This document shows, piece by piece, positions 1 through 64,000 of a stretch of 64,000 nt of DNA (the first letter of the stretch is position 1; the number at the start of each line of letters is the position of its first letter). The notes below the pieces were generated by a model. The model had not been told where the DNA came from and ran no database searches. It worked only from the letters and a program-made list of their open reading frames with translations. Location of the stretch: contig CACEXK010000002.1 in NCBI GenBank assembly GCA_902563505.1, positions 70,884 to 134,883 of the forward strand. The letters are read 5' to 3'. The position numbers and the translations under genes were made by a program. Source of the stretch: an uncultured Alphaproteobacteria bacterium. GTDB lineage: Bacteria; Pseudomonadota; Alphaproteobacteria; Methylaequorales; Methylaequoraceae.

Positions 1-644
1 ACAATTTCTAATGTGCTTTTAACATTGTGATCGGTAATTATAACGCCAATGTTTCTATTTTTGAGATTTTGAATTAAATCTTTTACATCTTGAATTGCTA
101 TTGGATCAATTCCTGCTAGTGGTTCATCAAGCAAAACAAAATTTGGATTGGATGCAAGACATCTAGCTATTTCAAGTCTTCTTCTCTCTCCTCCTGATAA
201 AGACATCGATGGAGCGAATCTTATATGCTCTATTCCAAATTCTGCTAAAAGACTATTTAAGTTTTTTAATTTTTCTTCAGAAGATTTTGATGATTTTTGT
301 AGTATAGCCAGAATATTTTCTTCTACATTCATTCCTCTAAATATAGATGATTCTTGAGGCAAATAACCAAGTCCCATTTTTGACCTTCTGTACATTGGGA
401 GTTCAGAAATATCATTTTTATCTAGGAAAATTGACCCATTATCCGGTTTAATTAACCCCATCATAATGTAAAACAAGGTTGTTTTTCCAGCCCCATTCGG
501 ACCCAATAATGCTACCGACTCACCCCTATTAAGATTAAGAGATACATTATCTAAAATTCGCTTGTTATTATATGATTTAGTTATTTTTTTTATTTCCAGG
601 CCTTGATTATGAACTGCAACAAATGGAATATCGATTTGACTCAT
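1..644 (-). CDS. lptB: LPS export ABC transporter ATP-binding protein LptB (3' end outside window)
   Basis: Not in the ORF track because it runs off the window. Reverse translation from the ATG (complement of 642-644) gives [36 protein letters not shown]...[11 protein letters not shown] (Walker A), [13 protein letters not shown] (signature) and LLDEP (Walker B). It lies directly downstream of lptC-lptA. Confidence 0.9.
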
Positions 645-648
645 ATTT

Positions 649-1452
649 TTACTGATTTTCTTTTTTATCAATTAAAGCTCTGACTCTATTTTCATTAAAG
701 TTCTTGATGTTGGGTGCTGGAAGTAACTTACTTATTCCACGATTTAAATCAACCTCAGCGTAATCACCCGTTAAAAAACTTTCACCTTTTTGCAATTTAA
801 CATTTCCAAACAATTTACAAATACCTGTCTCTCTATTATAAAGAGCTTTGTCACTAAAAGCTACTTCATTTTGAGAGCTGATAGAAACATTAGCAAAGCC
901 AAATATTTTTTTCACATTCATTTTTTTTTCTAATTCATTCAAATACCACACAAGTTTATCTGCTTTAATGGTAAATTCGCTGCCTTTTTTAGCGATAGCA
1001 TCTCCGGTAGCTATGGCTATACCTTTTTGTCTCCAGTATTCTAACTTTTCATTTGAATAAAGTTTGTTTTGATCTGAAGTTAATATGATTTCTTTTCCAA
1101 AAATTGAAAAATAATCTTTTTTTAAATTGTATTCTGCTAATCTTCCCCCAGTAATTATTAAACTTTCATCCTCAACTACTACATTTTTTTTTGCCTTAAC
1201 TAATTTTATATCCATATTTGAGTCTGATTTTTCTGTATAAAATGCCTCGATTGTGTCAGATTTCAATGACATGGATCCACTTGTGGCTTTGGCATTACCA
1301 ATAGCTAAATATTTTTTTTCATTTTTATGCCATTCTATACCCTTTTCAGCATAAATCTCGATTGGTTGATCACCTTGTTTTTGGTTAATAATTTGTTGTG
1401 ATAAACAATTAGAAAAAAATAAAAACAAAAATAAAAAAAATTTTAAGAACAT
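649..1452 (-). CDS. lptA: periplasmic LPS transport protein LptA (OstA-like)
   Basis: Signal peptide [18 protein letters not shown] followed by a repetitive beta-jellyroll-like sequence. Position between lptC and lptB. Confidence 0.8.
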
Positions 1453-1457
1453 AATAT

Positions 1458-2030
1458 TTAATTACCTGGGAGTATTAATTTTGATTTACCAGTGAAAATG
1501 ATTTTATTTTCTTTATTAATCATCTTGAACCCCTCTGAAATAATTGTTGAATTATCCTTTTTACCTACGATTTTTTTATTTCCAGAAAGTATTTCGTTTT
1601 TGAAATCAAAATTGGCTTCTGAGGTATTGAAATTTAGGGAATTCTCATTTCTCAATTTCACATCACCTTGAATTTGAAGAATTTGATCTTTATTATTAAA
1701 TACTCCAAAATTGCCTTTCATAAAAAATTTATCTGATTTAGTCTCTATTTCTCCTTCTGGTTCCTCCAGATTGAAAACATCTTGATTTGTATTCATTCGA
1801 GTTGCTTTTTTGGCAGAGACCCTAAATGGTTGTTTTTTTTTATCAATACCAATAAATAAAGGTTTAGATAAAATTTGTCGAGCAGCTGAAAATTCTTGAC
1901 TTTCAAAAGATACCAGACTTTCTGTTTGTTTATCAAAAGATATACTCTTAAAAACTAACAAAAATAAAATGGCAAATGAAATGCTAATTAGAATGTACTT
2001 TAGCAACTTTATGAAATATGAGTAACGCAT
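1458..2030 (-). CDS. lptC: LPS export system protein LptC
   Basis: Single N-terminal TM helix plus a periplasmic beta domain, about 190 aa. Conserved kdsD-lptC-lptA-lptB order. Confidence 0.7.
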   Translation of the reverse strand: MRYSYFIKLLKYILISISFAILFLLVFKSISFDKQTESLVSFESQEFSAARQILSKPLFIGIDKKKQPFRVSAKKATRMNTNQDVFNLEEPEGEIETKSDKFFMKGNFGVFNNKDQILQIQGDVKLRNENSLNFNTSEANFDFKNEILSGNKKIVGKKDNSTIISEGFKMINKENKIIFTGKSKLILPGN

Positions 2031-2042
2031 TTTTGTTAAATT

Positions 2043-2981
2043 TTATTTTAAAATATCATGTAAGTGTATTATCCCTAAGGGTTTCATCCCTTTAGTTATA
2101 AAATAATTTGTTATCGATTGTTTATTCATTAGATTTAAGGCTTCTGAAACCAAAGTTTCAGGTGATAATGTTTTCGGATTTTTTGTCATTATATCAGTAA
2201 CTTTTTTTTCAAGAAGATTTGAAGACATATGTCTTCTTAAATCGCCATCAGTAACAATACCAATAAGTTTTTTCTTTTTTTTAGATAATACTCCAACACA
2301 CCCTTGTCCTTTTGAAGTCATCTCCAAAATTGCCTCACTCACCTTTTGGTGATCATTTATCAAGGGCATTAGCTTTTTTTTCTTCATAACATCACTTACA
2401 GTCTGAAGAATTTTTCCTAATTTACCCCCAGGATGAAGTTCTAAAAAATCCCTTGAGGTAAATTCTCTTTTTTTTAATAATGTAACTGCCAAAGCATCAC
2501 CTAGAGCAAGGGTACAGGTTGTTGAACTTGTGGGTGCTAGTTCTAGTGGGCAAGCCTCGATGTTTTTTGGTATTAATATTGTGAAATTAGAGCTTTTGGA
2601 AAGTGTGCTTTCACCCTCGCTTGTGATAGCAATTATTGGGATTTTATTTTTTTTGCAATATAATATTAAATTAATTAATTCTAATGTTTCTCCAGAATTA
2701 GAAATTAAAATAACGCAGTCCTCTCTCTTTATCATTCCAAGATCACCATGGTTTGCTTCAGATGGATGAATAAAAAATGAAGGTGATCCAACTGATGAGA
2801 GAGTTGAAGCAATCTTTGAGGCAATGTGGCCACTTTTCCCAATTCCTGAAATAATGATTTTACCTTTAGTCTTAAAAAGTAAATTCACTACTTTTTTAAA
2901 TGTCTCATTTAAATTTTTTTTAAGTAGTTCAAGAGCTTTTATTTCAAGATCAAGAACATTTTTACCAACTTTTAAATCCAT
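2043..2981 (-). CDS. kdsD: arabinose-5-phosphate isomerase (KpsF/GutQ/KdsD family; SIS + 2x CBS)
   Basis: SIS motif GIGKSGHIASKIASTLSSVGSPSFFIHPSEANHGDLG, C-terminal CBS pair, 312 aa. Confidence 0.9.
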   Translation of the reverse strand: MDLKVGKNVLDLEIKALELLKKNLNETFKKVVNLLFKTKGKIIISGIGKSGHIASKIASTLSSVGSPSFFIHPSEANHGDLGMIKREDCVILISNSGETLELINLILYCKKNKIPIIAITSEGESTLSKSSNFTILIPKNIEACPLELAPTSSTTCTLALGDALAVTLLKKREFTSRDFLELHPGGKLGKILQTVSDVMKKKKLMPLINDHQKVSEAILEMTSKGQGCVGVLSKKKKKLIGIVTDGDLRRHMSSNLLEKKVTDIMTKNPKTLSPETLVSEALNLMNKQSITNYFITKGMKPLGIIHLHDILK

Positions 2982-2990
2982 AACAAAAAA

Positions 2991-3638
2991 TTAATGTGCA
3001 AAAATATCACTATCTATCCACCCCATAAAATCCAACTCTATTCTTGTTTTTAGAAAACTAAAAATTATTTGGGATAGTTGTTGTCTATCCTCTCGAATAA
3101 GCATTAAATTTAATATTTCTTTTAATTTAAATAAAAAAATCACATCGTATGAAGCATATTTTATTTGTTGATCTGATAATTCTTCAGACGACCAATCACT
3201 CGACTGTTGAGCTTTGTTGAGATCAACACCCAGAATTTCTTTGCATAAATCTTTTAGTCCATGTTTGTCGGTATAGGTTCTTACGAGCTTAGAAGCTATT
3301 TTTGTACAGAATAAATTTTCACAATAGAACCCAAAAGATTTTCTGATAATTGCAACATCAAATCTGGCATAGTGAAAAATTTTTTTAATTTTCTTATCAC
3401 TAAGCAATGCAACTAGATTCTTTGGAGTTTTTCTTTTCTTAAAAAAAGAATTGTCAAATTTTACTAAATGGGACTCATTTTTAGAAAAAGCAATCTGGAT
3501 CAGGCATAATCTATCTCTGACAAGATTAAGGCCCGTTGTTTCTGTGTCTATTGCAATTTCATTTGGAAATTTTAATGAACTAGGCAGATCATTTTTATGC
3601 AAATAAACTTTAGTTTCACCAAATTTATAAGTTTTCAT
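2991..3638 (-). CDS. 3'-5' exonuclease, RNase D-like DEDD domain only (no HRDC)
   Basis: IAIDTETTGL (ExoI), HYARFDVAII (ExoII-like) and YASYDVIFL (ExoIII) motifs. Confidence 0.75.
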   Translation of the reverse strand: MKTYKFGETKVYLHKNDLPSSLKFPNEIAIDTETTGLNLVRDRLCLIQIAFSKNESHLVKFDNSFFKKRKTPKNLVALLSDKKIKKIFHYARFDVAIIRKSFGFYCENLFCTKIASKLVRTYTDKHGLKDLCKEILGVDLNKAQQSSDWSSEELSDQQIKYASYDVIFLFKLKEILNLMLIREDRQQLSQIIFSFLKTRIELDFMGWIDSDIFAH

Positions 3639-3706
3639 TTCTTGAACAATCTTAATTATGATATTACTTAATATTTAAGATACAATAAAATTAGAAAAAA
3701 TAATAT

Positions 3707-4663
3707 ATGAATTCTAGCTTAAGTGGTAAGAAAATCGTCATTTTTGGTGGAAGCGGTTTTATAGGCTCTCATCTTATAGCAAGGCTATGTGAAGAGGCTT
3801 GTCAAATCCACATTGTAACTAGAGGCTTTAAAAAATCAAAAAACTTTTTTTTTGCAAACGATCCTGGTCAGGTCAACTTTGAAACAGTTGATTCATATAA
3901 TCAAGAAAATATAAATAGTCTTATAAAAGGCTGTGATATAGTTTTTAACTTGGTAGGTATATTAGCTGAGAGTAAGAATTCAAAATTTCATTTTGTACAT
4001 ACCCAAATACCCCAAATGATCGCCAAAGGAGTGAAAGAGAATAAAGTCAGAAATTTCATTCATGTGTCTGCATTAAATGTAAATAAAATAAAAGATTCCG
4101 ATTATGCTAAATCTAAGTATGCTGGCGAATTGAAGGTTAGAGAAATTTTTCCAAACACGGTTATAGTAAGACCTGGTGTTGTTTTTGGTAGAGGGGATAA
4201 TTTTACTAATTTTTTTTCTAAAATGTCTAAATTTAGCCCTGTGTTACCTTTAATAGGTACACCAAAAATCACTTTATCAAAAACGAATATACCAAATATT
4301 GATTTCAAAAAAAAAGTAATGTTTCAACCAATTTATGTGGGTGATTTAATTCATTTTTTGATTTGTATATCAACCAAAAAAAATAAGACATATGATCTTA
4401 CTGGTCCTTTCATAAAGTCATTTGATCAAATTTTTGATATTATTTTGAGTCATAAAAAAAGAAAAAGAATTTATTTTCCAATACCTTTTTTCTTTGCAAA
4501 AATATTAGCCTTTTTTCTTGAATTTTTGCCAAATAAACCCTTAACTCAAGACCAAGTAAGATTGCTGATGTTTGACAGTGTTTCTAATAAAGGACTGAGG
4601 AATTTAACTGATTTTGTTAAAACCCCCTCATCTTTAGAGACAATAGTTAAGAATTACCTTTAG
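3707..4663 (+). CDS. NAD(P)-binding epimerase/dehydratase family protein, NDUFA9 (complex I 39 kDa)-like
   Basis: N-terminal Rossmann motif VIFGGSGFIGSHL. YAKSKYAGE matches the YxxxK catalytic motif. About 318 aa, as in alphaproteobacterial NDUFA9-like proteins. Confidence 0.7.
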   Translation: MNSSLSGKKIVIFGGSGFIGSHLIARLCEEACQIHIVTRGFKKSKNFFFANDPGQVNFETVDSYNQENINSLIKGCDIVFNLVGILAESKNSKFHFVHTQIPQMIAKGVKENKVRNFIHVSALNVNKIKDSDYAKSKYAGELKVREIFPNTVIVRPGVVFGRGDNFTNFFSKMSKFSPVLPLIGTPKITLSKTNIPNIDFKKKVMFQPIYVGDLIHFLICISTKKNKTYDLTGPFIKSFDQIFDIILSHKKRKRIYFPIPFFFAKILAFFLEFLPNKPLTQDQVRLLMFDSVSNKGLRNLTDFVKTPSSLETIVKNYL

Positions 4664-5475
4664 CCCAAATAAAACATGATTATTAAAGAAGTTCCAAAAA
4701 TTAACCTGTAAAGCATGAAAATAAATAACGAAGATTTTCTAACCCAATAAACTAAAAAATGAATAAAAATTATTGAAAAAATAAAACTAAGCAAGAAAAT
4801 CATTATCGCTCCAAAGTTTAGTAAATTATCAATATAAAATGGCTTGGCATCATCTAAAAGCAGGAAGGTAATTGCACCTATAAGCACAGGAATACTCAAC
4901 AAATTAGAGTAAAGAATACAAAAATCCCTATTATAACCATTTAGCCTCATGGCAGTTAGAACTGAACCAGACCTACTTACGCCAGGAATTAATGCTAGGC
5001 ATTGAATTGATCCGATAAATAAAGATGATTTGATATTCATAGCGTCAAAACTTTTGACTAATAGACAATATTTATCCAAGATCAAAAGTATAAAACCGAA
5101 TACGACGCTTGTGACACCTATAATTAAAAGTATTCTTTCATTATCGTAATCAAAATATTTACCAAAAAAATAACCAACAATAATAACTGGAATTGATGAT
5201 ACAAATAAAAAAATTAGCAGGCTTGCATGTCTTTCAATGTCTGGTCTTAGAATATTTTTAACTGATAATAATAAATTTTTTATAATTTGATAGTAATAAA
5301 TTAATATAGCTAAAAGTGAGCCAGAGTGTGCGATTATATTTGCTTCTAAAATAGTTAAGCTCGACAAATAACTTATATCGAAAAACTGGTTGAAAAGTAT
5401 CAAGTGACCTTGAGAACTAACTGGGAGGAATTCAGTAAAACCCTGAATTAAAGCGAATAGAAAAATTAAAAACAC
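4660..5475 (-). CDS. uppP: undecaprenyl-diphosphatase
   Basis: GFTEFLPVSSQGH and PGVSRSGSVLTAM signature motifs, polytopic membrane protein, GTG start. Confidence 0.9.
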   Translation of the reverse strand: MFLIFLFALIQGFTEFLPVSSQGHLILFNQFFDISYLSSLTILEANIIAHSGSLLAILIYYYQIIKNLLLSVKNILRPDIERHASLLIFLFVSSIPVIIVGYFFGKYFDYDNERILLIIGVTSVVFGFILLILDKYCLLVKSFDAMNIKSSLFIGSIQCLALIPGVSRSGSVLTAMRLNGYNRDFCILYSNLLSIPVLIGAITFLLLDDAKPFYIDNLLNFGAIMIFLLSFIFSIIFIHFLVYWVRKSSLFIFMLYRLIFGTSLIIMFYLG

Positions 5476-5569
5476 ATCTACATTTTTTTATTAATTTAAA
5501 ATGATAATGAATAATAATAATATAAGAAATTTCTTTAAATTATAATCTTATTTTTTTATAATTCATATT

Positions 5570-6466
5570 ATGAATATAAAAAATTTTGATTTAAATCTTT
5601 TAGTTGTTTTTAGAACTCTTTATGAAGAAAAGAATGTTACAAAAGCAAGTAAGAAAATTGGAATTACTCAACCAGCAATGAGTAATGCATTGAATAGATT
5701 AAGATATCTAGTAAAAGATGATTTGTTTATAAGAGGTCCTAAAGGAATGAGACCCACTCCGAGAGCAATCGAATTGGAAACACCTATCAGAAGAGCACTA
5801 AATGAATTAGAGTTATCATTATCATCAATAAATTTCGATCCAAAAAAAACAAATACACTTTTCAGAATTTCAATTTCTGATGATGTTGCTCCATTAATTC
5901 TACCTAATCTAGTTAGTTTCATAGAGAGCAATTCACCAGGTTCCTCTCTTAGAATAAGGTCAGAGCAAGGTTCAGAGGCAATAAGATTGCTTGATAGTAA
6001 TAATATAGACTTTGCGATAGGGAGATTTGAAATGGTACCTAGCCGATTTGGATCTATAAATTTATTTAATGAAAACTATGTATGCATGATGAATCAATCA
6101 CATAAATTTGCGAATGAAAAAAAACTCTCTATTAAACAATATCTTTCTATAAAACATTTAAGAGTAGCTCCAGTTGATGCCCCCGTAGCGCCAATTGATC
6201 GATCTTTGAGTCAATTAAATCTTGAGAGAAATATTTTTGTAAGAATTGATCTAATTACCCTAGCGCCATCAATTTTAGCAAATTCAGATCTAGTTTTAAC
6301 TTTACCATCAGAAACTGCAAAAAGAATGTCAAAAAATTATGGTTTTTCTATTTCTGATTTACCAATAGATTTAGAAAAAAGACAAACTAAAATGTTATGG
6401 CACAAAGAGCTTTCAAATCATCCCTCTTTTGATTGGATAAGAAATATGATTGTTAGTGATTTATAA
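5570..6466 (+). CDS. LysR family transcriptional regulator
   Basis: N-terminal wHTH (FDLNLLVVFRTLYEEKNVTKASKKIGITQPAMSNALNRLR) plus a LysR substrate-binding domain. Divergent from uppP. Confidence 0.85.
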   Translation: MNIKNFDLNLLVVFRTLYEEKNVTKASKKIGITQPAMSNALNRLRYLVKDDLFIRGPKGMRPTPRAIELETPIRRALNELELSLSSINFDPKKTNTLFRISISDDVAPLILPNLVSFIESNSPGSSLRIRSEQGSEAIRLLDSNNIDFAIGRFEMVPSRFGSINLFNENYVCMMNQSHKFANEKKLSIKQYLSIKHLRVAPVDAPVAPIDRSLSQLNLERNIFVRIDLITLAPSILANSDLVLTLPSETAKRMSKNYGFSISDLPIDLEKRQTKMLWHKELSNHPSFDWIRNMIVSDL

Positions 6467-7371
6467 TGAAAATAATTTTTTTTGGGGCAGGTTATTGTAC
6501 TAAATATATTATTCCACTTTTACCTCAGAACGCTGAGATAATTTGTACACATAATAATTTTATCAAGCCTGAAAACTTTGACTGTAAATTTAATATTAAG
6601 AGGTTATTATTCAGAGATATTGTAAATGATAAAAAGAAATATTTTAAAAACGCCACTCATATTTTGAATTCAATTCCTCCAAAAGAAAGTGGTGATTTAA
6701 CTATTAAAAATTTCAAAGAAAATATTATTTCAATTAATAAATCATTAATTTGGTATGGGTACTTTTCTTCTACAAGTGTTTATGGTGACCATTCAGGTGA
6801 TTGGGTTGATGAACAATCTCAACCAAAACCTAAAACAAATAGAGGTAGGCGAAGACTTCTCTCTGAGTCCCAACACTTAGAGTTATTTAAAAAATATAAA
6901 GTTCCTATTCATATTTTTAGGTTACCTGGTATTTATGGCCCAGGAAGATCAGTTTTTGAAAAATTTGAAAAAGGCTCAATTGTTAAAATTAATAAGAAAG
7001 GACATTATTTTTCTAGGGTTTTTGTTGAAGACATTGCTGATGCAATAATACAAAGTACAAAAATGCAAACACCTGGCGAAGTTTTTAATTTAACAGATGA
7101 TTTGCCTACTGAATCAGCCAAAATTGTTAGTTATGCGGCAAAACTTTGTGGAATTGATAATGTAAAGACAATAAATTTTGATGACCAAGAAATAGATAAA
7201 AAGGTCAAAAGTTTTTATAAAGATAATAAGAGAGTTAATAATAATAAGATAAAAAAAATATTAAATTGGACACCTAAATTCAGAAATTATAAATTAGGAT
7301 TACAGCACTTGTTTGAGTTACAAGAAAATGAAAAAGATTTTACAAATAGTTCCCTCTCTAAAAAAAATTAA
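6466..7371 (+). CDS. NAD-dependent epimerase/SDR-family protein
   Basis: N-terminal FFGAGYCTKY Rossmann-like motif, FRLPGIYGPGR and FSRVFVEDIA typical of extended SDRs. ATGA overlap with the LysR stop. Confidence 0.6.
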   Translation: MKIIFFGAGYCTKYIIPLLPQNAEIICTHNNFIKPENFDCKFNIKRLLFRDIVNDKKKYFKNATHILNSIPPKESGDLTIKNFKENIISINKSLIWYGYFSSTSVYGDHSGDWVDEQSQPKPKTNRGRRRLLSESQHLELFKKYKVPIHIFRLPGIYGPGRSVFEKFEKGSIVKINKKGHYFSRVFVEDIADAIIQSTKMQTPGEVFNLTDDLPTESAKIVSYAAKLCGIDNVKTINFDDQEIDKKVKSFYKDNKRVNNNKIKKILNWTPKFRNYKLGLQHLFELQENEKDFTNSSLSKKN

Positions 7372-8494
7372 CGGCGGCGTTGAAAGAGGTACTTTGGATG
7401 TTGCTAGAGAGCTCTCAGAAAGAGGTTTTAAATCATTAATTCTCTCATCTGGAGGAGAGATGGCTGAAAAGTATAAGTATAAAGGAGTTGATCATTACAA
7501 AATGAAATTAGACAAGAAAGGGTTGTTTAATTTCATGATAAATAGAATAAAATTTAAAAGATTGATCGATCAAATCAAGCCAGATTTGATTCATATTAGG
7601 AGTCGATGGCCAGCTTTTTGTTTTTCTGGATTGATTAAAAGGAAGAATATTCCTTTAGTAACAACTTACCATGGAACTTATAGTGGCAGTAAATTTTTTT
7701 TAAAAAGATCATATAATAAAGTAATGACTAATGGAGATTCCGTTATTACGATATCAAAATTTATAGATGGTCATGTAAGGCATTTTTTTCCTGAAAGTAA
7801 AAATAAATTAGTTCAAATTAATAGAGGCATTGATTCAAATTATTTTAACCTATCTTCAGTATCGGAAATTAGAAAAGAAAATTTTCTTTCTAGTTTATCA
7901 ATTCCTGAAAATACACACATTATTATTCTCCCAGCTAGAATCACAGGCTGGAAAGGTCACAATGTTGCAATCGATGCCATAGATTACATTAATACCAAGA
8001 AACCGGAATTAAATTTTATGATAGTTTTTGTTGGCTCTGAAGATGGTAAAAAAAATTACACAAAAAAACTAAAAAGTAAGATTAAAAAATTAAAGCTAGA
8101 AAATAAAGTATTTTTTTGTGGAAACTTAAATGATATGCCCGCCGTTTATTCAACTGCAGACATTATCCTATCAACCTCTACAGAACCTGAAGCTTTTGGA
8201 AGGATTTCTGCCGAGGCATCTGCAATGGGTAAACCAATAATTTCCTCAAATCACGGAGGTTCTAGAGAGATTATAGAAAATAATATTACCGGTTGGTTAG
8301 TCGAACCAAATAATTCGAAATTATTAGGAGAAAAAATTATTTATGTATTGGGACTCAAACAAGAAAACAAAGATCAAATCGGGAAGAATGCAAGAAAAAG
8401 AGTTATTCAAAAGTTTGATTTAAATCTAATGCTTAAAAAAACTATCGAGGTTTATGAGGAATTAATTGCAAGAAAAGAAAATATTAATAATTAA
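7328..8494 (+). CDS. glycosyltransferase family 1 (GT-B, LPS core/surface glycan)
   Basis: The C-terminal EPEAFGRISAEASAMGKPIISSNHGGSREII region matches the GT1 E-x7-E motif. The ORF-track start 7313 is a TTG; I prefer the ATG at 7328 (MKKILQIVPS). It overlaps the upstream gene. Confidence 0.8.
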   Translation: MKKILQIVPSLKKINGGVERGTLDVARELSERGFKSLILSSGGEMAEKYKYKGVDHYKMKLDKKGLFNFMINRIKFKRLIDQIKPDLIHIRSRWPAFCFSGLIKRKNIPLVTTYHGTYSGSKFFLKRSYNKVMTNGDSVITISKFIDGHVRHFFPESKNKLVQINRGIDSNYFNLSSVSEIRKENFLSSLSIPENTHIIILPARITGWKGHNVAIDAIDYINTKKPELNFMIVFVGSEDGKKNYTKKLKSKIKKLKLENKVFFCGNLNDMPAVYSTADIILSTSTEPEAFGRISAEASAMGKPIISSNHGGSREIIENNITGWLVEPNNSKLLGEKIIYVLGLKQENKDQIGKNARKRVIQKFDLNLMLKKTIEVYEELIARKENINN

Positions 8495-9395
8495 GTTTGG
8501 TGGACTTGGTGACATTATTTTATCGTTGAATGCCATCTATTCGATAATAAAGAAATTCAAAAAAAAAAAAATTTTGTTGTTAACCGAAAAACCATATGAA
8601 TTATTTTTTCAAAAATCTAAATGGTTTGATCAAATAATTACTATAAAAAGATCTATAATATATTCATTTGATATTTTTAGAATAAAAAGGAAGTTAGATG
8701 TTAATTCAATTGAAAAAGTTTTTGATCTGCAAACATCTAGAAGATCATCATATTACCTCAAAATATTTGATAAAAAATATGTTGAAATTAATGGAATAGG
8801 AAAATTTGCAAATAAGAAACATAATAATGAAAATAGAGACGCAATGCATACTATTCCAAGACAAGCGGAACAACTCAAAAAATCAAGAATCAAATTTGAG
8901 AATAATCCAAATTTAAGTTGGCTTTTTAATTCTAAAAAGTTACCAAATATTGAAAAAAAATTTTCATTAGTTGTTCCTGGTGGTTCCAGAAAAAGAATGG
9001 ATAAGAGAATACCTGCAGAGATATACTGTGAGATTATAAAAATATTATTGAAAAATTCTGTTACGCCAATTTTAATTGGATCTGATGATGACGAAATAGT
9101 TTGCAGAAATCTTGAAAAAAAATTCCCAATGTTGAAAAATTTTTGTAAAAAAACTGATTTTTTTCAAATTGCAAATTTATCGAAAGAATCAACGATTTCT
9201 TTTGGAAATGATACTGGCCCAATGCATATTATCTCAAGAGGAAATAAACCTACTTTAGTTTTTTTTACAAATAATTCAAACCCTAATTTGTGCAGACAAA
9301 TAGGAAAGAAAACTTTTATATTAAATTATAAAAATGATAAGAATATTTTTTTAGACCAAATTTTTAGAGAATTTAAAAAGGTGATTAGTAATTAA
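8466..9395 (+). CDS. glycosyltransferase family 9 (heptosyltransferase-like)
   Basis: ILIIKFGGLGDIILS N-terminus and C-terminal GNDTGPMHI motif typical of GT9. Non-ATG start overlapping the GT1 3' end. Confidence 0.8.
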   Translation: MQEKKILIIKFGGLGDIILSLNAIYSIIKKFKKKKILLLTEKPYELFFQKSKWFDQIITIKRSIIYSFDIFRIKRKLDVNSIEKVFDLQTSRRSSYYLKIFDKKYVEINGIGKFANKKHNNENRDAMHTIPRQAEQLKKSRIKFENNPNLSWLFNSKKLPNIEKKFSLVVPGGSRKRMDKRIPAEIYCEIIKILLKNSVTPILIGSDDDEIVCRNLEKKFPMLKNFCKKTDFFQIANLSKESTISFGNDTGPMHIISRGNKPTLVFFTNNSNPNLCRQIGKKTFILNYKNDKNIFLDQIFREFKKVISN

Positions 9396-9435
9396 TGTTT
9401 ATTGACATAATAATTCATATAATTTAATTAAAACA

Positions 9436-11349
9436 ATGGTTATGATAAGCTTTCCCGATGGGAGAACAAAGGAATTTAAAAAAGGTATCACAGGTTTTGA
9501 GGTTGCAGAGGATATTTCAAAATCTCTCTCAAAGGAAGCTATTGCAGTTTCAGTTAATGGTGAGCAAAAAGATCTTTGTGACGAAATCCTCAGTGATGCA
9601 TCAATTTCGATAATTACTCTTAAAGACGATGAGGGGATTGATATAATGAGGCATACCCTCACAGCACAAGTTTTAGCTCGCGCAGTAAAAAACTTATTTC
9701 CAAAATCTAAGTTAGCAATTGGCCCAACAATAAAAGATGGTTTCTATTATGATATTCTTTTTGAAAAGCCAATTTCAGCAGATGATTTGCCATTGATAGA
9801 AAAAGAGATGAGAAAGATACTTGAAAGTGGAGCAAAAATAAAAAAAATAATTACATCTAAGAAAGAAGCAATAGATTTGTTCTATGAAAGAAAAGAGGAT
9901 TACAAAATAAAAATTATCCAGGAAGCAGATCAAGATAATGATTTTCAAATTTATAAACAAGAAAATTCTGACTTTGTCGATTTATGTAAAGGGCCGCATC
10001 TACCTGATTTAAAAAAGGTTGGTGTATTTAAATTAACAAAAATTTCCGGAGCATATTGGAAAGGTAACTCAAAAAATGAAATGTTACAAAGAATATATGG
10101 TACTGCTTGGAAAAATGATAAAGACCTTAAACAGTATCTTGAAATGATAGAGGAATCTGAAAAGAGAGATCATAGAAAAATAGGTAAAGAATTAAACCTC
10201 TTTCACTTTCAGGATGATGCACCTGGTTCTGTTTTTTGGCATCATAAGGGTTGGACACTTTATAGAATTATACAAGAATACATGAGAGAAAAACTGGAAA
10301 ATTCTGGATATGAAGAAGTAAACACACCTCAGTTGGTAGATAGTTCATTGTGGAAGGTGTCAGGACATTGGGAAAAGTTTAGAGAACAAATGTTTGTATC
10401 TGAAACGGAGGACAAAGTCTTAGCAATCAAACCAATGAATTGTCCCTGCCATGTCCAAATTTTTAAACAAGGCATTAAAAGCTATAAAGAATTACCTGTA
10501 AGAATGGCAGAATTTGGATCTTGCCACAGAAATGAACCATCTGGGGCATTGCACGGGCTTATGCGAGCAAGAGCATTTACACAAGATGATGCTCATATAT
10601 TTTGTAGTAAAAATCAAATAACATCAGAAACAAAAGAATTTTGCAGTTTGTTAATGGATGTATACCAAGATTTTGGTTTTGAAGATATTATAATTAGGTT
10701 TTCGGATAGACCAGAGAATAGAGCTGGAGATGATGAAGTTTGGGATCAATCAGAAAACGCTTTAATCGCTGCAATAAAATCAGCTGGATATGAATATGAA
10801 CTCAATCCAGGAGATGGAGCTTTTTATGGACCCAAGCTCGAATTTATTCTAAGAGATGCAATTGGAAGAGAGTGGCAATGTGGAACCTTACAAGTTGATT
10901 TTGTTTTACCAGAAAGGCTTGATGCAAATTATATTGGAGAGGATGGAAATAAATATCGTCCTGTGATGTTACACCGAGCAGTTTTGGGTTCTTTCGAGAG
11001 ATTTATTGGTATTTTAATAGAGAATTATTCTGGTAAATTCCCTAACTGGTTAAGCCCAATTCAGGTCGCTATTGCATCAATAAATGATAATTGTAAAGAT
11101 TTTGTAATTGAATTGGAGCAAAAACTTCTTCAAGAACGAATAAGATGCAAGGTTGATTTAAGAAACGAAAAATTAAATTATAAGATTCGTGAACTATCTT
11201 TAGAAAAAATTCCTTTTTTAGCAGTAGTGGGGGATAAAGAAATAGAACAAAAATCTGTCATGTTAAGAGAGTTGGGAAAAAAACAACAAACTTCATTAAA
11301 GATTGAAGAATTTATAAAAAAAATAAAAAATTCTTGCAGAATTAGATAA
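9436..11349 (+). CDS. thrS: threonine--tRNA ligase
   Basis: TGS domain N-terminus, class II motifs (FRHE-like CHRNEPSGALHGLMRARAFTQDDAHIF), 637 aa. Confidence 0.97.
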   Translation: MVMISFPDGRTKEFKKGITGFEVAEDISKSLSKEAIAVSVNGEQKDLCDEILSDASISIITLKDDEGIDIMRHTLTAQVLARAVKNLFPKSKLAIGPTIKDGFYYDILFEKPISADDLPLIEKEMRKILESGAKIKKIITSKKEAIDLFYERKEDYKIKIIQEADQDNDFQIYKQENSDFVDLCKGPHLPDLKKVGVFKLTKISGAYWKGNSKNEMLQRIYGTAWKNDKDLKQYLEMIEESEKRDHRKIGKELNLFHFQDDAPGSVFWHHKGWTLYRIIQEYMREKLENSGYEEVNTPQLVDSSLWKVSGHWEKFREQMFVSETEDKVLAIKPMNCPCHVQIFKQGIKSYKELPVRMAEFGSCHRNEPSGALHGLMRARAFTQDDAHIFCSKNQITSETKEFCSLLMDVYQDFGFEDIIIRFSDRPENRAGDDEVWDQSENALIAAIKSAGYEYELNPGDGAFYGPKLEFILRDAIGREWQCGTLQVDFVLPERLDANYIGEDGNKYRPVMLHRAVLGSFERFIGILIENYSGKFPNWLSPIQVAIASINDNCKDFVIELEQKLLQERIRCKVDLRNEKLNYKIRELSLEKIPFLAVVGDKEIEQKSVMLRELGKKQQTSLKIEEFIKKIKNSCRIR

Positions 11350-11417
11350 ATTATGGGTAATTTTAAAAAAAATGCTTTTTAGAAAGGAAACTTAGAAAAT
11401 ATGCAACAAAATAGATT

Positions 11418-11945
11418 ATGACCAAAAGTTCTTTTGGTTCAAAAAAAGGACCCGCAATAAACGACAGAATATCTGCAAAGTCAGTAAGGGTTATTTCAGA
11501 AAAAGGTGAAATGTTGGGTGTGTTGGAAACCAATAGAGCACTTAAAATGGCATTTGACGAAGGCTTGGATTTAGTTGAGGTATCACCTAATGCCTCTCCA
11601 CCAGTTTGTAAGATAATTGATTATGGCAAATATAGATATCAAATTCAAAAAAAACAGGCAGAGGCAAAAAAGAAACAAAAAACTTTTGAAGTAAAAGAAG
11701 TCAAGCTTAGACCAGGTATCGAAGATCATGACTATGGTGTTAAGTTAAAATCTATTCAAAGGTTTCTTAGTGAGGGTGACAAGGTAAAAATAACTCTCAG
11801 ATTTAAAGGAAGAGAAATGGCTTACCACCAGAGGGGAATGGATGTTCTCAAAAAGCTGGAAAGTGAAATTGAACCACTTGCTAAAATTGAACAAGTGCCA
11901 ACTTTAGAGGGTAAACATATGATAATGGTGGTTGCACCAAGATAG
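11418..11945 (+). CDS. infC: translation initiation factor IF-3
   Basis: INDRISAKSVRVISEKGEMLGV...LDLVEVSPNASPPVCKIIDYGKYRY. An ATT codon sits immediately 5' (11415-11417) after an in-frame TAG. Confidence 0.95.
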   Translation: MTKSSFGSKKGPAINDRISAKSVRVISEKGEMLGVLETNRALKMAFDEGLDLVEVSPNASPPVCKIIDYGKYRYQIQKKQAEAKKKQKTFEVKEVKLRPGIEDHDYGVKLKSIQRFLSEGDKVKITLRFKGREMAYHQRGMDVLKKLESEIEPLAKIEQVPTLEGKHMIMVVAPR

Positions 11946-12019
11946 TTTTTAAATTTAAAAGCTCCTTGCTTTGGTAAAAAAAAAATATATAAATTAAGAA
12001 AATTATTAGAACTATTGCT

Positions 12020-12220
12020 ATGCCTAAAATTAAAACAAAAAGTGGAACTAAAAAAAGATTCAGAGTTACATCAACTGGAAAAGTAATAATGTTTTCTAGT
12101 GGAAAGCGCCACAATCTTTCAAAAAGATCAAAAAAAATGAAGAGATCGGCTAAGGGTCCTATTATAATGTCAAAGCAAGATTCTAAAATTGTGAAAAAAT
12201 ATATGAATGTAAAGATCTGA
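12020..12220 (+). CDS. rpmI: 50S ribosomal protein L35
   Basis: [22 protein letters not shown]..., 66 aa, between infC and rplT. Confidence 0.95.
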
Positions 12221-12230
12221 TGAGGGTTGT

Positions 12231-12581
12231 ATGTCGAGAGTAAAAGCTGGAACAATAACAAGAACAAGACATAAAAAGGTTGTTAGAAAAGCAAAAGGTT
12301 ATTATGGAAGAAGAAAAAATACCTTTAAAGCAGCCAATCAAGCTGTTGAAAAGGCGGCACAATATGCTTATAGAGATAGAAAAGTTAAAAAGCGGCAATT
12401 CAGGAGCCTTTGGATTCAAAGAATCAATGCCGGCTGCAGGCTTCATGGTATAAAATATTCAATTTTTATAAATGGATTAAAGAAAATAAATCTCACTTTT
12501 AACAGAAAAGTTCTTGCTGATCTAGCTGCTCGAGAACCAGATTCGTTCAAAGAGATTGTAGCTAAAGTAAAAGCAGGCTAG
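12231..12581 (+). CDS. rplT: 50S ribosomal protein L20
   Basis: [30 protein letters not shown]...YAYRDRK. Confidence 0.97.
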
Positions 12582-12593
12582 CAATTTTTAACA

Positions 12594-13664
12594 ATGGAAA
12601 ATTATGATCAATTAATTCAATCAGCAATGGTTGAAATAGACTCATCTAATTCAATTGAATTACTTGAAAATATCAGAATAAAATATTTTGGAAAAAATGG
12701 TATTGTTAGTCAAGAATTAAAGAAAATTTCAAAACTTAATGATGAAAAAAAAAGGAAAATTGGAAAAGAATTAAATGAATTCAAATCAACCTTTTTTAAA
12801 AATGTTGAATTAAAAAAAGTTAGGATAAGAAAGCAAGAAATATCAGAGCAACTTAAAAAAGAATCTATAGATATTTCACTTCCTCCAAGAAGCTCAAGTT
12901 TTATTGAAGCAAAAATTCATCCTATTACACAAACTACCAATGAAATTGTTTCCATACTCGGGTCCATGGGCCTTAGTTATGAGGAGGGTCCAGATGTAGA
13001 AGATGATTTTCACAATTTTACTGCTTTAAATATTCCAAAAAATCACCCCGCAAGACAAATGCATGATACTTTTTATGTTGGTGAAAAAAATGAAGGTTTG
13101 GTTCTGAGAACACATACATCACCTGTACAAATAAGAACTTTAATGAATAAAACTTTGCCTCTAAGAATTTTTGCGCCAGGAAGAACATATAGATGTGATT
13201 CGGATATTACTCATACTCCAATGTTTCATCAGGTCGAGGGATTAGTAGTTGAGGAAGGAGTCACTTTTGCAAATCTAAAATGGTTTTTAGAAAAATTCTG
13301 TAAAATCTTTTTTAACAACGATGATATAAATCTAAGATTTAGACCATCATATTTTCCTTTTACAGAACCTTCTGCAGAGGTTGACATTAATTGTAAAGTT
13401 GAATCAGGAAAAATTCATTTGGGCGAAGGAGACAGCTGGATGGAAATTTTAGGATGTGGAATGGTTCATCCAAATGTTTTTAAAATGTCCTTAGGTGAGA
13501 AAAATATGAATACTAATGGATTTGCTTTTGGAATGGGAATAGAGAGATTGGCAATGCTTAAATATGGTATGCCAGATCTGAGAAATTTTTTTGAAAGCGA
13601 TCTAAGATGGTTAAGACATTATGGTTTTTCATTTTTTGAAACAACAGATTTAAGTTGGCGATAA
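12594..13664 (+). CDS. pheS: phenylalanine--tRNA ligase alpha subunit
   Basis: HPARQMHDTFY, RTHTSPVQIR and FPFTEPSAEVD motifs. Confidence 0.97.
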   Translation: MENYDQLIQSAMVEIDSSNSIELLENIRIKYFGKNGIVSQELKKISKLNDEKKRKIGKELNEFKSTFFKNVELKKVRIRKQEISEQLKKESIDISLPPRSSSFIEAKIHPITQTTNEIVSILGSMGLSYEEGPDVEDDFHNFTALNIPKNHPARQMHDTFYVGEKNEGLVLRTHTSPVQIRTLMNKTLPLRIFAPGRTYRCDSDITHTPMFHQVEGLVVEEGVTFANLKWFLEKFCKIFFNNDDINLRFRPSYFPFTEPSAEVDINCKVESGKIHLGEGDSWMEILGCGMVHPNVFKMSLGEKNMNTNGFAFGMGIERLAMLKYGMPDLRNFFESDLRWLRHYGFSFFETTDLSWR

Positions 13665-13665
13665 T

Positions 13666-16062
13666 ATGAAGTTTACTTTAGGTTGGCTTAGAGATTATTT
13701 GGAATTTGATTCATCAATTGATGAACTTTGTGAACAACTTACACGAATAGGTTTGGAAGTTGAGAGTTTTTCTGATCCAAAAGAAAAATTTAGAGGTTTT
13801 GTAGTAGCAAGAATTAATGATATTTTTCCACACCCAGATGCAGACAAATTAAAAATTTGTGAAGTTTTTGATGGAGATGAAAAACTTCACATAGTGTGTG
13901 GTGCTAAGAATGCAAAAAAAAATTTAATTAGTGTTTTAGCATGTGAGGGAACTGTAATAAAGGCAGGAGATAAAGATCAATTCATTATAAAGAAAAATAA
14001 AATTAGGGGTGTTGAATCTTGTGGGATGCTTTGCTCTGAGGAAGAATTAGGACTTTCTGAATCCTCTGAGGGAATTATTGAGCTCACCGAAGAATATGAA
14101 GTAGGTAATAGTTTTTCAGATTATATTAGCGAAGATGAGGTCTCTATAGAAATTGCTATAACACCCAATAGAGTAGATTGTGCATCAGTTTATGGTATTG
14201 CAAGAGACCTAAGTGCATCAGGTTTTGGAACACTTAAAAATATTGATTTTCCAAAAATTGATTCTAGCTTCAAAACAGAAATAAAAATAAATAACACATT
14301 AAAGAATACGGACTGTCCTCAATTTTCATTAAGGCAAATAAAAGGTGTAAAAAATTCTCAATCATCAGAAAAAATTATAAAAAGATTCAATTTTTCAGAT
14401 TTAAAAGTTATTTCGACCTTAGTTGATATTACAAATTATATTACAATTGATTATTGTAGACCGCTTCATGTATTTGATTTTGATAAGATTAAAGGAGATA
14501 TCACAATAAGACATTCTAAAAAAGGAGAGAAGTTTATTGGTTTAGATGATGTCGAATACATATTAGACGATGGAATGGTTGTAATTTGTGATGATTCAAA
14601 GATTATAAGTTTGGCTGGGGTATTGGGTGGTAAAGATACTGCATGTGATAAAGATACAAAAAATGTTCTTCTGGAATCAGCATATTTTTTACCAGATTCG
14701 ATTGCTTTTACAGGAAGGAATCTGAATATCATAAGTGATGCTAGGTATAGATTTGAAAGAGGAATTGATCCAAAATCTACATTTATTGGTATAGAAATGG
14801 CAACAAGAATGATATTAGATTTTTGTGGTGGAGATGTTGGAACCATTGTTAGCGATAGTAATAAAGTTCCTGTTGTTAATACAATTAAGATATTTTCAAG
14901 TTTTTTTGAGAAGATTTTAGGAATTAAAATACCGGATGATTTCATAGAGAAAAAGTTGGAGGCGATTGGATGTGAATTAACAAAAAAAAAAGATTATATA
15001 ATCGTAAGTCCACCCTCGTGGAGGCCTGATTTAATGATCAAAGAAGATTTAGTTGAAGAGGTTGCAAGGTTATATGGATATGAAAAAATTCCGAGTTGTG
15101 AAATGTCAATTAATAAAATTACTAAATCAAAAACTAATGAAATTCAAAGAGTTAGAAAAAAAATAAAAACTCTATTAGTTAGTAGAAATATTGCAGAGAT
15201 TATTTCTTGGTCATTTACGAATGAAGATATTGAAAACCTTCTTGCGAGTGAAGAACAAACTATAAAGATCCAAAATCCGATAAGTTCAGATTTATCCTGT
15301 CTAAGGTCAAATTTAATTGGTAATTTATTATTAGTTATAAAAAAAAATAATAAAAAAAATATTAAGAATATTTCTTTATTCGAATTAGGCCCTATTTTTA
15401 ATGGGGTTAAACCTGGTGATCAAGAAGAATATATTACTGTTATAAGGTCAGGAAATTCCTTCGAGAAAAATTGGATTGAAAAAGACAAGTTATTCGATCT
15501 TTTTGATATCAAAGCTGACTTAGATTGTATTCTAAAAATTTTAGGTTTTGACATTAATAAATTTAGTTTAACTAAAAAATCTAGGCCATACTATCACCCT
15601 GGAAAAAGCGGATCTTTACAATTAGGAAATCAAACATTAGGTTTTTTTGGGGAAATTCATCCGGAAGTTCTGGAAAATCTTTCAATAAATACTCAAACTT
15701 TTGCGTTAGAGATAAATTTAACCAAGATGATGAAATTCTATAAAGAAAAAATTACATCAAAAAAAGAAATAAAAGTCTCATCATTTCAGTCATCTATAAG
15801 AGATTTTTCTTTTATAATAGAAAAAGATATTTTTTCATTAGATTTAGTTTCAACAATCAGGGATCTTGATAAAGACCTTATCAAAAGTGTAACAATATTT
15901 GATAGTTATGAGGGAGAAAATATTAAATCAACTCATAAGGCTATAGCGCTTGAAGTGAAAATTCAATCTGATTATAAAACTCTTAAGGATCAAGAAATAA
16001 ATGACCTATCTGATAAAATTATTGAAAAGGTCAAAAATAAATTTAATGCAAAACTACGCTGA
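13666..16062 (+). CDS. pheT: phenylalanine--tRNA ligase beta subunit
   Basis: [13 protein letters not shown]-terminus, tRNA-binding, B3/4, B5 and FDX-ACB layout, 798 aa. Confidence 0.97.
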
Positions 16063-16064
16063 TT

Positions 16065-17864
16065 ATGAGTATTGTCCCAATAAGAAACTTTTCAATCATA
16101 GCTCATATAGACCATGGAAAATCAACATTAGCTGATAGAATTATCCAGATATGCGGAGGATTATCAGAACGAGAGATGAAAGATCAGGTTTTAGATTCTA
16201 TGGATATTGAAAGGGAAAGAGGTATTACAATTAAAGCTCAAACAGTATATTTAAATTATAAAGCAATTGACGGCAAAGTTTATAATTTTAATCTTATGGA
16301 TACTCCTGGACATGTTGATTTTTCATATGAAGTAAGCAGATCTCTATCATCATGTGAAGGTTCACTTTTAGTTGTTGATGCATCTCAAGGGGTCGAAGCT
16401 CAGACATTGGCAAATGTTTATCAGGCAATTGATAATAATCATGAAATTATACCAGTACTTAACAAAATAGACCTTCCTTCATCAGACCCAATTAAAATAC
16501 GAGAGCAAATCGAAGAGGTTATTGGTATTGATTCCTCAGAAGCAATTTCAGTTTCTGCAAAAACAGGTGAGGGAGTTAAAGAATTGCTTGAAGCAATTGT
16601 TAAAAAACTTCCCAGTCCAATTATTACAAGTGAAGAAAAGCTAGTGGCAATGTTGATAGATAGTTGGTACGACGCTTACCTTGGTGTGATTATACTAGTG
16701 AGAGTAAAATCTGGAATATTGTCCAAAGGAATGAAATTGAGAATGATGGGGACTAATGCTTCTTATAATGTCGAAAGTTGTGGTTTTTTTACACCCAAAA
16801 TAAAATATGTAGATCGAATAAATTCTGGAGAAATTGGATTCATTACTGCAGGTATAAAGCATGTAAGTGATTGTAAAGTTGGTGATACAATAACTGATGA
16901 CTTAAAACCAATACAGAATCCACTCCCTGGATTTAAACCAAGTGTTCCTGTTGTTTTTTGTGGATTATACCCTGTTGACGCAGATGATTATGATTTATTA
17001 AAAGACAGCCTTATGAAATTAGGTCTCAATGATGCAAGCTTTACATTCGAAACAGAAACCTCCGCGGCTTTAGGAATGGGATTTAGGTGTGGATTTCTGG
17101 GTCTTCTTCACCTAGAAATAATTCAAGAGAGATTAAATCGTGAATTTGACCTTAATTTAATAACCACATCTCCATCTGTTGTCTATAAGATTGAAAAAAC
17201 TAATAGTGAGAATATTGAGATACATAATCCATCTCAGTTACCAGATGTGGTTAAAATAAGTAAGATTTTAGAGCCTATAATCAAGGCAACAATATTACTT
17301 CCCGATAAATACTTAGGGCCTGTTATTCAATTATGTACAGACAGACGGGGCATACAAAAAGATCTTAGTTATGTTGGTAAAAGAGCAATGGTTATATACC
17401 ATCTTCCGTTAGCAGAAGTTGTTTTTGATTTTTATGATAGATTGAAATCTATAACAAGTGGGTATGCTAGTTTTGATTATGAATTTGTTGAGTATTTAGA
17501 AAGTGATTTAGTAAAAGTACAAATAATGGTTAATTCAGAGCCAGTTGATGCATTATCATTTATTTGTCATAGAACAAAAGCTGCTTCAAGGGGAAAGATT
17601 TATTGTGAAAAACTGAAAGAACTCATTCCAAGGCAACAATTTAAAATTCCTGTTCAAGCCTCAATTGGTGGGAAAATAATTGCTCGAGAAACCATAAATA
17701 GTTACAGAAAAGATGTTACTGCAAAGCTTTATGGAGGCGATGTAACTAGAAAAAATAAGCTATTAGATAAACAGAAAAAAGGTAAAAAGAGAATGAGGCA
17801 ATTTGGTAAAGTAGAAATACCTCAATCGGCATTTATTAATGTCTTAAAAACTTCTATTGATTAA
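16065..17864 (+). CDS. lepA: elongation factor 4 (LepA)
   Basis: [28 protein letters not shown] and NKIDL GTPase motifs plus the LepA C-terminal domain. Confidence 0.97.
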
Positions 17865-17866
17865 AT

Positions 17867-17956
17867 GGAGAGGTGGCCGAGTGGCTGAAGGCGCACGCTT
17901 GGAAAGCGTGTAAACAGGTAACTGTTTCGAGGGTTCGAATCCCTCTCTCTCCGCCA
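17867..17956 (+). tRNA. tRNA-Ser (anticodon GGA), CCA encoded
   Basis: Folded by hand. Acceptor GGAGAGG/TCTCTCC, anticodon stem CACGC/GCGTG with loop TTGGAAA, long variable arm AACAG..CTGTT, T arm GAGGG-TTCGAAT-CCCTC. It starts 2 nt after the lepA stop. Confidence 0.93.
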
Positions 17957-17993
17957 AAAATTTTAAGCTCAGGATAATCCAGGTTTTTAAATG

Positions 17994-18431
17994 TCAAAAT
18001 AATCTCTTATTTTTAGATAACTGACAACGCCCAGTTCTGTATATAGTTTCTGCACTTGTTCTAAATTCGTGTTTAACAAAACCTGTGTAACGATTTAACT
18101 CGATAACATTTTTTCTTATCAATGTGCCATTATTATTTAAATATGACATTGAAAAAACAGTTGAGTCTGTAGCTAGAAAATCAGATTTGCTATACTTCCC
18201 CCCACCATCAATAAAGTCCTTTTGGCTTTCCACAGCAAGCCATTGTTTGTCTATGTCCAAATATAAAACTTGATCTTCATCTACAACGCTCAAATTTTTG
18301 AATTCAATATCAGTTTCATCATTTTCACCTGAGATTCCATAATTCATATTACATAATAATATCTTTTCAACTGCATTTGCTGGCAATGAAAAATTAATAA
18401 TAAACAATAGTAAGGGTAAAAAACACCTCAT
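17994..18431 (-). CDS. hypothetical secreted protein (145 aa, two Cys)
   Basis: Signal peptide [20 protein letters not shown]|VEK. No recognisable domain. Co-oriented 104 nt downstream of katG. Confidence 0.5.
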
Positions 18432-18535
18432 GATTAATATAAAGACTAATAGTTAAATATAGTCAATGAATTTATCATAGCTTAAAAGCCAATATTTAAT
18501 CTTTATGGTTCTTAAAGAGTAAGGCCCTAGATCAT

Positions 18536-20782
<2,247 letters not shown>

Positions 20783-20847
20783 TTAATGTTATCTATCTCC
20801 CCAAAATATTTAATATTGGTGCAAAAGATTTAAAAGTCAAGATCAAG

Positions 20848-20862
20848 TTAGAATAATTCTAA
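20848..20862. promoter_or_regulatory. candidate Irr box / iron control element (perfect 6-3-6 dyad TTAGAA-TAA-TTCTAA)
   Basis: Read directly. It lies 6 nt beyond the irr-like stop and about 180 nt upstream of the katG ATG. It matches the ICE core as I recall it (about TTTAGAA-N3-TTCTAAA). Confidence 0.55.
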
Positions 20863-20868
20863 TTAGCA

Positions 20869-21279
20869 CTATTTGTTGTCAAGATTAACAACAACATTTA
20901 CTGATGATATTTTTTTTCCTTTAGGAAGGCTTGGCAATTTAGTAATTACAATTTTGGACGAATTAATATCAATTAATTCTTCAGTATCCTTGCAGTAAAA
21001 GTGATGATGATGATTGGTATTCGTGTCAAAAAAAATTTTGTCTGAAGAAGTTTTTATTGCTCTCAGCAAACCATAGTCTTTGAATGAATTTAGTGTATTA
21101 TAAATGGTTGCCAAGGAGATATTTAGAGAATTTTCCTGAACTTTCTTGAGTATATCTTCCGCGGTGTAGTGCGCATCTCCATCCTTGAATATAACTTTTA
21201 ACAAAGCAATCCTTTGATTAGTTGCTTTAAGTGGAGTTTTGTATAGCATCTCCATAGCTTTGTTAATTGATTCACTCAT
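20869..21279 (-). CDS. irr: Fur-family transcriptional regulator, Irr-like
   Basis: wHTH (ISLATIYNTLNSFKDYGLL) and FFDTNTNHHHHFYCKDTEELIDI. It has no CxxC pairs and only a single Cys. The C-terminal layout resembles rhizobial Irr (FDTN..HHH.Y....EL.DI) from memory. Confidence 0.8.
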   Translation of the reverse strand: MSESINKAMEMLYKTPLKATNQRIALLKVIFKDGDAHYTAEDILKKVQENSLNISLATIYNTLNSFKDYGLLRAIKTSSDKIFFDTNTNHHHHFYCKDTEELIDINSSKIVITKLPSLPKGKKISSVNVVVNLDNK

Positions 21280-21377
21280 ACTTTTATAATATTAAAACCA
21301 TAGCACTATTACAATAATTAAACTTAGTAAACAACAAAATAATTTTATTAATAAATTTAATTAATACAATTCCTAAA

Positions 21378-21596
21378 TCCCATGATTTAAATCCCTACCT
21401 AGAGCTCTTAAAGGTAGATGGAATAATGGTTATATTTAATGCAATTGAGGCGTTTGATGAAAAACTCAATATGAGAAATCTTATTTTTGGAAGAAAATCT
21501 TTAGCAGGATCTTTGCTTGGCGGAACAAAAAAAAACACAAGCAATATTAAATTTTTGGAATTTTCTTGTATCGGTTGGATAAATATACAAAAATAA
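21378..21596 (+). pseudogene. remnant of a Zn-dependent alcohol dehydrogenase (YahK/CAD family), C-terminal third only
   Basis: The plus-frame translation is SHDLNPYLELLKVDGIMVIFNAIEAFDEKLNMRNLIFGRKSLAGSLLGGTKKNTSNIKFLEFSCIGWINIQK*. It aligns by eye with YahK ..HNLDDFTTLLKRDGTMTLVG....[33 protein letters not shown]. There is no N-terminal two-thirds and no proper start, and the frame is closed by TAA at 21315. Confidence 0.6.
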
Positions 21597-21635
21597 TAAA
21601 GGATTAAAATAGAATGAAAAGTTTCGAGGCATTTC

Positions 21636-22673
21636 ATGCCTAAAAAAATAAAACTTACTGCTGTAATCGAGGCTGACGACAATGCAGTACTTGATGAATC
21701 AGCAATTAACAATTCTGTTGGAAAGCTCGGAAAAGTTGAATCCTATAATATAGGCATTGATACGGGAGAGAGTGATAATGCTGTTGGCGGTGCTGCCTCT
21801 TCGCAAGAAGGAAGCTCAGCGGGTGTATCAGAAATTTCTAGTTTCATAAAAGACTCCAATAAAATTTATTATGGATCTTTAGATGTTGAAAAAAGAAAAG
21901 CAGTAGTAATTTCAATGTTACATTCAGCTAATCTAGAAAAGGCTAAAAATGACAGTGGATTTAAAAATAAATTATCATCAATGTTTGCCAATAAACTAGA
22001 GGAAGAGAACTCTTATGTTGATAAACTTTTGAATGATACAAATGACGAATCATTATTTGAGGTGGTTAAAAGTAAATTCTTAGATGGGGATCTAAGTCAA
22101 ATGTTTATTTATATTTGGGAAAAAATACTATCAAAAGGTGAGGAAGATGATTTTGAAGTTGAATTAATTGAAACTACTGCAGAAAAGTTTTCAATGGAAA
22201 AGCCTGACATTGCTGAAACAAAGAAACTAGGAAATGAAAGAGCAAAGATAAGCAGAGCAATTGATGTAATTAATTCTGGGAAAACAGCATACAATAAACT
22301 CAAAGCTTTTGAAAAAACTGTAGTTATTGCTTTAATGTTGACAGAATGTTCAACTATTGATGGCAAAATATCTTCTGAAGATTTAAGTCAATTAAGAAGT
22401 TTACTTAATGATCAATTTAATGTTTCAAGTAATAGTCTTACGGTAGTTTTAGAGAGAGAAATTGGTTATTCTCTCACAAAAAAGGTTGAACAAGTTGAAG
22501 TTTATAGAGAGAAATATGAACTAGTTGAATTTCTGTGGGAACGAATTCTTTCAACTGAAACTGATATAAAAGACGGTGAGATGGAATTGATCAGAAAAAT
22601 GGTAAGAAGACTTGATATTTCTGATGTAGAATCTGAAGGTGCTAGAAAAGAGGTGGAAGCCAATTTGGGTTAA
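21636..22673 (+). CDS. hypothetical protein with two TerB-like repeats
   Basis: Two internally similar units: ..RKAVVISMLHSAN...FIYIWEKILSKGEEDDFEVELIETTAEKF and ..KTVVIALMLTECSTIDGKISSEDL...VEFLWERILSTETDIKDGEMELIRKMVRRLDIS. They resemble the TerB fold pattern seen in 26936-27364. Confidence 0.5.
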   Translation: MPKKIKLTAVIEADDNAVLDESAINNSVGKLGKVESYNIGIDTGESDNAVGGAASSQEGSSAGVSEISSFIKDSNKIYYGSLDVEKRKAVVISMLHSANLEKAKNDSGFKNKLSSMFANKLEEENSYVDKLLNDTNDESLFEVVKSKFLDGDLSQMFIYIWEKILSKGEEDDFEVELIETTAEKFSMEKPDIAETKKLGNERAKISRAIDVINSGKTAYNKLKAFEKTVVIALMLTECSTIDGKISSEDLSQLRSLLNDQFNVSSNSLTVVLEREIGYSLTKKVEQVEVYREKYELVEFLWERILSTETDIKDGEMELIRKMVRRLDISDVESEGARKEVEANLG

Positions 22674-22758
22674 ATTAATGAGAATAAGTTAAGCTTTTTT
22701 ATAAGAATCAAACAACTGGTTGAATCAAAATTCAGATTAATGTATTTTTTAATATTTA

Positions 22759-23172
22759 ATGCAAAGTACAAGAGAAAATTCATTTAAATACAGGCTTCTA
22801 CAAAGCTGTAAATGCTTTAAAATGAGAAAAGCTTCAAGAGTTGTCACACAGTATTATGATAAAAAGCTAAAACCTTGTAAAATTAAGATAACACAATTTT
22901 CAATTTTATCTCTTCTTGCTACTGGAGAATCGAAAACATTAAACAGCTTATCAGAGGATCTGCTGATGGATAGAACTACTCTAACCAGAAGTCTGGATAT
23001 ACTTTTTAAGGATAAGTTGATTGAAAATGTTAAAGATGATGATGCAAGAAAAAGAGTGGTTAAACTTACTGAAAAAGGATACAAAATTCTTGATCAGGCT
23101 ATCCCATTGTGGAGAGAGGCAGAAGAAGAGATTCTGGATGAATGTAAAAAATATGATTTTTCTGTTATTTAA
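22759..23172 (+). CDS. MarR-family regulator, OhrR-like (candidate 2-Cys peroxide sensor)
   Basis: There is a gapless by-eye alignment to B. subtilis OhrR around the sensing Cys. CFKMRKASRVVTQYYDKKLKPCKIKITQF aligns with CFLLYASSREMTKQYKPLLDKLNITYPQY. A second Cys (C129) sits near the C-terminus, as in 2-Cys OhrR. Confidence 0.75.
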   Translation: MQSTRENSFKYRLLQSCKCFKMRKASRVVTQYYDKKLKPCKIKITQFSILSLLATGESKTLNSLSEDLLMDRTTLTRSLDILFKDKLIENVKDDDARKRVVKLTEKGYKILDQAIPLWREAEEEILDECKKYDFSVI

Positions 23173-23174
23173 TC

Positions 23175-24653
23175 TTATGTTCCACAAAATGTATTCCTTA
23201 CAATCTCATTAGAACTAGGAGGTAATGAGAAATATTTCTTGTTCTTTTTTTCAATAAATGGATTTTTGATTATATCAAGTAGATCATTCATTAGAGAAAA
23301 TTTTTCATTTTCAACAGCTTCCTTGATGATTTTTTCTAAAATATGATTCCGTGGAACATATACAGGGTTTACTTTTTTCATATCTTTTTTAATATTCTCA
23401 ATACTCCTTATTTCTTTACTAATTCTTTTTTTCCAGGCACCGAGCCAATTAACGATTGATGTTTTATTCTTCGATAATGAGATAATATAGTCACCTTCTT
23501 TGAAAGAATCTTTTGTATTACTTAGGTTTCTAAATGCTGATGTAAAATCAATATTTTGCTTCAGCAATATTTCAAGGAAAGATTGAATTAATTTTTTGTC
23601 TTCAGGAAAACTTTTTTTCATACCCAACTTCATTCTAAAATTTGACATCCAATATTCTTCAAAAAATTCTGCAAATAAATTGAGTGAATCAATAATAATA
23701 GTTTGAGACTTTTTTTCATTATTCGATATTAATGGTGAAAGGCATTGTGCGAATATTGAGAGATTCCATAGCATTATTTGTCCTTGATTTGAGTAGGAAT
23801 ATCTTCCTCTAGTATCAATGTAACTAAAAACTTTTTGAGGATGGAAATGGTCCATAAATGCGCATGGACCATAATCAATTGTCTCCCCAGATATAGCTGT
23901 ATTATCTGTATTCATTACGCCGTGAATAAAACCAACACTCATCCATGATGCTACCAGAGATGCTTGAGATTTTATTGTTTTTGCCAGTATTGATTTATAA
24001 ATATTTTCATCATTGTTAAATGAATCCGGATAATGTCTCTTAATAGCGTAATCTGCTAGATTTTTAAGAGAGGTTATATCATTCTTTGCAAAAAAATATT
24101 CAAATGTCCCAATTCTGATGTGACTAGATGCTATTCGTGTAAGAATTCCACCAGGTAAAAAACTCTCTCTTTCAACATTCTCTCCTGAGCTAACAATTGC
24201 TAAGGACCTAGTTGTTGGGATACCCAAGTGGTACATTGCTTCACTAACAATATATTCTCTAATTACTGGACCCAGGGGAGCTCTTCCATCTCCCTGCCTC
24301 GAAAAGGAAGTTTTTCCTGAACCTTTAAGTTGTATATCATACCTTTTACCATCTATAGCAATTATTTCCCCCAAAAGCACAGCTCTACCATCTCCTAATT
24401 GTGGAACAAAATTTCCGAACTGGTGTCCTGCATATGCTAACGCAATTGGTTTAGACCCTCTAAGAACTTTATTTCCAGCTAGAGCTAATAACCCATCTTT
24501 ACTTTTTAAAAAATTATCATCAAGGTCTAGGTATTCCGAAAGCTTTTTATTTAACTTTATCAACTTTGGTTTTTTTACTGGTTGAGGTTTTATTTCCTCA
24601 TAAAATTGATTAGAAAGTTTAGAATAGGTATTGTCAAATTTGATATTTACCAT
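23175..24653 (-). CDS. selO: protein adenylyltransferase SelO (YdiU/UPF0061)
   Basis: AGHQFGNFVPQLGDGRAVLLGE, GDGRAPLGPVIREY, HGVMNTDN and C-terminal ..TFCGT, 492 aa. Confidence 0.92.
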   Translation of the reverse strand: MVNIKFDNTYSKLSNQFYEEIKPQPVKKPKLIKLNKKLSEYLDLDDNFLKSKDGLLALAGNKVLRGSKPIALAYAGHQFGNFVPQLGDGRAVLLGEIIAIDGKRYDIQLKGSGKTSFSRQGDGRAPLGPVIREYIVSEAMYHLGIPTTRSLAIVSSGENVERESFLPGGILTRIASSHIRIGTFEYFFAKNDITSLKNLADYAIKRHYPDSFNNDENIYKSILAKTIKSQASLVASWMSVGFIHGVMNTDNTAISGETIDYGPCAFMDHFHPQKVFSYIDTRGRYSYSNQGQIMLWNLSIFAQCLSPLISNNEKKSQTIIIDSLNLFAEFFEEYWMSNFRMKLGMKKSFPEDKKLIQSFLEILLKQNIDFTSAFRNLSNTKDSFKEGDYIISLSKNKTSIVNWLGAWKKRISKEIRSIENIKKDMKKVNPVYVPRNHILEKIIKEAVENEKFSLMNDLLDIIKNPFIEKKNKKYFSLPPSSNEIVRNTFCGT

Positions 24654-24666
24654 AAAAGAAATGTTT

Positions 24667-25350
24667 TTAATTTAAACTGCCCAAAACTCCTAAAATTACT
24701 CCAATTACAAATCCAAAAAAACCTCCCCATACAACCAACCAATCCAAATGTTTATGAATCATATCTCTCATAATAATTTTAACATGATCCGGGGTTAGTT
24801 CCGATAATCTTTTATCAATTATCATTTCAATCTTTCCTTTAATAACATCGCTAAAATTATTATCTTTTTGCAAATTATTAGATGAGATTTCATCAATAAC
24901 CTGTTTGATTTTTTTTTCAATCGGAATTTTTAATGGTAAAAGTGATTTTTTGCCACCCAGAACATTCAGCATTGAACCCATTGATGATTCTTCAATTGCC
25001 TCAACCAACTTATCAAAAATCAAATCATAATCTAACTTTTCAGATAAATCATTGTCAGTTAAACTATTTTCATTTTTGAGAAAATTCTCTAGGGAATTCT
25101 TAGAAAAAAATTCATTCATAATCAAGTTTTTAATACCCTCTTTAATTTCTTCAAATTTTAATGGGATAACACCAGATCCATACAATAATGGTACTTTTTC
25201 GAAAAGCATATGTATTGCCAGCCAATTAGTTAATGCTCCTGAAAGAGCAAAAAGTCCAGCCATAAAAATTTCTGTTGAGTAATTTTGTGCTAACATTCCG
25301 TATGATGTAATTGAAACAGCTATCAAATTTGTTATTAGACTTTTATTCAT
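24667..25350 (-). CDS. DUF445 family membrane protein
   Basis: N- and C-terminal TM helices, TNWLAIHMLFEKVP and WLVVWGGFFGFVIG motifs. 13 nt upstream of selO. Confidence 0.7.
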   Translation of the reverse strand: MNKSLITNLIAVSITSYGMLAQNYSTEIFMAGLFALSGALTNWLAIHMLFEKVPLLYGSGVIPLKFEEIKEGIKNLIMNEFFSKNSLENFLKNENSLTDNDLSEKLDYDLIFDKLVEAIEESSMGSMLNVLGGKKSLLPLKIPIEKKIKQVIDEISSNNLQKDNNFSDVIKGKIEMIIDKRLSELTPDHVKIIMRDMIHKHLDWLVVWGGFFGFVIGVILGVLGSLN

Positions 25351-25523
25351 TTCATAAAAATTTTTAGATTTTTAATTTCCTTGTACTTTATCTTATCAAA
25401 ACATATTTCAAATTTTGGGCATTGAGTGTTTAACTTTGAGAATATTTATGATATTCCGCAATATTGGAATTTTCAATTGAAATATACAAGCAATCAATAG
25501 AAGATTTCTTAATTCTCTTTTCT

Positions 25524-25994
25524 CTAATCATTGTAAGGTAATGAAGAGTGATGCAAATTAATCCTTAACTCATTTTTATTTAATCTAATAAAACCAAATG
25601 TGTACTCTACTTTTAGGTATTTATCTTTATCATCTTGAAAATAATAATTACCCATTGAGAGCAAATAATTGTCATATTCGATAATTTTATAGTTTTCAAA
25701 CCTTATAGATTTCCAATTTTTTATTGCGAAGCCATTATCCTCCTCACATATTTTGTTCTGCCCTAGGAAATAGGATATGAATTCTTCTTTTGTTGATCTA
25801 AATTGTCTGTGTTTTGCAAGTGTCGGTTTAAATAAAACCTCACAATGATTAAATGCGTAAACATTATTTAATAATTCAAAAACTAAATTTTCTAGATCTT
25901 CTTTTTTTGAATATGCTTTTCCTATTTCTAAGACAGTATCTGCCCACTTTTTTTGAGTGGTATTTACTAATTTTTTAATTTCTTTATTAGTCAT
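25524..25994 (-). CDS. hypothetical protein, possibly NTF2/SnoaL-like fold
   Basis: 156 aa with the pattern W..TV..IGKAY...VLFKPTLA...FR.T.EE..SYF.....GFA...W..I.F......G.Y.F.....VEYTF......L.I.LHHSSLPY. The fold call is from memory only. Confidence 0.4.
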   Translation of the reverse strand: MTNKEIKKLVNTTQKKWADTVLEIGKAYSKKEDLENLVFELLNNVYAFNHCEVLFKPTLAKHRQFRSTKEEFISYFLGQNKICEEDNGFAIKNWKSIRFENYKIIEYDNYLLSMGNYYFQDDKDKYLKVEYTFGFIRLNKNELRINLHHSSLPYND

Positions 25995-26097
25995 TTATCC
26001 CCGCAAAATTTCATTACAAGTTTTAAATCTCTTAATCTTTTTCTAAAATAAATTTTTAGAGAGGCATAAACCATTAATTAGATTTTTAAGATTAATC

Positions 26098-26661
26098 ATG
26101 TTAAAATTAATACATATGAATGTTTTGTTTTTCTTACTTATTTTTATATTAGGAAATGAAATTAATGCAATGAATTTACTTGAAGAAAAAGAAAATCAAG
26201 TAGGCTCATTTCCCAATGGTTGGGAATTTATTAGTGATCAGGTAATGGGAGGTGTTTCAAATGGTAAATTAGAAATACAAAATGAAGGAGAGAAGAAGTA
26301 CTTTCGATTGAAGGGTAATGTTAGTACAAAAAACAATGGAGGTTTTATTCAGTTTAGGTCTGTTTTTGACATAAAAAATGATGATTATAAAGGAATCAAA
26401 TTAAAGGTACGAGGTATACCAAGCGAATATTTTATTCATATTAGAACAAAATTCCTTTTTTTACCGTGGCAATATTATTCTGGAAAATTTTCAGTAAAAA
26501 GTGAATGGACAGAAATAAAGATCTTTTTCAAGGATTTTAGAAAATCAAATTTTTATCAACCATCAAGTTTTACTCCATCTGAGATTGAGAGTATTGGATT
26601 TGTTGCGTTTGGAAAAGATTTTGAAGCGGAACTAGATGTAATAGAAGCAACAATGTTTTAA
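26098..26661 (+). CDS. CIA30 (complex I intermediate-associated protein 30) domain protein, with signal peptide
   Basis: WEFISDQVMGGVSNGKLE...FRLKGNVSTKNNGGFIQFRS is the CIA30 signature. The N-terminus MNVLFFLLIFILGNEINA looks secretory. Confidence 0.75.
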   Translation: MLKLIHMNVLFFLLIFILGNEINAMNLLEEKENQVGSFPNGWEFISDQVMGGVSNGKLEIQNEGEKKYFRLKGNVSTKNNGGFIQFRSVFDIKNDDYKGIKLKVRGIPSEYFIHIRTKFLFLPWQYYSGKFSVKSEWTEIKIFFKDFRKSNFYQPSSFTPSEIESIGFVAFGKDFEAELDVIEATMF

Positions 26662-26663
26662 AG

Positions 26664-26939
26664 ATGAAAAAAAGTCTTTTGCCTGAAACTAAAATTAAAA
26701 ATCCAGAGCCTGATAAAAAAGATGATAACTGGATAATTTGGGCTGCTTGGGCAGATAGAATTACTTATGAGGATATTTTTGAAGAAACAGGAAAAAAAGA
26801 GAGCGAGGTCATCAAAATTATGAGAAGGGAGCTTAAGCCATCAAGCTTTCGTCTTTGGAGGAAAAGAGTCTCCAATCAATCTATTAAACACAAAAAGTTA
26901 TTTATTAAAGAAAGAAAAATACTTAAAAAAAAGATTTAA
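26664..26939 (+). CDS. DUF2805 / TIGR03643-like small protein
   Basis: IIWAAWADRITYEDIFEETGKKESEVIKIMRRELKPSSFRLWRKRV. 2 nt after the CIA30 gene. Confidence 0.7.
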   Translation: MKKSLLPETKIKNPEPDKKDDNWIIWAAWADRITYEDIFEETGKKESEVIKIMRRELKPSSFRLWRKRVSNQSIKHKKLFIKERKILKKKI

Positions 26940-27364
26940 CTTAATTCATTTTCAGCATTTCTTCGGGCTTCGGCTGATTCCTTTCCAGTTAAATGAAATA
27001 ATCCAACAGCTTTACTCATAAGTGCTGCTTCAAAATCGTCTAGTTTTCCATCTGATAAAACAATCAACCACATATATTCCAAAATCTTAATTATTTCATC
27101 CCTATCAAAATTTTCTCTAATTTCTTTTGTTAGAGAATACACTTCAATTCTATCTTCAGCCAGTTTAATAGCCTCATCAAATATTTCGTTTACTTTTTCT
27201 TGTGACATCTTGAGTTTGGATTTTAGTAGTGTTTTGATTTTATTTTTTTCTACATTCAAAATTTCACCGTCTTCTCTAGCACATTCAACTAAAATTGAGG
27301 TGATGATAGTATTTTTTTCAATTGGGGAATCAGTTTTATTAATTTTTTTTAATTTTCCAAACAT
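26936..27364 (-). CDS. TerB-family (tellurite-resistance TerB-like) protein
   Basis: ILVECAREDGEILNVEKNKI...ILEYMWLIVLSDGKLDDFEAALMSKAVGLFHL. Its stop overlaps the convergent DUF2805 stop within TTAA. Confidence 0.75.
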   Translation of the reverse strand: MFGKLKKINKTDSPIEKNTIITSILVECAREDGEILNVEKNKIKTLLKSKLKMSQEKVNEIFDEAIKLAEDRIEVYSLTKEIRENFDRDEIIKILEYMWLIVLSDGKLDDFEAALMSKAVGLFHLTGKESAEARRNAENELS

Positions 27365-27504
27365 TTTTAAAGTTATAAAGTTAAAGTTTTATTTTTAAAT
27401 AAATTGATTTCAGTATTGAGAAATATTTAAATTAATTTATATTAAATAAGGGGATTGTTACTTCTTAAATATATTATTTCAATAAAAAAAAAAAGGTTTT
27501 CTAA

Positions 27505-29958
27505 ATGAATTTTCAAAAAAAATATATTGGCACATCACTAATTATAATTTTATTATTTACAAAAACATTAGTAGCTCAGGAAAGTCGTAAAGTTTATGTT
27601 GCCCCCGATGTAAACATTATTTCAGTTACCCCTGTGCAAGGAGCTGGTGTTAGTATAGATAGGGTTCCCTCAAATATACAAAGTATTCTAGAGAATGATC
27701 TAAGCGATAAGAAAAACTTTTCAGTGGTAGAAACTCTAAATAGGAAAGCTGCAGGAATATCAATATCTAATTTAAATAGCTCCCCAATGCAAAATGATAT
27801 AAATTTTAGAGGTTATGTTGCTGGTCCTTTGCTCGGAACAGCTCAAGCAATGGCCATTTATCAAAATGGTATGAGGGTTAACGAATCTTTTGGTGAAGTT
27901 GTTCAATGGGATCTTGTACCTGATTTTGCAATTCATAATATGCAGGTGTTTACCGGTGGTGATCCTGTATTTGGTCAAAATGCAATTGGAGGTGCAATCT
28001 CTATGGAGATGAAAAACGGTTTTAACTTTCAAGGAACTAATGTCCAGCTCTCAGGTGGAAGTTACAAGAGAACAAATGAAATTTTTGAATTTGGAAAAAG
28101 CTACGATGATTATGCAATATATATAGGTGCTAATTTTAATTATGATCAGGGATGGAGAGACCATTCAGAGTCTTATCTTGAAACATTTTATTCTGATGTA
28201 AGATATAGACCTAATGATGATACCGAATTATTTGTGAATATTGGACAGGCCTTTACTGACCTTCGAGGTAATGGCGCAGCACCTCTGACTTTAATGGATT
28301 TGGAAGGAAGGGATGCAGTTTATACATACCCTGACAATACTCATAATAAGAATTATTATTTAAACTTTGGTGGGAATCATTTTGTAAATGATAAGCTCTC
28401 TCTTCAAGGTAATATGTATTACAGACACATGGAAAGAAGAAATTATAATGGAGATGAATTTGAAGGTAAAGATTGTGGCCTTAACTTTGATAGAGGTGGT
28501 GGTGCTGCAAATGGAACATTGTGTGGTGAATATGAGTCAAATGCTGCTGCCGATGCTGTAGGAATTCTTGGAATGAATGGTGCAATTATTAATTACGAAG
28601 CTCTTGGACTAGAATTAGATGATGACGAAAATGAAATAGAAGGCTTTGGTGCTATTAATAGGTCGAATACAAAAACTAATGCATTTGGTTTTAATCTTCA
28701 ATCAACTCTTGATTCAGATCTTCGTGGAAAAAGAAATACTTTGATAACAGGATTCAACTATGATTTTTCAAAAAACAGTTTTGGTTCAACGACTGAATTA
28801 GGACTTATTCAAGCTGATAGAGGTGTTCAAGGCACGGGTGTATTTGTTAGTACTGACGAGGAAGGTGAAGAACAATTTATTACGAATCTTGAATCTACAA
28901 CCCATAATGTGGCTCTTTATGGAAGCAATATTTATGATCTGAACGACACGACATCAATAAATATTTCTGCAAGATGGAATTGGGCAAATATGGAAATGAA
29001 CGATCAACATGGAACAGCCTTGGAAGGTCACCATTACTTTTGGAGAATCAACCCAGGGATTGGAGTAATAAAGAGATTTGAAGATGTAACTGTGTTTGCA
29101 TCCTACAAGGAATCAAGTAGAACTCCATCAATTGCAGAGTTAGCTTGTGCAGATCCAAATGCTCCTTGTAGATTACCGAATTCATTTCAGGCAGACCCAC
29201 CTTTGGATCAAGTAGTTAATAGAAATGTTGAGATGGGAGCTAGGGGCGATTTAGGTAACAATTTTCTTGGAATGGATCATAAGGTTTCATGGAATGTTAC
29301 TGCCTACGCTGGAAGAAATTATAATGACATAATATTTATTGGAGGTAATAGAATTGGTACTGGGTACTTCAGAAATGTCGGAAATACTCAAAGGTTAGGA
29401 ACGGAATTTGCTTTGAATGGTCAATTAGGTAAAAAGTGGAGTTGGTTTACCAAATACGCATATGTTAGAGCTACTTTTGAAACTTCTCAAAAAATATCAA
29501 GTGTTGGTCATCCATTGAATGGTTTTGATGACGATGATTATGATGAGAATGAAGCAAGAGAAGCTTTTCAAATTCAGACAAGTAAAGGAAATGAAATCCC
29601 TGGGATTTCACCCCATATAGGTCGTGTTGGCATAGGTTATTTAGTTCAGCCTAATTGGAATATATCTGTAGATGTTGAAGCTCAGTCTAGTCAATACTAT
29701 AGAGGAGATGAAATAAATCATTCACAGAAAGTTCCTGGTTTTTTCTTATTTAATTTGACCACTGAATATACCCTACCTAAAACTTACAAAGGAGTGGAGT
29801 CAACTCTATTTCTAGAGGCAAGGAATATTTTTGATGAAAATTATGAGACTGGTGGTTTATATGCTGAAAATGAAGTTAGCGGAACAGGTGGTAGTGGAAC
29901 TTTCGTTACACCAGGTCAACCGTTTACTATTTTTGGCGGGTTGAATGTAACTTTTTAA
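27505..29958 (+). CDS. TonB-dependent outer-membrane receptor
   Basis: Signal peptide, plug motifs (INFRGY, AIGGAISMEMK), beta-barrel, SSRTPSIAEL box and terminal ..GLNVTF aromatic residue, 817 aa. Confidence 0.9.
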   Translation: MNFQKKYIGTSLIIILLFTKTLVAQESRKVYVAPDVNIISVTPVQGAGVSIDRVPSNIQSILENDLSDKKNFSVVETLNRKAAGISISNLNSSPMQNDINFRGYVAGPLLGTAQAMAIYQNGMRVNESFGEVVQWDLVPDFAIHNMQVFTGGDPVFGQNAIGGAISMEMKNGFNFQGTNVQLSGGSYKRTNEIFEFGKSYDDYAIYIGANFNYDQGWRDHSESYLETFYSDVRYRPNDDTELFVNIGQAFTDLRGNGAAPLTLMDLEGRDAVYTYPDNTHNKNYYLNFGGNHFVNDKLSLQGNMYYRHMERRNYNGDEFEGKDCGLNFDRGGGAANGTLCGEYESNAAADAVGILGMNGAIINYEALGLELDDDENEIEGFGAINRSNTKTNAFGFNLQSTLDSDLRGKRNTLITGFNYDFSKNSFGSTTELGLIQADRGVQGTGVFVSTDEEGEEQFITNLESTTHNVALYGSNIYDLNDTTSINISARWNWANMEMNDQHGTALEGHHYFWRINPGIGVIKRFEDVTVFASYKESSRTPSIAELACADPNAPCRLPNSFQADPPLDQVVNRNVEMGARGDLGNNFLGMDHKVSWNVTAYAGRNYNDIIFIGGNRIGTGYFRNVGNTQRLGTEFALNGQLGKKWSWFTKYAYVRATFETSQKISSVGHPLNGFDDDDYDENEAREAFQIQTSKGNEIPGISPHIGRVGIGYLVQPNWNISVDVEAQSSQYYRGDEINHSQKVPGFFLFNLTTEYTLPKTYKGVESTLFLEARNIFDENYETGGLYAENEVSGTGGSGTFVTPGQPFTIFGGLNVTF

Positions 29959-29970
29959 AGTATAAGCTAC

Positions 29971-31386
29971 TCATCTTTCCAGTGGAACTAAATCAAATAG
30001 ATGTTGATTCATCAAAAGGTGAGCAATAATACTTGCAGCATATCCCAATAAGATTGCCCAAGACCATTTAAGGTGTGCAAAAAAGGTATAAACACCTCTT
30101 GCTTGACCCATTAATGCAACACCTGCCGCCGACCCAATGGATAGCAAAGATCCACCAACTCCAGCTGTAAGTGTAATAAGTAACCATTGACCCATATCCA
30201 TTGCAGGGTGAGCAGTTAATACTGCATAGACAATTGGAATATTGTCTATTATGGCTGAAAGAATTCCGACTAAAATATTAGCATATGTAGCTCCCAGGTT
30301 TACATACATATCATCGGATATTAATTTGAGGTAACCTAAAGATGCTAGTCCCCCAACAGCAAATAAAATACCATAGAAAAATAATAGAGTGTCCCATTCG
30401 GCTCTGCCCGTAATTACAAAAATATCAAATTTGTTTTTTTCAGGGTTCTTAGTTTTTAAGAAATAACCATAAGTTCCAAGCATTCCAAGACCAAACATCA
30501 TTCCTAATATTGGTGGCATGTGAAGAACATTGTGCCCCGTAACTGTTAATGTGATTGTTAAAATTCCGAGGAAAGCAATCATTTTTCCACCTGGAAGAAT
30601 TGTGACCTTTTTACCATCACCTTTCGGAATTTCATTGGGAATGGCAAAGTACATTATAGTAGCTGGGACTACATAATTTATCACAGAAGGAACAAAAATA
30701 TTAAAGAAGTCAAAAAATGATACGAAACCACGTTGCCAAACCATTAGAGTGGTAATGTCACCAAATGGAGAAAAAGCACCACCGGCATTAGCAGCAACAA
30801 CGATGTTTATTAAACCTGGTACAATGAATTTTTTGTTTCCCCTACCTGCAACCATTACAACAGTACCAAGAATTAATGCAGTGGTTAAATTATCAGCGAT
30901 AGGTGAAAGAAAAAAAGCTATAATGCCAGAAATTATGAAAATCTTCCTGTAACTGAAGTTATTATTTGATAACCATGCGCACAAGGCATCAAACATTCTT
31001 CTTTCTGTTAAGGAATTAACATATGCCATAGCAACAAAAAGAAAGAAAAATAATTCTGCAAATTCTATAACAACATGCCTAAATTGTTGCTGAGCCCATG
31101 TAGATGAAAGATTAGGATCTTTTGACGCAGCATAGGCGATTACCACCCAAATAATAGTTGCGGCTAAGATTACTGGTTTTGATTTTCTGTAATGGGTATA
31201 TTCCTCAGACATGACGAATGCATAGGCTAATACAAAAATTAGCAAACAAAAAATACCAATAGGACTAGAAATCATGTCAAGAGTAGTTGAAGCAGAACCT
31301 TCGGCAGCGAAGGCAAAAACAGGTAAAATAAAGAAAAAGCTTAGTATTGAAAAAAAGTTAATATTTAATTTAGTTTTTAAAAACAT
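29971..31386 (-). CDS. nhaD: Na+/H+ antiporter, NhaD/ArsB-superfamily permease
   Basis: Polytopic, at least 12 TM helices, about 470 aa, NhaD-like layout from memory. I prefer the ATG at 31386 (MFLKTKLNINFF..) over the ORF-track start at 31452. Confidence 0.7.
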   Translation of the reverse strand: MFLKTKLNINFFSILSFFFILPVFAFAAEGSASTTLDMISSPIGIFCLLIFVLAYAFVMSEEYTHYRKSKPVILAATIIWVVIAYAASKDPNLSSTWAQQQFRHVVIEFAELFFFLFVAMAYVNSLTERRMFDALCAWLSNNNFSYRKIFIISGIIAFFLSPIADNLTTALILGTVVMVAGRGNKKFIVPGLINIVVAANAGGAFSPFGDITTLMVWQRGFVSFFDFFNIFVPSVINYVVPATIMYFAIPNEIPKGDGKKVTILPGGKMIAFLGILTITLTVTGHNVLHMPPILGMMFGLGMLGTYGYFLKTKNPEKNKFDIFVITGRAEWDTLLFFYGILFAVGGLASLGYLKLISDDMYVNLGATYANILVGILSAIIDNIPIVYAVLTAHPAMDMGQWLLITLTAGVGGSLLSIGSAAGVALMGQARGVYTFFAHLKWSWAILLGYAASIIAHLLMNQHLFDLVPLER

Positions 31387-31470
31387 TATAATACTCCTAC
31401 TACTTAATTGACTAAAGATGTAAAATATATATTTGTTAATATCTAAACACAATCAAAAAAAATAAGTAAG

Positions 31471-32805
31471 ATGAAAAAAAATATTATAAAAATATTATTT
31501 AGTGAAAAAGAGATTAAAAAAAAAGTTAAAAATTTTTCACAAATTTCATTTCCATCAAACTTTATTTTTAAAGAAAATGAAGTTATTTATGTTTGCTTAA
31601 ATCAGATATCTGATTTGAATAAACTCCAGAAAAATTTTTTTTTATTTCAAATTGGTATAAAACTTCAAAATTTTTGCAGAAAAGGAACCTATATAATTAA
31701 ATATTTTGGTGATAAAAGCTTAAATGAAGTTAATTTCTGCCTTGGATGGGAAGTTGGTAAGTATAGTTTTGATAAATATAAAACAACAGAAAGAAATAAT
31801 AATGTTGCTACTTTAATCAGCCCATTTAAAGGCCAGATAAAAAAAGAAAAAGAAGTTTTTTTCTTTGTTAGAGACTTGATAAATACTCCTGCTAATTTTC
31901 TGGGACCCAATAAAATATATGAGATGGGAAGAGTTTTTTTAAAAAAGAGTTTTTCATCAAAAAAAATTTCTGGTTCAGAACTAAAAAAAAAATTTCCTCT
32001 AATCCATGCTGTAGGTAAAGCTGCTTCAAAAGAAAAAATGCCAATTCTTTGTGAGTTAAAGTCAAAGAATACAAAATCAAAAAAAAAAATCGTAATAATT
32101 GGTAAAGGAGTTACATTTGATACTGGTGGCTTAAATCTTAAAACTGGATCTGGTATGGCATTGATGAAAAAAGATATGGGAGGAGCTGCAAATTGTATTG
32201 GCTTGGCTAATTTAATACAAACATCAAAGATTGATGTTAATATTACTTTGTTACTTCCTTTGGTAGAAAATTCTGTATCTAGAGATTCATTTAGGCCTTC
32301 GGATATTTTCAAAAGTAGAGATGGTCGTTTTGTTGAAATAGGTGATACCGATGCTGAAGGTCGGTTAATATTGGCTGATGCGATAAGTTACGCATGTGAA
32401 TCGAAACCTGATATGATTATTGATATGGCGACATTAACTGGTGCGTCAAGAGTTGCTCTTGGAATCGAAGTGCCTAGTTTCTTTTGTAATAATGATCAAT
32501 TATCCATGGAATTAATAGAAGCTTCCCAAGAAACCGGTGACCCAATTTGGCAACTACCCCTTTGGGAAAATTATCTAGATCAATTAAACTCAAATCATGC
32601 TGATGTAAAAAACATAGGGAACAGTATATTTGGAGGAGCCATAACAGCTGCTTTATTTCTTAAAGAATTTGTAAAAAATCAAATTCCTTGGGTCCATGTT
32701 GATTTGATGGCATGGTCAAAGCCCAACAAGTTTTCATCGTACGAAGGAGGTGAAGCAATGGGTATAAGGGCACTAAAGAAATTAATTGAGAAGAAGTTCG
32801 CTTAG
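31471..32805 (+). CDS. M17 leucyl aminopeptidase family protein
   Basis: GKGVTFDTGGLNLK, MKKDMGGAA, GDTDAEGRLILAD and DMATLTGA metal and catalytic motifs. The N-terminal domain is divergent. Confidence 0.85.
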   Translation: MKKNIIKILFSEKEIKKKVKNFSQISFPSNFIFKENEVIYVCLNQISDLNKLQKNFFLFQIGIKLQNFCRKGTYIIKYFGDKSLNEVNFCLGWEVGKYSFDKYKTTERNNNVATLISPFKGQIKKEKEVFFFVRDLINTPANFLGPNKIYEMGRVFLKKSFSSKKISGSELKKKFPLIHAVGKAASKEKMPILCELKSKNTKSKKKIVIIGKGVTFDTGGLNLKTGSGMALMKKDMGGAANCIGLANLIQTSKIDVNITLLLPLVENSVSRDSFRPSDIFKSRDGRFVEIGDTDAEGRLILADAISYACESKPDMIIDMATLTGASRVALGIEVPSFFCNNDQLSMELIEASQETGDPIWQLPLWENYLDQLNSNHADVKNIGNSIFGGAITAALFLKEFVKNQIPWVHVDLMAWSKPNKFSSYEGGEAMGIRALKKLIEKKFA

Positions 32806-34385
32806 AAAAAAGCGGATTTTAATAAATTTTTTGTGTAAGAGTTTTTTGGATTTTTAAATAAATTTTTTTTAGTGTTAAATTCTACAACCGCACCGTCTTT
32901 CATTACCATTATTTTATCTGATATGGCTTTAATAATCTTTAAGTCGTGGCTTATAAATATATAGGTTAAGTCATGTTTTTCTTGCAACCCCAAAAGTAAA
33001 TCCACAATTTGTGCTTGAACAGTCATATCTAGAGCACTAGTTGGTTCGTCAAGAATGATTAATTCTGGATTAAGTATTAATGCTCGAGCAATTGCAATTC
33101 TTTGTCTTTGTCCCCCAGAAAATTCATGTGGGTATCTTGTGAGCATAGTTTTGTCTAAACCTACATCAATAATTATTTTCTCGGTAAGAATATTGATTTC
33201 TTTTAATGAAAGACTTTTCTGGTGGATGAACAACCCTTCACTTATTATATCCTGCACAGTCAACCTGGGACTTAGGGAAGCAAAAGGATCTTGAAAGATT
33301 ATTTGTATATTTTTTCTAAATGGCCTAAACATATTTTGATTTAGATGGGAGATTTTTTTATTTTTGAAAAAGACATTTCCTCTTGATTGAATTAATTTTA
33401 GTAAAGCCTGAGCCAAAGAACTTTTGCCTGAACCACTTTCTCCAACAATCCCCAAAGTTTCACCTTTTTTTAATTCGAAATTTACATTTTTTACAGCATG
33501 AAAATCATTTTTCTTTCCTTTGAAAAAGAAACTATTTGAACCTTGATAAAATACATCTAATTTCTCCACAGAGAGTATTTTTTCTGTAATACTCGTCAGA
33601 TTTTGTTTTTCTTTTGGTTTAGATTTAATTAATTTTTTTGTGTATGGATGTTGTGGTTTTGAAAAAATATTTTTCGTCGAATTTTTTTCAACAATTTCAC
33701 CCTTTTCCATAACGCAAACCCTGTCAGAAATTTCTTTAACTATTCCTAGGTCGTGGGTTATGAGTAGCAATGACATTTGGAATTTTTTTCTTAGTTGATC
33801 GAGCAAATTCAGTATTTGTTTCTGAATCGTTACATCGAGAGCGGTAGTTGGTTCGTCTGCAATAAGAAGATCAGGGTTATTTGCAATTGCCATGGCAATC
33901 ATGATTCTTTGCCTTTGTCCTCCAGAAAGTTGATGGGGATATTGTTTTAATTTTTGTTGTGGTTGATCGATCCCCACTTCTTTTAATAAATCGATACATT
34001 TTTTATCTTTTGATTCATAATTTTCCGTGAGACATTCTTTAATTTGCTTTTCTATTGTGTGAAGTGGATTTAACGAGGTCATTGGTTCTTGAAATATCAT
34101 AGAGATTTTTTTTCCTCTTATACTTCTAAGAAAACTCTCATCTTGATTTAACAAATTTTTTTGCTCATATGTGATTTGTCCATTTATTGATAATTGTGCA
34201 TTAGATTTTATAAGTTGCATTATTGAAAGGGCTGTGACAGATTTTCCTGAGCCACTTTCTCCAACAATTGCAAGACACTCAGATTCAAAAATATCAAAAT
34301 TACTATCTTTTACTGCCTCAACCTTCTGGTTATTGAATTCAAATTTAATACTTAAATTTTCAATTTTTAGTATCGTCTTTCTCAT
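32802..34385 (-). CDS. yejF: ABC transporter ATP-binding protein, duplicated ATPase (YejF-like)
   Basis: Two Walker A sites (GESGSGKS twice), two LSGGQRQR signatures, 527 aa. Confidence 0.85.
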   Translation of the reverse strand: MRKTILKIENLSIKFEFNNQKVEAVKDSNFDIFESECLAIVGESGSGKSVTALSIMQLIKSNAQLSINGQITYEQKNLLNQDESFLRSIRGKKISMIFQEPMTSLNPLHTIEKQIKECLTENYESKDKKCIDLLKEVGIDQPQQKLKQYPHQLSGGQRQRIMIAMAIANNPDLLIADEPTTALDVTIQKQILNLLDQLRKKFQMSLLLITHDLGIVKEISDRVCVMEKGEIVEKNSTKNIFSKPQHPYTKKLIKSKPKEKQNLTSITEKILSVEKLDVFYQGSNSFFFKGKKNDFHAVKNVNFELKKGETLGIVGESGSGKSSLAQALLKLIQSRGNVFFKNKKISHLNQNMFRPFRKNIQIIFQDPFASLSPRLTVQDIISEGLFIHQKSLSLKEINILTEKIIIDVGLDKTMLTRYPHEFSGGQRQRIAIARALILNPELIILDEPTSALDMTVQAQIVDLLLGLQEKHDLTYIFISHDLKIIKAISDKIMVMKDGAVVEFNTKKNLFKNPKNSYTKNLLKSAFF

Positions 34386-34387
34386 TA

Positions 34388-36517
34388 TTAAATTACCTTC
34401 CTTGGATCAAAAGCGTCTCTGACTGCTTCTCCTATAAATACGAGTAGGCTTAATTGCAGTGATAAAGTAATAAATGCTGATAGTCCAAGCCATGGTGCTT
34501 GGAGGTTAGATTTTCCCTGAGCTACCATTTCTCCAAGCGAAGGCGAGCCAGGAGGCAACCCAAAGCCAAGAAAGTCTAGTGAAGTTAAGGTGGCGATTGA
34601 ACCTGACAAAATGAATGGCATCAATGTTAATGTAGCAACCATGGCATTGGGTAAAACATGTCTTAACATTATTCGTGGATTGCTTAATCCTAAAGCTTTG
34701 GCTGCTTTTACATATTCAAAGTTTCTTGCCCTCAGAAATTCTGCTCTCACAACGCCCTCAAGAGACATCCAACTAAATAACAACATTATGAAAAGCAATA
34801 TCCAGAAGCTTGGCTCAACAAAACTTGAAATTATAATTAATAAATACAAGACAGGTAAACCAGACCAAATTTCAATAAATCTTTGACCAAACAAATCAAT
34901 CTTTCCACCATAATATCCCTGTATTCCTCCTGCCACAATTCCAATGACGCTTGAAAGTACCGTTAGAATTAAACCAAAAAAGACTGAAATTCTGAAACCA
35001 TATATCAGTCTGGCCAAAACATCTCTTCCTTGATCGTCAGTTCCTAATAAGTTGTCTAAAGTTGGGGGTGAGGGGGATGGAACTTTCAGATCATAGTTGA
35101 TTGTATCATAAGAATATTCTATGAAAGGCATTATATAAAAACCTTCAGTTTTTATTAAATCTTTAACAAAAGGGTCCTTATAATCAGCTTCAGTTTCAAA
35201 TTCTCCTCCAAAATATGTCTCGGGTATTTTTTCGAAAACTGGCAAGTGCAAATTTCCCTTAAAAACTAAAAATATAGGTTTGTCATTTGCCACAAATTCT
35301 GCAAAAATTGAAAGAAAAAAAAGAATACAAAATATTTGAGTTGAAATAAGTCCTCTTTTATTAGCCATAAAGTTTTTTAGTCGTCTTTGTGTTAATGGTG
35401 AAAAATTCATTGCCCCCCCCCTACTTTCAAAATCTATTCTTGGGTCGATCAAAACATAAGTTAAATCGCTAATAAGTCTGAGTAATAAACCAATTAAAGT
35501 GAAGATATAAAGACTTCCAAATACAACAGGGTAATCCCTTCCAAGAGCAGCCTCAAAACCTAAAAGACCAAGTCCGTCCAGTGAGAAAATTACCTCAATT
35601 AATAAAGAGGAAGTGAACAATATATTAATGAATGCGGCAGGAAATCCTGAAATAACAATTAACATTGCATTTCTAAAAATATGACCGTATAAAATTTTTT
35701 TTTCACTCACACCTTTTGCTCTTGCGGTAATAACATATTGCTTGTTTATCTCGTCTAGGAAAGAGTTTTTTGTTAACATTGTTAAACTGGCAAACCCGCC
35801 TATCACCATTGCAAGAACAGGCAGGGTAAGATGCCAAAAGTAATCAAGTATTTTTTCAACAAAGCTGAGTTGATCCCAATCATCAGAAACGAGTCCCCTT
35901 AGAGGAAATATATCCAGATAACTCCCGCCAGCAAAAATTACAATTAAGAAAATAGCAAATAAAAACCCTGGAATAGCATAACCAACAATAATAATAGACG
36001 AAGAATAAATATCAAATTTTGAACCATCTTGAACTGCTTTTCTGATACCTAGTGGTATTGAAATTAAATATATAAACAGAGTTGTCCATAATCCCAAGGA
36101 AATTGAAACAGGTAATTTTTCGATAATTAAATCTATTACAGTTTTATCTTTATAAAAACTTTCACCAAAATCAAAAACTAAATAGTTTTTCAACATCTCA
36201 AAAAACCTTTCGATAGGTGGCTTATCAAACCCATATTGTTTCTCAAGTTCTTTAATTAGATCAGGGTCAATCCCTTGAGACCCTCTATATTTACTTTCTG
36301 TGAAATTCAATTTAGTCTGACTTTGTGCGGATTGAGATTGCTCTCCTCCCGAGGTTGTAAACTTTTCAGTGACAGAAACTTCAGTGCCTTTAATCTGTGC
36401 AATTGCTTTTTCAACAGGGCCACCAGGTGCTGCTTGAATAATTAAAAAATTAACTGCAAGGATACCAAAAAGTGTTGGGATAATTAGAAATAAACGTTTT
36501 ACAATATAATTTAGCAT
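34388..36517 (-). CDS. yejBE: fused ABC peptide-transporter permease (YejB-like residues 1-365 + YejE-like residues 370-709)
   Basis: The N-terminal half ends ..[11 protein letters not shown], a typical YejB end. The second half starts [20 protein letters not shown], a typical YejE start. Each half carries an EAA-type loop. From memory, the E. coli proteins are separate (about 364 and about 341 aa). Confidence 0.85.
35413..35421 (-). repeat. G9 homopolymer (C9 on + strand) exactly at the yejB/yejE junction
   Basis: Read directly as gat ttt gaa agt agg ggg ggg gca ATG aat. Consistent with the track protein ..[11 protein letters not shown].. Confidence 0.9.
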
Positions 36518-36519
36518 TT

Positions 36520-38439
36520 TTAATTTTTTCTTCTAATTCTCCAGATTATTATTAGTAGACTTGTAGTCAAAAATAAAAGAATGAAATTTCCACTATCTTT
36601 TTCCTTGTGAATGGGTTCATTTTCAATTTCACCAATCAATTTAGCTTTTTCTGGGTCATACCACCAAAAATCAAACCCTAGATCATACTTTGGAGAAATT
36701 TCAGGTCTTGATAATTTATTCCAATAAGCAACCCTGTAGTGACCAATATGAAATTGAGGAATTAGGTAGTAATTAAATAATAAAATTCGATCTAGTATTC
36801 TTGTGTGTGTAATTAACTCATCTCTTGTTTTAGAACTTATAAGTTTTTCAATTATTTCGTCAATCACAGGATTTTTAACTCCAATTATATTTGGACTTCC
36901 AGGTAGATCAGCAGTTTTAGAACTCCAGTAATTTTTTTGCTCATTTCCCGGTGAAATTATTGAACCATAATTTGTAACAACCATATCAAAATCAAAATTT
37001 TCTAGACGTCTTATATACTGAGAATCATCCTGAACAGTTCTAATTGAAACATTAATTCCTAATTTTTTTAAATTTCTTTTCATTGGAAGTACTATTCTTT
37101 CAAAAAGAGGAGAACGAAGCAAAATTTCAAATTCAAGAACTTCGTTGGTTTTACTATTTGTTAGTATATCATTCTTGATTACCCAACCTTCGTTCTTTAA
37201 AATTCTTCTAGCTATCCTGAGATTTTTTCTCAATCCATTTTCTTGATTTTCTGTATTAGGAGGGGAAAACACTGTATCAAAAACTTCATCTGGAACTTTT
37301 CCTCTATAATTCTCCAATATTTTTAATTCTTTTTTATTTGGGAGACTTTGTGATGAAAGTTCAGAGTTATCAAAAAAACTTTTTGTTCTGGTGTAGGCAC
37401 CATAAAATAAGTTACGATTTGACCATTCAAAATCAAATGCATAGGAAAGTGCTTTTCTTACATTCCTATTTTTAAAAATATTTTTTCTAATATTGAAAGC
37501 AAACCCTTGCATTCCACTTGGTCTAAAATATTTAATTTCTTCAACTAATACTTGTCCTTTCTCAACAGATTTGAAATCATATGCAGTGGCCCAATTTTTT
37601 GAGGAGTTTTCTAATTTAAAATCATACGAACCTGATTTAAACGCCTCAAGAGCAACTGTTTCATCTCGATAAAAATCAGTATGAATAGTTTCAAAATTGA
37701 AGCGACCAGAGTTAACATTTAAGTCCTTACCCCAATAATTAGGGTTCTTTTTTAAAGTAATACTTCTACCAGGTTTTACATCTGAAACAAGGTAAGGACC
37801 ACTCCCAAGCGGAGGATCTAGAGTTGTTTTATCAAATTCTTTATTTTCCCAGTATTTTTTTGAAAAAATTGGTAATTGATAACCTATTATAAGTGGAAGT
37901 TCTGGGTTAGGCTCACCCTTAAAAGAAAATTTTACCTCATTCTTACTAATTTTCTCTACAGTATCAACTTGGCCATAGTAAGTTTTATAAATAGGATGAC
38001 CTTTTTCCATCAAAATATTAAAGGAAAAAACAACATCCTCAGGGGTTATAGATGAACCATCGGAAAATTTTGCTTCATTTCTTAACTTAAATGTAACCCA
38101 AGATCTATCATCAGGAATTTTGACTCCCTCAGCTATCAACCCATATTGACTAAAAGGTTCGTCAAATGATGATCTCATCAAAGTTTCAAATAAATAAGCA
38201 GCTTTCCATGTGGCAACTCCTTTGAGAATGTAGGGATTCAAATTATCAAATGTTCCAATGGATGATAATTTTATTTCGCCACCCTTGTGAGCCAACTCAT
38301 CAGCATAATCAAATTTCTCAAAGTTTTTTGGATATTTAAGATCACCATGCATGGCTACCCCATGCCTATAATAAAAATCATTAGCAAAAATTGAATTTAG
38401 TCCCAAAAAAAAGTATGTAAAAATTATAACAAAAAACAA
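36520..38439 (-). CDS. yejA: ABC transporter substrate-binding protein, family 5 (YejA-like) with C-terminal TM extension
   Basis: Signal peptide and an SBP_bac_5-type body. The extra C-terminal tail is ..[26 protein letters not shown]. Confidence 0.85.
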
Positions 38440-38457
38440 TTTTGTTGATCCTTATAT

Positions 38458-39243
38458 TTAGATGATTTCTTTTAAAAAACTTAATATTTTTTTATGGTGA
38501 TTTCTTTCATAAGATGCAACAACTTTTCCCTCAGAATGTATATTTAATTTTTTACCATTCCAATCAGTTATAGAAGTTCCTAATTCATCAAATAATGCAA
38601 CTTGTGCCATGTAATCCCACGGCTTCATATTAGCTTCAATAATTAAATCAATTTTGCCAGACAAAAGTAAGCCATATGAATAACAATCTGTTCCAAAAAT
38701 TGGAAATCTGAATTTTTTATAAATTTTCTTTATTTTACTCATATGTTTTTCATCAAACATTAAAGGAGATGTTGAAGACACTATAGATTCATTTAATTTT
38801 TGATTTTTCTTTTTATACTTGCATCTCTTATTATTCATTCTTACTCCCAATCCAATTCCACCGTGCCATCTTTGGTTTAATATTGGCATATCAATAACGC
38901 CGATTATAGGTATTTTATCTTTAGTGCAACAAATTAGAGTTCCAAATAATGGTTTGCCTGATATAAAACTATGAGTTCCATCTAATGGATCAATTATCCA
39001 AACATAATCATTCTCGATTCGATCACTTCCAAATTCCTCTCCAACAATTCCATGATCAGGAAAGACTTTCTTTAATTTTTTTCTGAATAGTAGTTCAATT
39101 TTTTTATCAATATCAGTTACCAATGAGCCATCAATCTTTTGCTCTATTTTAAAATTTTTAAAGTATTTTTTTTTTAAAATCTCTCTACTTTGATTAGCAA
39201 AAGAATTAGCAAAATTTAGTAGTTGAGATTTTTTGAGACTCAT
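38458..39243 (-). CDS. inositol monophosphatase family protein (possible histidinol-phosphatase HisN)
   Basis: WIIDPLDGTHSF and WDYMAQVALFDELG motifs, 261 aa. Confidence 0.8.
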   Translation of the reverse strand: MSLKKSQLLNFANSFANQSREILKKKYFKNFKIEQKIDGSLVTDIDKKIELLFRKKLKKVFPDHGIVGEEFGSDRIENDYVWIIDPLDGTHSFISGKPLFGTLICCTKDKIPIIGVIDMPILNQRWHGGIGLGVRMNNKRCKYKKKNQKLNESIVSSTSPLMFDEKHMSKIKKIYKKFRFPIFGTDCYSYGLLLSGKIDLIIEANMKPWDYMAQVALFDELGTSITDWNGKKLNIHSEGKVVASYERNHHKKILSFLKEII

Positions 39244-39750
39244 TTATTTTAGTGATTCGAGATAGGTAATTAAATCAACTCTATCTGATGTCTTAACAAG
39301 TCCCTTGTAGACCATTTTAGTACCTTTTATATAATCCTTCGGCTTTTCAAGAAAAAAGAACAACTCTTCTTTAGACCAATCTTTTTTAAAGTTATTTAAT
39401 GCTTCTGAGTATTTAAAGTTTTCGATATCAGCTGATTGTCTTCCCACAATTTTCCACAAGGGGGGGCCGATTTTTATTTTTTGATTGTTACTAAAATCAT
39501 GGCAAGCAACACATTGTTTAGCAATCTTTCTACCTTCCTCAAGATTTGCCTCTGAGAATAAAAGTTCTAGATTTAAATCTTTTTTTTCTTCAGAACTTTC
39601 TATTTCTTTTTTTTCTTCACTATTCCCCATATCTTTGATTATTATATAACTATTACTTGAATCATCTTTATATGTAAAAATTTCATCTGCTACCTTAAAA
39701 GATTGAAATAAAATTAGGATTGACATAAGGGATAAAAAATATTTATTCAT
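39244..39750 (-). CDS. membrane-anchored class I cytochrome c
   Basis: N-terminal hydrophobic anchor, heme motif CVACHDF, distal Met context GTKMVYKG. Confidence 0.8.
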   Translation of the reverse strand: MNKYFLSLMSILILFQSFKVADEIFTYKDDSSNSYIIIKDMGNSEEKKEIESSEEKKDLNLELLFSEANLEEGRKIAKQCVACHDFSNNQKIKIGPPLWKIVGRQSADIENFKYSEALNNFKKDWSKEELFFFLEKPKDYIKGTKMVYKGLVKTSDRVDLITYLESLK

Positions 39751-39777
39751 AATTTTATAATATAGAATACTTTCATA

Positions 39778-40524
39778 GTGATCAAAAAAAATAAAAAAAA
39801 CTGGAAGCTGATAATCATTATTCCAGCCAGACTAAAATCTGTTAGATTAAAAAAAAAGTTATTAAGAAATATCAAAAAAGTTCCGATGATTGTCAGAGTT
39901 GCAGATAATGCAACGAAATTAGATCTTGGTGAGGTTTGGGTAGCAACTGATAGCAAACAAATCCAAAATCTTTGTAAAAGTTATGGAATTAATTCATTAA
40001 TGACATCAGAAAAAAATAGAAGTGGTACTGACCGTATTTCAGAGGCATACAAGTTGATAAATAAAAAATTTGATTTAATTGTAAACCTTCAAGGTGATTT
40101 ACCTTTATTTAATAAGGAATTAATTGAAAAAACTATAGATCTTTTTTTAGATCCAGATACAGAAATTGGTTCAGCTGTGTGCAATTTAAAAGATGAAGAA
40201 TTAGATGATAAAAACATTGTTAAGGCGAAGGTATGCCTAGACCGAAATAATCAAGGGTTTGCTGAAGATTTTTTAAGAACAATCAATAGTAAGAAAAATT
40301 GGTTTCATCATATAGGTCTCTATGTTTATAGACCAAAAGTATTAGAAAAGTTTGTAAGACTTGAACAAACAAAAAATGAATTTGACCGGAAGTTAGAACA
40401 GATGCGAGCGATGGATAACTTCATGAAAATTAAACTTGTAAAAGTTGAAGATACTCCTCCAAGTGTTGATACTATGTATGATCTAAAAAAAATTAGATTG
40501 CTTTTTAATTCAAATAACACTTAA
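39778..40524 (+). CDS. kdsB: 3-deoxy-manno-octulosonate cytidylyltransferase
   Basis: IIIIPARLKSVRLKKK, SGTDRISEA and NLQGDLP motifs. Confidence 0.9.
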   Translation: MIKKNKKNWKLIIIIPARLKSVRLKKKLLRNIKKVPMIVRVADNATKLDLGEVWVATDSKQIQNLCKSYGINSLMTSEKNRSGTDRISEAYKLINKKFDLIVNLQGDLPLFNKELIEKTIDLFLDPDTEIGSAVCNLKDEELDDKNIVKAKVCLDRNNQGFAEDFLRTINSKKNWFHHIGLYVYRPKVLEKFVRLEQTKNEFDRKLEQMRAMDNFMKIKLVKVEDTPPSVDTMYDLKKIRLLFNSNNT

Positions 40525-40534
40525 CTTTAATTCA

Positions 40535-41374
40535 ATGAAAAAAAAAATTTCATTTCAGGGACTTCAAGGAGCTTTTTCAGACTTAGTGTGTAGAAAGTTT
40601 TATAAAAGTTACGAAACCCTTCCCTGCAATACATTTGAACAGACGATTGATGCTGTGCAAAAAAATCTAGCTGAAATTGCACTTATACCTGTTGAAAATA
40701 ATATAGCTGGCAGGGTGGCAGACATGCATTTTCTTTTAGAAAAGATTAGTTTAAAAATAGTTGCCGAACATTATCATAAAATTGAGCACCATTTGATGGC
40801 AAAAAAAAATTCTAGTTTGGATGATATAAAAAATGTCTATAGTCATATTCATGCGCTATCACAGTGCAGAAAAAAAATTTTGAAAAATAAATTAAATCCA
40901 GTAAATTTTATTGATACCGCTGGAGCTGCAAAATTTGTTTCAGAAAATGAAGAATCAAATCATGCTGCTATTGCATCTGATCTAGCATCACAGATTTATA
41001 AACTAAAAATTTTAATAAGAAATTTTCAAGATTCTAAAAATAATATTACGCGATTTCTTGTGTTTTCCAAAAAAAGTATGAAAATAAATAAAAAAAAAAA
41101 AGTAATAACATCAATTATATTTAATACAAAAAACTTGCCTGCTTCCCTTTACAAGGCTCTTGGTGGATTTGCTGCAAATGGAATTAACTTAACAAGATTG
41201 GAAAGTTTTTTTGTTAATAAGGACTTTAAGCAATTTTCTTTTTTAATTGATGTAGAATCTCATCCAGAATTAAGTAATTTTAAAAATGCTCTACAGGAGC
41301 TTGATAATTATTCATCTAAAATTAAAATTCTTGGTCATTATGAAGCCTCACCATTCAGAAAAGAAATCAATTGA
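40535..41374 (+). CDS. pheA: prephenate dehydratase
   Basis: ISFQGLQGAFSD N-terminus, NITRFLVF and a C-terminal ACT domain (LTRLES). Confidence 0.9.
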   Translation: MKKKISFQGLQGAFSDLVCRKFYKSYETLPCNTFEQTIDAVQKNLAEIALIPVENNIAGRVADMHFLLEKISLKIVAEHYHKIEHHLMAKKNSSLDDIKNVYSHIHALSQCRKKILKNKLNPVNFIDTAGAAKFVSENEESNHAAIASDLASQIYKLKILIRNFQDSKNNITRFLVFSKKSMKINKKKKVITSIIFNTKNLPASLYKALGGFAANGINLTRLESFFVNKDFKQFSFLIDVESHPELSNFKNALQELDNYSSKIKILGHYEASPFRKEIN

Positions 41375-41416
41375 ATATGTTATTTTAAAATATTGTTTAA
41401 AATGCTATTTTAAAAT

Positions 41417-41508
41417 GGGAGTTGGATTTAGACAGTAGTTTCGCCAAGCCGGTCAGGACTGAGAAGAAGCAGCCGTAACGATTGCTACTGGGTTAGATTT
41501 CAACTCCT
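41417..41508 (+). ncRNA. ffs: signal recognition particle RNA (small/4.5S type)
   Basis: Long hairpin GGGAGTTGGATTTAGACAGTAG...CTACTGGGTTAGATTTCAACTCC enclosing the conserved domain IV core CCGGTCAGGACTGAGAAGAAGCAGCC with a GNRA loop (GAGA). Position upstream of dnaX is typical. Ends are +/- a few nt. Confidence 0.8.
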
Positions 41509-41522
41509 TTCAAGGGAATTAA

Positions 41523-43247
41523 ATGGTAGATAAAGAAGAAAACTATATCGTTCTAGCAAGAAAATACAGGCCAAAAAAACTTTCAGACATACTTGGGCAA
41601 GATGAAGCCTGCTCGGTGATTGAGGGATCTATAAAACTAAAAAGAGTTGCGCACGCATTCTTATTTTCAGGGACTAGAGGTGTTGGCAAGACAACAATTG
41701 CCAGAATTCTTGCCAAAATGTTAAATTGCAACGAACCCATTAAGGAGACCCAAGATCCCTGTGAAAATTGCGTAAATTGTAATTCAATTAATAATGAAAG
41801 TAATATAGATGTTGTTGAAATTGATGCTGCCAGTAGAACTGGTGTATCTGACATAAGAGAGATAATTGAAAATATTAATTACAAGCCTGTTAGCGCAAGA
41901 AAAAAAATATTTATTATTGATGAAGTGCATATGCTTTCAAAAGCTGCATTCAATGCTCTTTTAAAAACACTTGAGGAACCACCTGAGGATGTGGTTTTTA
42001 TTTTTGCTACCACTGAAACAGAAAAAATTCCGGTTACAATATTATCGAGATGCCAGAGATTTAATTTGAAAAGAGTTGAATTAGAAAAAATCTCTGAACA
42101 TCTTATTCAAATTTCAAATAAAGAAGGTTACAAAATTAATGATGATGCCTCAAATCTCATAGCACAATGTTCTGAGGGATCTGTAAGAGACGCACTATCA
42201 ATTTTAGATAATGTTTTAACAAAAAGTGATTCTATAAGTATTGAATGTGTAAGAGATGTTCTGGGTTTAGCAGACAATTCTCTTGGATTTAAATTATTTG
42301 AAAGTCTTTTTGAAGGTGATGTCAAATCTTCTTTGGAACAATTTAACGATTTATATAGCAAAGGTATTTCAATTGATCAGCTAGCAAAACTTTTAATGAA
42401 TTTTGCATACAACTTGGCTATGGTAAAATCTGGTGTTGATATAAAAAATTCTTTCCTAGATACAAATACTATCAATGCTTTGATGAAACTATCAGAAAAT
42501 TCTGAAATGGATTTTATTACAAGATTCTGGGAGTTATTACAAAAGTATATTAATGAATTATCCTCAATCTTTGATGAAAAGCAATGTTTTGATATGACAA
42601 TCATGAGATTATGTTTTGCCTCAATTATTCCAACACCTTTTGATCTTATAAAAAAAAAATCTGAAAATAATAATAACATTGAATTATCCACCTATAATCA
42701 AAATCATTCAGACTCAAAAAATTCAGATATAAAAGATATAAGCGAAAACTACCCGCAAGATAATTTAGCTAGAAAAAGAAAAATGATTGATTCAGAAAAT
42801 GTTTCCCAAAAAGAGAAATTACAAGCCAATGATTTTGAAAAATTTTACCGTTTAGTTGACAAGATTGAAAATGAATCTGAAATGGTAATTGCCTTTCATC
42901 TTAAAAATTCTTTTAGGTTGATAAGTTGTCAAGACTCTGAATTTGATGGGGGTGCTGGAACTATTGAGTTTGAATGTATTAATAATAATATTGAATCTAA
43001 AAGGATTTTATGGAAAGCAACAAAAATTATAGAAAAAATAACAAAAAAAAGATGGATTTTGTCCATCTCAAATAAAAAAGGGATGAAATCAATAGCTGAA
43101 TATCAAAACGAAAAGAATCAAGAGATCATAGAAAATGTAAGAAAAGATAAAATATTAAAAAAAATTCTTGAAATCATTCCATCATCTGAAGTAACTTCAA
43201 TAGAAGTAGTTCAGCTTGATGAACACCAAGAAAAAAAGGATAGGTAA
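41523..43247 (+). CDS. dnaX: DNA polymerase III subunit gamma/tau
   Basis: YRPKKLSDILGQDE, GTRGVGKTT, zinc module CENCVNCNS, IIDEVHML and SRCQRF motifs, 574 aa. Confidence 0.95.
   Translation: MVDKEENYIVLARKYRPKKLSDILGQDEACSVIEGSIKLKRVAHAFLFSGTRGVGKTTIARILAKMLNCNEPIKETQDPCENCVNCNSINNESNIDVVEIDAASRTGVSDIREIIENINYKPVSARKKIFIIDEVHMLSKAAFNALLKTLEEPPEDVVFIFATTETEKIPVTILSRCQRFNLKRVELEKISEHLIQISNKEGYKINDDASNLIAQCSEGSVRDALSILDNVLTKSDSISIECVRDVLGLADNSLGFKLFESLFEGDVKSSLEQFNDLYSKGISIDQLAKLLMNFAYNLAMVKSGVDIKNSFLDTNTINALMKLSENSEMDFITRFWELLQKYINELSSIFDEKQCFDMTIMRLCFASIIPTPFDLIKKKSENNNNIELSTYNQNHSDSKNSDIKDISENYPQDNLARKRKMIDSENVSQKEKLQANDFEKFYRLVDKIENESEMVIAFHLKNSFRLISCQDSEFDGGAGTIEFECINNNIESKRILWKATKIIEKITKKRWILSISNKKGMKSIAEYQNEKNQEIIENVRKDKILKKILEIIPSSEVTSIEVVQLDEHQEKKDR
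42648..42664 (+). other. candidate slippery run in dnaX (A10 followed by -1 frame UGA)
   Basis: The zero frame reads ata aaa aaa aaa tct gaa. The -1 frame after the A run reads AUC UGA. The site is at residues 376-380, just after the last domain III helix. Confidence 0.3.
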
Positions 43248-43571
43248 ATGACAAATATTTCACAAATAATGAAACAAGCAAAAGTAATGCAAGAGAAAAT
43301 GGCTGAAGTTCAAAAAAAAATTGAAGAAGCTGAGGTTGAAGGATCTTCAGGAGGAGGGGCTGTAAAAGTTATAGTGAATGGAAAGCATAATGTTAAGAAA
43401 ATTTCAATAGACCCATCCCTTGTAGATAAAAATGAAATAGAGGTTTTAGAAGATCTTTTGGTTGCTGCCTTGAATGATGCCACTAATAAAATTTCGGAAA
43501 ACATGAGTTCACAACTTAGTACTATCTCAGGCGGCATGGACTTGCCACCGGGAATGAAACTTCCTTTTTAA
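43248..43571 (+). CDS. ybaB: nucleoid-associated protein YbaB/EbfC
   Basis: 107 aa with MKQAKVMQEKMAEVQKKIEE...GGGAVKV..NGK pattern. ATG directly abuts the dnaX stop. Confidence 0.9.
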   Translation: MTNISQIMKQAKVMQEKMAEVQKKIEEAEVEGSSGGGAVKVIVNGKHNVKKISIDPSLVDKNEIEVLEDLLVAALNDATNKISENMSSQLSTISGGMDLPPGMKLPF

Positions 43572-43577
43572 TTTGGT

Positions 43578-44174
43578 ATGTCCTCTTCTTTGGGTGAATT
43601 AATTGACTTGTTTTCAAAACTACCAAGTTTAGGCCCCAGATCAGCAAGAAGAATAGTTTTACACCTTTTAAAGAACAAAGAAAAATTAATACCTAACATT
43701 TTAAATTCTCTTGAAAATTTAAAATCTAGTCTGATATTTTGTGCTATTTGTGGAAATATTGACTCCACTTCACCATGTAATATTTGCAATTCAAAAAATA
43801 GAAAAAAAGAAAAAGTTTGTATCGTTGAGGAGATTGGTGACTTATGGGCAATTGAAAAAAGTAAAGCTTATGACGGACAATATCATATATTAGGAGGGAC
43901 ATTGTCAGCAATTGACGGGATTGGTCCAGAAGAATTAAATATTTCTTCCCTTCACAAAAGAATAAAAGATTATCAAGTAACAGAAATTATTCTAGCAACT
44001 AATGCTACGGTTGAAGGACAAATTACTGCACAGTACATAGCTGACACATTTAATAAAGATAATATTTTGATTACCAGGCTTGCTCAAGGAATGCCAATAG
44101 GAGGCGAACTAGATACAATTGATTATAATACACTCTCTATGGCTTTTAATTCTCGATCTGAAATGAAAAACTAA
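43578..44174 (+). CDS. recR: recombination protein RecR
   Basis: LPSLGPRSARR helix-hairpin-helix, C4 zinc finger CAICGNIDSTSPCNIC, Toprim VCIVEE. Confidence 0.95.
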   Translation: MSSSLGELIDLFSKLPSLGPRSARRIVLHLLKNKEKLIPNILNSLENLKSSLIFCAICGNIDSTSPCNICNSKNRKKEKVCIVEEIGDLWAIEKSKAYDGQYHILGGTLSAIDGIGPEELNISSLHKRIKDYQVTEIILATNATVEGQITAQYIADTFNKDNILITRLAQGMPIGGELDTIDYNTLSMAFNSRSEMKN

Positions 44175-45157
44175 CCTTCGAGATCAAGCTTTAGTAACTT
44201 ATTTTTTTTGTTAGAAATTTTGTTTGTAGTAATAAGAATGTCGTTTAAATCATTTTGAGCATTATTAAAATGTGAGTCCATTTTTTTAACCCTAACCTCA
44301 AGTCTAGAAATTTCATTGGTAAGATCTTTTAATTGCTGAAAGATAATATTTGAATTGTCATTGATTCTTTGGTCCCTAATTACTGTTTCAATATAATTTA
44401 AAACGATCCACAAAGTGGTTGGAGATATGAGGAAAACTTTTGATTCATAGAATTTTTCACTTATTTCAGGAATCAAATGGAATATTTCTAAATATATTTG
44501 TTCACTCGGAATGAAAATTAGTGCAATCTCAGAGGTCTCTCCAGGTATTATATATTTATCTCTGACATCTTGAATATGATTTGTAATATCAGATTTAAAG
44601 AGCTTTCCATTTTTAATTTTTTCGTCTTTTGTTTTAGATTGAAAAATTTTGTCAAAGCTCTCTCTTGGAAATTTTGAATCAATACACAAGTTGTTAAGGG
44701 ACCCTGATGATTTTATAATACAATCAACTCTGAATGAATTAGATAATGTTTTCTGAAATTCGTAATTTTCTTTTGGCAGATAATCTTTTATCAAACTTTC
44801 TAGGATAATTTCTCCCAATCTTCCTCTTTTAGAGGTATTAGATAAAATATTTTTTAAATCTACTACATTTTCAGTGAGTCCGGTGATATTTTGTTGTGCT
44901 CTATCAATTAATGCAATTCGTTCACGTATTTGATGAAGGTTACTTGTATTTTCACTCGAAGATTTATCAAATTTAAGATCTATTTTATCGAAATTTTTTT
45001 CAATTATTTCTGATATTGATCTCTCTAAACTCTCTTGCTTTTCAACTAATACTTTCAATCTTTCTTTATTATTATTATTTGAAAAAAAAAATTGAAAAAA
45101 TACTATAATTAAGAGTAAGCTAGATAAAAAAAGAATTATGATAAACTCTAAACTCAT
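44171..45157 (-). CDS. rmuC: DNA recombination protein RmuC
   Basis: N-terminal TM helix, coiled coil and a C-terminal RmuC nuclease-like domain (FRVDCIIK, DSKFP, LIFIPSEQIY). Confidence 0.85.
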   Translation of the reverse strand: MSLEFIIILFLSSLLLIIVFFQFFFSNNNNKERLKVLVEKQESLERSISEIIEKNFDKIDLKFDKSSSENTSNLHQIRERIALIDRAQQNITGLTENVVDLKNILSNTSKRGRLGEIILESLIKDYLPKENYEFQKTLSNSFRVDCIIKSSGSLNNLCIDSKFPRESFDKIFQSKTKDEKIKNGKLFKSDITNHIQDVRDKYIIPGETSEIALIFIPSEQIYLEIFHLIPEISEKFYESKVFLISPTTLWIVLNYIETVIRDQRINDNSNIIFQQLKDLTNEISRLEVRVKKMDSHFNNAQNDLNDILITTNKISNKKNKLLKLDLEG

Positions 45158-45174
45158 GTTTCTCCAAAATTAAT

Positions 45175-45690
45175 ATGGCTACTCTTGAAATTCTAACAAT
45201 ACCAGACCCAAGATTGAAGCGCAAATCCTTGGATGTAGATTCGTTTGATTCTAAACTAAAAAAGACTATTAATAACATGTTTGAGACCCTTTATTCTACA
45301 GGAAATGGTATAGGTCTTGCGGCTCCGCAAGTTGGTATTCTTAAACGGATTGTGGTAATAGATCTGAAGAAAGACGGTAATTTATCACCACTTACTTTTG
45401 TTAATCCGAAAATCTTGAGTTTTTCAAATGAAAAATCTTTAAACGAAGAGGGCTGTCTATCTATTCCTGAGTATTATGCAGAAGTTGAAAGACCAAACGA
45501 GGTTGAAGTAGAGTGGGTTGATGAAAGTGGAAAAAAATTTAGTAAAAAAATGAGTGGATTACTCTCAATTTGTATACAACATGAAATTGATCATTTAAAT
45601 GGTATTTTATTCATTGATTATTTATCGAAATTAAAAAGAAAACTAGCTTTAGAAAAAGTAAAAAAAATTAAACTAAAAGCTAAGCGATAG
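45175..45690 (+). CDS. def: peptide deformylase
   Basis: GIGLAAPQVG, EGCLSIP and QHEIDHLNG motifs. Confidence 0.95.
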   Translation: MATLEILTIPDPRLKRKSLDVDSFDSKLKKTINNMFETLYSTGNGIGLAAPQVGILKRIVVIDLKKDGNLSPLTFVNPKILSFSNEKSLNEEGCLSIPEYYAEVERPNEVEVEWVDESGKKFSKKMSGLLSICIQHEIDHLNGILFIDYLSKLKRKLALEKVKKIKLKAKR

Positions 45691-45691
45691 T

Positions 45692-46642
45692 ATGAGCAAT
45701 CTTGATGGATTGAAAATAGGTTTTTTTGGGACACCCGACTTTTCTCTTGAATTTTTGAAAGCATTATACAAAAAAAAAGCTGTGATTTCATATGTTGTTA
45801 GCCAACCCCCATCAAGATCAGGAAGAGGTAAAGTGAAAAAGGACTCAGCTGTTTCTTATTGGGCAAAAAATAATGGTATTGAATGTTTTGCTCCTGAAAA
45901 TATTTCAGACAAAAAATTTACAGAAATCATAGTGAAGAAAGAAATTGATTTTATCATTGTAGTAGCCTACGGAAAAATTATTGATGAGTTTATTTTAAAT
46001 CTTCCCAGATTCTTAGCTGTTAATGTCCATATATCTCTACTACCTAGATGGCGCGGCGCTGCACCTATTCAAAGAGCATTACTCGAAGGGGATAAAGAAA
46101 CTGGGGTTTGTATAATGAAAATTGAAAAAAAATTAGATTCAGGACCAGTAATTTCAAAAAAAAAAATAGAAATTAAAGGTGATGATACAGCTGGAACACT
46201 TTTTGAAAAAGCAACAATTTATGGATGCGATTTATTGATTGAATCACTAAGAAGTATAGTTGATAAAGACTTTCAATTATCACCTCAAAATCATGATAAG
46301 GCAACATATGCAAAAAAAATTAAAAAAGAAGAAACAAGAATAAATTGGGAAAATGATGCAGAATCTATTAATTTGAAAATCAGAGCATTTTCTCCAAGGC
46401 CAGGTGCTTGGACAACAGTTAAAGGTTCAACAAAAAGACTAAAAATTCTAAAAGCAAAGATCATTCGAAATAAAGATTTATTCGATGAATCTCATTCATG
46501 TGGTTCGGTAACTAATCCATTGATAGTCAAATGTGGTAAGGGTTTTTTAAAAGTAGTTGAACTTCAACCAGAAGGTAGAAAAATATTAAGTGCAAACGAT
46601 TTTATAAATGGTTTAACTGAAGATATTTTTAACTTTGAATAA
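45692..46642 (+). CDS. fmt: methionyl-tRNA formyltransferase
   Basis: IGFFGTPDFS, NVHISLLPRWRGAAPIQRA, 316 aa. Confidence 0.95.
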   Translation: MSNLDGLKIGFFGTPDFSLEFLKALYKKKAVISYVVSQPPSRSGRGKVKKDSAVSYWAKNNGIECFAPENISDKKFTEIIVKKEIDFIIVVAYGKIIDEFILNLPRFLAVNVHISLLPRWRGAAPIQRALLEGDKETGVCIMKIEKKLDSGPVISKKKIEIKGDDTAGTLFEKATIYGCDLLIESLRSIVDKDFQLSPQNHDKATYAKKIKKEETRINWENDAESINLKIRAFSPRPGAWTTVKGSTKRLKILKAKIIRNKDLFDESHSCGSVTNPLIVKCGKGFLKVVELQPEGRKILSANDFINGLTEDIFNFE

Positions 46643-46643
46643 A

Positions 46644-47390
46644 ATGCAAAGGGTTAAACTATTAATTGAGTATTTAGGAACTGACTATGTGGGATGGCAA
46701 TCACAAAATAATGGTAAATCAATTCAGGAGGAAATTGAACAAGCTTTATTTGAAATTTTTAAAAAAAAAATCAAAATTTTTGTAGCAGGTAGAACTGATG
46801 CTGGAGTGCATGCATTCGGTCAAGTAGCACATTTTGATTTAGAATCTGATAAATTGGAAGAAAAAAAAATATATTATGCAATTAACTTTTTTCTAAAAAA
46901 AAATAACAATAAAATAACAATTATTGATTCAGAATTTGTTGGCAATACATTTCATTCTAGATTTTCAGTGAAACAAAAGGTTTATTTATACAAAATTTTA
47001 AATAGGAAGACTCCCTCTTATATTTTCGAAGATAGAGCCTGGTTTGTTCCAGGAAGGGTGGATATATTTAAAATGAAAAAAGCTAGTAAATATTTAATTG
47101 GTAGACATGATTTTAATGCATTTAGATCAGTTGATTGTCAGGCTAAAAGTTCAGTCAAAACTATTGACGATATTACATTTACAGAAAATAGTGATTTTAT
47201 TGAAATTAGGATTTTTGGAAAATCATTTATGCATAATCAAGTTAGGATAATAGTGGGAACTTTGCTCAATGTAGGAAGAGAGTTAATTGATGAATCCTCA
47301 ATAAGAGGAATCCTTAATTCTAAGGAGAGAAAAAACGCTGGACCAACTGCTCCCGCAATTGGATTATATCTTGAAAAAATTAAGTATTAA
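46644..47390 (+). CDS. truA: tRNA pseudouridine(38-40) synthase TruA
   Basis: EYLGTDYVGWQSQ and GRTDAGVHAFGQVAHF (catalytic Asp). I prefer the ATG at 46644, 1 nt after the fmt stop, over the TTG at 46635. Confidence 0.93.
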   Translation: MQRVKLLIEYLGTDYVGWQSQNNGKSIQEEIEQALFEIFKKKIKIFVAGRTDAGVHAFGQVAHFDLESDKLEEKKIYYAINFFLKKNNNKITIIDSEFVGNTFHSRFSVKQKVYLYKILNRKTPSYIFEDRAWFVPGRVDIFKMKKASKYLIGRHDFNAFRSVDCQAKSSVKTIDDITFTENSDFIEIRIFGKSFMHNQVRIIVGTLLNVGRELIDESSIRGILNSKERKNAGPTAPAIGLYLEKIKY

Positions 47391-48529
47391 TTTTTCTTCT
47401 CAATGAATAGGTTTCTAATAAATTCATAATATATTTGCGATAACTTTTCTATATCTTTAATCTTTGAATTTTCATTAATTTTGTGCATAGACTTCCCAAC
47501 TAATCCAAATTCTAAAACTGGACAAATCTTAGAAATAAATCTGGCATCGGATGTACCACCTGATGTGCTGAGAACTGGATTTTTATTTACAATTCTTTTA
47601 ATTGAACTGATTAAAGCTTGCGTAAGATCTTTAGTATTATTTATGAACGATTCACCAGAAATCTTTGTCTTGAGTTTGTAATTCTTAGTCACAGAATCTA
47701 ATCTATTTTTAAGCATTTTTTTTACATCATTAGAATTATGATTGTCATTAAATCTTATATTAAATTTTATCTTTGCTACACTTGGTATGAGATTAGGTAC
47801 ATTATTTCCAACATCAATAGAAGTAATTTCAAGATGGCTAGGTTGAAAATACTTTGATCCTTTATCAAGAGGTAACTTGATTGCATTACATATTTTTATT
47901 ACATTATCAATTGGATTTTTTGCTTTCTCTGGATAAGCAACATGCCCTTGCACCCCTTTAATAACAATCTCTCCATTTAAGCTACCTCGCCGACCAATTT
48001 TTATCATTTCACCAAGAAAATTTGGATTAGTCGGTTCACCAACTATACAAAAATCTATTTTAAACTTATTCTCTTCTAACCATTCAACAACTTTTTTAGT
48101 ACCAAAATCAGCATCACCCTCCTCATCAGCTGTAATCAGAAAAGACAGAGTGCCATTAAAGACATTTTTAAAATCATCTAAAAACTTTAAAGTAGAAAAT
48201 AAGAAGGCTGCAATCGCAGGTTTCATATCACAGGCTCCTCTTCCAAATATCCGACCATCTTTTATCAAAGGGTCAAATGGATCTGAATCCCACTCTTTTA
48301 CATCTCCAGGAGGAACAACATCACAGTGTCCAGCAAAACAGAGATTTGGACCTGAGCCATTAGAAAATTCAGCATATAAATTTTTTATTTTTTTTTGTCC
48401 GAACTCAAGCATGTGACAATCAAATTTTTTTTTTTTTAGTAGATCAGCGATATATTCAATTGAGCCAGCACTTTTAGGAGAAATACTTTTAAATTTGATT
48501 AGATTTGAAGATAAATCGATTAAATTCAT
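47387..48529 (-). CDS. dapE: succinyl-diaminopimelate desuccinylase
   Basis: M20 family motifs GHCDVVPPG and ADEEGDA, 380 aa, downstream of dapD. Confidence 0.92.
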   Translation of the reverse strand: MNLIDLSSNLIKFKSISPKSAGSIEYIADLLKKKKFDCHMLEFGQKKIKNLYAEFSNGSGPNLCFAGHCDVVPPGDVKEWDSDPFDPLIKDGRIFGRGACDMKPAIAAFLFSTLKFLDDFKNVFNGTLSFLITADEEGDADFGTKKVVEWLEENKFKIDFCIVGEPTNPNFLGEMIKIGRRGSLNGEIVIKGVQGHVAYPEKAKNPIDNVIKICNAIKLPLDKGSKYFQPSHLEITSIDVGNNVPNLIPSVAKIKFNIRFNDNHNSNDVKKMLKNRLDSVTKNYKLKTKISGESFINNTKDLTQALISSIKRIVNKNPVLSTSGGTSDARFISKICPVLEFGLVGKSMHKINENSKIKDIEKLSQIYYEFIRNLFIEKKN

Positions 48530-49383
48530 CAGGATCTGAGTATGTCATTTATTGATGTTTTTGATCTAGTTTTCTCATCTACTTTTTTAACAATTACAGC
48601 ACAATACAGGTTGACATCTATACTATCATTTGGTGTTTTTTTTCCTGAAAGAGAACCGGGTACTACAACTGAATATGCTGGCACTTTCCCATAATGTATT
48701 TTTCCAGTTTGACGATCAACTATTTTTGTTGAGGCTCCAATATAAACACCCATTGAAATTACACTCCCTTTTTCTACAATTACCCCTTCAGCTATTTCAG
48801 ATCTTGCACCAATAAAGCAATCATCCTCGATAATAACCGGGTTTGCTTGAAGCGGTTCTAAAACCCCGCCTATTCCAGCACCCCCAGATATATGTACATT
48901 TTTACCAATTTGTGCACATGATCCAACAGTAGCCCAAGTATCAATCATTGTACCAGAATCTACATAAGCTCCAAGGTTAACAAAACATGGCATTAAAACA
49001 ACATTTTCGGCTATGTGTGCTGAATGTCTTACTATTGCACCAGGGACTGATCGAAAATTTCTCTTAGTCCATTCATCTTCAACCCATCCAGATGTTTTTA
49101 AATTGACTTTGTCAAACCAGGTATATTGTCCCCTCCTAGCATTTGACATGCCACTTGAAAATATTGAATTATCACTAATCTTAAAAGAGAGTAGAATAGC
49201 TTTTTTAATCCACTCATTAGTAACCCAACTATTTTCTTTCTTCTCACAAATTCTTATATTACCAACATCAAGGTAGTCGAGTACTTGTTTGATTTTTTTT
49301 CTTGCTTCTTTGTCTGTGGTATTAAACGAATCTTTTTTTTCCCACAAACTATTTATAAAATTTTTTAAATCTGAGGTTGACAT
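48529..49383 (-). CDS. dapD: 2,3,4,5-tetrahydropyridine-2,6-dicarboxylate N-succinyltransferase
   Basis: Hexapeptide-repeat core ([40 protein letters not shown]), 284 aa. Confidence 0.95.
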
Positions 49384-49385
49384 AG

Positions 49386-50054
49386 TTACAAATTCTTAAT
49401 GGAATTATTTATCATATCTAGTGCATTTATTATAGTTTTAAATCTAAAATCAATAAAAGGTTTTATTTTTATTTTTCTTTCATTGCAAATATGGATAGTT
49501 GTCATTCCTATCTTTGATGCTGGCCTTAAATTATCCTCTAAATCTTCAAAATAAACACAATTTTTTGTGTCAATTTTCTTATCTTGTAAAAAATCTTGAA
49601 AAGGTTTGATTTTTGGTTTTGGAATGTACCGAGATTTTTTAATATCAAATATTTCGTCAAACAACTCTTCTATTTCAAGTTTACAAAGCACTCTTTTCGC
49701 ATAATCAAAATCGCCATTTGTATATATAATTTTCTTTCCTGGTAATAATTTTAATTGCTGGATAAGTTTTGAGCATTTTTTTAAATTGCTGAGGTCTACA
49801 TTATGAACAAATTCTAAAAACTCTTCGGGTTCAAAATCATAATTTTTCATAAGTCCAAAAAGAGTTGTTCCATATTTACTATAGTATAGTTTTTGAATTT
49901 TAAATGCTTCATCACTAGAAATTTTTAGTTTATCTGAAATAAACAATTTCATTCTTCTATCAATCTGATCAAAAATTTTTGTTTTGGGTGAATAAATAGT
50001 GTTGTCCAAATCAAATAACCAGACATTTTTTTTTTTAAAAATTTCTTGGGTCAT
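49386..50054 (-). CDS. HAD-superfamily pyrimidine 5'-nucleotidase-like hydrolase
   Basis: [11 protein letters not shown] (DxDxT motif I) with a HAD cap and core layout, 222 aa. Confidence 0.75.
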
Positions 50055-50965
50055 TAATTTGTGATTAATGTTCCCACACCGTGCTCTGTAAAAATCTCTA
50101 GTAAGATTGAATGTGGTAACCTTCCATCTAGAATAACTGCTGCTTTAACCCCACTTTTAACTGCTTCAAGACATGTTTCTACTTTTGGGATCATACCTTC
50201 AGATATAGTTCCATTTTTAATCAGTTTTTTTGCCTCTGCGGCAGAGATTTCAGTTAAAAGTTTTCCTTTATTATCTAAGACTCCCTTTACATCAGTAAGT
50301 AAAATAAGTCTTTCAGATGAAATAGAGGAAGCAATACTTCCTGCCATAGTATCCGCATTTATATTATAGGTTTCGAATTTTTTATCAAAACCGATTGGTG
50401 AAATAACAGGAACAAGATCAGATTCTAGGCACCAATTCAGGAAATTATAATTTATTTTTTCTGGCATCCCAACAAAACCCAGGTCGAGATTTTTATCAAA
50501 TTTTATTGATTTTCTGTCTCTTTTAAACTTTTTAGTTCTGGCCAATAGTGCATCTTTGCCAGACAAACCAATTGCATTTCCACCCTCTTTATTAATTTGC
50601 ATAACAATATCTTTATTTATGGAACCAGACAAAACCATTTCTACAATATTCATTGTCTCTTTGTCAGTAACTCTTAAACCATCAACAAAAGAACTTTTAA
50701 CTTTTAGTTTATCGAGCATTTTCTTGATTTTAGGACCTCCGCCATGAACAACCAAGGGATTTATTCCAACCTGCTTTAGCAAAACAATATCTTTTGCAAA
50801 ACTAGAGTATAGTTTGTCTTCTCCCATAGCAGAACCACCAAATTTAATTGTAATATTTTTACCGGCATACCTTTGCATAAAAGGTAAAGCCTGAGACAAA
50901 ATGGATGTTTTTTTCATCCAATCTAAAGCTTTTGTTTTTGAACTTTTATTCAAACTCTCTCTCAT
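50054..50965 (-). CDS. argB: acetylglutamate kinase
   Basis: ITIKFGGSAM, VVHGGGPKI and NINADTMAG motifs. Confidence 0.95.
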   Translation of the reverse strand: MRESLNKSSKTKALDWMKKTSILSQALPFMQRYAGKNITIKFGGSAMGEDKLYSSFAKDIVLLKQVGINPLVVHGGGPKIKKMLDKLKVKSSFVDGLRVTDKETMNIVEMVLSGSINKDIVMQINKEGGNAIGLSGKDALLARTKKFKRDRKSIKFDKNLDLGFVGMPEKINYNFLNWCLESDLVPVISPIGFDKKFETYNINADTMAGSIASSISSERLILLTDVKGVLDNKGKLLTEISAAEAKKLIKNGTISEGMIPKVETCLEAVKSGVKAAVILDGRLPHSILLEIFTEHGVGTLITN

Positions 50966-51542
50966 TCAAAGATTTTAATAGAAATTTTTTTAATATAACT
51001 ATCCCATTAACATCATTAATACTAGTATGAAAAATTTTTTTATAACTTTTTTTTTTAAGTTCTTTTTCTAAATTTTCTAAATTTTTTTTACTTTGTAGGG
51101 ATTTCAATTTATCCTGTTTTGTAAAAATTAAATTTATATTTCTATAAGATATATTTCCTAACAGGTCTAAAATTGTAATATCAATAGGTTTTAAACCGTG
51201 TCTCGAATCTATTAATAAAAAAAGTTCTTTAAGGTTGCTTCTAGAAGTTAAATATTTTTCGATAAGATCATCAAGCAATTCAATTTTTTCTTTGTTAATT
51301 TTAGAAAATCCATAACCTGGAAAATCAACAATTCTAAAACTTGATTTGAATTGAAAAAAAACAAGTGATTTTGTTCTACCAGGAGTTTTTGATGTTTTAG
51401 CTATTTTTTTTTTTGTCAAAAGATTAATGAGTGAGGATTTTCCAACATTAGATCTACCCCAAAAAATAAATTCAGGTATTGAATCATTCGGGAGATCGTT
51501 ATACGAATAGACTTCTTTTAAGAATCTCCAGTCATCAGTCAT
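50946..51542 (-). CDS. engB: ribosome biogenesis GTP-binding protein EngB/YsxC
   Basis: GRSNVGKSSLIN, TSKTPGRT and DFPGYGF motifs. Confidence 0.9.
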   Translation of the reverse strand: MTDDWRFLKEVYSYNDLPNDSIPEFIFWGRSNVGKSSLINLLTKKKIAKTSKTPGRTKSLVFFQFKSSFRIVDFPGYGFSKINKEKIELLDDLIEKYLTSRSNLKELFLLIDSRHGLKPIDITILDLLGNISYRNINLIFTKQDKLKSLQSKKNLENLEKELKKKSYKKIFHTSINDVNGIVILKKFLLKSLNEREFE

Positions 51543-51557
51543 TACTTCTCCAGATAA

Positions 51558-53237
51558 TTAGATATTATCTTTTTTTTGTCTTTTTAGAAGGATATATTGC
51601 TGGCCAATTGATAAAACATTATTAACAGTCCAGTATACAACCATTCCAGATGGGAATGTAGCTAATAAGAATGTAAAAATAAGCGGGAGCATTAAAAATA
51701 TTTTTGCTTGGATTGGGTCAGGTGGTGGAGGGTTTAGTTTTTGTTGAAGAAACATAGTAAGACCCATTAAAATTGGCCAAATACCAATTGTTAGGAATAA
51801 TGGTGGATCCCAGGGGATTAAACCAAATAAATTAAAAATACTTGTTGGATCTGGTGCAGAAAGGTCTTTTATCCACCCAAAAAAAGGTGCATGCCTCATC
51901 TCAATTGAAACAAATAACACTTTATAAAGTGCAAAAAAAATCGGTATTTGTAGGAGAATAGGTAAACATCCAGCGGCTGGATTGATTTTTTTATTTCTAT
52001 ACAAAGCAAACATTTCTTGATTCATCTTGTTTCTATCATCTTTATATCTTTCCCTAATTCTTTTTATCTCTGGAGTTAAAATTCTCATGGCATTCATTGA
52101 TTTAAAAGATTTATTAGCTAGTGGGAATAATGCAATTCTCATAAAAATTGTCAGAATGATTATACCAATTCCAAAATTTTGAAATAGAGAAGAAAGAAAG
52201 TGAAGTGCATAAAAAAGAGGTTTTGTTAGAAAATAGAACCAGCCAAAATCAACTGAAAGATCAAGTTTATTCACATCTAATTTTTTAATGTATTCATCAA
52301 TGAGAGGAACTTCTTTTGCCCCAGCAAAAACATATGATTTTATTTTTAGTTTTTGCCCGGACTCAAGTGTCTTAATATTTTCATTAATAAAGTCAATTTG
52401 TATAGAATCTTTAGAATTTTTTAGGTTCCTAAATCTAGCCTTGAATGGTTCTTCTGTGTCAGGAAATATTGCAACTTGCCAGTAATGATCTGTATAACCA
52501 ATCCATCCATTTTTTGAGGTTTCTATTATTTCATTTTCCTCTATGTCATCGTATGAGATTTCTTTTAAGGTATCATTGAAAACTCCTAAAGGTCCCTCAT
52601 GAAGTATAAAAAATTTATTCTCTGGTATATGGTTTTTTCTTCTTATATAAGAAAAATTGGTCAATTCTATAGTCTTCTCTGATTTATTTAAAACTTCGTC
52701 TTCAACTGTAATCATAAAGTTTTCATCAAAAGAAATATTTCTCAAAAATTTTAAACCATTTTTATTTTCCCATTGGAGTACAATTTTTTCATTTTTTGAA
52801 ATTTTATTTTTTGAAGAAATCCATAAAGAATCTTTTCCTGGTAGTTCTAGATTTTTATCTGTAGATGCCCATCCCATCCTTAAAAAGTAAGGGGAAGTTG
52901 AATTTTCTTTTTCAAGAACTCGAACTTTTTTCTTTCTTTCAATAGTCTCAAAATAATCACTTAAAACTAAGTCATCTAGGGTCGCGCCATACAAATTTAT
53001 ACTACCTTCCAATCTATTAGCAGTAAAAAATAACCTTTTTTCTTTTATTTCAGCACTTGATAAATTTTTAGATTTACTAATTGTTGGTAAATCTGAGTTT
53101 GAATCTCTAGAATTTAAATGAGTTTCAGTATTTGTAGAAGTTTGGGAATTTTTTTTGGGGTTAAAAAGAAAGTCGAAGCCAACCAAGACAATTATAGAAA
53201 AAATAACTGCTAATAATAAATTTTTTTGATTATCCAT
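51558..53237 (-). CDS. yidC: membrane protein insertase YidC
   Basis: N-terminal TM helix, large periplasmic domain and a conserved C-terminal 5-TM core (GCLPILLQIPIFFALY). Confidence 0.95.
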   Translation of the reverse strand: MDNQKNLLLAVIFSIIVLVGFDFLFNPKKNSQTSTNTETHLNSRDSNSDLPTISKSKNLSSAEIKEKRLFFTANRLEGSINLYGATLDDLVLSDYFETIERKKKVRVLEKENSTSPYFLRMGWASTDKNLELPGKDSLWISSKNKISKNEKIVLQWENKNGLKFLRNISFDENFMITVEDEVLNKSEKTIELTNFSYIRRKNHIPENKFFILHEGPLGVFNDTLKEISYDDIEENEIIETSKNGWIGYTDHYWQVAIFPDTEEPFKARFRNLKNSKDSIQIDFINENIKTLESGQKLKIKSYVFAGAKEVPLIDEYIKKLDVNKLDLSVDFGWFYFLTKPLFYALHFLSSLFQNFGIGIIILTIFMRIALFPLANKSFKSMNAMRILTPEIKRIRERYKDDRNKMNQEMFALYRNKKINPAAGCLPILLQIPIFFALYKVLFVSIEMRHAPFFGWIKDLSAPDPTSIFNLFGLIPWDPPLFLTIGIWPILMGLTMFLQQKLNPPPPDPIQAKIFLMLPLIFTFLLATFPSGMVVYWTVNNVLSIGQQYILLKRQKKDNI

Positions 53238-53285
53238 TTTTACTAAAATTAAGTTTTATAAGAAAGGCTGAGAGATTTCAATAAA

Positions 53286-53669
53286 TTAAAAATTGAATTT
53301 TTTTATTAAATTTTTTATATCATTCTCAATCGAAGAATATTCAGTTTCTAAAAATCCTTTTTTGGGGATTATTTCTACTTGCAAATCTTTTTTTAATTCT
53401 TTCCAATTATTCCTTATTATTGATCTAATTACTCTTTTAACATAATTTCTTTTAACGGCATTTCCAATTTTCTTTGAAACTGTGATTCCATATTTTGTTT
53501 CTCCTTTAGATTTAGAAAAATTAAGAATTACAAAATTACCGTGAATTTTTTTACATATACTTCTTAGCTTTAAGAAATCTGACCTTTTTTTAAGTTTATT
53601 AGCTTTTTTAGGCTGACAAAATTTTTCTTCCTTTTTGTCTTCGGTTATTGAGGATTTTTTTACCACCAT
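53286..53669 (-). CDS. rnpA: ribonuclease P protein component
   Basis: [11 protein letters not shown]...[22 protein letters not shown] (RNR-like motif). The only canonical starts (ATG 53696, ATG 53669, GTG 53666) all lie inside rpmH, so the start is uncertain. Confidence 0.85.
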
Positions 53670-53742
53670 TTGACGACATCCTAGATCTAAAACCATGTCT
53701 TTTTTTTCTTACTTTATTACTTGGCTGGAAAGTTCTCTTCAT
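53608..53742 (-). CDS. rpmH: 50S ribosomal protein L34
   Basis: Not in the ORF track (too short). My hand translation is [44 protein letters not shown]. Confidence 0.93.
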
Positions 53743-53798
53743 TTTTTAAACCTTTTGATAGTTTTTATATCAAATCTCATAAGATTGTAAAATAAAAA

Positions 53799-55469
53799 TT
53801 ATTTTCCCATTACAGTTCCATCTCTTCTTTTATCTGCAATACCAACATAACTATCCTTTTCTTTTTTTATAACACCTAAACCACTGGTCAAATTTCTTAC
53901 TAATCCTTTTTTATCTATCATTTTATTCAGTTTTTTATCTTCTACAAATGATTTACCTTTTATTTTTAGAAAGTTTGGATTGTCTATAGATTTTTTTAAG
54001 TCTAAATCGAAATAAAATATATCGATTAAAACTCTGGAAACATAAGAAATAATTGCTTTTCCACCCGGTGAACCTATTGTTAAGAAGAAATCATTATTTT
54101 CATCAAAAATAATTAAAGGAGACATTGAACTGAGAGGTCTTTTTCCTCCTTCAATTCTATTTTTTTTTTTATTCCCCAATTTGTCAAAAATTTTGAAAGA
54201 AAAATCTGTTAGTTGGTTATTCAAGAAAAAACCATTTACGAAAAGTCTTGATCCAAATGAGCTTTCAATACTGGATGTCACAGACAGAGCATTATTAAAG
54301 CTATCAACTAAACTAAAGTGGCTAGTTGAGTTGAATATTTCATCAAAATTATCAATATAAGTTGTTTTTTTTGTTAATCTAAATGCCCTAAACTCTCTTT
54401 TTAAAAATTCAATTGAAAGAAGTTTTTTTACATTTACAGTTACAAATTCTTCATCAGCAAGATAAATGCTTCTTAAGTGGTATACAAAATCTAATATTTC
54501 CATTATTTCTTTCACACCAACCTCATTATTTTTATTATTTAAATATTCAAACAAAATTAAGGTTTGAAGAATACAAATTGTTCCTGACGAAGGTAGGTTG
54601 GGTCCACAAACCAACATTTTATTATTTAATCTATGACATAAAGCATTTTTTTTTTTTGGTTTATAATTTTTTAAATCGTCGATAGAAAGCATCCCAGGAT
54701 TTTCAGAATTTTTAACAATATTTACAATATTTTTAGCTATTTTGCCTTCATAAAAATCTCTATAATTTTCAGAAATGACAGTAAGGGTTTCTGTGTAAGC
54801 CTCATTAAAAACTTTCTTTTTTGGATCTATTAAAATTTTGTTAAAGAAAGAGTCTGGGTTATTCTTTAAAAAAAACCTATCTTTTTTCAATGCATTAACA
54901 AGTCTATTAGGAGGAACAAATCCATTATTGGATAATTCGATAACTGGTTTAATTATTTCTTTCCAATTGAGTTTTCCAAATTCTTTGTGGATCTTTTTTA
55001 AAGTTTCAAGGTTTGAAGGAACACCCACAGACGCCCCACCTACTGCGGCATCAAAAAATTTTTTTGGCTTTCCATCTTTGTTTAAAAAAATATCATTTTT
55101 TATATTAATGGGTGCCCTCTCTCTTCCATCATAACTCAAAACTTTTTGTGAATCAGAATCAAAATATGTAATAAATAGCCCCCCACCTAATCCAGACGAC
55201 TGCGGTTCAACCAAACCTAAAGTTAATTGTATTGCAACAGCAGCGTCGACAACAGAGCCCCCTTCTTCTAATATTTCAAAACCAATCTTTGTTGCATAAT
55301 TATTAGCTGTAACAACAATAATTTCTTTCCCTTTATCATATTTTTTGTTTTTATAATTAAAATTTGAAAAAGGTTCGGGTTCTATTGATGGGATTAAATC
55401 TTTTAACTGGGGTTTTGAACAAAAGCCGACCAAAAAAATGATTATAAAAAATTTTATTTTTTTATTCAT
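53799..55469 (-). CDS. ggt: gamma-glutamyltransferase
   Basis: Signal peptide, the autoprocessing Thr context NSTSHFSLVD and the GSPGG motif, 556 aa. Confidence 0.92.
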   Translation of the reverse strand: MNKKIKFFIIIFLVGFCSKPQLKDLIPSIEPEPFSNFNYKNKKYDKGKEIIVVTANNYATKIGFEILEEGGSVVDAAVAIQLTLGLVEPQSSGLGGGLFITYFDSDSQKVLSYDGRERAPINIKNDIFLNKDGKPKKFFDAAVGGASVGVPSNLETLKKIHKEFGKLNWKEIIKPVIELSNNGFVPPNRLVNALKKDRFFLKNNPDSFFNKILIDPKKKVFNEAYTETLTVISENYRDFYEGKIAKNIVNIVKNSENPGMLSIDDLKNYKPKKKNALCHRLNNKMLVCGPNLPSSGTICILQTLILFEYLNNKNNEVGVKEIMEILDFVYHLRSIYLADEEFVTVNVKKLLSIEFLKREFRAFRLTKKTTYIDNFDEIFNSTSHFSLVDSFNNALSVTSSIESSFGSRLFVNGFFLNNQLTDFSFKIFDKLGNKKKNRIEGGKRPLSSMSPLIIFDENNDFFLTIGSPGGKAIISYVSRVLIDIFYFDLDLKKSIDNPNFLKIKGKSFVEDKKLNKMIDKKGLVRNLTSGLGVIKKEKDSYVGIADKRRDGTVMGK

Positions 55470-55526
55470 ATAAAAATATAGTAAGTTTAGTTTTCTAATA
55501 ATGTTAGTTTTTTTTTAGGAAAAGAT

Positions 55527-56312
55527 TTGAAAATAACAAAAAAAAAAATTTATGAGAAGTATAAAAAACGACAACCTATTGTTTGCTTGACTTCTTATAC
55601 AGAACCAATTGCAAAAATTGCAGACAAATTTGCTGACATAATTTTAGTTGGTGATTCAGTCGGGCCAGTTCTGTATGGATATAATTCCACTAAAGAGGTT
55701 AATATGCAGCTAATGATTAATCATGCAGTAGCAGTATCTAAAAGTGTGAAAAAATCTTTTGTTGTTATTGACATGCCTTTTGGAACTTACGAAAAATCTA
55801 AATCTAAAGCTTTAAAAAATGCAAAAATTATTTTATCAAATTCAGGAGCAGATGCAGTAAAATTAGAAGGTGGAGAAAAAATTTCTGAAAATGTAAAATA
55901 TTTAACTAGTAATAACATTACTGTAATTGGACATTTAGGAATGCAGCCCCAATCATTGGATGGTAACTATAAAGTATTTGGTAGAAGTAGGGAAGAAAAG
56001 AAACAAATAATAAAGGATTTAAAATATCTTGAAGATTCTGGGGTGATGGCAATCGTTTTAGAATGTACAATTAAATCACTGGTTAAAGAGGTGTTGAGAA
56101 TAGCTAAAGTTCCTATAATTGGTATTGGTGCAACCGTAGAATGCGATGGACAAATTTTAGTAGCTGAGGATTTATTAGGATTGAGTGAATTTAAGTCAAA
56201 ATTTTTGAAAAAATATTCAAACTTAAGAAAAATAGTGAGTAATTCTTTTTTTAAATTTTCCGAAGATGTGAAAAATCGTAAATACCCAAAACGAAAACAC
56301 TACTATGAATAA
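55527..56312 (+). CDS. panB: 3-methyl-2-oxobutanoate hydroxymethyltransferase
   Basis: ILVGDSVG, VIDMPFGTY and VKLEGG motifs, TTG start. Confidence 0.93.
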   Translation: MKITKKKIYEKYKKRQPIVCLTSYTEPIAKIADKFADIILVGDSVGPVLYGYNSTKEVNMQLMINHAVAVSKSVKKSFVVIDMPFGTYEKSKSKALKNAKIILSNSGADAVKLEGGEKISENVKYLTSNNITVIGHLGMQPQSLDGNYKVFGRSREEKKQIIKDLKYLEDSGVMAIVLECTIKSLVKEVLRIAKVPIIGIGATVECDGQILVAEDLLGLSEFKSKFLKKYSNLRKIVSNSFFKFSEDVKNRKYPKRKHYYE

Positions 56313-56322
56313 ATTATAAGTT

Positions 56323-57183
56323 ATGATTATAAAAAAAAAAAAATTACTCCAAAAAGCTCTAAGCTCAATCAGAGAAAAAAGACAAATAACTTTTATTCCA
56401 ACAATGGGAAATTTTCATAAAGGTCATTTAAGTTTGATAAATTATGCAAAAAAAAAGAAAGATTTCACTGTAGTTAGTATTTTTGTTAATCCATTGCAAT
56501 TTGATGATAAAGAAGACTTTAATTTATACCCTAGAACATTAAAGAATGACATAGATCTGCTGAAAGATATTGGAGTTGATTTAATTTATATTCCTCAGCC
56601 ATCTATTGTTAATAACAATCTTAGTTTTATTAAAACAAATTTAATTTCAGAGAACCTTTGTGGTCTAGACAGGCCTGGTCATTTCTCTGGAGTTTCCACA
56701 ATAATTTTGAAATTTTTAATTTTAATACAGCCTGATAGAATAATTTTAGGTGAAAAAGACTACCAACAAACTCTTGTGATAAAACAAATAATTAAAGATT
56801 TTTTTTTCCCAACAAAAGTTTTGATCTTACCGACTGTAAGAGATGAAAGTGGGCTAGCACTTTCTTCAAGAAATAGTTTGATTGGAAAAAAAAAACGCTT
56901 AAGTGCAAAAGTAATTTTTGAATCTTTGAATTTATTAGCTCAGGAGATAATTGAAGATGGCATTTCTATTAGTAGATTACATTTCTACAAAATAAAAATA
57001 CTTAAGGCTGGTTTTGAAAAGGTTAATTATCTTGAAATTCTCAAAGAGAAAAATCTTCTTCCGTTGGATGACTATCCAGATAAAGCAAGAATTTTTATTT
57101 CTGCTGTCATAGATAATGTTAGGCTGATTGATAATATCAGTTTGAAAAAAAAACTTAAATTAAAAAAAGGTAAAATACTCTAG
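56323..57183 (+). CDS. panC: pantoate--beta-alanine ligase
   Basis: FIPTMGNFHKGHLSL, VSIFVNPLQF and GEKDYQQ motifs. Confidence 0.93.
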   Translation: MIIKKKKLLQKALSSIREKRQITFIPTMGNFHKGHLSLINYAKKKKDFTVVSIFVNPLQFDDKEDFNLYPRTLKNDIDLLKDIGVDLIYIPQPSIVNNNLSFIKTNLISENLCGLDRPGHFSGVSTIILKFLILIQPDRIILGEKDYQQTLVIKQIIKDFFFPTKVLILPTVRDESGLALSSRNSLIGKKKRLSAKVIFESLNLLAQEIIEDGISISRLHFYKIKILKAGFEKVNYLEILKEKNLLPLDDYPDKARIFISAVIDNVRLIDNISLKKKLKLKKGKIL

Positions 57184-57186
57184 TGG

Positions 57187-58356
57187 TTAATTTTTAAGAT
57201 AAATGTGTACTTCTTCAGCTTGGGCTGAAGTACTGTTTGATGAGGTTAGTGATAATCTTTCAGATGGAACACCCATTTCAATTATTTTATTAAAAACTTC
57301 CGATGCTCTCACTCGAGCTTGATCTGTAAAAGTTGCTCCACCTGTGGGACTAACTGCTACGACTTCAAAGCTGGCAGAAGGCATTTGTTCAAGAGCACCT
57401 GAAATTGCTTCAAAAAGTGCAGTTGAATAATCAAAACTAGTATCATCGAATTTAATAACAAGAATTGCGTTATCATAATTCAGTGGTACAACCTTTGGTT
57501 TTTGAGCTTCTGCATCGCCAGAACTACTTGAAATTGATGAACTTTTGGACCCAGTTGGAGGAGCTGTTACCCTTCCTCCAAATTTACCTACTTCAACATC
57601 TTCAGCAAGTTGTTTCATATATTCTCTCTCGTCATTTAAAATTCTTATTTCACGAGTGATTTTTTGTTCAAGTTCATCCATCAGCCTTTGATATAGTACA
57701 GCGGTTCTTTGAACATCATCATTTAAGACTTTAAGCTGATTATGATCTTCATCAATAGCTCCAGAAATATAAAAACTAGAATCAATTGCATTTTTAAGGT
57801 GGGTAATTAAGGCCGCGTCAGCGGTAACTCTATTGTTTACAATTTGTAAGTTGTTAACATTGTTTTGGATGTCCTCAAGCGCCCTTTGCGCATCATTCCA
57901 TTGTCCAACCAAAATTGGATTCCCTGGGGTTGTTCCAATTTGCAGTCTAGATCTTATTGCACTTGAAAGACCTTGGTAAACAGATGTTTGTTCATCTACC
58001 AGATCCTTAAACCTCAAAAAATCATTATTGTGAGAGGATATTGCATTTTGGATGCTTGACAAATCTGCCCTAAATTGGTTAATTTTTCCTCCAACAAATG
58101 TCCCGGTTGGACCAGTATCATACGCTACTTCAGGTTGCGCCATTGGCGGTGGAGGAGCATATTGTGATGGAGGTATTTCTTGTGAAGTATTATCTTGCTG
58201 TACGGATTCAATGGTTTGGGGTACTTCTTCCAGAGCCGGTGGTGCGACTACCTCTTCATCAGAAAGAGATGGGAAAACATACTCCTGAACTCCCGTGCAA
58301 GAATAAGTTGTAAAAACTAAAGAGAGTACTATATATTTTATGTATTGGTTTTTCAT
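57187..58356 (-). CDS. hypothetical lipoprotein with Pro-rich linker, coiled coil and degenerate OmpA-like C-terminal domain
   Basis: MKNQYIKYIVLSLVFTTYSC is a lipobox-like signal. The C-terminus FEVVAVSPTGG...ARVRASEVFNKIIEMGVPSERLSL echoes the OmpA_C pattern (LS..RA..V...L...GV...R) but lacks the usual HTD/N residues. The ATG at 58356 is preferred over the TTG at 58374. Confidence 0.45.
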   Translation of the reverse strand: MKNQYIKYIVLSLVFTTYSCTGVQEYVFPSLSDEEVVAPPALEEVPQTIESVQQDNTSQEIPPSQYAPPPPMAQPEVAYDTGPTGTFVGGKINQFRADLSSIQNAISSHNNDFLRFKDLVDEQTSVYQGLSSAIRSRLQIGTTPGNPILVGQWNDAQRALEDIQNNVNNLQIVNNRVTADAALITHLKNAIDSSFYISGAIDEDHNQLKVLNDDVQRTAVLYQRLMDELEQKITREIRILNDEREYMKQLAEDVEVGKFGGRVTAPPTGSKSSSISSSSGDAEAQKPKVVPLNYDNAILVIKFDDTSFDYSTALFEAISGALEQMPSASFEVVAVSPTGGATFTDQARVRASEVFNKIIEMGVPSERLSLTSSNSTSAQAEEVHIYLKN

Positions 58357-58527
58357 TATATTTACACTACGCAATGTTTATTATTATTGTTAACAATTCG
58401 AATTTAATAATAATTACATATATCCTATTAAAAATCCAAAATAAATAAAAAAAAATTATTCAGTAAAAAAAAAATCTCAACAACGGTTTTAAAATAGCTA
58501 TATAATTTTCTAAAACCAAGAAATTTT

Positions 58528-58604
58528 GTGCCCGTAGCTTAATTGGATAGAGCATCTGACTACGAATCAGAAGGTTGGGAGTTCGACTCTCTCCGGGCAC
58601 GCCA
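58528..58604 (+). tRNA. tRNA-Arg (anticodon ACG), CCA encoded
   Basis: Folded by hand. Acceptor GTGCCCG/CGGGCAC, anticodon stem TCTGA/TCAGA with loop CTACGAA, T arm GGGAG-TTCGACT-CTCTC. Confidence 0.93.
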
Positions 58605-58615
58605 AAAATCTTTTA

Positions 58616-58662
58616 CTACTAGTTATTGACATTAAAATAACTTTTATTACTATATATTGTGT
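58616..58662 (+). promoter_or_regulatory. candidate nrdAB promoter with NrdR boxes
   Basis: A TTGACA -35 hexamer (58626-58631) is followed about 19 nt later by TATATA. A strong NrdR-box-like 16-mer, TTACTATATATTGTGT (58647-58662), matches the remembered consensus acaCwAtATaTwGtgt at 14/16 positions. A weak box, CTACTAGTTATTGACA (58616-58631), matches at 9/16, with centres 31 bp apart. Confidence 0.5.
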
Positions 58663-58704
58663 TTTAGGAAAATTTTATATAATTTGTAAGGGTAGGAAAT
58701 TACT

Positions 58705-60567
58705 ATGTCACCAACAACATCGCTAAATGTACTTTCAATAGATTCAAAAAAAGAGAGTATAAAAAGTCCTCTAGAAAATTCAGAATTTAGACCAGATTAT
58801 TCAAAAGACGATAATTTGACCGATTTTGGAAAGGCAACATTGATTGACAGATATTTGTTACCAGGGGAGAAATTTCAAGATATGTTTCTCAGAGTAGCAA
58901 AGAGTTATTCCGATGATTTAGAACATGCAAAAAGAATATACGGCTATATTTCTAAACTCTGGTTTATGCCTGCAACGCCAGTTTTATCAAATGGTGGTGC
59001 TAAAAGGGGTCTGCCTATATCATGTTTTTTGAACACTGTTCATGATAGTCTTGAGGGTATTCTATCTACTTGGAGTGAGAATGTTTGGTTGGCCTCCAAC
59101 GGTGGTGGTATTGGAACATATTGGGGTGAAGTACGATCAATCGGTGAAACTGTCAAAAAATCTGGCCAAACCTCAGGTATTATTCCGTTTGTAAGAGTTA
59201 TGGACTCTTTGACCCTTGCAATCTCTCAAGGATCTTTAAGAAGAGGTTCAGCTGCTTGCTACTTGGATGTTCATCATCCTGAAATTGAAGAATTTTTAGA
59301 GATTAGAAAACCATCCGGAGATTTTAACAGAAAAAGTCTAAATCTTCATCATGGAATAAATATAACAGATGAATTTATGGAGTGTGTAAAGCATAACAGA
59401 GAGTTTTCTCTTAGAAGTCCAAAAACAAATGAGACGATGAGAAAAATTAACGCTCGAGACTTATGGCAAAAAATTCTGGAAACAAGAATGCAAACAGGAG
59501 AACCTTATTTGGTTTTTATCGATACAGTTAATAAAAATATGGCTAAGCATCAACAGAAAAAAGGTTTAAAAGTAAAAACATCCAATCTTTGCAGTGAGAT
59601 TATGTTACACACAGGAATAGACCATCTAGGAAAAGAAAGGACAGCTGTATGTTGCTTGTCTTCAGTTAATCTCGAAAAGTGGGATGAATGGAATAAAGAT
59701 AAAAATTTCATTCAAGATATAATGAGATTCCTTGACAATGTTTTAGAAGATTTCATTTCTAATGCACCAGAATCGATGAAAAATGCAGTTTATTCTGCAA
59801 AGATGGAGCGTTCAGTTGGTCTTGGGGCTATGGGCTTCCACAGTTTTCTTCAAAAAAAAGGAATACCATTTGAGAGTGCATTAGCAAAAAGTTGGAATGT
59901 TAAATTTTTTAAACATTTGAAGCAAGAGGCTGACAAAGCTTCTGTTATATTAGCAATTGAAAAGGGAGAGTGTCCTGATGCCAAAGAGTTTGGTGTAAAA
60001 GCAAGATTTAGTCACAAGTTAGCAATAGCACCGACGGCTTCGATAAGTATCATTTGTGGTGGGACTAGTGCTTGCATAGAACCTATACCTGCTAATATCT
60101 ACACTCATAAAACTCTCTCAGGTTCTTTTACAGTAAAAAATAAATATTTAGAAAATCTTTTTGAAAGTAAAGGAATTAATAATGATAAAATATGGCAGAG
60201 TGTGCTAGAGAATGATGGATCTGTATCACATTTAGAAGATTTAAATGATGATGAAAAAGCAATTTTTAAAACAGCTTTTGAAATAGATCAAAGATGGATT
60301 GTTGAAATGGCAGCTGATAGAACTCCATATATATGCCAAAGTCAATCTGTTAATTTATATTTGAATGCAGACATTGATAAATGGGACTTGATGATGCTTC
60401 ACTGGAAGGCCTGGGAAATGGGAATAAAAAGTTTGTATTACTGTCGTTCAAAATCTATTCAAAGAGCAAGTTATGCTGGTGTTGAAGCAGATAATACAAA
60501 GAATTGGCCGGAAAAAAAATTAGAAAATACAAAAACAGATTATGAAGAATGCTTATCATGTCAATAG
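58705..60567 (+). CDS. nrdA: ribonucleoside-diphosphate reductase alpha subunit (class I, no ATP-cone)
   Basis: PATPVLSNGG, catalytic SNLCSEI, C-terminal ..ECLSCQ Cys pair, 620 aa. The N-terminus shows no VxKRDG-type ATP-cone. Confidence 0.93.
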   Translation: MSPTTSLNVLSIDSKKESIKSPLENSEFRPDYSKDDNLTDFGKATLIDRYLLPGEKFQDMFLRVAKSYSDDLEHAKRIYGYISKLWFMPATPVLSNGGAKRGLPISCFLNTVHDSLEGILSTWSENVWLASNGGGIGTYWGEVRSIGETVKKSGQTSGIIPFVRVMDSLTLAISQGSLRRGSAACYLDVHHPEIEEFLEIRKPSGDFNRKSLNLHHGINITDEFMECVKHNREFSLRSPKTNETMRKINARDLWQKILETRMQTGEPYLVFIDTVNKNMAKHQQKKGLKVKTSNLCSEIMLHTGIDHLGKERTAVCCLSSVNLEKWDEWNKDKNFIQDIMRFLDNVLEDFISNAPESMKNAVYSAKMERSVGLGAMGFHSFLQKKGIPFESALAKSWNVKFFKHLKQEADKASVILAIEKGECPDAKEFGVKARFSHKLAIAPTASISIICGGTSACIEPIPANIYTHKTLSGSFTVKNKYLENLFESKGINNDKIWQSVLENDGSVSHLEDLNDDEKAIFKTAFEIDQRWIVEMAADRTPYICQSQSVNLYLNADIDKWDLMMLHWKAWEMGIKSLYYCRSKSIQRASYAGVEADNTKNWPEKKLENTKTDYEECLSCQ

Positions 60568-60591
60568 TTTAAGAAAGAGGGGAAAATAATT

Positions 60592-61617
60592 ATGGATAGT
60601 TTTGAAAAAAAAATAAAACAAACACCAGGTTTACTTACACCGTCGCACTCATACAAGCCTTTTAGATATCCATGGGCATATGACTTTTGGAAGAGACAGC
60701 AACAGGTACATTGGATGCCTGAAGAAGTTCCCATGGGTGAGGATTGTAAGGATTGGGTTATTAAACTTAACGACAATGAAAGAAACCTTCTCACACAAAT
60801 TTTTAGATTTTTTACACAATCTGATGTTGAAGTAAATGATAACTATATGGAGCGATACTCTCAAGTTTTTAAACCTACAGAAGTAAAAATGATGATGTCT
60901 GCTTTTTCTAATATCGAAACAGTACATATAGCTGCCTATGCTCTTCTTTTAGAAACAATTGGTATGCCGGATACAGAGTTCTCTGCATTCTTGGAATACA
61001 AAGAGATGGCAGACAAACATGATTATATGCAGAAATTTACAGTAGATTCTAACCATGAAATAGCAAAAACAGTAGCAATGTTTGGAGGCTTTACAGAGGG
61101 CTTGCAATTATTTGCAAGTTTTGCAATGCTTCTGAATTTTCCTAGATATAATAAAATGAGAGGAATGGGTCAAATAGTTACATGGTCGGTTAGAGATGAG
61201 TCATTACATTGCGAAGGAATGATTAAATTATTTCATGAGTTTGTTAAAGAGACAAAATGTATGACTCCAAAATTAGAAAAAGAAATCATTGAATGTTGTG
61301 AGACAGTCGTTAAGTTGGAAGATAATTTTATTGATCTAGCTTTTTCTTTGGGCCCAGTTGAAGGAATGGATGCACAAGATATAAAAAATTACATAAGATA
61401 CATTGCCGATTGGAGACTTAAACAGCTAAACTTTGAACCAATTTTCGGAATAAAAAAACATCCGTTGCCTTGGTTAACAGAAATTTTAAACGGTGTTGAA
61501 CATGCAAATTTTTTCGAAGCAAGAGCTACAGAATATTCAAAAGTTGCTACAAGTGGGACTTGGGATGGAAAAGATGGTGTTTGGTCATCATTTGATAAAA
61601 AAATGGCAAGTTTTTAG
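60592..61617 (+). CDS. nrdB: ribonucleoside-diphosphate reductase beta subunit
   Basis: Ferritin-like ligand motifs QSDVEV, IETVHIAAY (E..H plus Tyr at +4) and VRDESLH. Confidence 0.93.
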   Translation: MDSFEKKIKQTPGLLTPSHSYKPFRYPWAYDFWKRQQQVHWMPEEVPMGEDCKDWVIKLNDNERNLLTQIFRFFTQSDVEVNDNYMERYSQVFKPTEVKMMMSAFSNIETVHIAAYALLLETIGMPDTEFSAFLEYKEMADKHDYMQKFTVDSNHEIAKTVAMFGGFTEGLQLFASFAMLLNFPRYNKMRGMGQIVTWSVRDESLHCEGMIKLFHEFVKETKCMTPKLEKEIIECCETVVKLEDNFIDLAFSLGPVEGMDAQDIKNYIRYIADWRLKQLNFEPIFGIKKHPLPWLTEILNGVEHANFFEARATEYSKVATSGTWDGKDGVWSSFDKKMASF

Positions 61618-61627
61618 AGACTCGAAA

Positions 61628-62722
61628 TTAGTTTTTTTCAACATAAATTGATTGAGATGGAAAAGCAAACGATGCCTTTCTTTTTTCAACTATTTGTTTG
61701 ATTTCAATTGCCAAATTATCCTTAATTTCGAGAAACCTCTCATAATCGTTAGTATTGGCAAAACACCTCACCAAGATATCTATTGAACTGGCAGCAAATT
61801 CATTTATTTTAATTATTACCGGCGTAGATTTTGAAACAAAGAAATCACTTTTATTATTTATAATCTTTTCTTCAATATCCTTACAAATTGATCTTAACTG
61901 AGATGTTGAGCTCTTATACTCAAGTCCAATTATCCAATTAATTCTCCTGTTAGATATTTCTGTGATATTCGTTACAGCATTCTCAGCAAATTGAAAGTTT
62001 GGAATAAAACACAAAGATTTGTCAAATTTTCTTATAGCTGTTGACCTGAACCCAATTTTTTCAACCGAACCTTCAATAATGTTTTCAATTATAATTACAT
62101 CACCTTTTTTAAATCTTTTTTCAATTAATACCAATATACCTGAAATCAAATTTTTGAATAAATCCTGAGCTCCTAATGCCACAGCAACACCAAATAAACC
62201 TAACCCAGCAATTACAGGTCCAACTCTAATTCCCCAAAGCTCAAGCACAGCTGTTAAGCCTAGAAAAAAAATTATAATTTTTAAAGCACTGATGATCCAA
62301 TCAAGAAGATCTCTAGTTAGAATTTTTTCAATATTTTTAACTCTAAGAAATAATGGCTCAATTAATTGACTAAAAAATAAAAAAAGAAAAACTGTAAATA
62401 AAGAAATATTCACGTTTTTGAAAAATAACTCAATTTTTTCTGAACCTGTAATCAAAGACGATGAGAAAAAGAAGCCAATAGTTACTACCAATAAATTTAA
62501 AGAATTTTTTATATTTTTATAAAAATTTTCTATCTTTTTTTGTTTTTCAAATTTAAAAAAAAAATTTATTTTTTTAAAAAGAATTTTTGAAAGAAGTGAT
62601 CTTGTATAAAAAAAAAGTAAAAAAGTTATTACTGCTAGGATTATATTAGAAGCATTAATTTCAAATATTTTATACTTACTAGTTTCATCGATGAAATTAT
62701 TTATTAATTCAAGAAACTCCAT
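61628..62722 (-). CDS. mechanosensitive ion channel (MscS family)
   Basis: N-terminal TM helices followed by the MscS core (GLFGVAVALGAQDLFKNLISG, FKKGDVI..G.VE.IG.RST). Confidence 0.85.
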   Translation of the reverse strand: MEFLELINNFIDETSKYKIFEINASNIILAVITFLLFFYTRSLLSKILFKKINFFFKFEKQKKIENFYKNIKNSLNLLVVTIGFFFSSSLITGSEKIELFFKNVNISLFTVFLFLFFSQLIEPLFLRVKNIEKILTRDLLDWIISALKIIIFFLGLTAVLELWGIRVGPVIAGLGLFGVAVALGAQDLFKNLISGILVLIEKRFKKGDVIIIENIIEGSVEKIGFRSTAIRKFDKSLCFIPNFQFAENAVTNITEISNRRINWIIGLEYKSSTSQLRSICKDIEEKIINNKSDFFVSKSTPVIIKINEFAASSIDILVRCFANTNDYERFLEIKDNLAIEIKQIVEKRKASFAFPSQSIYVEKN

Positions 62723-63236
62723 ATTTTTTCAATCTATTTTTGATAAAGTTAACAGAATCATTATAATCAAATCCTTGGTTTAAAAGTTTCCTTAAGATCT
62801 TATCAAAATTTTTTTCACTAGTGAAATTTGGAGTTTTTTTTTTTATAATCCCAGACCTACTTAAATATTTCATCATTAAATTTTCACTAACATCTTTTCT
62901 AGTTTCTAGCTCAGAAATTTTTGAAGAAATAAGACTCATGTTAAAACAGTCTTTTTGTAGATAGTATTTTATTTTTTGAAAAGAATATCCTCGGTTCATT
63001 AGATTTTCTAATTTTATTTCTATGAGTTTTGGTTCGTCAAAAAAACCCATATCTTCATAGTATTTCAAGACGATTGAAATTTCATCTTTATAATGCATTT
63101 TTTCACTTTCAGTAATTTTTTTTTGGAAAAGGTCTTTGGAGATTTTGTTTTTTAATATATTCTCAAATTTTTTTTTAGTAACCCAATATTTTGATAAATA
63201 ATAAGAACAGTATTTTTGAAAATATTTTGAGATCAT
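62709..63236 (-). CDS. recX: RecX-like regulatory protein
   Basis: About 175 aa of three-helix repeat pattern (GYSFQKIKYYLQK, LLNQGFDYNDS). The call is by pattern only. Confidence 0.6.
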   Translation of the reverse strand: MISKYFQKYCSYYLSKYWVTKKKFENILKNKISKDLFQKKITESEKMHYKDEISIVLKYYEDMGFFDEPKLIEIKLENLMNRGYSFQKIKYYLQKDCFNMSLISSKISELETRKDVSENLMMKYLSRSGIIKKKTPNFTSEKNFDKILRKLLNQGFDYNDSVNFIKNRLKKYGVS

Positions 63237-63280
63237 TGATTTTCGATAGATAGATTCGTTTTGATATATATATAAAGAAT

Positions 63281-64000
63281 ATGAGAAAAATTCGTAATTT
63301 TAAAGGATTTAATTGGATTGGTTTTTATTCACTTTATTTAAAAGAAGTAAAAAGGTTTTTGAATGTTTTTGCTCAAACAGTTTTAGCGCCAGCTATAACT
63401 ACTCTTTTATTTTATGTTATTTTTACCATATCAATTGATCGAGAATATTTGAACACAAATAGTTATTCCTTTTCTGAATTTCTAGCACCTGGTTTAATCT
63501 GTATGGGGATAATGCAAAATGCATTTGCAAATACATCATCTTCAATATTGATCTCAAAAGTTCAAGGAAATATTGTTGATATTTTGATGCCACCATTATC
63601 TGAGTATGAATTAACTTTTTCATATTCTCTTGGAGGAATCACAAGAGGCTTACTGGTAGGTTTTTCAGTTTCTTTAGTAATTTATTTGATTGTTCCGCTA
63701 AAAATTTATAATATTTTTATTATTGCGTATTTTGCCCTTTCCTCATCTTTGCTGCTTTCTTTGCTGGGAATATTATGCGGGATTTGGGCTAAAAAATTTG
63801 ATCATATGGCTTCAATTACAAATTTTGTTATTTTACCATTAACTTTCCTCTCTGGAACATTTTACTCTATTGATCGATTGCCCGAGTTTTGGCATTTCAT
63901 AGCTCTGTGGAATCCTTTTTTCTACATGATTGATGGTTTTAGATCAGGTTTTCTGGGAACTGGTGATAGTAATTTAAATTTTGGAATAATAATTTTAGCA
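63281..64000 (+). CDS. ABC-2 type transporter permease (3' end outside window)
   Basis: Not in the ORF track because it is open-ended. The ATG at 63281 gives MRKIRNFKGFNWIGFYSLYLKEVKRFLNVFAQTVLAPAITTLLFY...NPFFYMIDGFRSGFLG, typical of ABC-2/YadH-like permeases. Confidence 0.8.
   Translation, partial: MRKIRNFKGFNWIGFYSLYLKEVKRFLNVFAQTVLAPAITTLLFYVIFTISIDREYLNTNSYSFSEFLAPGLICMGIMQNAFANTSSSILISKVQGNIVDILMPPLSEYELTFSYSLGGITRGLLVGFSVSLVIYLIVPLKIYNIFIIAYFALSSSLLLSLLGILCGIWAKKFDHMASITNFVILPLTFLSGTFYSIDRLPEFWHFIALWNPFFYMIDGFRSGFLGTGDSNLNFGIIILA

Follow-up and report, generated by a model that had tools for sequence, protein, structure and literature searches.

A predicted Irr operator between irr and katG in a SAR11-type genome

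A palindrome located between irr and katG in a 64-kb stretch of DNA (hereafter the window) is very probably the operator by which the adjoining Irr regulator controls the katG promoter. The predicted unit that it belongs to, consisting of irr, the iron control element (ICE, or Irr-box) and a promoter, is a conserved SAR11-type cassette, and its cargo is either a rubrerythrin (rbr) operon, katG or nothing. What appears to be new is the irr-ICE-katG arrangement in a SAR11-type genome, along with an operator-promoter slot behind irr that carries an exchangeable peroxide-scavenger cargo. No new kind of regulator or element is revealed. The original prediction had considered the module undescribed in SAR11. 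This is apparently so for the irr-ICE-katG combination, and a full-text literature search detected no paper linking Irr to katG in SAR11. It is not so for Irr and the ICE themselves, which were predicted in P. ubique in 2006 (PMC1698941).

The dyad (TTAGAATAATTCTAA) occupied positions 20848-20862 of the window. On the katG strand it reads TTAGAATTATTCTAA and forms a perfect 7-1-7 palindrome, TTAGAAT-T-ATTCTAA, which is a Fur-family operator layout. It was separated by 6 nt (20863-20868) from the irr stop codon and by 179 nt from the katG ATG (20668). These positions agree with those originally given, a perfect TTAGAA-TAA-TTCTAA dyad 6 nt past the stop codon of a Fur-family gene and about 180 nt upstream of the katG ATG. 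The dyad had also been equated with the core of the ICE that Irr binds in Bradyrhizobium, and the comparison with the published consensus, the 17-mer TTTRGAAYNRTTCYAAA, confirmed this. The window sequence aTTAGAATTATTCTAAc agrees with the consensus at 14 of its 16 specified positions, including the Y-N-R centre, and the mismatches are the two outermost bases only.

The exact motif TTAGAA-N3-TTCTAA was found once in the window, where 0.11 matches were expected, so the dyad is indeed the sole full copy, as had been judged by eye. One match was also present in 11 out of 100 shuffled sequences. When up to two mismatches were permitted, the motif was not enriched across the window (15 matches, 18.8 expected). 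We then scored the window with a weight matrix, the training sites of which came solely from lineages other than that of the window. The dyad scored 23.8 bits and the runner-up position 5.6, and the maxima of simulated 64-kb sequences were 8.1 at the median and 14.7 at the 95th percentile. By exact count and by matrix score, the dyad thus stands above background. Perfect dyads are nevertheless common in this window (30.5% G+C), where 54 have 6-3-6 spacing and 12 have 7-1-7 spacing. What gives the site weight is therefore its agreement with the ICE sequence, where it lies and how well it is conserved, and not its symmetry. A lone TTCTAAA half-site at the TBDR start, to which the original prediction had drawn attention, carries no information since the window contains 59 copies of this 7-mer when both orientations are counted. 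A second site with one mismatch, at 5247, was inside a coding ORF (4660-5475) and was not counted.

The irr gene (20869-21279, minus strand) encodes a 136-aa protein which, judging by its sequence, is an Irr-type regulator and not PerR or Fur. Among the NCBIfam models it scored 143.4 bits with IrrA and 137.7 with Irr, while the best PerR and Fur models reached 65.8 and 58.5 bits. Irr models thus outscored every other family by about 77 bits. The two scores fall short of the NCBIfam cut-offs, by 6.6 bits for NF045678 (cut-off 150) and by 32 bits for NF045677 (cut-off 170). An ordinary SAR11 Irr (P0020), a protein accepted in the literature as orthologous to Irr, is also under these cut-offs, with 147.5 and 136.4 bits on the same two models, and rhizobial references score above 200. 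The SAR11-type Irr clade is therefore divergent as a whole, as was remarked already by Rodionov et al. 2006 (PMC1698941). The window protein matched the Pfam FUR family (PF01475) with 90.6 bits, and the named relatives recovered by a homologue search of 5.8 billion proteins were all IrrA or "iron response regulator". PerR membership is contradicted by the missing Zn(Cys)4 site (the protein has one Cys) and by PerR model scores of 62-66 bits, far under the cut-offs of 180-250. No second Fur-family gene was found within the 64-kb window.

Residues shared invariantly by the window Irr and rhizobial IrrA included the recognition-helix motif SLATIYNxL, DTN, H91-H92-H93 and D104. The three histidines (residues 91-93) were unchanged across 59 aligned Irr sequences and contain HxH, a putative haem-binding motif in the dimerisation domain. 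One katG-linked Irr relative had HFH, by which HxH is kept. The motif FDTNTNHHHHFY...ELIDI, proposed earlier as the layout of rhizobial Irr, was present, and the reported lack of CxxC zinc pairs was correct. The only cysteine is C96, a Thr aligns with C99 of PerR, and the C-terminal CxxC is absent. The N-terminal Cys-Pro haem regulatory motif is also absent from the window Irr sequence; it is a feature of Bradyrhizobiaceae only and not of the Irr family at large.

A search of PDB by sequence found no Irr structure, and the top match was PerR of Bacillus subtilis. The two proteins align with identical numbering, and H37, D85, H91, H93 and D104, which in PerR are the five residues that bind the regulatory metal, are retained in the window Irr and invariant in the 59 Irr sequences. 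The AlphaFold model of the window Irr (pLDDT 91.2, pTM 0.80) had the Fur-family fold, with winged-helix DNA-binding and dimerisation domains. In a Foldseek search it matched closed, metal-bound PerR and Fur structures with TM scores of 0.70-0.73 and apo PerR-Zn with 0.55. The structure search yields a generic Fur-family fold, by which Irr, PerR and Fur are not separable.

The cargo gene in the window, katG (18536-20668, minus strand), encodes a 710-aa catalase-peroxidase HPI (NCBIfam PRK15061, 1183 bits; TIGR00198, 1086 bits), and its start, MDDISKCP, was kept in all related loci. A promoter scan placed a predicted -35 hexamer, TTGACT, at 20835-20840 and a predicted -10 hexamer, AATATT, at 20812-20817, both on the minus strand. 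The -35 hexamer was invariant in four lineages and coincided with an information-content peak in the ICE-anchored alignment. It is separated from the ICE by a gap of 7 nt (20841-20847, minus strand), the length of which is fixed in katG and rbr modules. The -10 hexamer is in the same place as the TATATT -10 of rbr modules, and the 17-nt spacer between TTGACT and AATATT was constant in the four lineages. Transcription of katG would accordingly start near 20805, putting the ICE at about -43 to -57. In most SAR11-type loci a -35-like hexamer began 7 nt (sometimes 8) after the ICE. In the katG and rbr modules this hexamer was TTGACT, TTGACA, TTGATA or TTGAAC, and it was followed, after about 17 nt, by a hexamer of the TATATT/AATATT type. 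The rbr modules had a leader of about 30 nt ahead of a GGAGG ribosome-binding site, as would fit a real promoter.

An alternative promoter, TTGACA-18-AATTAT, with its -10 inside the dyad, was rejected, because a 6-nt deletion in the lineage of P0008 cuts its spacer to 12 nt and leaves the dyad intact. A small and weakly supported hairpin (GGGGAGAU...AUUUUUCC; 20775-20802, minus strand) may form close to the 5′ end of the leader predicted for katG. RNAalifold, run on seven leaders, recovered it with 8 pairs, -4.5 kcal/mol and one compensatory pair. The entire katG leader folded with -24.5 kcal/mol (z -2.1), and a search of the irr-katG region against Rfam returned no family at E up to 1.

About 110 related irr loci were collected by a metagenome scan with an Irr alignment, from genome hits and by katG-anchored look-ups. 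An ICE was scored when it had at most one mismatch and lay no more than about 60 nt past the stop codon of irr, and distinct loci were counted. The ICE was present in 31 of the 32 katG-linked loci (26 exact, five with one mismatch), and in the remaining one (L052) it had decayed. It was also found in 22 out of 28 rubrerythrin-linked loci, the other six being from higher-G+C lineages with a diverged ICE. Only one of 23 loci with neither katG nor rubrerythrin downstream had it. The occurrence of the ICE follows that of the cargo gene and not that of irr, and the ICE belongs to the cargo promoter rather than to the 3′ end of irr. The three computational checks set out in the original prediction, on the grouping of the regulator, on the dyad in orthologous irr-katG spacers and on its frequency against background, have thus all turned out in its favour.

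Close relatives from four lineages (76-85% Irr identity) all had katG 175-200 nt past irr. In their irr-katG spacers the dyad, a TTGACTTTT block and a CAATAT block were invariant, and the rest of the spacer drifts. The exact dyad sequence was kept even at 40-60% Irr protein identity, in three genomic neighbourhoods. Among 39 non-redundant ICEs the arms were constant and the centre stayed within Y-N-R (TTA, TAA, CTG, TTG, TAG, CAG, TCA and CAA). This combination of fixed arms and Y-N-R centre fits TTTRGAAYNRTTCYAAA and is the expected look of a protein-binding palindrome.

Loci of the rbr class, distant lineages included, were arranged as pnp-NMO-irr-ICE-rbr...SH3. Their cargo was a three-gene unit, encoding the rubrerythrin (138 aa, Pfam 105 bits), a CCG-type Fe-S protein and a 205-aa protein. 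In other loci (L041, L061, L062, L079, L091 and L110-112) katG occupied the same slot, giving pnp-NMO-irr-ICE-katG-SH3. The slot was empty in loci of the form pnp-NMO-irr-SH3, where operator, promoter and cargo were all missing and irr nearly abuts the convergent SH3 gene. In the lineage of the window, irr-ICE-katG was flanked on one side by SelO-MarR-TerB-like genes and on the other by lepA and a gene for a small secreted protein. In a third lineage its neighbours were an HhH-GPD gene and a gene for a periplasmic binding protein. The ICE-7-TTGAC-17-TAxAxT geometry was identical in the three neighbourhoods, and the presence of the unit in such different surroundings indicates that irr-ICE-katG has moved as a block. 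The link between irr and katG is not universal, since a close katG relative on a 1.54-Mb contig (L113) lacked both irr and an ICE in its upstream region. The closest named katG relatives carried the labels Pelagibacteraceae, Rickettsiales or Alphaproteobacteria, which supports the description of the module as SAR11-type.

In a first NJ tree of Irr, the katG-linked proteins fell into two adjacent groups. Bootstrapping of a thinned set of 77 sequences recovered the cargo-less class in 52 of 60 replicates, the window-type katG group in 7, the rbr class in 5 and monophyly of all katG-linked proteins in none. We dropped a count of cargo swaps from this tree of a 136-aa protein because only the cargo-less class had bootstrap support.

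P. ubique HTCC1062 lacks katG (PMC3315703) and most offshore Pelagibacteraceae genera possess it (PMC12636525). The gene is a textbook "Black Queen" gene, being costly in iron, present in only some marine lineages and of a benefit that leaks to neighbours. Our survey indicates that katG in SAR11-type genomes usually comes pre-wired to a regulator, through a predicted Irr operator, in a slot that rubrerythrin fills elsewhere. This offers a testable model of the way in which a streamlined cell keeps down what a catalase costs it in iron and haem. The string irr-ICE-TTGAC could serve as a sequence marker for the peroxide-defence state of SAR11 in metagenomes. With one regulator, one operator and one target, the module would also be a simple natural system in which to study Irr sensing outside rhizobia. 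Every slot cargo found was a peroxide scavenger, either rbr or katG. We tentatively suggest, with more doubt than confidence, that the SAR11-type Irr is not a global iron regulator but a dedicated, one-promoter sensor of peroxide and/or haem, wired in cis to a plug-in scavenger slot, and that katG is gained and lost by cargo exchange at this single pre-regulated locus. If true, "Black Queen" gain and loss of katG in the most abundant heterotroph of the ocean would proceed by cargo exchange at one locus, with block movement also possible, given the three contexts.

The explanation that we favour overall, and consider probable, is that the ICE is an Irr operator at a sigma-70-type katG promoter, where Irr represses until it is released by haem or peroxide. 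Repression of katG by Irr, lifted by haem and/or peroxide, is the direction and signal that we infer as the most likely. The haem/iron-status control of the original prediction is thus one of the candidate signals, peroxide being the other. If haem or iron runs short, an Irr dimer would bind the ICE, and its footprint, reaching the -35 hexamer and the alpha-CTD contact zone, would hinder RNA polymerase. Bound Irr could also block read-through from irr, since a terminator scan of the irr/katG strand between both genes found no terminator-like site. The haem enzyme KatG would thereby be kept off when haem or iron is low. Haem at the HHH motif and/or oxidation by peroxide at the PerR-like His/Asp site would then release or destroy Irr and turn katG on, and KatG would be produced in the presence of both peroxide and available haem.

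Repression is favoured for several reasons. To our knowledge, Irr is a repressor of iron- and haem-protein genes in every species studied, and the katG hexamers are near consensus. The stretch protected by a Fur-family dimer bound to a core of 15-17 bp is usually about 30 bp long and would here reach the -35 hexamer, 7 bp away from the ICE. The place of the ICE just upstream of the -35 counts against repression, since sites centred at about -50 are characteristic of activators no less than of repressors. In R. sphaeroides Irr binds its target in vitro and the target gene is modestly higher in an irr mutant under iron limitation (PMC3413700), which is one more reason for favouring repression. 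On the other hand, the katE catalase of the same species lacks an Irr-box, is not bound by Irr and is affected by it only indirectly (PMC3413700), and we count this against the Irr-katG explanation.

The position of the ICE raises the alternative, which we think rather unlikely, that Irr is an activator, bound at about -50 and recruiting RNA polymerase in a class I/II-type manner to raise katG or rbr expression when iron or haem is low. The fixed distance of 7 nt from the ICE to the -35 hexamer, in katG and rbr modules alike, is a classical activator position, and Bradyrhizobium Irr reportedly acts positively at some promoters, as Rudolph in 2006 and Small in 2009 are said to have found. The effects of Irr in R. 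sphaeroides were mostly activator-like (Peuser 2012, PMC3413700). In addition, rbr mRNA rose 1.57-fold in P. ubique HTCC1062 under iron limitation (PMC2864753), contrary to what simple Irr repression would bring about at low iron. However, in every SAR11-type rbr module a Fur box close to the canonical form (TGATATTGATTATCATTATC) preceded the ICE, with 5 nt between its end and the ICE, so de-repression by Fur could account for the rise. No katG module carried a Fur box, and katG would thus be left to Irr alone. A near-consensus -35 (TTGACT or TTGACA) with a 17-nt spacer should make an activator unneeded, and it makes little physiological sense to produce more of a haem enzyme while haem is scarce. 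Repression, then, is the direction that we retain, and it is conceivable, albeit doubtful, that its signal is peroxide and not iron. Irr would in that case be a PerR-like one-gene switch, in which H2O2 oxidises the metal- or haem-bound His site and induces the scavenger. The conservation of the five PerR-site residues and the consistent nature of the slot cargo are in line with this. The dyad differs from the PerR box TTATAAT-N-ATTATAA by one base per half-site, and PerR is both the top PDB sequence match and among the closest structural matches. Mutation of irr makes Brucella, Agrobacterium and Rhodobacter more resistant to peroxide, and degradation of Bradyrhizobium Irr is promoted by ROS (PMC3413700). 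The same five residues are nonetheless found in rhizobial Irr proteins that sense haem or iron, so they do not distinguish between the signals, and the lack of the Zn(Cys)4 site and the score of about 66 bits with PerR models, against their cut-offs of 180-250, argue against a PerR-like protein.

It is very improbable that the dyad is bound by another protein, such as Fur or the neighbouring MarR-type regulator, or that it is a chance palindrome, a terminator or a recombination site at the edge of the cargo. A chance origin could be suspected from the abundance of perfect 6-3-6 dyads in this AT-rich window, but not from the persistence of the exact sequence at 40-60% Irr identity. Although a MarR gene is syntenic in the lineage of the window, the dyad is conserved in three neighbourhoods and two of them lack MarR. 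Binding by Fur is at odds with the rbr modules, in which a distinct Fur box stands beside the ICE, so the two motifs are separate in these organisms. As an irr terminator the dyad was rejected, since its hairpin (-2.6 kcal/mol, z -0.14) is no stabler than that of shuffled sequence and has no T-run. The dyad does lie at the left edge of the variable segment, as a recombination site might, but the -35 and -10 hexamers are conserved along with the ICE, which puts the swap boundary beyond the promoter, and no integrase or recombinase genes were seen in the surveyed loci.

The closest known counterpart of the predicted irr-ICE-katG module is the Irr-ICE-rubrerythrin arrangement of P. ubique, where Rodionov et al. 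2006 (PMC1698941) predicted for the Irr orthologue a regulon of one gene, rubrerythrin. The two have in common the regulator clade, the ICE core and its place right after irr. The rbr loci of our survey also share the ICE-7 nt-TTGAC-17 nt-TATAxT promoter and the pnp-NMO-irr...SH3 locus. The window differs in having katG and not the rbr operon as cargo, in the absence of the Fur box and in the location of the unit away from pnp-NMO. The same study predicted ICEs upstream of katG in Rhizobiales, Bradyrhizobium included (PMC1698941). In Bradyrhizobium japonicum the ICEs of blr7895 (rubrerythrin-like) and bfr are experimental and that of katG is predicted (PMC1698941 for katG). The Irr family, a near-identical operator consensus (TTTRGAAYNRTTCYAAA) and iron- or haem-protein targets are common to both systems. 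Unlike the window Irr, the B. japonicum protein has a large regulon with targets away from irr, and it possesses the Cys-Pro haem regulatory motif. At the genes that it represses, ICE and transcription start overlap, whereas the ICE of the window is upstream of the predicted -35. The R. sphaeroides Irr, with ccpA and mbfA (Peuser et al. 2012, PMC3413700), has a minimal regulon of oxidative-stress iron proteins and, like the window Irr, an HxH motif and no HRM. Its targets, unlike katG in the window, are apart from irr, and katE is affected only indirectly.

Outside the Irr family, PerR with katA/ahpC in Bacillus subtilis is similar in its coupling to catalase, in the 7-1-7 AT-rich dyad and in the five regulatory-site residues, and it differs from the window Irr in having Zn(Cys)4. 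The window Irr also scores far under the cut-offs of both the PerR and the Fur profiles. The furA-katG pairs of Mycobacterium and Streptomyces likewise have a regulator gene directly upstream of katG on the same strand. In these pairs, which are transcribed together and regulate themselves, the operator stands ahead of the regulator gene, whereas the ICE of the window is between irr and katG. The region upstream of irr (21280-21635) had no TTAGAA-N3-TTCTAA with up to two mismatches. A PerR-like-katG operon with the furA-type layout was also encountered during the survey, in Acidobacteria.

The rubrerythrin (rbr) operons found downstream of irr differed from katG in their operator region. A near-canonical Fur box, TGATATTGATTATCATTATC, was present in every SAR11-type rbr module, where it overlaps the irr stop codon and stops 5 nt short of the predicted Irr operator, the iron control element (ICE). 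In the related loci L040, L048, L049, L054-L056, L058, L059, L066, L067, L070, L072 and L076, the box occupies the stretch from approximately 25 nt to 5 nt ahead of the ICE. The comparison also took in L085, L087, L089, L094 and L098. The higher-G+C rbr loci possessed a perfect TGATAATCATTATCA together with a diverged ICE. No Fur box was found in any katG module among the loci compared. Since only a single Fur-controlled operon was predicted in P. ubique (Rodionov 2006, PMC1698941), dual control of rbr by Fur and Irr, as predicted here from sequence, may not have been reported previously.

Not every katG locus had an intact ICE. The katG of locus L113 (1.54-Mb contig, 31.7% G+C) was 82% identical to that of the window, and neither a Fur-family gene nor an ICE was detected upstream of it (L113:2780-3003). 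In this lineage katG seems to have been uncoupled from Irr. Several further 712-aa KatG matches were found on contigs of 1.1-1.6 Mb. At the katG-linked locus L052 the ICE was decayed, with three mismatches (ATGGAAATACTCTAA, L052:3041-3055), although its placement relative to TTGACT, at a distance of 7 nt upstream, was the usual one; the predicted operator may have been lost at this locus. In the third katG context, Irr (L107:2476-2889) had HFH in place of HHH (KEHFHFY), and the ICE, TTAGAACACTTCTAA, overlapped the irr stop codon.

Outside Alphaproteobacteria, a layout of the furA-katG type was found in Acidobacteria MAGs (L004-L006), in which katG (L004:4454-6676) is directly preceded by the gene for a 130-aa PerR-like regulator possessing both CxxC pairs (L004:3974-4366). 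The near-ICE box of this operon, ATAGAATTATTCTAA (L004:3935-3949), is almost identical in sequence to the ICE of the irr-katG loci, and overlaps the operon's own promoter, TTGACA-17-TATTCT.

A second inverted repeat, CCAATATT..AATATTTTGG, overlaps the predicted -10 element and transcription start of the window katG (20801-20819, minus strand). It is imperfect in the window, perfect in L010 (CCCAATAT-AATT-AATATTGGGG) and retained in L012, and could be a second operator or belong to the small hairpin predicted near the 5′ end of the katG leader.

Three neighbours of irr-katG were conserved across the window's lineage (L010-L012, L027, L029): a protein of 345 aa that carries a TerB domain at its C terminus (21636-22673, plus strand; Pfam, 25 bits), a MarR/SarA-type (MarR-family) regulator (22759-23172, plus strand) and SelO (23175-24653, minus strand). 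In alignment, the window's interval upstream of irr, between irr and the TerB-like gene (approximately 21340-21560), had some 100-200 bases more than in L010-L017, and these extra bases included an imperfect palindrome, CTACCTAGAGCTCTTAAAGGTAG (21395-21417).

Follow-up and report, generated by a model that had tools for sequence, protein, structure and literature searches.

A one-base difference in a G-rich tract joins yejB and yejE in a single assembly of an uncultured marine alphaproteobacterium

Introduction

The closest described system to the locus considered here is YejABEF, a microcin C/peptide ABC importer of Escherichia coli and other Proteobacteria, in which the ATPase YejF carries two nucleotide-binding domains in one chain, as established for the yejABEF architecture of E. 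coli (PMC10924461). In the literature searched for a fused yejB/yejE, only the normal four-protein system is described. The solved structures of the homologous DppB/C and OppB/C also show separate chains. In other ABC families, single-chain importer permeases with two domains do occur, and naturally fused examples include E. coli ThiP, permeases of the FbpB/HitB type and FhuB, where one chain replaces the heterodimer. Orthologues share these fused forms, which possess evolved linkers. Another class of systems relevant to the present case is that of the poly-G/C simple-sequence contingency loci, which are involved in phase variation in Haemophilus, Neisseria and Campylobacter.

Here we describe a yej operon in which the two permease genes are read as one, and compare its junction with those of the same species, of the nearest species and of Proteobacteria in general. 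The whole stretch of DNA that was analysed, 64,000 nt (64 kb) in length, is referred to below as the window.

The yej operon and the fused reading frame

An ordinary operon for a peptide ABC importer, in the order yejA-yejB-yejE-yejF, is found at this locus of an uncultured marine alphaproteobacterium with AT-rich DNA. Its parts are the following:

36520-38439, minus strand: yejA-like gene of a family-5 solute-binding protein (SBP_bac_5), upstream in the operon
35414-36517, minus strand: yejB part, 368 codons, ending in ..DFESRGG, full length against NF011712
34388-35410, minus strand: yejE part, with an ATG of its own (35408-35410), 340 codons and a stop
34386-34387, minus strand: yejE-yejF spacer, TAA-TA-ATG in the window and TAA-A-ATG in conspecifics
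32802-34385, minus strand: yejF, ATPase with two nucleotide-binding domains in one chain (two ABC_tran stretches), downstream

A single open reading frame of 709 aa (34388-36517, minus strand) spans the yejB-yejE junction, and the permease is thus not encoded as two polypeptides in the window. Residues 1-366 match the NCBIfam profile of YejB (NF011712) over its whole length (1-364 of 364) with 577.5 bits, above the cut-off of 445, and residues 371-708 match the YejE-type profile (NF011596, positions 3-340 of 341) with 481.4 bits, above the cut-off of 439. The product consists of two complete family members, YejB and YejE, joined exactly end to end via one alanine. The genes on either side are those expected for such an operon, a family-5 solute-binding protein and an ATPase with a double nucleotide-binding domain, the YejF-like protein scoring 653 bits, under the equivalog cut-off of 834 bits.

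The 3' end of yejF (32802-34385, minus strand) overlaps by 4 nt (32802-32805) that of a convergent leucyl-aminopeptidase-like gene (31471-32805, plus strand). Elsewhere in the window, genes of a small SRP RNA (41417-41511), tRNA-Ser(gga) (17867-17956) and tRNA-Arg(acg) (58528-58604) were located, all on the plus strand. Intergenic spacers are very short and the usage of Shine-Dalgarno sequences is low, so that the window looks like part of a streamlined genome.

The junction and its G9 tract

On the minus strand the junction reads gat ttt gaa agt agg ggg ggg gca atg aat, or AGTA-GGGGGGGGG-CAATG, and comprises three overlapping or adjoining features:

35413-35421, minus strand: run of nine G's (C9 when read on the plus strand); the six conspecific contigs all have G8 here
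35412, minus strand: base immediately downstream (3') of the tract, C in the window and T in conspecifics, where it begins the yejB stop codon TAA; the transition is private to the window
35411-35413, minus strand: GCA codon; its alanine is the only residue that links the YejB and YejE parts

The initial annotation had proposed that a G9 run within 35408-35425 fuses yejB and yejE into a 709-aa reading frame, and the sequence, the run (35413-35421) and the reading frame were all recovered. It had also taken this run for the longest of G or C in the window, correctly, the next being one G7 (39460-39466) and two C6 runs; a scan of the window alone found no further G/C run of at least 8 nt in the 64 kb. 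The G7, counted on the plus strand, lies inside a cytochrome c reading frame (39244-39750, minus strand) and has equal length in the conspecific contig L007. The GC content of the window is 30.5%, not about 29% as first given. In dinucleotide-preserving shuffles of the window, the pattern GGGGGGGG was matched 0.19 times on average, and the two overlapping matches that a G9 gives were reached in 3 of 100. By this measure the run is unusual without being extreme, and its description as very unexpected has to be softened.

Frame arithmetic shows that nine G's fuse the genes with either C or T after them (G9-T leads to ..RGGV-M..), while G7 or G10 alone append a tail of 16-17 aa to YejB. G8 and G9 alike leave the YejB and YejE sequences complete. 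The split form that had been suggested for the window after the loss of one G, G8-CAATGA with a 4-nt overlap of stop and start, is arithmetically valid (..RGGQ followed by TGA), but this sequence was found nowhere, and the split state of the species is G8-TAATG.

The junction in the same species

The YejE part (340 aa, counted from the internal ATG) occurs, called as a protein of its own, with 100% amino-acid identity on six contigs (L001-L006) from Tara Oceans and other marine metagenomes, 99.3-99.5% identical to the window at the DNA level. These contigs carry one common haplotype and partly share a sampling campaign, so that they are not six independent strains. AGTA-GGGGGGGG-TAATG, with eight G's and the codons agg ggg ggg taa, is present in all six, and the window thus differs by one extra G and by the T to C change at 35412. 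Within the species the tract length is therefore G8 in six of six contigs and G9 in the window. The TAA stop of yejB in the conspecifics shares its last A with the ATG of yejE (1-nt overlap), and yejB is a separate gene call of 368 aa on each of the three contigs that cover it in full. The yejB part of the window and this stand-alone YejB differ in a single amino acid, I263 in the former and V263 in the latter.

Exact look-ups of ten hypothetical junction products were carried out in a collection of about 15 billion proteins. The products represented G7, G8-C, G8-T, G9-T, G9-C and G10, with only part of these lengths in both the I263 and V263 backgrounds, and the known V263 G8-T YejB was the sole match; the G8-C (..RGGQ), G7, G10, G9-T and G9-C products were absent in the backgrounds tested. 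Exact look-ups of the window's fused protein, YejF, binding protein, inositol monophosphatase and cytochrome c also had no match, and no contig from a strain nearer to the window was found by the look-ups of exact products. A degenerate junction pattern with a variable gap, searched in metagenome contigs, returned only a contig that was already known (L007, the record of L001).

The junction in wider relatives

Closest among the species of the genome collection are those of the single-cell genomes AG-892-F10, AG-892-K07, AG-899-D02 and AG-915-O07 of uncultured Alphaproteobacteria, with about 31% GC and 71-73% DNA identity to the window. Their junctions are all split, and a homopolymer is found in none of them: they read ..agt aga gga aac TAATG.. 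(..RGN), ..agg aga agt gag TAATG.. (..RSE) or, in L062, ..aga ggg aat TAA aa ATG.. (..RGN, with TAA and a 2-nt spacer). The 90%-identity cluster of YejB has 195 members, and among the 15 listed, 13 have 368 aa, the other two being a copy of 367 aa and a fragment of 289 aa; nearly all of these 15 end in ..ESRGN. The comparison of tract length with relatives, which the initial annotation had proposed, thus gave G8 in the six conspecific contigs and split junctions without a homopolymer in the sister species. With both family profiles matched over their full or nearly full length and the relatives split, the earlier view stands of an end-to-end fusion that depends on a single base in the length of the tract. 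The split G8-TAATG junction is firmly the norm of the species, the split state is the norm of the genus, and the fusion is confined to this assembly.

YejB and YejE are separate in all 70 proteobacterial yejB-yejE loci that were compared. The stop codon is followed by 3 nt and ATG in 27 loci and abuts the ATG in 16, a 1-nt overlap occurs in five, and the 4-nt ATGA overlap, which had been regarded as the usual arrangement, in only two. In the junctions L008-L087 the two genes lie mostly in one reading frame with a stop codon and 0 or 3 nt between them, a configuration in which substitution of the stop or readthrough would fuse them.

The 3' end of yejB is G-rich almost everywhere (..agc cgG GAG Gtc TGA..), with Arg-Gly/Glu codons and a GGGAGG-like stretch that resembles a Shine-Dalgarno sequence for yejE, and an independent G8 is present at the equivalent site in Candidatus Contendobacter (L059). 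This suggests that the G8 of the species is a local variant of a conserved element, for example through AGGGAGGGG to AGGGGGGGG, rather than a dedicated repeat. Whether the tract may act as a Shine-Dalgarno sequence in this organism is uncertain: the family-wide GGGAGG-like motif speaks for it, but a Shine-Dalgarno-like 4-mer within about 20 nt upstream was found for only 8 of 47 window genes (reading frames starting with ATG).

Other fused YejBE entries

A search with the full-length protein returned about twenty proteins of 620-850 aa with at most 60% identity, nearly all of them single sequences on single contigs. Many of the fused YejBE entries in the database are Bradyrhizobium-like and are annotated as single permeases. 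In the alignment of these entries (P0002-P0026), most have a frameshifted YejB tail (..DRSADRFRGAGGLM..), the onset of which differs from sequence to sequence. Frameshifts at differing positions indicate that indels arose independently close to the end of the gene, as is typical of sporadic mutations or of errors in draft assemblies, and there is no conserved fused clade. With the 94-aa junction peptide as query, the search matched only two fused-looking fragments, both from other organisms and located in visibly broken gene calls, and none from the species or genus of the window. The word prefilter of the full-length search was apparently not exhaustive, so that absence from its matches is weak evidence. 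The genus-level YejB cluster representative P0122 is missing from these matches despite its seeming closeness to the YejB of the window.

Quality of the assembly around the junction

The 11.7-kb conspecific contig L007 was aligned to positions 33006-44746 of the window. The alignment contains 82 substitutions (51 of them transitions), of which 46 are synonymous, 34 non-synonymous and 2 non-coding; all six substitutions between the yejE of the window and that of the conspecifics are silent. Examples of SNPs specific to the window are A at 35731 and C at 35075 (minus strand). Only two indels are present in these 11.7 kb, one in the G tract and one of a single base in the yejE-yejF spacer (TAAAATG to TAATAATG), both at gene boundaries of the operon. 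Because the spacer indel is no change of a homopolymer, natural variation seems to be its source. All other homopolymers of at least 6 nt, 91 in number (21 of them of at least 8 nt, the longest A12, plus a G7), are equally long in the window and in L007. No coding frameshifts were seen elsewhere in this comparison, and intact reading frames are densely packed across the whole window.

The concordance of the 91 homopolymers together with the presence of only two indels makes general homopolymer noise unlikely in the window assembly, and the G8 called in all six other assemblies, which are of the short-read type, indicates that the tract is not intrinsically miscalled. To judge from the pattern of substitutions, the window represents a strain of its own, with variation that has been filtered by selection, rather than a noisy copy. 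The main text of the WGA-X paper gives no homopolymer error figures, and hence no numerical error prior was applied. The end of L001/L007 diverges sharply from the window (33006-33040; residues 454-476 of YejF differ), and bases 1-146 of L005 do not align to it; each could be a contig-end chimera or a result of recombination.

Possible function of the fused product

In a hydropathy scan, the yejB half has six transmembrane segments and the yejE half has five hydrophobic blocks, of which one (547-577) is broad enough for two segments. The region of the linker is positively charged, consistent with cytoplasmic termini in both halves, which the solved DppBC and OppBC homologues also have, so that the in-frame join would be topologically permissible. 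The fused YejBE product is plausibly functional, as far as its predicted topology goes.

Explanations of the junction

The best explanation of the G9 junction, held here with about even confidence, is a real and young variant at the level of the strain or the cell. The yejB of the species ends in AGG GGG GGG (Arg-Gly-Gly), a G8 run followed by TAATG. Replication slippage on this run might have added one G, and the neighbouring T to C transition would have arisen independently; the extra G would put the yejB stop out of frame and join YejB to YejE through a single alanine. The fusion may be tolerated as nearly neutral, since both joined ends would be cytoplasmic and the halves act as a 1:1 pair anyway, and with the yejE ATG and the preceding G-rich stretch intact, some separate YejE could still be made. 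The one-base expansion of a G8 run belongs to a fast class of mutations, both indels fall at gene boundaries, where natural indels are tolerated, and the clean state of the other homopolymers together with the consistent G8 of the other assemblies tilts slightly toward a real variant. Yet a G9 is a priori the most error-prone site of the window, the six contigs with G8 are not independent strains, and the uniqueness of the fused state, with no second case from the genus in the searches and with similar database fusions being singletons, tilts toward an artefact. In that alternative, which is somewhat less probable but still to be taken seriously, assembly, amplification or base-calling introduced the extra G, and the true genome has G8 with separate yejB and yejE, most likely as G8-CAATGA with the T to C change as a real SNP. 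Such an error would fall on the longest G/C homopolymer in 64 kb, in the only assembly with the fused state, and would resemble the fusions in the database, with their mostly frameshifted tails and broken gene calls. Against it speak the 91 concordant homopolymers and the lack of any other coding frameshift in 11.7 kb, as well as the G8 of six other assemblies. The adjacent T to C change is not a typical homopolymer error either, although two adjacent private changes could mean one local error. The chance of a SNP at a given flanking site is about 0.7% (82 SNPs in 11.7 kb), and because an artefact most plausibly needs the same real transition, the position of the extra G next to it is as great a coincidence under the one explanation as under the other.

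Two further explanations are not supported. A phase-variable (contingency) tract, switching frequently between a split and a fused permease or to impaired G7 and G10 forms in a regulated or bet-hedging manner, is improbable. A G8 or G9 in a coding sequence is long enough to slip, and if the window is correct two length states exist; but G8 and G9 both keep the two domains intact, so that switching would have no ON/OFF outcome, no second G/C run of this size accompanies the tract in the window, and the tract itself derives from the G-rich Arg-Gly/Glu and GGGAGG-like stretch found family-wide. The toggling of fused and split states by slippage, as had been suggested earlier, also disagrees with the G8 of six out of six conspecific contigs and with the absence of G7, G9 or G10 products from the records, or of the G9-T and G8-C products in the two backgrounds tested. 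Only a slim chance is likewise given to a slippery G8/G9 element at which slippage in replication or transcription would yield both the split and the single-chain permease, the window having caught the fused genotype. Least probable of all is an established adaptive fusion, that is, a lineage with a fixed single-chain YejBE permease. The join is in frame and precise and leaves the downstream domain intact, and the T to C change would be neutral only once the genes are fused (GTA to GCA in the linker), whereas in the split state this T starts the stop codon that sets the 368-aa YejB, a length kept in 13 of the 15 listed cluster members. No second genome or contig with the fusion was found, though; conspecifics at 99.3-99.5% identity, the sister species and the 70 proteobacterial loci are all split, and the linker is one residue long and still part of a slippery homopolymer.

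Thus, the junction reflects either a sequencing error or a one-base variant private to this assembly and not a new kind of protein; the operon is of the ordinary yejABEF type, differing by one base in the length of a G-rich gene boundary. If the preferred reading of a real variant is right, the window would provide a snapshot of adjacent genes of partner subunits in the course of fusing, in which one slippage event at a gene boundary probably gives a functional single-chain permease. The main value of the case is practical and concerns annotation: the 709-aa YejBE call from this genome should carry a warning of a possible frameshift and should not be passed on as a new protein architecture, and the comparison shows that other database fusions of yejB and yejE are singletons and mostly products of frameshifts.

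Comparison with known systems

As in the YejABEF importer of E. coli and other Proteobacteria, the genes in the window follow the order of solute-binding protein, yejB, yejE and yejF, and both halves of the permease score above their family cut-offs. Unlike in the described system, where YejB and YejE are separate, they are joined here by one alanine, and the YejF score below the equivalog cut-off means that the substrate is not implied by the likeness.

With the naturally fused ThiP, FbpB/HitB and FhuB the window shares two transmembrane domains in a single chain. In contrast to these permeases, its fusion is private to one assembly and was made by a change in homopolymer length. The tract resembles the contingency loci of Haemophilus, Neisseria and Campylobacter in being a G run of at least 8 nt within a coding sequence, where a one-base change alters the downstream frame. 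It differs from them in having no ON/OFF effect, in a length polymorphism that would exist only through this assembly, in being the one tract in 64 kb and in the free-living, marine host.

Finally, the locus is similar to the frameshift chimeras of draft genomes and MAGs, such as the YejBE entries of 650-760 aa, which are singletons, most of them with indels near the end of yejB. Unlike in those chimeras, YejB in the window keeps its native C-terminus to the final residue, and the assembly around it is clean in other respects.
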